DNA from: Candidatus Iainarchaeum sp.
Lineage (GTDB): Archaea; Iainarchaeota; Iainarchaeia; JAGGVJ01
Length of the DNA: 23,787 nucleotides
Assembly: GCA_021158055.1 (NCBI GenBank)
Contig: JAGGVJ010000009.1
Span: 1 to 23,787, forward strand
Direction of reading: 5' to 3'
Shown here in pieces: positions 1 to 23,787 of the stretch. Made by a program: the position numbers and the translations under genes. Each line of letters starts with the position of its first letter. Positions within the stretch are counted from its first letter, which is position 1. Under the pieces are notes generated by a model, which saw only the letters and a list, made by a program, of their open reading frames with translations, was not told the origin of the DNA and ran no database searches.

Positions 1-1
1 A

Positions 2-2923
2 AAGCATTTGGGCTGGGTGGAAATTGACACCCAGAGGGCTGATGAGTTGAGGCCGTCGTTGAAAGAACCGGTTTTGACTGAAATACTCAGGAAAAAGATT
101 AAGGAACTCAATGGTTGGATTTCAGAGGAAAACACCAGCAGAGTCATCAGAAGCATTACCGGTGTTCAGGCGGCTTCCGTATTGGAAGCCAATGAAAGGA
201 TTCAGGCAATGCTTGAAAAAGGAACCACTGTCAGGCAGGATAAAAAAGACGGTTTGGGCTTGAAAAGCCATGACGTCCATTTGATGGACTGCAAGAATAT
301 TGAAAACAACGATTTTAATGTTGTCAGGCAATTCAAAGTGCTTCACTACAAAGAAAACAAGCCGGACATTGTCTTATTCATTAACGGTTTGCCTGTTGTT
401 GTCATTGAATGCAAGAGCCCCGCAATCCAGAATCCTTTGGAACAGGGAATGGTGCAGATATTCAGGTATCAGGAGTCCCAAGACAGTTATCGAAATACAG
501 GTTGCCCGAAATTGTTTAACACTGCACAGATTGTTGTGTCAACATACAATTACAAATTGAAATACGCCACCAATTTCACAAAAGAAAGGCATTGGAGCGA
601 GTGGAAAGAAGCATATCCGTTGAAGCTTGATGATTTGCAGAAGATTCTTGGAAGAACGCCGTATTCCCAGGATATTTTTTTGTTTGGCGTTTGCAGTAAA
701 AAACATTTGATTGACATAATTCAGAATTATATTGTTTATGAGAAAGAAAAAGGAAAAATCGTCAAAAAAATCTGCAAGTATCAGCAGTTCAAAGCAGTCG
801 CCAAACTAATCAAAAAAATTTCGCAGAAAAAGACAGCCAAAGGCGGGGTTGTATGGCATACGCAGGGAAGCGGAAAGAGCTTGTCAATGCTTTGGACTGC
901 CGTTAAATTGAGAAAAATGCAAGAGCCTGCTAATCCCACGATAGTTATTGTTACAGACAGAACTGATTTGGATGATCAAATCAGGGGAACTTTTCAAAGA
1001 TGCGGTTTTTCAAATCCCGTTCAGACAAAAAGCGCAAAACACTTGCAGGAATTATTGGCTGATCCGGTCGGGCAGACAATAATGACAACAATTCAGAAAT
1101 TTCAAGACGCAACCGATGAGTACCCGACGCTGTCAGAAAATTTTGATATATTTGTATTGGTTGATGAAGCTCACCGGACACAATACAAGACACTTGGAGC
1201 AAATATGAGAAAAGCAGTTCCCAATGCGACATTTATCGGGTTTACGGGAACGCCGATCAGCAAAAAATACAGAAGCACAAAAGAAACATTCGGAGACTAT
1301 GTAGATGTCTATGATCACAGGCAGGCAGTCAAAGACGGCGCAACTGTCGATATATTTTATGAGGGAAGAATGCCTGAGTTGACAATCACAGGCAACTCAA
1401 TAGATGAAATTTTTGACAGAGTATTTGCTGATTACTCGCAGAAAGACAAGGAAAGAATCAAGAAAAAATATGCAACACCCGAAGCAATAGCAACAGCCGC
1501 AACAAGAATAAAACTTATATGTGTGGATATAATAAAACATTTTGAAACGCATATACAGCCAAACAAATTCAAAGCGCAAATCGTTGCCTGCTCCAGAAGA
1601 GCCGCAATAATATACAAACAAGCACTTGACGATTTAAACGCGCCGTCAAGTGAAGTGTTAATCTCAAAAAATCACAATGATGAATCAGAGTTTATTCCGC
1701 ACCACAAGTCAAAAACAGAAGAACGAGAGGTCATCAGGCGATTCAAGGAAGAAAATGACCCGCAGATTATTGTGGTGTGTGACAAGTTATTGACAGGATT
1801 TGACGCGCCGATAGAACAAGTAATGTATCTTGACAGCCCGTTAAAAGAACACACGTTGCTCCAGGCAATCGCAAGGGTGAACAGGACATACAAAAACAAA
1901 AAGTACGGGCTTATAGTTGATTACTGGGGCGTGTCGCAAGACTTGCAGGACGCATTAGATATGTTTACGGTTGAAGAAAGCAAAGGGATGATCCATACAG
2001 ATTACAAGAAAGAGATACTTCCAAGATTGCAGGCAGCACACAATGCTGCAATGAATTTTTTTATGGATGTAGACAAAAAAGACACGGAAGCTTGTGTGCA
2101 ATCCCTTGCTCCGGAAGACATAAGGGTAACTTTTGACCAACGATTCAAACTATTTTCAAACTACATGGATATGTTATTCCCTGACCCTACAGCAATCCCA
2201 TTCATCAAAGACTTAAAATGGCTTGCTGAAATAAGAACAAGAGCAAAAAACAAGTACAGGGATGAACAACTGTCACTGCGGGAATGCAGCGATAAAGTCA
2301 GGCAACTCATAGAAGAACACATCAAAGCGGAAGGAATTACACACCTTGCAGAACCGACAAGCATATTTACGGAGAAGTTTGATGAGGAAATTGAAAGATT
2401 AACAAGCGATGAAGCAAAAGCAAGCGAGATAGAACACGCAGTCAAACATGAGATAACATTCAAAGTTTACGAAGACCCTGTTTACTATGAATCATTGAGA
2501 GAAAGGCTTGACAGGATACTTCATGATTTCAAAGCAGGAAGAATGGACGCGGCAGAACAGCTTGAGCTATTGAAAGAAATACTGGGGGAGATACGGCATC
2601 CGGAAAAGCAGGCTGAAAAGACAGGCATTGACCTGAAAGTATTTCCATTTTATAATATTTTATCCGAAACATCAGACAATATGATTGTAATGGAACAGCA
2701 GGCAACTTATGGTGAACAAAAATCATTGAAAGGTATTTCAAATGAAATTTTTAAGGCATTAGATGAACTTGCAGTAGTGGACTGGCAAATGAAAGAAGAT
2801 ATAAAGAGGGAAATGAGAAGGCAAATTAAAAGAGTTTTGCGCGCAAACAATTATCCGGCAGACAAAATTGAATCAATCACAGTTAAACTTCTTGATTTGG
2901 CAAGAGCGAGGTTTGTCAGATGA
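2..2923 (+). CDS. hsdR: Type I restriction-modification restriction subunit HsdR (5'-truncated at window edge)
   Basis: Nuclease motif PDIVLFINGLPVVVIECK plus QxxRY, Walker A HTQGSGKS, DEAH box (VDEAHR), FTGTP, LLTGFDAP, QAIARVNR. The frame is open to the window edge (aag cat ttg ggc tgg = KHLGW), so the TTG at 8 is probably not the true start. Confidence 0.97.
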   Translation, partial: KHLGWVEIDTQRADELRPSLKEPVLTEILRKKIKELNGWISEENTSRVIRSITGVQAASVLEANERIQAMLEKGTTVRQDKKDGLGLKSHDVHLMDCKNIENNDFNVVRQFKVLHYKENKPDIVLFINGLPVVVIECKSPAIQNPLEQGMVQIFRYQESQDSYRNTGCPKLFNTAQIVVSTYNYKLKYATNFTKERHWSEWKEAYPLKLDDLQKILGRTPYSQDIFLFGVCSKKHLIDIIQNYIVYEKEKGKIVKKICKYQQFKAVAKLIKKISQKKTAKGGVVWHTQGSGKSLSMLWTAVKLRKMQEPANPTIVIVTDRTDLDDQIRGTFQRCGFSNPVQTKSAKHLQELLADPVGQTIMTTIQKFQDATDEYPTLSENFDIFVLVDEAHRTQYKTLGANMRKAVPNATFIGFTGTPISKKYRSTKETFGDYVDVYDHRQAVKDGATVDIFYEGRMPELTITGNSIDEIFDRVFADYSQKDKERIKKKYATPEAIATAATRIKLICVDIIKHFETHIQPNKFKAQIVACSRRAAIIYKQALDDLNAPSSEVLISKNHNDESEFIPHHKSKTEEREVIRRFKEENDPQIIVVCDKLLTGFDAPIEQVMYLDSPLKEHTLLQAIARVNRTYKNKKYGLIVDYWGVSQDLQDALDMFTVEESKGMIHTDYKKEILPRLQAAHNAAMNFFMDVDKKDTEACVQSLAPEDIRVTFDQRFKLFSNYMDMLFPDPTAIPFIKDLKWLAEIRTRAKNKYRDEQLSLRECSDKVRQLIEEHIKAEGITHLAEPTSIFTEKFDEEIERLTSDEAKASEIEHAVKHEITFKVYEDPVYYESLRERLDRILHDFKAGRMDAAEQLELLKEILGEIRHPEKQAEKTGIDLKVFPFYNILSETSDNMIVMEQQATYGEQKSLKGISNEIFKALDELAVVDWQMKEDIKREMRRQIKRVLRANNYPADKIESITVKLLDLARARFVR

Positions 2924-3651
2924 TAACACAAGACAGCATTCAGTTCGGAACAACAACTATTAACTATGATGTAGTTTACAGTGACAGGAAAAAGAATGCA
3001 ACTTTGTCGGTTTATCCGTTGAAACTTGTGGAGGTCAGCGTGCCGACAAATCTTGATCAAGAACACATACAAAAACTTGTCAAAAGAAAAGCTCATTGGG
3101 TGATGAAACAAATTCTTTGGTTTGATGAAATAGTTCAGACAGATTGCAGTAAAGAATATGTCAACGGAGAATCATACGTGTATCTTGGCAGGCAATACAG
3201 GCTGAAAATAATTAAAAATCATGAGAAGCCGCAGGCAAAACTAATGGGAAAATATTTAACAGTGCGGTTTCCGGAGAACACGCCGCAAAACAAAGAAAAA
3301 AATGTAATCAAGGCAGCAATATGGAAATGGTACAGAGAACAAGCAGACAAAAAAATCGAAGAGGCAATCAAAATATACAGCAATAAACTTGGGATACAGC
3401 AACCAAAATACAATATCAAAAACCAATACAAAAGATGGGGCAGCTGCACAAAAAACAACATATTAAATTTCAATCTTAGAATATCAATGGCACCAATTTC
3501 ATTACTTCAATACGCCGTAGCACATGAGATATGTCATGTGCAACACAAAGATCACTCAAATCAATTCTGGAAATTATTGCAGGCAATAATGCCGGACTAT
3601 GAACAAAGGAAAGACAGACTGCGAAAAGAGGGAACACAATATGTATTGTAG
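2920..3651 (+). CDS. YgjP/M48-like (DUF45, SprT-like) zinc metalloprotease commonly found after hsdR
   Basis: YVNGESYVYLGRQYRL, KRWGSC and HEICH...H zincin motif followed by FW; ATGA overlap with the hsdR stop. Confidence 0.92.
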   Translation: MITQDSIQFGTTTINYDVVYSDRKKNATLSVYPLKLVEVSVPTNLDQEHIQKLVKRKAHWVMKQILWFDEIVQTDCSKEYVNGESYVYLGRQYRLKIIKNHEKPQAKLMGKYLTVRFPENTPQNKEKNVIKAAIWKWYREQADKKIEEAIKIYSNKLGIQQPKYNIKNQYKRWGSCTKNNILNFNLRISMAPISLLQYAVAHEICHVQHKDHSNQFWKLLQAIMPDYEQRKDRLRKEGTQYVL

Positions 3652-3695
3652 ATTTTCATTTTTTTTACAATTTTTATTTTTTAGCTGGTATTTTT
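3652..3695 (+). terminator. Oligo-T archaeal-type terminator after the hsdR-protease operon
   Basis: Several runs of 5-8 T immediately after the TAG stop. Confidence 0.55.
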
Positions 3696-3732
3696 TCGGC
3701 ATGTTTAAAATCATTGCTGAAAAACTATTATT

Positions 3733-5517
3733 ATGCGTTTTTTGAAATTACTTTTCTTGTGCGCGTTGTCAGTGTCTTTTTTTGCTTTTGCCTGTGCTGA
3801 TGACTTGCCGGATTATGGTGGCAGCTTGCCGGATTATGCCAGTGATTCACAGGATTATGGCAGTGACTCGTTGGATGTTGTTCAGGAAAACATCAGCCCT
3901 GTGAGAATTTCAAAATCAGTGGTTTTCCTTGAGCTGAACGGCGAGCTGGTTGTGCCGACGCGCGACAGGGAAGTTAATTTGAAAACATTTGCTCCCCAGC
4001 AGGAACTCCCAAGGCAAAAAGTGACTTACGTTGATTTTCCTGAAAACGCGGAAATAATCACTGATTCTGACTGCGAGCCGAAAGAAGGCAGTTGCGACCC
4101 GTTTTTGTTGTTTCGCTGGAGCGACGTTGAAGGCAAGGTGCCTTTCGGTTTCAAGGCAAGAATTGTTGTTGACTCAACCGCGGACATTTTTACCGACCCG
4201 GAGTTTCCGCTTGAAGACACGCGTTACAATGAATTTACTTTGCCTTCGACGTACATTGAGTCAGACGACCCCCACTTGAAATTCAAGGCGCAAAGCATTG
4301 TTGAAGGCGCAGGAACAGAGCTTGAGGCAGTCAGGCGGCTTGTTGAATGGGTGCACAATTACGTTGAGTATGACCTGACAAATGATGAAAGAATTTTTTC
4401 GGCAAAAGAAGTGTTTGAATCAAAAAGAGGTGTTTGCGACGAGTATGGTCATTTGTTTGCGGCTCTTGCGCGCGGAGTTGGTATCCCGGCCCGTGTTGTT
4501 GCAGGTTATTCGTTTACAGGAAAAATTTGGGGTTATCATTTGTGGGTTGAAGTATATGTTCCCGGGCACGGCTGGATGTCTGTTGACCCCACTTACAACG
4601 AGGTGGGTTCAATTGACGCGTCCCACATAAAGATTGCAACAGCGCTGGACAACAAGGGAATAGGGGAAAAGATTTTTTCTGAAAAAGGAGAAGTTTCTAT
4701 TGTAAAAGAATCTGTTTTGAAATTTGAGTCAATGGAGCTTTCAAAAGACAGCGTGGAAATTTCCCTTGATTTTAAGGACAGCGTGAAAAAAAGCGAAATA
4801 GTTGAGATAACGGCTCACCTGAAAAACAAGACTAATTCCCATGTGTTTGTCCCGGTGGCTTTGGCTGTAAACAAAGACATGCAGTTAATCGGGTCAGGTC
4901 AAAAAGAGCAGCTTGCGCTTTTGAAGCCTTTTGGCGAAGCAGTTGTTTCGTGGAAGGTGATGATGCCGGATTCGATGGAGGGAGGGTTTGAATATCTGTA
5001 TGCAGTAAAAGTGGTTTCTTCACAGGGGCCGGTAAGCAAAAACCTTGTTTTGAAAAACGAGGATTCGCTTGACAATGGAGAGGTTGCACTTGGCGAGACA
5101 AGTTTTTCTTTTGACCGGGAAGGGTTTTTGAATGCGGTGGTTGAGGTCAGGAATGATTCAAATATTGATGTTTTGGTTTCAGTTGAAATGCAGAGCAACA
5201 AGGAAAATTCAGGGAAAGAGTCGGTGTTTTTGGTTTCCGGCTCAAAAAAGACGGTTTCTCTTTCGGTTTTGCGCGCTGCCGGCAAGGGGTTGCAGCTTGT
5301 GTCAATTGTGCTTTCAACAGACCAGGGTTCTGCAACGAAAACTTTTAACGTGAATTTTGATGAGAACGAAAGCGGCACAGGTTTGGAAACAGCGTTAAAT
5401 CCGCCTGATGGCAATGGCATTGGAAGTGATTTGTTTTACGGAAGCACTTCAGTGATGGTTTTGGGAGTTATATTTTTGGTTGTGGCAGCTATTGGTTTGC
5501 TTGTTTTCAGGAAGTAG
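3733..5517 (+). CDS. Exported, C-terminally anchored transglutaminase-like (Cys-His-Asp) protein with Ig-like C-terminal region
   Basis: N-terminal signal peptide; GVCDEY, YHLWVEVY and WMSVDPT give the catalytic triad; beta-rich C-terminal half; terminal TM helix followed by RK; TTTAAA box about 24 nt before the ATG. Confidence 0.9.
   Translation: MRFLKLLFLCALSVSFFAFACADDLPDYGGSLPDYASDSQDYGSDSLDVVQENISPVRISKSVVFLELNGELVVPTRDREVNLKTFAPQQELPRQKVTYVDFPENAEIITDSDCEPKEGSCDPFLLFRWSDVEGKVPFGFKARIVVDSTADIFTDPEFPLEDTRYNEFTLPSTYIESDDPHLKFKAQSIVEGAGTELEAVRRLVEWVHNYVEYDLTNDERIFSAKEVFESKRGVCDEYGHLFAALARGVGIPARVVAGYSFTGKIWGYHLWVEVYVPGHGWMSVDPTYNEVGSIDASHIKIATALDNKGIGEKIFSEKGEVSIVKESVLKFESMELSKDSVEISLDFKDSVKKSEIVEITAHLKNKTNSHVFVPVALAVNKDMQLIGSGQKEQLALLKPFGEAVVSWKVMMPDSMEGGFEYLYAVKVVSSQGPVSKNLVLKNEDSLDNGEVALGETSFSFDREGFLNAVVEVRNDSNIDVLVSVEMQSNKENSGKESVFLVSGSKKTVSLSVLRAAGKGLQLVSIVLSTDQGSATKTFNVNFDENESGTGLETALNPPDGNGIGSDLFYGSTSVMVLGVIFLVVAAIGLLVFRK
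3805..3867 (+). repeat. Three imperfect 21-bp in-frame tandem repeats (LPDYGGS / LPDYASD / SQDYGSD)
   Basis: ttgccggattatggtggcagc, ttgccggattatgccagtgat and tcacaggattatggcagtgac read directly. Confidence 0.85.
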
Positions 5518-5582
5518 TTTTGTTGCGCAAAAAGGTATAAATAGATTTAAGCGCCCATTGATTACACTTTTGATTATTGTTT

Positions 5583-5658
5583 GCGCCGGTAGTCCAGTCG
5601 GTTAAGACGTTAGCTTGCCAAGCTAATGACCTGGGTTCGAATCCCGGCCGGCGCACCA
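5583..5658 (+). tRNA. tRNA-Gly: tRNA-Gly (GCC), CCA encoded, no intron
   Basis: Acceptor GCGCCGG/CCGGCGC, anticodon stem TTAGC/GCTAA with loop TTGCCAA, T-loop TTCGAAT, A discriminator + CCA; TATAAATA upstream at about 5536 and a T5 run downstream. Confidence 0.97.
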
Positions 5659-5669
5659 TTTTTAAAGAA

Positions 5670-5963
5670 TTAAATGCTGTTCAGCGTGCGCAGGTGCCTA
5701 TAAAGAGCGATTGCAAGGAGAAGCACAAACAGGATTTCTGTTCCGAAACCCGCTGCTTTCAACAGGTCTGTCTGGTAGAAGAAATTTGCTGCAGACACGG
5801 CATAGTGCGTAAAGAGAACGAAAAATGTGACTGAAAGTATTTTCCAGACATTGTTCATTTTGCCGTTTGAATAATTTTTTGCAATCAGCAGTGACAAAAG
5901 GAATGCAATGAGTGAAAAGAACATTGTTGCTCCGTGTATTGCCGGTTGTATTGTTTCAATCAT
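5670..5963 (-). CDS. Small membrane protein with about 3 TM helices, function unknown
   Basis: Three hydrophobic segments; ATG directly abuts the upstream gene's TAA; GAGTGA RBS-like sequence. Confidence 0.75.
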   Translation of the reverse strand: MIETIQPAIHGATMFFSLIAFLLSLLIAKNYSNGKMNNVWKILSVTFFVLFTHYAVSAANFFYQTDLLKAAGFGTEILFVLLLAIALYRHLRTLNSI

Positions 5964-6299
5964 TTAATCACTCACAAATATTTTCGGGAGCTTTTGTTTA
6001 AGCCCCATTTCCGTAATTTCTGAAAGATGGTTTCGTGTAACCATTGGACAGACGCGTGATGCGACCGAGTTTACTACCCTGTCGCCCAAGTGGTTGCAGT
6101 AAACTGAATAGAAGAGGTTTGAGAAAAAAATGCTTGCCTCGAGAGCTTTTTTGTCCCTTGATTCAGGGGGCATTTCAGCCAGGTTGATTTTTGCGCTTGA
6201 AAGGTTTATCCTGTTCTGGGTTGCCTGCAGGTCAGCAAACACTTCAGGCATTTCAAGTTTTGATTCAAGCACTATTTTTGAAACGAGTTTTGAGGACAT
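5964..6299 (-). CDS. Hypothetical soluble protein (111 aa), probably co-transcribed with the membrane protein
   Basis: AGGGGA RBS before the ATG; protein-like composition; zero-gap junction with 5670..5963. Confidence 0.75.
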   Translation of the reverse strand: MSSKLVSKIVLESKLEMPEVFADLQATQNRINLSSAKINLAEMPPESRDKKALEASIFFSNLFYSVYCNHLGDRVVNSVASRVCPMVTRNHLSEITEMGLKQKLPKIFVSD

Positions 6300-6562
6300 G
6301 TGTTCCCCTATTTCGAATGAAAGCTCGTGCGAGAGCGCGTTTAAGTAGTTTTGGTTTATGTCTATCAGACGAATGAATTTTTTGTTCAGAATAACACCTG
6401 TGTTGTTATGTTACATGTATTGCTGTCTTTTTATGATTTTGTTTTGACAGTTGTAAATTTGGTTTAGTTTAACCTGTTATTATATTGGAGTTGTTTCTTA
6501 TAAAATATACCTGAAGCAAGCTGCAATACAAATATATAAACTTGCGAATGCGCATTAGTTGT

Positions 6563-6685
6563 GTGGGATGAAGAACTCGCCGTGATGAGGTTTTTGCCTG
6601 TGATTTAGATCTTGAGTCCGGACCACAACCAGATTACAGCGAGTTAAACAAAACCTTATTAAATATCATTTTATATACCTTTTTT
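6563..6685 (+). ncRNA. Candidate structured non-coding RNA, family unknown
   Basis: TATATAAA at 6533-6540; stem 6574-6586/6633-6645; inner stem 6599-6610/6616-6627; alternative pairing 6584-6594/6650-6660; T6 run at 6680-6685; no credible ORF. Confidence 0.4.
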
Positions 6686-6730
6686 AGCAGGTGATGCATT
6701 GACGTCAGTTAAAAAACAAGGCATGGTGGT

Positions 6731-6916
6731 TTGTTGAAGGTTTCCAACAAGAAAAAAGTTTCTTTGATTGTGGATAGGATGATAAAGGAAGGCAGAAACC
6801 ATGCAGAAGTGATTGTTGCATTGAGGTCAGCGGGTTTTAGTTCCGGCGAAGTTGATGAGATACTGAACCACAGAAGCAATTTGAAAAACCAACCCGGTGT
6901 CGGGATTAAAAGCTGA
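6731..6916 (+). CDS. Small hypothetical helical protein (about 60 aa)
   Basis: GGTGG RBS-like sequence before tandem TTG codons; amphipathic pattern EVIVALRSAGFSSGEVDEIL of a kind common in small archaeal proteins. Confidence 0.6.
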   Translation: MLKVSNKKKVSLIVDRMIKEGRNHAEVIVALRSAGFSSGEVDEILNHRSNLKNQPGVGIKS

Positions 6917-7104
6917 AAAATAAGCCGACCGATTCCAAAACACGTATTGTTGTTTCTATTCCTGCTTTTGTTTCTGCATTAATTTTGTTTTTGCCAAGCC
7001 ATTAATACTTTGAGTGACTTATTAAGCTAGTACTTTTTGCTTACGGCAGTTCCCGGCGAGCCCGGTGACTGTGTTGCAGAATAGTGTGAGTAGTGTGTGG
7101 TGTT

Positions 7105-8292
7105 ATGGAAATTGCTTTAGTTGGGGCTCCGAACAAGGGAAAAAGCACGTTTTTCAGTGCAGCGACTTTGGCCAGTGCAGAAATCGCAGCTTATCCTTTT
7201 ACAACCATCAAGCCCAATCAGGGAACTGCTTACGTGCGCGTTCCATGCGCGTGCAAAAAGTTTGGGGTGAAGTGCAACCCCAGAAATTCTGCCTGCGAGG
7301 ACGGCACAAGGCTCGTGCCCATTACTTTGATTGACGTTGCCGGGCTTGTTCCCGGTGCTTTCGAGGGCAAGGGGCTTGGAAACCAGTTTCTTTCAGACCT
7401 TGCGCAGGCAAGGGCGCTTATCCAGGTAATTGACTGTTCCGGAAAAACAGACCTTGAGGGAAACCAGGCAGACTGTTTTGATGTTTCCAAAGAAGTCGGG
7501 TTTTTGCCTGGTGAAATTGCAATGTGGATAAAGGGAATTCTTTCAAAAAACTGGGGGAAAATTGCAAGGCGCGTTGAACACGGCCAGATGAAGCTTTCGC
7601 AAGCGGTGATGGACCAGCTTGCAGGAATGCGCATCAGTGAACCGCAGGTTGAACTGGTTTTTTCAAGGACAACTCTTAATTTAGCAAAGCCGAGCCAGTG
7701 GAGCGAAAGCGACCTTGAGGAACTGTCGCGCCAGATACAAAAAGTTTCAAAACCCGTTGTTTTGGCTGCAAATAAGGCTGATTTGCCGCAGTCAAAGGAA
7801 AATATCAGGGTGTTGAATGAAAAGTTTCCAAAAAAACTGATTGTTCCGGTAAGCGCTGAGTCAGAGCTTGCATTGAGGCGCGCTTCAAAAGCAGGGGTAA
7901 TCAAGTATGTTCCGGGAGCGCAGGATTTTGAATTGCTTGGGCAGGCAAACGAAGCGCAAAAAAAAGCGCTTGATTATATAAAAAAAGCAGTGCTGGATGA
8001 CTTCAAAAGCACGGGAGTGCAAAAAACACTGGAATGCGCTGCTTTTGACTTGCTTGAACTGATTGTCGTGTACCCTGTTGAAGACGAGGGAAAGCTTTCC
8101 GACGCGCAGGGAAACGTTCTTCCGGACGTGTTCTTCCTAAAAAAAGGATCCACTGTGATTGACCTTGCGCTTAAAGTGCATTCTGATTTGGCAGAAAATT
8201 TTATCGGCGCAATCGACTGCGCCACCAAAAAAAGAATCGGAAAAGACCATGTTTTAAACAACGGCGACGTTATAAAAATCATTCACAAGTGA
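7105..8292 (+). CDS. ychF: Obg-family translation-associated NTPase YchF (archaeal type) with C-terminal TGS domain
   Basis: G1 GAPNKGKS, G2 YPFTT, G3 DVAGL, GKGLGNQFL, G4 NKAD, TGS tail (LALKVHSDL...GDVIKI). ATG at 7105 follows GGTG and is preferred to the GTG at 7093. Confidence 0.95.
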   Translation: MEIALVGAPNKGKSTFFSAATLASAEIAAYPFTTIKPNQGTAYVRVPCACKKFGVKCNPRNSACEDGTRLVPITLIDVAGLVPGAFEGKGLGNQFLSDLAQARALIQVIDCSGKTDLEGNQADCFDVSKEVGFLPGEIAMWIKGILSKNWGKIARRVEHGQMKLSQAVMDQLAGMRISEPQVELVFSRTTLNLAKPSQWSESDLEELSRQIQKVSKPVVLAANKADLPQSKENIRVLNEKFPKKLIVPVSAESELALRRASKAGVIKYVPGAQDFELLGQANEAQKKALDYIKKAVLDDFKSTGVQKTLECAAFDLLELIVVYPVEDEGKLSDAQGNVLPDVFFLKKGSTVIDLALKVHSDLAENFIGAIDCATKKRIGKDHVLNNGDVIKIIHK

Positions 8293-8371
8293 ATGTGCAT
8301 GAAGATTTGCCCGGAAAATGCCACGGTTTTCGTTTTTAGTTGGTTTCTGTTTTTTATTTTTTAGCCAAGGA

Positions 8372-8638
8372 TTATGCTTTGGTTATGTCTTCGTCAAAAG
8401 AAGGGAATTCAGGAAAAACCGGTACACCTTCCTTGACGTCTTTTTCAAGTTCCGTTTCTTCTTTTTTAATTGCCGGCTGCATTATTTCCATTTCTTTGTC
8501 GGTTTTTTCAAGCCGTGAAAGAGTGTAAACATAAGCGTTTATCAAGTCATCAAGTTCCATTTGCCTTCTTACCCCGGACCTTAAAAGCTCTTCAAAATAG
8601 ATTTTTGTCAGCCCAAGTGCAACTTCGCGTTTTTCCAT
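8372..8638 (-). CDS. Hypothetical protein (88 aa) with acidic tail
   Basis: AGGTGA RBS (8643-8648) and TTTAAA box at about 8672-8677 on the minus strand; helical N-terminal half. Confidence 0.85.
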   Translation of the reverse strand: MEKREVALGLTKIYFEELLRSGVRRQMELDDLINAYVYTLSRLEKTDKEMEIMQPAIKKEETELEKDVKEGVPVFPEFPSFDEDITKA

Positions 8639-8770
8639 AAAATCACCTTAACACAATGTATGATTCAATCATTTAAACCATTGATTGCATGATTGTTTGA
8701 ATTACTAAGACAGTTCAAAATATTTAATTTTATCTATGGTTGCATGCAAAGCATTTATCCAGGTGTGTTT

Positions 8771-8929
8771 TTATTCCTTGTTTTCAGGGTGCATGCATCT
8801 TCCGCCAAAGTACTTGCATTTTGTGTAAACTCCTCTTGCATAGTTTTTGTGGGTGCATACAAAAACCAAAATTTCTTTTTTCACTATCGGACAATATATT
8901 GTTTCGTTGGGTGTTGTTGTTTCAAGCAT
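8771..8929 (-). CDS. 52-aa Cys4 small protein translationally coupled to cdc6
   Basis: AGGTGA RBS (8935-8940) inside the cdc6 3' end; ATG overlaps the cdc6 stop by 8 nt (ATGCTTGA); C-x11-C-x12-C-x6-C plus two His. Confidence 0.75.
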   Translation of the reverse strand: MLETTTPNETIYCPIVKKEILVFVCTHKNYARGVYTKCKYFGGRCMHPENKE

Positions 8930-10088
8930 TTTTTTCACCTTCTTTTTTAGCTTCAACTTCATTCAGATTAATTGAAACGGACTGCAAAGGCACTTTAAGG
9001 GACACGACTTTTGTGTTTCCGCGGATGCCCTTTCCTGACCTTGGCGCTTCAATCAGCCCCATGGACTCAAGTCTTGACACGTAGTTTCGGAACGTTCTTT
9101 CTGCAACAGGGGTTTTTGAGGTTTCAAGGTATCTTTTGTATAGCTTTCCGGACGTTGTTTTTTCTCCTTTTGAAAGCAGGGAAAGGATTGTTTTTTCTTC
9201 AGGTGAAAGGTTTTCGATTATTTTGCTCACTTTTTTGCTGGACAAGTCATTTATTGCTTTCCTGACATGTTCAAGAAGCACTTTTTGGGAGTTTTCCCGT
9301 TCTGCAACCCGCCCTGACTTCCAAAGGGTCTCGATTGAAATTCTCGCGTCCCCGCCGTTCTTTGCTCCGTGCGCAGCGCAAAGAGGGATTACGTCGCCCT
9401 CAAGACACCCAGGCATGAAGGCGTATTCGCTTCGCTCGAGAAGTATGTCTTTTAGTTCATTTGGTGTGTATCTTTCAAACTCCACGTCTTCTTCGCGCAG
9501 GCTTGAGTAAACCCGGGCATCCGCACTTTTGCCAAGAGAAAGCACGTTTGAAATGGTTATGAGTCCGACAAAACCGGCACCCCACTCGTGAATGCGAAGC
9601 AGGTCGTAAAGCAGTTTCATGCCGTCGGGTTTTGAAAGGATCTGGTCGACTTCGTCAAGCACAAGAATGGGGATTTTGCCTGATTTTTTGAGCATTTCAA
9701 GAAACTTGTCATACACTTCGTCAGTTGCAATCCCGCGCCTTGAAACAGGGTATCCCATTGAGATGGTTATTTTTGAAAGGATTGAGTGGCGGGTGTTGTA
9801 CTCAAAGCAGTTTATGTAAACCGGAAGCACGCGGTCAGAGTATGAATCAAGTTCCCGGAGCACGTATTTTACGCAGGATGTCTTTCCGGTTCCAGGCCTT
9901 CCGATAACAGAAATATTCTGGGGGCGCCTCCCGTCAATTATCGGACGAAGAGCTGTTGCAACCGTGTTTATTTGCGTGTCTCGGTGAGGAAGAACATCGG
10001 GAAGAAACTCCGGCTGGAGCACTGACTCGTTTTTGAAAAGCGAGTTTGATTCGTCTGCCAGTTTTGAAAAAAGATTCCTTTTTACCAT
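8922..10088 (-). CDS. cdc6: Orc1/Cdc6 replication initiator
   Basis: N-terminal FLPDVLPHRD, Walker A GRPGTGKT, YINC, Walker B VLDEVD, GDAR sensor, C-terminal winged helix (RTFRNYVSRLESMGLI...GIRGNT). Confidence 0.96.
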   Translation of the reverse strand: MVKRNLFSKLADESNSLFKNESVLQPEFLPDVLPHRDTQINTVATALRPIIDGRRPQNISVIGRPGTGKTSCVKYVLRELDSYSDRVLPVYINCFEYNTRHSILSKITISMGYPVSRRGIATDEVYDKFLEMLKKSGKIPILVLDEVDQILSKPDGMKLLYDLLRIHEWGAGFVGLITISNVLSLGKSADARVYSSLREEDVEFERYTPNELKDILLERSEYAFMPGCLEGDVIPLCAAHGAKNGGDARISIETLWKSGRVAERENSQKVLLEHVRKAINDLSSKKVSKIIENLSPEEKTILSLLSKGEKTTSGKLYKRYLETSKTPVAERTFRNYVSRLESMGLIEAPRSGKGIRGNTKVVSLKVPLQSVSINLNEVEAKKEGEKNA

Positions 10089-10314
10089 GCTATCAGATTA
10101 AATGTGTGACAAGGCATTATTAAAATTACTGGCAAAACAACCGTTGCCGTTATTTGCGCAATTGAAACATCGGGTGCAACGGGAAATACGGAATGGAGGT
10201 ACAAGGGCTGGTTGTAAAGGGATTGTTGAAGAGGCACAGCAGGTAATACCGGCAAGTTACTGTCTTTAGATCCTTTAAAAAGAAAAAGTTGAGTTTTGTA
10301 TTTGGTGATTCGAA

Positions 10315-10539
10315 ATGAGTGATAAAAAAGTGGTTGTATTGCCGATGCGAAAAGAAGAACTGTATGAACTTGACAAAGACGAACTTGTGCTTCAAAAAGA
10401 AGCGATAGAACAGGCATTCAGCGATGGCTTTGGAAACAGGATGTTGTTTTGTTCCTTCCTTGACGTCCTTGCTGCAATGGATTACAAGGCAAGGCACGAA
10501 TGCGGGTGCGGCTGTATCACAATAAGCAGCGTTTGCTAA
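10315..10539 (+). CDS. Small acidic protein (74 aa) with Cys-rich C-terminus, divergent from cdc6
   Basis: GGTGA RBS at 10304-10308, CTTTAAAA box at 10273-10280; ends HECGCGCITISSVC. Confidence 0.75.
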   Translation: MSDKKVVVLPMRKEELYELDKDELVLQKEAIEQAFSDGFGNRMLFCSFLDVLAAMDYKARHECGCGCITISSVC

Positions 10540-10656
10540 ACAGGCCTGCTGGATCAGATTTGGTAAATCGGGCCGGGTTGCGAAGCAGAGTGTGCGACGG
10601 GCCACATTTATTTTGATGTGGGGTGATTTACAGGACAAACACAGTGTGTTGGTAAT

Positions 10657-10736
10657 TGCAGAATATGGTAATGTAAGCATATGCAGATGATACTGCAGAA
10701 TATGGTAATGTAAGCATATGCAGATGATACTGCAGA
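10657..10736. repeat. Perfect 37-bp tandem duplication (2 copies plus 6 bp) upstream of endonuclease IV
   Basis: TGCAGAATATGGTAATGTAAGCATATGCAGATGATAC at 10657-10693 and 10694-10730, followed by TGCAGA. Confidence 0.95.
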
Positions 10737-10742
10737 TATAAA
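10737..10742 (+). promoter_or_regulatory. TATA box of a probably leaderless endonuclease IV transcript
   Basis: TATAAA ending 23 nt before ATG 10766; no RBS. Confidence 0.6.
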
Positions 10743-10765
10743 TTACATTACACACAAGAACTATT

Positions 10766-11593
10766 ATGGTTCATTTTGGAACTGCAGGAAAACCAATATC
10801 CTGTAATGGAGGAACCCTTGAAGGGGTTTCATGCGTGCGCTCTCTTGGGCTTGATGCTCTCGAAGTTTCGTTCACTCACGGAGTCAGAATGGGTGAAGAC
10901 CTTGCAAAGAGAATTGCAGAAAGGGCAAAGAAAGAAAATGTTAAGCTAAGCGTGCACGCCCCGTATTATACAAACTTCTTAAGTAAGGAAAAAGAAAAAC
11001 TTGAAGCAAGCAGGAAAAGAATTCTTGACTCTGCAAGGATTGCAGGTTTCCTGAACGCTGAAAAAGTAGTTTTTCACATTGGGTTTTACGGGAGTTACTC
11101 AAAAGAAGAAGCGTTTAAGTTGGTTCAGGAAGAACTTGAAGGTTTAGCGGAACTGGTTCAGGAGTTTGATGTAGGGGTAAAGCTTGCCCCGGAAACCATG
11201 GGAAAGCAGAAAACTTTTGGAACTGTTGAAGAAATCCTTGAGCTTTCAAAAGATGTTTCCGGGGTTGTTCCGACTTTTGATTTTGCCCATGTTCACGCGC
11301 GGGGAAATGGTTGCCTTACTTCACAAGGGAATTTTTCAAGTCTTTTTGACCAGATTGAAAGTGCTCTTGGAAAAAAGCAATTGGACTGTCTGCATTGTCA
11401 CTTGACAGGTGTTGAGCATTCAAATGGAAACGAGAGGCGCCACTTGAACCTTTTGGAAAGTGATCTTGATTGGCGCGGGTTGGTTGATGAAATAATTGAG
11501 AGAAAAATCAACCCGACTATTATTTCTGAAAGCCCTTGCATTGAAGGCGATGCAATAATGGCAAGGGATTATTTCATTCAAAGAAGCAGGTGA
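10766..11593 (+). CDS. nfo: Endonuclease IV (AP endonuclease family 2, TIM barrel), archaeal type
   Basis: FGTAG start and metal-ligand motifs SVHAPYY, VFHIG, PETMGK, DFAHVHAR, HCH, RRH, SESP. Confidence 0.93.
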   Translation: MVHFGTAGKPISCNGGTLEGVSCVRSLGLDALEVSFTHGVRMGEDLAKRIAERAKKENVKLSVHAPYYTNFLSKEKEKLEASRKRILDSARIAGFLNAEKVVFHIGFYGSYSKEEAFKLVQEELEGLAELVQEFDVGVKLAPETMGKQKTFGTVEEILELSKDVSGVVPTFDFAHVHARGNGCLTSQGNFSSLFDQIESALGKKQLDCLHCHLTGVEHSNGNERRHLNLLESDLDWRGLVDEIIERKINPTIISESPCIEGDAIMARDYFIQRSR

Positions 11594-11616
11594 CTTGTTT
11601 TTGAGAAAAAGCAGAG

Positions 11617-11687
11617 ACCCGAGGGAGAGATTCGAACTCCCATACACGGGTTTGCAGCCCGTTACATAGCCATTCTGTCACCTCGGG
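11617..11687 (-). tRNA. tRNA-Cys: tRNA-Cys (GCA), CCA not encoded
   Basis: Minus strand reads CCCGAGG TG ACAG AATGGCT ATGT A ACGGG CTGCAAA CCCGT GTAT GGGAG TTCGAAT CTCTC CCTCGGG T: full cloverleaf with U discriminator. Confidence 0.93.
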
Positions 11688-11744
11688 ACAATGAGTTTGT
11701 GATTGTAATTCCAATAGCTCTTGAATATAATATGTGTCTGGGAT

Positions 11745-12755
11745 TTAAAAAAGATTTGCAATGGATGGTTGTTGTTTTTTTGATTTTTTTACGCCGCCAG
11801 TTTTTTCCTTTTGCAATACTTTTTTAATTAGTTTATTTATGTTGGTATTTTTAACAGATTTAAGTTCTTTTGAGCCAAATAAGCGGAAATAATCTTCTCT
11901 TAAGCCTAAGCACAGGTGATTTAGTTTGCATTCTTTGCACGCGATTGATTTTACGTAATTGTTTTTTGATGAAACGGCATTTTTAAATGATTTTTTTTCT
12001 GTTATTATCCGGTCTTTTTTTTGTGAGATTATGTCCCGAAGATTTTGTGAATATTCTTCAAAACCAGTGATAAAACAAAGAGGCATTCCACATTGAGATA
12101 TAATGAAATTAATTTTGTTTTTTTGACACATTTTAAGGGTTTTTTTTACGCTGTTTTCTACTTGTTGTAAGCGAGGCATTATTTCTATGTTTTTTTCAAC
12201 ATTTTTGTTTAGGCCTACAAAACCAATGTCAAATCTGTTTATTTTTGAAAATTTTTGATTAATCCAAAGTATTGTTTTAGAAAGTTCAGAGTAGTTTAGG
12301 GTGTTGATTACAATGCTAATATTTACAGTTATGTTTGAATTAATCAAATGCTCTATTCCTTCAACTGTCTTGTAAAACCCCCCGTTTAGTTGGGTTATCT
12401 TGTCTGATATTTCTGCTTTATGTGAGTGAAGAGAAACAAGTGCAAAATCAAGACCAGAGCTTTTTAAGTCACATGCAATTTTTTTTGTAATTTCTGTTGC
12501 GTTTGTTTGAAGAATTGTATGACATTTATTTTGTTTGCAAAATGAGATTAATTGAGGTAAATCATTGCGTAGAGTGGGTTCTCCACCGGTAAAAATAATT
12601 GTTTGTGTGGAGTTATCGCTTTTTGATTGTAATTCAATATTAATTTTTTCCAGCACTGCCTTTGTTGAAAGCCAATAATTGGAGTCAAACGAAGAACTGC
12701 AAAAAAGACATTTTTCATTGCAGTGTGTATTCAGTAATATTGTTGAAGAGGACAT
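11745..12755 (-). CDS. Radical SAM protein, HxsC-like, with C-terminal Cys cluster
   Basis: CNEKCLFC (CxxxCxxC), TGGEPT, QTNA, VSLHS, GMPLC, CKECKLNHLCLG; visibly more AT-rich than both neighbours. Confidence 0.92.
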   Translation of the reverse strand: MSSSTILLNTHCNEKCLFCSSSFDSNYWLSTKAVLEKINIELQSKSDNSTQTIIFTGGEPTLRNDLPQLISFCKQNKCHTILQTNATEITKKIACDLKSSGLDFALVSLHSHKAEISDKITQLNGGFYKTVEGIEHLINSNITVNISIVINTLNYSELSKTILWINQKFSKINRFDIGFVGLNKNVEKNIEIMPRLQQVENSVKKTLKMCQKNKINFIISQCGMPLCFITGFEEYSQNLRDIISQKKDRIITEKKSFKNAVSSKNNYVKSIACKECKLNHLCLGLREDYFRLFGSKELKSVKNTNINKLIKKVLQKEKTGGVKKSKKQQPSIANLF

Positions 12756-12931
12756 GTTATTTTCTTACCTTTTTTCCATTGTGCAAATATCTTGAAAGTT
12801 TTGAATAATCTTTTTAGTAAAGTAATAATGGGGTTGGTGTTTATTAATATTTGAGGTGTAGCCAGTTTGTTTTGAGGGATAGCTATAGAAAAGTGAGTGG
12901 TTTGAAAAAAGAAAGAATGATTAAATAACTC

Positions 12932-12975
12932 AAAAAGAAAAAAAAAAACGCGGGTTCATTTATCTGCCCGCGTTT
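12932..12975 (-). terminator. Hairpin plus long U-tract terminator after the DUF4139 gene
   Basis: AAACGCGGG (12946-12954) pairs with CCCGCGTTT (12967-12975), followed on the minus strand by a long T run. Confidence 0.8.
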
Positions 12976-13001
12976 ATGGTTGGTTTGTTTTGATTGGCTG
13001 C

Positions 13002-14552
13002 TCAGTAGTAGTCAATGTATTCCACGGTGTAAGTGATTTTTTTCTCTCCGTCTGCCGGCACGTTTACCTTGAACTCGATTGTGTTTGAGTCAATCTTTTC
13101 GTACGGGTCGGTTTTGGATGTTATGGTCCAGTTTTTCCATCCGTACAGGTGTTCCGGCACAGTCACTTCCACGTTTGTTTCCTTGTGGTTTTTAAGGGTT
13201 ATCTCGAAAGTGAACCTGACTACCGAGCGGCTGATTTCAGTCCTGTCGGTCTGCTTTCGCTCTCCCACTATGTCAAACGCGTTTCCTATGAAAAGCTCGA
13301 TTTCCTCGTCTTTTGGAGTGTGGTCAATCAGGTCTTCTCCCACAAACTGCAGTTGCCCTTGGGAGTCTTCCTTGTACACCCTTACTTTTCCTTTCGGCAA
13401 CGGCATTCCAAGCCCTTGTTCTTCTGAGTTTTTCAGGTTTATTATGGTTCGCACTTTTGTTCCGAACCTTGACCCGTCGTACACGAATTCCTTGTCTGCG
13501 GAAACGTCACTTGAGCTCAAAAGGGAAATTTGTTTTGTCTGGTTGTTTTTTATGTCAGTGTTTCTTCCAAGCGAATACATGTGGTACTCGAACAAGGATT
13601 CTTCTTCAAACTGCTCCGGAGAGTATGCGGCCCCTGCCATTGATTTTTCATACATTACATTGTAGTCAAGGTAGCGCGGCGTGTCATACACGCGGTTTAC
13701 ATCTCCTGCGACAAGCTTGAGCTTTGAGTTCGGGTAAGTGGTTCCGGAAGCGTTTTTCACGGTCACCCACCCTTTCAGGTCAAGCGAATCGTCATTTTCC
13801 GACAGTTTTGCAACGTAGTCCGCGTTCCAGGTCATTCCCGTCGTCAAGTAAGAGGTTTGAGTGGATCGTTCGCCTGCGTTGTCAGTGTAAATTTGCCACA
13901 CAAGAGTTGGTTTTGTCAAAAGCCCGTCTGCAAGGGTTGGGAAAGAAATTTTTTGCACTGATGAAAGCGACACGACTCCTTGAAGCGTTTCAAGAAGGAT
14001 TCCGTCTGAGTAGCTCAAGAGCTTTCCTGTGTATTCCTCTGATCCCCCGTCTGATTTGTTCACGCTTACGGTGATTTCTTTTTCAAGGAATTTTTCAAGA
14101 AGCTTGTTTTTGCTTACTATGTCATATTCGTAGTTTTGTTCAACCACGAAAGTGCTCGGGTATTTTGTGTCAGTGAACATGACGCTTGTGGCGTCGATTC
14201 CTGATGCCACGTCTTTGAATTCCACTTTGTTGAGGCCTTTTGCAAGGTCAATTGTCCGGTTTTCCTTGACAAGTGCAAGGTTGTCGTTGTAGATTGTGAG
14301 TTCAGTCCCTTGTTTTGAAGAAACTTCCGATTCCCCTGCAAAAAGCGTCACTGCTTGAGGGGCTTTTTCCGAAGACACTATTCTTGCGTATTCACCTATG
14401 TTGAAGTGCGGTTCTGAAGATGTGTCTTTTTGGTTTGCCTGAGTGTTTGAGTTTTGTAAAAGCAAATCCACGCCTGTCGGGACAAGCGTTATCAACATGG
14501 CGCTGAATACAATCAGAACGGCTGTTGTTGCAATTAATGTGTTTTTTTCCAT
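13002..14552 (-). CDS. DUF4139 (with DUF4140-like N-terminus) protein with N-terminal membrane anchor or signal
   Basis: LTIYNDNLALVKE, SYLTTGMTWNADY, LKLVAGDVNR, LFEYHMY, GLGMPLPKGKVRVY, FVGEDLIDHTPKDE; GAGGTGG RBS. Confidence 0.92.
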   Translation of the reverse strand: MEKNTLIATTAVLIVFSAMLITLVPTGVDLLLQNSNTQANQKDTSSEPHFNIGEYARIVSSEKAPQAVTLFAGESEVSSKQGTELTIYNDNLALVKENRTIDLAKGLNKVEFKDVASGIDATSVMFTDTKYPSTFVVEQNYEYDIVSKNKLLEKFLEKEITVSVNKSDGGSEEYTGKLLSYSDGILLETLQGVVSLSSVQKISFPTLADGLLTKPTLVWQIYTDNAGERSTQTSYLTTGMTWNADYVAKLSENDDSLDLKGWVTVKNASGTTYPNSKLKLVAGDVNRVYDTPRYLDYNVMYEKSMAGAAYSPEQFEEESLFEYHMYSLGRNTDIKNNQTKQISLLSSSDVSADKEFVYDGSRFGTKVRTIINLKNSEEQGLGMPLPKGKVRVYKEDSQGQLQFVGEDLIDHTPKDEEIELFIGNAFDIVGERKQTDRTEISRSVVRFTFEITLKNHKETNVEVTVPEHLYGWKNWTITSKTDPYEKIDSNTIEFKVNVPADGEKKITYTVEYIDYY

Positions 14553-14738
14553 TTTTCCACCTCGCTGTTTTTGTTAAAATGTGTGTTTGGTTACAGGGTT
14601 GTTACTAACAATAGGAAGTGGTTTTTATTAAATTAACTAAATGGTTGGCTGGCAAACCTAAAGAGTTGGTTTGCATTGGCAATAATTGTTTCTGATGTAA
14701 TCTGTTTTTCAATTGCAGTGTTTTTAGTGTAATAAAAT

Positions 14739-16640
14739 TCATGGTGGCTGGGGTTTTGTGATGGTGTTGTCTGAGTAGTCGGTTTCAATCACGACTCTTC
14801 CCAGATACCCCAAGACATCAGATACGTCTGGATTTGCTTCAACGTTTAAATTGAACCCGGTGCCGAAGTCAATCCAGTAAATTGTATCTGTGGTGGTTTC
14901 CCCGGGCATGTTCCCTCCTCTTGTTCCCGGAACGTCAATTGTCTGGGTTCCGAGCAGCTTGAAGTCAATGGGGGCAGGGGTCGCATTATAGGGCTCTTCG
15001 CTGTTAATTTTAAAAGTGACAAGTATGTTTTTTGCATCGGCAGTGTAGTCTGCATCTACACTTGATACGTTGTTTTCTATTTTTGCTGCCAGTTCACATA
15101 TTTTTAGCAACAGACCCGTGCACGTTACTGAAATGTTGGCGGTTGAAGGAGCTGCAGGGTCAAACAGCCGTAGATTGGGTTTTGATTTTACTGTGATTAT
15201 TGTTTCCTGCCCGTATTCAAATAAGCCCTTGGTTCTGAGGTTGCTTTGCTCAAAGTTTATTTGGTTGTTAACTGCAGGATTTGTACTGAAATCAGGGGAG
15301 TAAACATATGAATAGTGTAAACTGTTTGGATCACTTGTTGAGGGTATGGCTTGAGGGCTTACTCCATCATGCCCGTCTAAGTCAGCGTGTTCTCCACCCA
15401 CTGGTTCTGCAACAGTTGTTTGGCCTTCGTGTCCTGGTACCGGGCCGGTGTTGCCTGCCGTGTCAATTGCGTCAATCCAGACCCATAATTCCTTTTGGCC
15501 AAATGAGTTATCATGTAAGTTTGTTGTGTCCCAGTCAACTGAAATTTGAACGGTGCTGTCTTTGTCTGCCAGATAAGGTATTCTAGTCCTGTCAATCAAA
15601 CATGGTGGTTCAATTCCGGCATCGCATCTTCCGGTATTGTCATTTTTTGGAGGCGCGCTGCAGGGTTGGGTTTTGTCTGGGCATGGGTCACCCAGATAGA
15701 ATTCAACGTAAGTGCTTTCCCGAATGGCATCCACATTTGTTCCTCCTGTAGCCAGATTGCTGTAGTCCATTGAGTTGTTTAGGTTTAGATTGAGTGTTAA
15801 TATATCCTCGCGGGTGATGTATTCAGTGTCAATTGCCGGTTTTCCGTGTTTTGACATTTTTAAGGTTGCAGTGGTCGTGCCTATTCCTGAAGGATAGCAA
15901 AAGTATGTGACAAATCTTTCAGGTGTTTCCGAATTAGTAGGTGTGTTGTTTTCAAAATTGCCGAGTGAACCAGATGTGTAATATTCGGTTCCAGAGCCTA
16001 TATTTGCGTAAGTATAATATTCTCTTGAAGTAGCGTTGTCTACATAAGGATTTGTATAATAAGAAGTTGTGCACTCGTTAGAACAGCCAGGGGTAGATGC
16101 AATGTATGTGGATTTGTCGTGTTTTGAGCCGGTGCTGTGATTAAATTCAATGATTGCTGTGTATTGTCCATAGTACGTGCAATCAAAAAACTCCTGGAAA
16201 ATGCACTCGCGTTCATTATCTGTTCCGGTTGTGTTGCAGCTGGTTGCGTTCACGGTGCTTATTGAGTTTCCGTCTGAGAGATGGGTTATTTCCATTGCTT
16301 TTTGGTTTCCTGTGGCACAGGGCGGCAGGGAACCGTCATAGCAAGGTGGTGGTGGGAGCAGGTAAGCGGGAGCAGTGCAGGGGGATGTGCTGCCATCAGA
16401 ACATATCGAATTGCTATAGGTGACTGGGTCAGGGTAATAATAGTGGACTTTTGCGCTGGTGACTAAGCAGTCGGAACAATAGTAATAACCTGACGAAGTG
16501 CTTTCTTCGTCTTCTGAATCGCAGACATTGTCATTGTAACCGCCACCGCATGATTGTACTTCCGTTAAGTTGATTGTGATTATTAAAATAACAAAAGTTA
16601 TAAGAATTGCTTTAATTGTTTCAAAATGGTTATTTGGCAT
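14739..16640 (-). CDS. Exported Cys/Thr/Pro/Asn-rich surface protein (633 aa)
   Basis: N-terminal hydrophobic signal; CGGG...VC...E...CSDC repeat-like unit; recurring C-x-DG-S-x-x-PC motifs; beta-rich remainder; TTTAATA box about 24 nt upstream. Confidence 0.85.
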   Translation of the reverse strand: MPNNHFETIKAILITFVILIITINLTEVQSCGGGYNDNVCDSEDEESTSSGYYYCSDCLVTSAKVHYYYPDPVTYSNSICSDGSTSPCTAPAYLLPPPPCYDGSLPPCATGNQKAMEITHLSDGNSISTVNATSCNTTGTDNERECIFQEFFDCTYYGQYTAIIEFNHSTGSKHDKSTYIASTPGCSNECTTSYYTNPYVDNATSREYYTYANIGSGTEYYTSGSLGNFENNTPTNSETPERFVTYFCYPSGIGTTTATLKMSKHGKPAIDTEYITREDILTLNLNLNNSMDYSNLATGGTNVDAIRESTYVEFYLGDPCPDKTQPCSAPPKNDNTGRCDAGIEPPCLIDRTRIPYLADKDSTVQISVDWDTTNLHDNSFGQKELWVWIDAIDTAGNTGPVPGHEGQTTVAEPVGGEHADLDGHDGVSPQAIPSTSDPNSLHYSYVYSPDFSTNPAVNNQINFEQSNLRTKGLFEYGQETIITVKSKPNLRLFDPAAPSTANISVTCTGLLLKICELAAKIENNVSSVDADYTADAKNILVTFKINSEEPYNATPAPIDFKLLGTQTIDVPGTRGGNMPGETTTDTIYWIDFGTGFNLNVEANPDVSDVLGYLGRVVIETDYSDNTITKPQPP

Positions 16641-16764
16641 AGTTAAAGAAGAATGACTTTGCCGTATTAAATCTTTTCTTTTTTAGTTATTGTTTTGTTA
16701 GGTGGTTGTTATATTTGACTACGAAGCCAAATTATAAAACTGAGATATGCTCTTTTGAAAGGGT

Positions 16765-17622
16765 ATGGGTATAATTGCTGATTGTTCCAGGGATTTGTTG
16801 AGTAGTTTCAACAGAAACAAACAAAATCTGCAGGATATTTTCGTGGAAAATATTTCTTTTGAATTTTTATATACAATGATTGGGCTTTCTGATGGTTCGC
16901 AGGGGATTGCACTTAATTACAATTATGCTGATCCATCTGGAACATCCGGAACAAAGTTTATGGGGTGTGATTGTGAATCTGTTTTGAAGAAAAATGCCTT
17001 TGGTCTGACTGAATTGTCAGCAAAAGTAGCTACAATGAGTGCTCTTTCCCAGCGGTTTTTTAATAAGAGGGAGATGGGGAAGATAGATGTTGATTTTCAG
17101 AAAGATAAATTTATGCTGGATTCTATTGTCAGGGATAATGAAACGGTTTCAATAGTTGGTTGGGGCGGATTGCTGGATGCTGCCGGCATGTCAAACGCAC
17201 GGAAAGTCAATGTTGTTGAGCTTCAGTACAATCGGTTGACATGTAAAAGGTTTGATGGTGCCTGTGAAAAATTGGGGCGCGTTTTCAATAAGCAGATTTC
17301 TTGTTTTGGCACTGATAAAATGGGCGTCCTTTTGGAGTCGGATGTGATATGCATTACAGCATCTGCTCTATGCAACAACACGATGGAGGATATTCTTTCT
17401 TATTGCAGTAATGCAAGGGAAGTCATAGTTCACGGGCCCAGTGGAAGTATATTTCCCAGTGCATTTTTTAACAGTGGCGTTACAGGTGTTTTGACATATC
17501 TTGTAAATGTTGATTTATTTAGTCTTAGCAAGAAAACGCCGGATATTGCAAGAGAACCAAATAAATATCTGGAGGGGGTTTATCTCAAAAAAAGCAAAAA
17601 TTTCAAAATGGTTGAGGGATAA
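16765..17622 (+). CDS. DUF364 / Rossmann-like domain protein (putative metal chelation)
   Basis: VSIVG, VNVVEL, DVICITASALCNNTMEDIL, HGPSGSIFP...GV match the DUF364 pattern; TTATAAAA box about 25 nt upstream. Confidence 0.85.
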   Translation: MGIIADCSRDLLSSFNRNKQNLQDIFVENISFEFLYTMIGLSDGSQGIALNYNYADPSGTSGTKFMGCDCESVLKKNAFGLTELSAKVATMSALSQRFFNKREMGKIDVDFQKDKFMLDSIVRDNETVSIVGWGGLLDAAGMSNARKVNVVELQYNRLTCKRFDGACEKLGRVFNKQISCFGTDKMGVLLESDVICITASALCNNTMEDILSYCSNAREVIVHGPSGSIFPSAFFNSGVTGVLTYLVNVDLFSLSKKTPDIAREPNKYLEGVYLKKSKNFKMVEG

Positions 17623-17642
17623 CTGAAAGTACCAATCAAAAT

Positions 17643-18086
17643 TTATTTGGGCGGACGCCATGGTTTGGTGATTCCGTTCGGATCATCAAGATAGCTTTTG
17701 GATTCTTCTTCTATTTCTTTGCAGATTTCTGTACTTGCGGGTCTGGTGCTGTCTTGGTTATTGAGTGCATTTGACATTGTCAGCGCAAGTGATGTGAGTG
17801 ATTCTCTTAGCGCTTGATTTCTAATTGTTTTTTCTACAAAAACAGAATACTCAATTAGTTTATTGTTAAAGGTTTCACCGACATCTTTTGATATTTCTTT
17901 GTCTTCTTTTTGCCTGATGCTGACAAGAATTTCATTTTCAACATCTCCGTCCAGCATTACGAAATAATTATTAACGAAGTCATTTGCTGCAAGAGTTATC
18001 ACTGGCAGTGGGTATATTGAAGGATCAATAGAGACTAGAATATGTCTTTTTGATTCATCTATTCTGAAATTGTTCATTTTTTCCAT
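17643..18086 (-). CDS. hxsD: HxsD-like protein (His-Xaa-Ser system accessory)
   Basis: VSIDPSIYPLPVITLAA...YFVMLDG and ETFNNKLIEY...NQALRE...AL follow the HxsD pattern; C-terminal DDPNGITKPW; AGAGGA RBS. Confidence 0.7.
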   Translation of the reverse strand: MEKMNNFRIDESKRHILVSIDPSIYPLPVITLAANDFVNNYFVMLDGDVENEILVSIRQKEDKEISKDVGETFNNKLIEYSVFVEKTIRNQALRESLTSLALTMSNALNNQDSTRPASTEICKEIEEESKSYLDDPNGITKPWRPPK

Positions 18087-18186
18087 GCAATCCTCTTACA
18101 GATAACTTCAATAAAATGCGTCTATTTTTCTACGGTTTTTTGCATTTATAAATGTTTGTGGATGTAGCATATGTATTTTCGTTATT

Positions 18187-19266
18187 TCAGTATCTGTTGG
18201 AATAGTCCTCTTCGCATCCTTTTTGAATGTCTGTTTGGTCAATCATTTTGCATATTGTGATGTCTTTTTGCCTTATGGCCCCACCTGTGAAGCAATCCCA
18301 TTTTATTTTATCGATTGTTAAGCTTTCGCATAGTGTCGGATTGACCCGACTATATAATCTGGATAAGCATATCTCTTTTTTGTGGGAAGTTGACATTCTG
18401 TCACAAAGAGATTCATCGTTTATACGCCCGGAAACAAGTTCAATTATGCAATCGTCTTTTAAATTTTGATCTGATATGTAGTTGCATAAATCAGCATTGT
18501 ATTTGCGTTTGGCAAGGGTTTGGTAGCAGTTATCTTTTATGCCTTGGTCGTTTATTGAGTCACAGTATTGAGTCATATCCGATTGGTTGTCTTTGTTTGT
18601 TGAATCAGTATTCGAAAATAAAAACCGTGCAACCGCAGCATAACATGATGATGCGACTGATTGGTCGTTGATGAGGGCGCAGAAATTTTTGTCCTGTCTG
18701 TCCAGACCAAGATGGTAATTACACTTGTCTTTTAGGTTTTTGTCAGACACCGCGTTGCAGCTACCTGCATTTCCGGAAATGACTGAATAGTAATAAATGC
18801 AATTGTCTCTTTCATCACCAAGCGAATCGCATACTTCCGGGTTATTTTGCGAAACTGCATGAGTTACCGCACATTCCATGTCTGAAGGCGCAGGAATTGT
18901 TTCAGCGGAGCACCGGTTTATTCCATGATAATTGTCAAGAGAGTGTAAGCAATTGTTTCTAATTGTTGGTTCGCTTTTGATTTTCAGGCAGTTTGAACGA
19001 TTGTTTGTCACTTCGGCAGATAGTAAGTAACAAAAGCCTTTGTATCTTGAACTCTTTGCGTTTTCAACAATAATTGAGTCACAGTGTTTTGATGGCTCTG
19101 GGCTTTCAAGAGCCAGGGCCAGCCAGTTAAAATCAAGATTTCCGTTTTCGGTTTTCCAGCTTTCATTTTTTTCAGAAAAATTGTTTTCGCTGGAAATGCA
19201 TCCAATAAAGATTGCAATTGATAAAATGCTGATAAATACTGTTCCCTTAATTTTTGCATTGAACAT
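18187..19266 (-). CDS. Lipoprotein-like protein with 11 Cys-pair helical repeats
   Basis: Signal peptide ending FIGC; repeated C-x2-I-x-D-x3-K-D-x-C units such as CDSINDQGIKDNC and CNYISDQNLKDDC. Confidence 0.88.
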   Translation of the reverse strand: MFNAKIKGTVFISILSIAIFIGCISSENNFSEKNESWKTENGNLDFNWLALALESPEPSKHCDSIIVENAKSSRYKGFCYLLSAEVTNNRSNCLKIKSEPTIRNNCLHSLDNYHGINRCSAETIPAPSDMECAVTHAVSQNNPEVCDSLGDERDNCIYYYSVISGNAGSCNAVSDKNLKDKCNYHLGLDRQDKNFCALINDQSVASSCYAAVARFLFSNTDSTNKDNQSDMTQYCDSINDQGIKDNCYQTLAKRKYNADLCNYISDQNLKDDCIIELVSGRINDESLCDRMSTSHKKEICLSRLYSRVNPTLCESLTIDKIKWDCFTGGAIRQKDITICKMIDQTDIQKGCEEDYSNRY

Positions 19267-19489
19267 AATAAACGTTATTGAAGTTCACAATAAATAACTT
19301 TTGGTTGGTGGCCGGTTTTTGTTTTGCTTGCAATAGCCTCAGTTTGATACGTGGGATTAAAAACATATGGCGTAACTATCTAATGGTGGTAAAAATTAAG
19401 CGGGAGAATGCATGTGCAGTAGAGCATGGAAAAATAAATTATAAAATCCAACTATCTGATTATAAATTGATAAAAAGAGCAGATATACT

Positions 19490-20455
19490 ATGGTAAATAG
19501 TGTTGACCTTAATATCGGCACAATGTGCAACAATAATTGCCGGTTTTGTGTAGTTGATCACAGCAGGAATCCAACACATGATTGTTTTGAAGATATAGAA
19601 AAAGAACTTGAAGCATTCAGAGAAAAGGGCGTAGAATCAGTGGCTTTCCTTGGTGGTGAAGCTACAATTCGCAGAGATATCATTGAAATGATTTCGCTTG
19701 CGAAAAAACTTGGTTACGCTAAAATCCGGATTGTGAGCAATGGGAGGATGTATTGCTATCCTGATTTTTTGGAAAAAATTATCAAAGCAGGGGTGAACAG
19801 GTTTTCTGTTTCAATACATGCTCACAATGCGTCACTTGGGGATTACCTGTCAAGATCCAAAGGCAGTTTCACGCAGACAACAACAGGGATAAAAAATATA
19901 TGCAAAATGGGTTTTTCGTTAGACACAAATACCGTGATAAACAAATTAAATTACAAGCACCTTCCTGAAATTGTATTATTCTTAAATAATCTGGGCGTAA
20001 ACAACATGCATTTTTCAGTCATAAATCCGATGGGAAATGCAATGACTAATTTTGATGAGATGGTGCCCACGCTGACTGAAATTTCACCTTATATAAAAAA
20101 ATCACTGAAAATCTGTGACAAGAATAACATTTATTTAACCATTGATTCTCTTCCCTTTTGCATACTGCCGGAGTGCAACAGATACAAAAGCGAACTTTAT
20201 GATATTTTAACGCACGTTAGTTTTTCAAAAGGGAATGAAAGAGATCGATTTTATTGGCAGGAACGCAAAAAAAACAAACTAAAAACAAAACCAAAAAAAT
20301 GTTGTTCATGCAGGTATTTTGGGGTTTGTGAGGGAATTTGGAAAGGTTATGCCAAAAAATTTGGGTTTAAAGAAATACTCCCGATAAATGGGGTAGAAAT
20401 ACACAATCTCGATCAAATGAAAAGAATTCAGGGACAAGGATTAAAAGACATATGA
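19490..20455 (+). CDS. Radical SAM protein, HxsC-like
   Basis: CNNNCRFC, LGGEAT, VSNGR, VSIHA, SLPFC, KKCCSCRYFGVCEG; TTATAAA box about 23 nt before the ATG. Confidence 0.93.
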   Translation: MVNSVDLNIGTMCNNNCRFCVVDHSRNPTHDCFEDIEKELEAFREKGVESVAFLGGEATIRRDIIEMISLAKKLGYAKIRIVSNGRMYCYPDFLEKIIKAGVNRFSVSIHAHNASLGDYLSRSKGSFTQTTTGIKNICKMGFSLDTNTVINKLNYKHLPEIVLFLNNLGVNNMHFSVINPMGNAMTNFDEMVPTLTEISPYIKKSLKICDKNNIYLTIDSLPFCILPECNRYKSELYDILTHVSFSKGNERDRFYWQERKKNKLKTKPKKCCSCRYFGVCEGIWKGYAKKFGFKEILPINGVEIHNLDQMKRIQGQGLKDI

Positions 20456-20544
20456 ATTCTGAATGGTTTAATTTACAAATGAAAAGCCACAGTTATAGGA
20501 TATGGTGTCAGATTCTGAAATATCACAGCGCATTGGGAAAGTAA
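20452..20544 (+). CDS. Possible 30-aa peptide MNSEWFNLQMKSHSYRIWCQILKYHSALGK
   Basis: ATGA overlap with the radical SAM stop; ends 4 nt before the next ATG; too short for the supplied ORF track; may be chance. Confidence 0.3.
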   Translation: MNSEWFNLQMKSHSYRIWCQILKYHSALGK

Positions 20545-20548
20545 TATT

Positions 20549-23044
20549 ATGGTTATTGAAAGTTCTGATGACAGGAACACATTTTTTTTTGACCTTTCGT
20601 TAGTTGATTATAAATGCATTAGCAAAACCAGGTTAAAATATTTTTTCAAGGAAGCGGTGGAAAGATATAAGAGAATTGTGTTTGAGAAAATAGAACCGGT
20701 TGAACACAAGTTCTTTTCTGAAATTATGAAAGATGCGAAAGATGCTGGATTTGAAGAAGTAATAATTACCACAAGTGGGAAAATCCCCCTTGAATCTTCT
20801 TTTTTTTTGAACTACAAATCATTTGGTTTAACATCAATAGCATTTTTTGTTGATAATAGTTTTTGCGAAGCGACTAAGAAGAACATGCTTGTGACAAGTT
20901 CTAACATTGAAAAGCAGGGGTTGTCCTGTTATTCTGTGGAAGTTTGTTTATCCCCCTCCAATTATAAAATGTGTTTAGAGACCTGTAAGTTTGCTGTGAA
21001 TCAACTCAATGCAAAGACAATCTGCTTTTCCCTGGATTTTCCTTTTGTTTGCGGCAGTAGTGAGAAAACATTTTTGTCAGAATCTGTAAAAACACAGTTT
21101 GGTCTGGCTGTTGACTGGTTGAGAAAAAAAGGAATTGATATCCAGACCAAAGGAATTCAGATAGCAGATTTGGAGGGGGGATTTGAAGAATTTATTGAAT
21201 CTTTCGGAGTTACTTGCAGCAGGATCTATTCAAGATCACCGGCGTTCCGTTCATATGGATTTACGACTCCTCTTTGTTTTGGATTGGATTGCAATTCGTG
21301 TGGTTGCAAGTCAATCTGTATTGAAATAAGCTGCATAAATAAATCTCTTCAGGAGCGTGCCGGTTTGGACACAGTGATGATTGATCTGGGAAATTCGTGC
21401 AATAACACATTAAAAACTTTTTCAAAAGTAAGGGATGAATTAATAATGATGAAAAAAGGAGGTTTTTCATCAGTTGTCTTCAGTGGGATTGAACCTGTTA
21501 ATTCTCCTTATTTTTGCGATTTGGTTTCCTTTTCACGCGAATTGGGTTTCAAAGAAGTGAGTGTGGCATGTGGAGGGTGGCATTTTTCAGACAAGTCATT
21601 TTGTCAGGCAGCAGAAAAAGCAGGACTCAAAAAAGTTATTATAAATGTTTTTGCGGGGGAACCGGAAACTTATTGCAGGATAGCCGGTTCACAATCCTCG
21701 GTTTCTGATTTTGAGAGGTGGCAAATGGGAATTGAGAATGTTGTGAATGCCGGTTTTGAAACAGAGTTTGTTGTTAATATCATGAAGAAAAATTTTTTTA
21801 GTCTGCCTAGTATTTCGGAATTTTTAAAGCAATTTAAATCAAAAATTATTTTTAAGTATGTTAATCCTATTTATGGCGTTAAAGATGATAATTCATTAAA
21901 AAAGGAAGATATTTTGAGGTTCAAAGAGCTTGAGCCTTATCTGGTCAAAGCGGTTTCTGGGCTTGAGTCAGAATTTACCCTGCGGGATTTTCCTTTCTGT
22001 GCGGTATCTCATATCAGTGGATTTAGTGAAGTTATTGAGTCAGATTTAAAAATCAAGGTTGAATCAAACTATATTGAGGATGTGTTTCATCTTAGGCGTG
22101 GTTTGATGGTCCCTGAATTTTTTGAACATATTCGTGACATTGTAAAGAAATCTTTTTTTGATGAAAGTCCCAAGTTGAGTTTTCCGTTTAGGGTTGATCC
22201 GCTGAAATTCGCATCTTTTTATAAATATCACGGGAAAACAAAATCAGTTTTGTGCAATGATTGTGTGCATTATCCATATTGCGATGGAATTTTTGAAACA
22301 CATGCCCGAGCAGGCGGGTTTGCTGAATTGACCTGCATTCATTCAGGAGCAGATGGGAAAAAACAAGGGGATAAATGCATTTCAAATCAGCTTGAAAGGA
22401 TGAAAAAGAACAGGAAAGAAGCAGTAGAAGTGCTTAAAACAAACGTTGAATTTACTGAACGGATATGTGAATATCAAAAGGAAAAAGATTATCTGATTAA
22501 TAATCCCCTGCCAAAAGATTTAGTCATGAGGAGGTTATCCGGACTGGCAAAAATAGTTGTGCCAAAGATCATTTGTAATGCAAGGGATTTTCTCAGACTT
22601 TACTATGGCTCAAACAGAAGGGTCGGAATAGAAATAAAGGATGACCGTCAAAGGATGAAACAATTGGAACTTCTTCTGGAGGAAGTTGATTGTGCAGAAT
22701 CCCAGCAAATTTATCTTGAGAATAATTTTTCAGATTTGAAAGATTTTTTGGGTTACATGAAAAAAGCAGTACTCTTGAGGGAAAGATTGACTTCAGCTAT
22801 TCACTTGAATATATTTTTGCTGGATATTCTTACAAGAGACGTTGAAGGCAACACCACAGCCGAACAACGCAAATGTGTTTTCAATGCATTTGAGAGTTTA
22901 AGCGAAGAAGGCTCAAAAAAGGCGCTTGATGAATTGGATTCACTTTGGTTTGCGTTTGAGAGCCAGTCAAAGTTTTTCTTTAAAACCAAAAAAGGATTTA
23001 TTTTTTCTAAATTCCCGGTTTTTCATGAAACAAAATCACTTTAA
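20549..23044 (+). CDS. 831-aa protein with two degenerate radical SAM-like domains and a helical C-terminal domain
   Basis: Second domain has IDLGNSCNN (CxxC missing), FSGIEP, DFPFC and CNDCVHYPYCDG; first domain has EEVIITTSG and PLCFGLDCNSCGCKSIC with no CxxxCxxC. Confidence 0.8.
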   Translation: MVIESSDDRNTFFFDLSLVDYKCISKTRLKYFFKEAVERYKRIVFEKIEPVEHKFFSEIMKDAKDAGFEEVIITTSGKIPLESSFFLNYKSFGLTSIAFFVDNSFCEATKKNMLVTSSNIEKQGLSCYSVEVCLSPSNYKMCLETCKFAVNQLNAKTICFSLDFPFVCGSSEKTFLSESVKTQFGLAVDWLRKKGIDIQTKGIQIADLEGGFEEFIESFGVTCSRIYSRSPAFRSYGFTTPLCFGLDCNSCGCKSICIEISCINKSLQERAGLDTVMIDLGNSCNNTLKTFSKVRDELIMMKKGGFSSVVFSGIEPVNSPYFCDLVSFSRELGFKEVSVACGGWHFSDKSFCQAAEKAGLKKVIINVFAGEPETYCRIAGSQSSVSDFERWQMGIENVVNAGFETEFVVNIMKKNFFSLPSISEFLKQFKSKIIFKYVNPIYGVKDDNSLKKEDILRFKELEPYLVKAVSGLESEFTLRDFPFCAVSHISGFSEVIESDLKIKVESNYIEDVFHLRRGLMVPEFFEHIRDIVKKSFFDESPKLSFPFRVDPLKFASFYKYHGKTKSVLCNDCVHYPYCDGIFETHARAGGFAELTCIHSGADGKKQGDKCISNQLERMKKNRKEAVEVLKTNVEFTERICEYQKEKDYLINNPLPKDLVMRRLSGLAKIVVPKIICNARDFLRLYYGSNRRVGIEIKDDRQRMKQLELLLEEVDCAESQQIYLENNFSDLKDFLGYMKKAVLLRERLTSAIHLNIFLLDILTRDVEGNTTAEQRKCVFNAFESLSEEGSKKALDELDSLWFAFESQSKFFFKTKKGFIFSKFPVFHETKSL

Positions 23045-23787
23045 ATAGGATTAGTTTTTGTTAAGATCCATGTTTTGAAAGCAAGAAAAGTAATAAAATA
23101 TCTGCCACATTTGTTTTTTATAAAGCTATTTTCAATACTTAAAAGATGTTTGTTAATTGTTTTTAAGGGGATATTCAAAGTGTTAATAATATCTTTTTTT
23201 GAGAGACCGTCGTGAGTGGCAATTTCAGTCATGATTTTCAAGCATATGTTATTTTCTTTCTGCGTGGCGGCATTTATGTTTATTAGTTTTTGGAAATAAA
23301 TAGTGAAAATTGAGTTTTTTGAATATATTTCTTTTTCACAAAAGATTAAAAAAGAATTGTGATTAATGGGTTTTTCTGTTGAATTTATTTGAATCAAATA
23401 TTTTTCCAGGAGAAATTTGGCAATTAAAGGAAATCCATGAGAGTATTCAAATAAGATGTCAGTTATTTTTTTTATTTCACGGGTGGTTAGATTGTTTTTT
23501 GCAGATATTCCTAAAAAAAGCATTGGGAATAACTCAAGAATCTTCTCCGTAAATATTCTCATTTGGTGTTTCTTGAATGCTTTGATTTCAATTAGTTTTA
23601 TTCTTTCAATTTGTTTGCACAATTTTTTTGTTTTCTGCAGTTTTGATTTTTTGTTACAGGTACTACAAAAGATGAAAGAAACATTTTCTTGCTGCAAAAA
23701 AGCATTGATGAGTTTTTTTGAGTTGAAAGTCAATTCTTTTTTTTTGGAAAAAAAATGAAATTCATCTAAAATTATTATTGTTTTTTC
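23041..23787 (-). CDS. Archaeal AAA/STAND-like ATPase with C-terminal winged helix (5'-truncated at window edge)
   Basis: The frame stays open beyond TTG 23733 to the edge and reads EKTIIILDEFH (Walker B); SHGFPLIAK (GxP motif); HTH-like LSKKDIINTLNIPLKTINKHL then RYFI...FKTWI. Confidence 0.82.
   Translation of the reverse strand, partial: EKTIIILDEFHFFSKKKELTFNSKKLINAFLQQENVSFIFCSTCNKKSKLQKTKKLCKQIERIKLIEIKAFKKHQMRIFTEKILELFPMLFLGISAKNNLTTREIKKITDILFEYSHGFPLIAKFLLEKYLIQINSTEKPINHNSFLIFCEKEIYSKNSIFTIYFQKLININAATQKENNICLKIMTEIATHDGLSKKDIINTLNIPLKTINKHLLSIENSFIKNKCGRYFITFLAFKTWILTKTNPI

Follow-up and report, generated by a model that had tools for sequence, protein, structure and literature searches.

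A probable arm of an enlarged archaeal HXS protein-maturation system in Candidatus Iainarchaeum sp.

Organization of the locus

Between ~11.7 and 23.8 kb of the window, that is, of the whole 23,787-nt contig JAGGVJ010000009.1, a block of genes resembling those of the His-Xaa-Ser (HXS) system is found in Candidatus Iainarchaeum sp., a hydrothermal-vent archaeon (DPANN) with a 1.15-Mb genome of mean GC 0.42 (Table 1). The contigs of this genome come from a metagenome bin and could therefore derive from different strains. A tRNA-Cys(GCA) gene forms the left border of the AT-rich, Hxs-like block, across which GC falls (0.425 for the AP-endonuclease gene, 0.303 for the neighbouring radical SAM gene). 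A preliminary description of this DNA had called the block mostly AT-rich, which holds for the Hxs-like genes (GC 0.30–0.39) and not for the block as a uniform whole, the DUF4139 gene standing at 0.45 and the 633-aa gene at 0.44. Every gene that it had listed was recovered in its place, among them the HxsD-like gene, the DUF364 gene and the two Cys-rich exported proteins. The DUF4139 gene was absent from that account.

Table 1. Features of the block under study, with positions in the 23,787-nt window.
Feature	Coordinates	Strand	Matches and remarks
tRNA-Cys(GCA)	11616..11687	-	ARAGORN; Rfam tRNA 57.5 bits
HxsC-like radical SAM enzyme, 336 aa (activity predicted)	11745..12755	-	PF04055 72 bits; TIGR03977 90.1 bits
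DUF4139 exported protein, 516 aa, no Cys	13002..14552	-	PF13598 39.1 bits
Orphan exported Cys-rich protein, 633 aa, 20 Cys	14739..16640	-	No family match
DUF364 protein, 285 aa	16765..17622	+	PF04016 59.8 bits (cut-off 23)
HxsD, 147 aa	17643..18086	-	TIGR03976 32.5 bits
Cys-repeat lipoprotein-like exported protein, 359 aa, 23 Cys	18187..19266	-	'FIGC'; 11 two-Cys repeats
HxsC4-like radical SAM enzyme, 321 aa (activity predicted)	19490..20455	+	PF04055 89.8 bits; HxsC4 NF038332 181.1 bits
Dead tandem HxsC-like protein, 831 aa	20549..23044	+	Aligns as two HxsC-like domains; no Pfam match
P-loop ATPase, C-terminal part, running off the contig end	23041..23787	-	Starts at 'IIILDEFH'

Profile matches were read against curated cut-offs (in bits), which for NCBIfam are 50 for HxsD (TIGR03976), 267.9 for HxsC (TIGR03977), 370 for HxsB (TIGR03978), 121.65 for HxsA (TIGR03979), 65 for HxsA3 (NF038309), 55 for HxsA4 (NF038313), 500 for HxsC4 (NF038332) and 41 for HxsD_rel (NF038315), and for Pfam 29.5 for Radical_SAM (PF04055), 23 for DUF364 (PF04016) and 26.5 for Peptidase A24 (PF01478). 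No window protein passes a curated Hxs cut-off. The phylum sample comprised 215 genomes, namely the source genome and 214 others (designated by G numbers below), and an HxsD-profile search yielded 35 loci, many of them from related genomes.

Radical SAM enzymes and a dead tandem protein

Two of the window's proteins look like active radical SAM enzymes, as predicted from their motifs. Both the 336-aa and the 321-aa protein are members of PF04055 with an intact Cx3Cx2C, and both also carry GGE[PA]T, P-[LF]-C and Cx2Cx5C (GGEPT and PLC in the 336-aa protein); these scores and motifs bear out the earlier recognition of two intact HxsC-like enzymes. The top NCBIfam match of the 336-aa protein is HxsC, which it reaches at about a third of the cut-off score, while HxsC4 scores 73.8 bits against 500. 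In a quick tree, it clusters (SH-aLRT 100) with its own paralogues C5:2231 and C28:50787, located on two other contigs of the genome (C5 and C28), and with in-cluster genes of the relatives G092, G084 and G089. The 321-aa enzyme scores 105.3 bits with HxsC against 267.9 and falls similarly short of the HxsC4 cut-off; at 77% identity, it is evidently a recent duplicate of C28:49825–50697.

The 831-aa protein contains no Cx3Cx2C motif. Both of its domains lack Cx3Cx2C as well as GGEP and keep Cx2Cx5C tails (at residues 248 and 569), weak radical SAM matches come from residues 286–429 only (HxsC4 35.1 bits), and the protein falls outside PF04055 as a family with an intact cluster motif. Residues 600–831 form a tail with no assignment. 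Four related domains sharing P-[LF]-C and C-x2-C-x5-C had been counted at this locus, two intact and two degenerate; that division stands, and the placing of the first motif does not, since P-L-C in domain 1 of the 831-aa protein lies beside Cx2Cx5C in the tail and not at the P-[LF]-C position of the other domains. The protein is a paralogue of C5:3208–5502 (764 aa; 27% identity over residues 34–600), in which domain 1 is still intact, and the D2 domains of the two pair in the tree (SH-aLRT 98). A search for full-length relatives of the 831-aa protein found none.

HxsD and its distribution

Although the window HxsD falls below the TIGR03976 cut-off, its orthologue in G096 reaches 50.1 bits, and it aligns over its full length with relatives, including the C-terminal DP-x-GI-x-x-PW motif. 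Its structure model has a pLDDT of 81.7. Homologues are present in 26 of the 215 phylum genomes, and all 26 fall within the 29 HxsB-positive genomes. They match the window protein with E values down to 8e-22, far better than does the genome's own second copy on C28 (E 6e-4), and the window gene is better conserved than the other HxsD-type genes of the genome. Its orthologue in 25 other phylum genomes is the HxsD neighbouring HxsB. Among the 35 HxsD loci, HxsB occurs in 29, an A24-family peptidase in 25, at least one HxsC-like gene in 25, and HxsA or a His-x-Ser-rich ORF in 20.

Core genes on two further contigs

As the preliminary description had recognised, the genes of this block are relatives of those of the His-Xaa-Ser system. 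HxsB lies outside the window and inside the same genome, at C28:53509–54861, with 435 bits against a TIGR03978 cut-off of 370 (426.5 bits as a protein). It is followed at C28:54927–55376 by HxsA, which is truncated by the contig end and carries nine H-x-S motifs, mostly in one C-terminal tandem run. With the TIGR03979 model nothing in the genome matched at E<=10, and the C28 HxsA falls short of both variant models (HxsA4, 38.2 bits against 55; HxsA3, 31.8 against 65); one relative's HxsA passes the HxsA4 cut-off (58.2 against 55). The features of HxsA are a leader conserved across 11 archaeal sequences, a membrane segment, Cys-rich stretches and His-x-Ser repeats. The order on C28 is HxsD2, HxsD_rel, HxsB, HxsA, with the conserved HxsD in the window, and the HxsD_rel scores 56.4 bits against 41, a cut-off that relatives also pass. 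Moreover, a Peptidase_A24 membrane protein is encoded at C28:48167–49306 (PF01478, 33 bits against 26.5), with homologues in 12 of the 13 HxsB loci fetched from relatives.

C28 adds five further HxsC-like genes, on both strands, and HxsC-like matches number nine genome-wide. The genome's best HxsC, at C28:47195–48052, reaches 193–194 bits and so lies below 267.9, a cut-off passed in none of the 215 phylum genomes. Taken over C28, C5 and the window, 11 radical SAM proteins keep an intact Cx3Cx2C, in agreement with the heavy investment in Fe-S enzymes already remarked upon for this small genome. The same description had found neither HxsB nor a precursor. This is true of the window, where no His-x-Ser repeat ORF occurs, and untrue of the genome, the apparent absence arising because contig edges split the cluster. 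It had also reckoned its own reading wrong should HxsB and a precursor lie just beyond the window, and that is essentially what C28 supplies.

The three contigs can be placed in order. C28 ends in the same 11 nt with which C5 begins. This short overlap is longer than in any other of 7,920 ordered end pairs, and translation in frame across it continues as far as a stop codon. HxsA is followed by a 612–651-aa radical SAM/SPASM gene in G040, G014, G018 and G086, as at the C28–C5 join. At the window's right end, the start of the ATPase fragment was read by eye as Walker B-like, and an N-terminal half of such an ATPase, with AAA_22 and ATPase_2 matches, closes contig C5. The two halves have GC contents of 0.261 and 0.286, and each ends on a codon boundary. 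This split gene probably connects C5 to the right end of the window, given the complementary halves, the matching AT extremes and the flanking 764-aa and 831-aa paralogues. The nucleotide sequences of the two ends do not overlap, none of the Logan contigs from two runs spans the window end, and a full-length ATPase relative against which to check the join was not found. If the joins hold, HxsA and HxsB would lie ~6 kb past base 23787.

Proposed function and alternative explanations

The 11.7–23.8 kb block is probably one arm of an enlarged archaeal HXS protein-maturation system, and not a stand-alone locus lacking HxsB and HxsA. It is most likely a variant of the known HXS system rather than a new kind. 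The whole cluster would run C28(+), C5(+), window(-), spanning ~27 kb if the pieces are contiguous, and would comprise HxsA, HxsB, a 667-aa radical SAM/SPASM enzyme, the A24-family membrane peptidase, nine HxsC-like radical SAM domains predicted to be active (probably with one auxiliary Fe-S site each), three dead ones and three HxsD-type small proteins. To this the window would contribute the conserved HxsD, two presumably active HxsC-like enzymes and a fully dead tandem protein. Counting against this reading are the scores of the window proteins, all below the Hxs cut-offs, a gene order unlike D-B-C-A and a core gene, DUF4139, within the arm.

Canonical HXS, as presented by Li et al. (Nat Commun 2026, PMC13128918), consists of the four genes HxsD-HxsB-HxsC-HxsA and stops phage DNA entry; in that account of E. 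coli, HxsC binds HxsD, and HxsA undergoes N-terminal processing, bears a modification of +8 Da and keeps phage DNA from entering. If the archaeal cluster worked in the same manner, HxsD would pair with HxsC-type enzymes, which together with HxsB would install radical-mediated modifications on cytoplasmic HxsA; the conserved leader would then be cut off by the A24 peptidase, and the matured His-rich protein would be displayed outside the membrane. The HxsC paralogues may each serve different modification sites, and the dead 831-aa protein could serve, without catalysis, as a scaffold or to hold the substrate. By analogy, we infer HxsD–HxsC-like binding, the chemistry, export and an antiviral role for the archaeal cluster alike, and it is plausible that the cluster forms a barrier to virus DNA entry. 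To our knowledge, archaea of this kind have no peptidoglycan. For this reason, the anchoring described for the bacterial effector (PMC13128918) would not, in our judgement, be transferable.

Three neighbouring genes are regarded as bystanders under this explanation. DUF4139 occurs in 49 of 215 genomes at 26–59% identity (50–59% in 34 of the 48 genomes other than the source) and is found also in families without Hxs; of 14 DUF4139 loci fetched, that of G008 alone has an Hxs-like gene nearby, which encodes a radical SAM protein. It is judged to be an embedded core gene unrelated to the Hxs system. The 633-aa protein, with relatives in none of the 214 other phylum genomes, is linked to the system by position only. 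DUF364, with the window protein as query, was likewise found in none of those 214 genomes and in none of the 35 HxsD loci; it is therefore regarded as a lineage-specific addition rather than a conserved partner.

The 359-aa protein is a different case. Its 'FIGC' was read by eye as lipobox-like, its gene lies immediately before HxsD and diverges from the HxsC4-like gene, and one might speculate that it is an accessory substrate. It is conceivable, if rather unlikely, that HxsD, the HxsC4-like enzyme and the dead scaffold form a separate, rewired module that matures the 359-aa and/or the 633-aa Cys-rich protein instead of HxsA. Small Cys-repeat exported proteins do occur within the Hxs clusters of G018 (a relative of the 359-aa protein) and G087 (a weak relative, immediately upstream of HxsB), and in 16 of the 35 loci A24 or HxsD has as a neighbour a large Cys-rich protein of ≥300 aa with ≥20 Cys; however, many of these loci come from related genomes, and the adjacency may simply be inherited. 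Moreover, the four paralogues that complete the 359-aa family of five are scattered elsewhere in the genome, genes like it occur in only two of the 35 HxsD loci, the 633-aa protein is an orphan, both proteins lack the conserved HxsA leader, and HxsD orthologues elsewhere are always in HxsB-bearing genomes. The earlier proposal that the locus modifies a different peptide or protein is weakly supported, by gene position. A related and similarly improbable version makes the window arm a substrate-switching sub-module, in which HxsD, the duplicated HxsC4-like enzyme and the dead holder would redirect the chemistry to Cys-repeat lipoproteins of the 359-aa type. Were it true, the archaeal surface proteins matured by HXS-type machinery would include a second class, so far unrecognised.

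Decay of the arm, as a partial duplicate of the main cluster with little present function, is a quite unlikely alternative. The loss of both catalytic clusters from the 831-aa protein, the 77% identity of the 321-aa enzyme to C28:49825, and an AT-rich, rearranged arm broken by unrelated genes would all fit. However, all ORFs are intact, both single-domain enzymes keep all motifs common to the active paralogues, the window holds the genome's best conserved HxsD, and tandem HxsC-like proteins that retain two to four intact motifs commonly have a dead domain in the middle. Finally, it is highly improbable that the locus serves a metal or small-molecule cofactor, by means of DUF364 and the Fe-S enzymes, and not protein maturation: Pfam does describe DUF364 as 'putative heavy-metal chelation', and, in the account of PMC12930334, the sole characterised DUF364 enzyme catalyses the cyclisation of a methylated SAM, with radical SAM methylases co-occurring with the family, but the earlier suggestion of metal-cofactor handling rested on this unconserved gene, and the remaining genes have clear Hxs relatives accompanied by a peptide substrate.

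Comparison with known systems

At the level of fold, the structure model of the 321-aa enzyme (pLDDT 84.8) resembles the radical SAM cores of GDGT-MAS, SkfB, BlsE and viperin (Foldseek E 1e-10 to 7e-7). Profile comparison with the solved enzymes BlsE (7vob), GDGT-MAS (7tol), SkfB (6efn), viperin and MoaA likewise matches this core (E 3e-27 to 6e-13), the sequence match being confined to approximately residues 10–200. The C-terminal region with P-[LF]-C and Cx2Cx5C had no counterpart identified among the solved structures compared, and no HxsC structure was found in that comparison. Pseudo-SAM/SPASM (TIGR04347), a radical-SAM-like family called 'pseudo' by its NCBIfam name, weakly matches window proteins (20–62 bits against a cut-off of 525) and is a precedent only for dead radical SAM proteins.

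Nearer relatives are the NCBIfam variants HxsC4, HxsA3/HxsA4 and HxsD_rel, the models that score highest with the 321-aa enzyme, HxsA and the small ORF after HxsD, respectively. By score, the HxsC4 and HxsA4 models nevertheless differ from the genes here (181 against 500 for the 321-aa enzyme and 38 against 55 for HxsA).

Canonical HXS is hosted by E. coli, Klebsiella and other Pseudomonadota, whereas the present cluster is archaeal. The genes of the archaeal cluster lie on both strands and three contigs, with the conserved HxsD apart from HxsB. A single canonical HxsC contrasts with nine HxsC-like domains predicted to be active, none at cut-off, and the archaeal cluster adds the 667-aa SPASM enzyme, three dead domains and an A24-family peptidase of its own. 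Its HxsA differs in having a membrane segment and Cys-rich stretches, and family searches gave no peptidoglycan-binding domain in it. Common to both are the HxsB SPASM enzyme, a His-x-Ser repeat protein, and HxsD-type and HxsC-type proteins, and in both the N-terminal part of the substrate is removed, or, for the archaeal cluster, predicted to be removed.

Core genes of the system beyond the window

The main result of this analysis is a correction, namely that the core genes of the system exist in the genome, outside the window. The preliminary description had noted no visible HxsB or His-Xaa-Ser precursor at the locus, an apparent lack overturned by the genome bin itself (G000; 1.15 Mb, 45 contigs, 94.9% complete, with the window making up all of contig C29), where HxsB and a His-x-Ser HxsA are both present on contig C28 (see the table below). 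The whole-genome search with Hxs models that it had proposed did recover HxsB, while HxsA was missed. TIGR03979, the HxsA model, gave no match at E ≤ 10 anywhere in the genome despite the HxsA on C28, and the gene was therefore identified by reading the sequence. The encoded ORF has nine H-x-S motifs and matches HxsA4 (38 bits) and HxsA3 (32 bits), each under its cut-off. Among the five HxsC-like genes of C28, the one at 47195 is nearest to true HxsC, scoring 193-194 bits. Additional genes of the same kind occur on C5, a contig of 5.9 kb. HxsB and HxsA seem absent owing to assembly breaks, one in a repeat and the other in an AT-rich gene.

Features of the window contig (C29) and of contigs C28 and C5 of the same genome
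Feature	Location	Strand	Details
HsdR type I restriction R subunit	C29:2-2923	+	TIGR00348 550 bits; open at contig start
YgjP-like metallopeptidase	C29:2920-3651	+	PF01863 190 bits; 4-nt overlap with HsdR gene
tRNA-Gly(GCC)	C29:5583-5658	+	
Orc1/Cdc6 replication initiator	C29:8922-10088	-	TIGR02928 312 bits
tRNA-Cys(GCA)	C29:11616-11687	-	exactly at GC drop, left edge of AT-rich Hxs-like block
336-aa radical SAM protein	C29:11745-12755	-	PF04055 72 bits; best NCBIfam HxsC 90 bits (cut-off 267.9)
DUF4139 exported protein	C29:13002-14552	-	
321-aa radical SAM protein	C29:19490-20455	+	PF04055 89.8 bits; best NCBIfam HxsC4 181 bits (cut-off 500)
831-aa protein	C29:20549-23044		no Pfam hit; no Cx3Cx2C; two Cx2Cx5C tails
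HxsD-like gene	C29		TIGR03976 32.5 bits (cut-off 50)
DUF364 gene	C29		59.8 bits
359-aa protein	C29		23 Cys, regularly spaced every 12-14 residues
633-aa protein	C29		20 Cys
Five HxsC-like genes	C28:46236, 47195, 49825, 50787, 51733		
Divergent HxsD-like gene	C28:52697		
HxsB	C28:53509-54861		435 bits (cut-off 370)
HxsD_rel gene	C28		56.4 bits (cut-off 41)
Peptidase_A24-family membrane protein	C28		33 bits (cut-off 26.5)
HxsA, 150-aa ORF	C28, extreme end		open at contig edge; leader, hydrophobic segment, Cys-rich stretches, His-x-Ser triplet run
Radical SAM/SPASM gene, 667 aa	C5		
HxsC-like gene, 337 aa	C5		
764-aa protein	C5		HxsC-like domain 1 intact, domain 2 dead
P-loop ATPase	C5, end		first 147 residues
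Paralogues of the 359-aa protein	C42:34724-35668; C39:26778-27503; C8:8588-9163; C19:14060-14701		

The join of C28 to C5 is well supported. C28 ends in the same 11 nt with which C5 begins, and among 7,920 ordered contig-end pairs this overlap is the longest beneath the assembler's own overlaps of 16-127 nt. Read across it, the HxsA frame acquires zero extra residues and then meets two stop codons. Moreover, a homologue of the SPASM gene, 612-651 aa in length, comes after HxsA in four related genomes (G040, G014, G018 and G086).

The join of C5 to the window is probable. An ATPase ORF at the end of C5 matches only the initial parts of AAA_22, ATPase_2 and TniB, and a minus-strand ORF that is open at the right end of the window starts at 'IIILDEFH', which we read as a Walker-B-like motif. 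Both fragments end at a codon boundary, both are very AT-rich (GC 0.286 on C5 and 0.261 in the window, where the 5th percentile of 1-kb windows across the genome is 0.346), and they are flanked by the paralogous genes for the 764-aa and 831-aa proteins, which share 27% identity over residues 34-600. The join is graded no higher because the two ends have no nucleotide overlap, because Logan contigs from two vent-metagenome runs of one study offer no bridge past the window end (they stop at ~23666), and because the C-terminal half of the ATPase was found in only two of 215 genomes of the phylum, its own and one weak match, with no full-length relative among them. In both runs depth drops after 23271, over the AT-rich ATPase gene, to ~3.5 and 2-5 from 11 and 14.8 upstream; this drop over 23271-23787 may reflect low-GC sequencing bias or strain variation. 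If the join is right, HxsA and HxsB would lie ~6 kb past base 23787, in a cluster of ~27 kb.

Radical SAM enzymes of the window

Every gene listed in the preliminary description was confirmed in the window. Alignment of all HxsC-like domains of the genome showed that the 336-aa and 321-aa proteins keep Cx3Cx2C, GGE[PA]T, P-[LF]-C and the Cx2Cx5C tail. In a quick IQ-TREE search, with SH-aLRT as the only support measure, the 336-aa enzyme clusters with C5:2231, C28:50787 and in-cluster genes of three relatives (G092, G084 and G089; SH-aLRT 100), and the 321-aa enzyme is the sister of C28:49825 (SH-aLRT 100; 77% identity). A structure model of the 321-aa enzyme (pLDDT 84.8) shows a predicted radical SAM fold, with GDGT-MAS, SkfB, BlsE and viperin as the top fold matches; by sequence, the core alone matches the nearest solved structures. 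PADLOC returned nothing beyond generic viperin-like radical SAM matches. Scans of the window from 11 to 23.8 kb found no noteworthy repeated element, no His-x-Ser ORF and no leader-bearing small ORF.

The 831-aa protein aligns as two HxsC-like domains followed by a tail (residues 600-831), and an Atlas search with that tail found nothing. Its second domain pairs with that of the 764-aa protein (SH-aLRT 98 in the same tree). A word-index protein search with the whole protein returned only itself, and a metagenome scan gave 315 pattern matches with none confirmed, in a collection that may omit records of this genome. When 1.84 billion representatives were searched in full with HMMER, 839 matched the 831-aa protein at E ≤ 0.001, but only two of them, the protein itself and its 764-aa paralogue, reach E ≤ 1e-30. 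Many of the hits are 600-1,400 aa long with several HxsC-like domains. All nine of the best foreign hits retain 2-4 Cx3Cx2C motifs, whereas the 764-aa protein has one and the 831-aa protein none. In several of the nine, Cx2Cx5C tails exceed catalytic motifs by one, so that a dead middle domain is indicated. We read the 831-aa protein, from its motifs, as derived from a tandem HxsC family and catalytically dead, and it may retain auxiliary-cluster binding, given that the Cys are kept. In metagenomic proteins P0004-P0012 (610-1,318 aa), between two and four HxsC-like radical SAM domains follow one another in a single chain, and a dead one frequently separates active ones.

Distribution of the system among relatives

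The comparison set comprised 215 genomes of the phylum, i.e., this one and 214 others, all 214 of the same class and none of the same order. HxsB-like genes (E ≤ 1e-60) were found in 29 of them, 13 exceeding the cut-off, and are concentrated in families f10 (11/13) and f22 (15/23). Homologues of the window HxsD occur in 26 genomes, every one of which is among the 29 with HxsB-like genes. These homologues match the window HxsD down to E 8e-22 from end to end, a conserved C-terminal motif included, whereas the second copy on C28 reaches E 6e-4 only; judged by these far better matches, it is the window copy that represents the system's conserved HxsD. HxsC-like matches (E ≤ 1e-20) numbered at least nine in this genome and from one to at least ten per f10 genome, among the best ten candidates of each genome. 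Among the fetched loci, a simple form, in families f22 and f23, consists of a giant protein, A24, HxsD, HxsD_rel, HxsB, HxsA and a single HxsC-like gene, and a complex form, in f10, has 5-10 HxsC-like genes and a SPASM gene.

An HxsD profile scan with one genome per species yielded 35 loci, distributed by record title among Iainarchaeum (11), Aenigmatarchaeota (7), Woesearchaeota (5), 'Methanosarcinales' (3), Falkowbacteria (1) and other archaea (8). The recurring partners that the preliminary description had suggested seeking around HxsD-like genes were indeed present: HxsB in 29 of the 35, the A24 peptidase and at least one HxsC-like gene in 25 each, HxsA or a His-x-Ser-rich ORF in 20, a Cys-rich protein (at least 300 aa and at least 20 Cys) in 16 and the SPASM gene in 14, counts that are not independent because many loci are close kin and several genomes are shared with other fetched loci. 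Across 11 archaeal HxsA sequences, the leader is conserved ahead of the hydrophobic segment. The HxsD model (pLDDT 81.7) consists of a pair of beta hairpins, one short helix and one long helix. Nothing in the PDB matched it at E ≤ 0.001, and the strongest of the weak rows were Rpb11/RpoL-like and DCoH-like. HxsD as a PqqD-like leader-binding element was unsupported by this fold search.

Some relatives show further elaborations. For example, one locus (L038, G092:C2) encodes HxsC4-like domains fused to N-terminal extensions of ~465 and ~355 aa (11627-13978 and 15802-17850), and one of the two extensions carries further Cys motifs. Large exported Cys-rich proteins adjoin HxsD in six f10 loci (L030, L032, L034, L041, L043 and L044), and a conserved N-terminal module past the signal peptide was seen in four of the sequences.

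Neighboring genes: members or bystanders

The DUF4139 gene is a core gene lying by chance inside the arm. It occurs in 49 of the 215 genomes, including families without Hxs genes, at 26-59% identity (50-59% in 34 of the 48 foreign cases), and 14 fetched loci place it in a different, conserved neighborhood. A conserved pair with a radical SAM gene was rejected, as the pairing exists in only one of the 14. The product, located at the surface or exported, is well conserved; its gene is mostly single-copy in the 48 other genomes, and in many it adjoins a ~590-610-aa protein with 10-16 Cys.

The DUF364 and 633-aa proteins were each found in none of the 214 other genomes. The 359-aa protein has four scattered paralogues in its own genome, none near the Hxs-like genes of C28, C5 or C29, and weak relatives within the Hxs clusters of two others (G018 and G087). 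It retrieved only itself in a word-index protein search and only sub-threshold DPANN hypothetical proteins (0.86-0.87) in an Atlas search.

Farther left in the window lies a tRNA-Gly, and at the end opposite the Hxs-like block the HsdR and YgjP-like genes form a defense gene pair. An origin of replication may be near the Orc1/Cdc6 gene.

Proposed mechanism and significance

The gene content, orthology and motifs of the locus are established here. By analogy with the E. coli HXS system (PMC13128918), HxsD would pair with HxsC-type enzymes, HxsB together with HxsD and the HxsC-type enzymes would modify HxsA, and HxsA would then be processed and exported. Conservation of both the A24 gene and the leader suggests that an A24-family peptidase could remove the latter. 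Our guess is that the HxsC paralogues may be specialized by site or residue on the longer, repeat-bearing and Cys-rich protein.

Around one His-x-Ser protein, this 1.15-Mb archaeal genome carries 11 radical SAM enzymes predicted to be active, along with three domains that are dead and a predicted leader peptidase dedicated to the system, and related clusters occur in 29 of the 215 genomes of the phylum. If the analogy holds, cell-wall-poor symbiotic archaea may make a heavily modified surface protein, possibly antiviral. So many naturally occurring HxsC paralogues also make a panel with which HxsC enzyme activity could be worked out.

Comparison with known HXS systems

The only work on the HXS system found by a full-text literature search was that of Li et al. 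(2026; paper and preprint). That the four-gene system blocks the entry of phage DNA was first shown in 2026, and the chemistry of the radical SAM step is still unsolved (PMC13128918). The paper places 99.7% of HXS systems in Pseudomonadota, and the word 'archaea' does not appear in it. The canonical four-gene order is not preserved in this archaeal cluster. HxsB and HxsD_rel on C28 pass their curated cut-offs; the HxsC-like enzymes of the window and elsewhere in the genome, the HxsC4-like enzyme and HxsD of the window, and HxsA on C28 fall under theirs. With these proteins below their cut-offs and the four-gene order not kept, the locus is filed as a variant presumed to work like HXS and not as an equivalog. 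The NCBIfam names HxsC4, HxsA3, HxsA4 and HxsD_rel show that curators are aware of variant systems.
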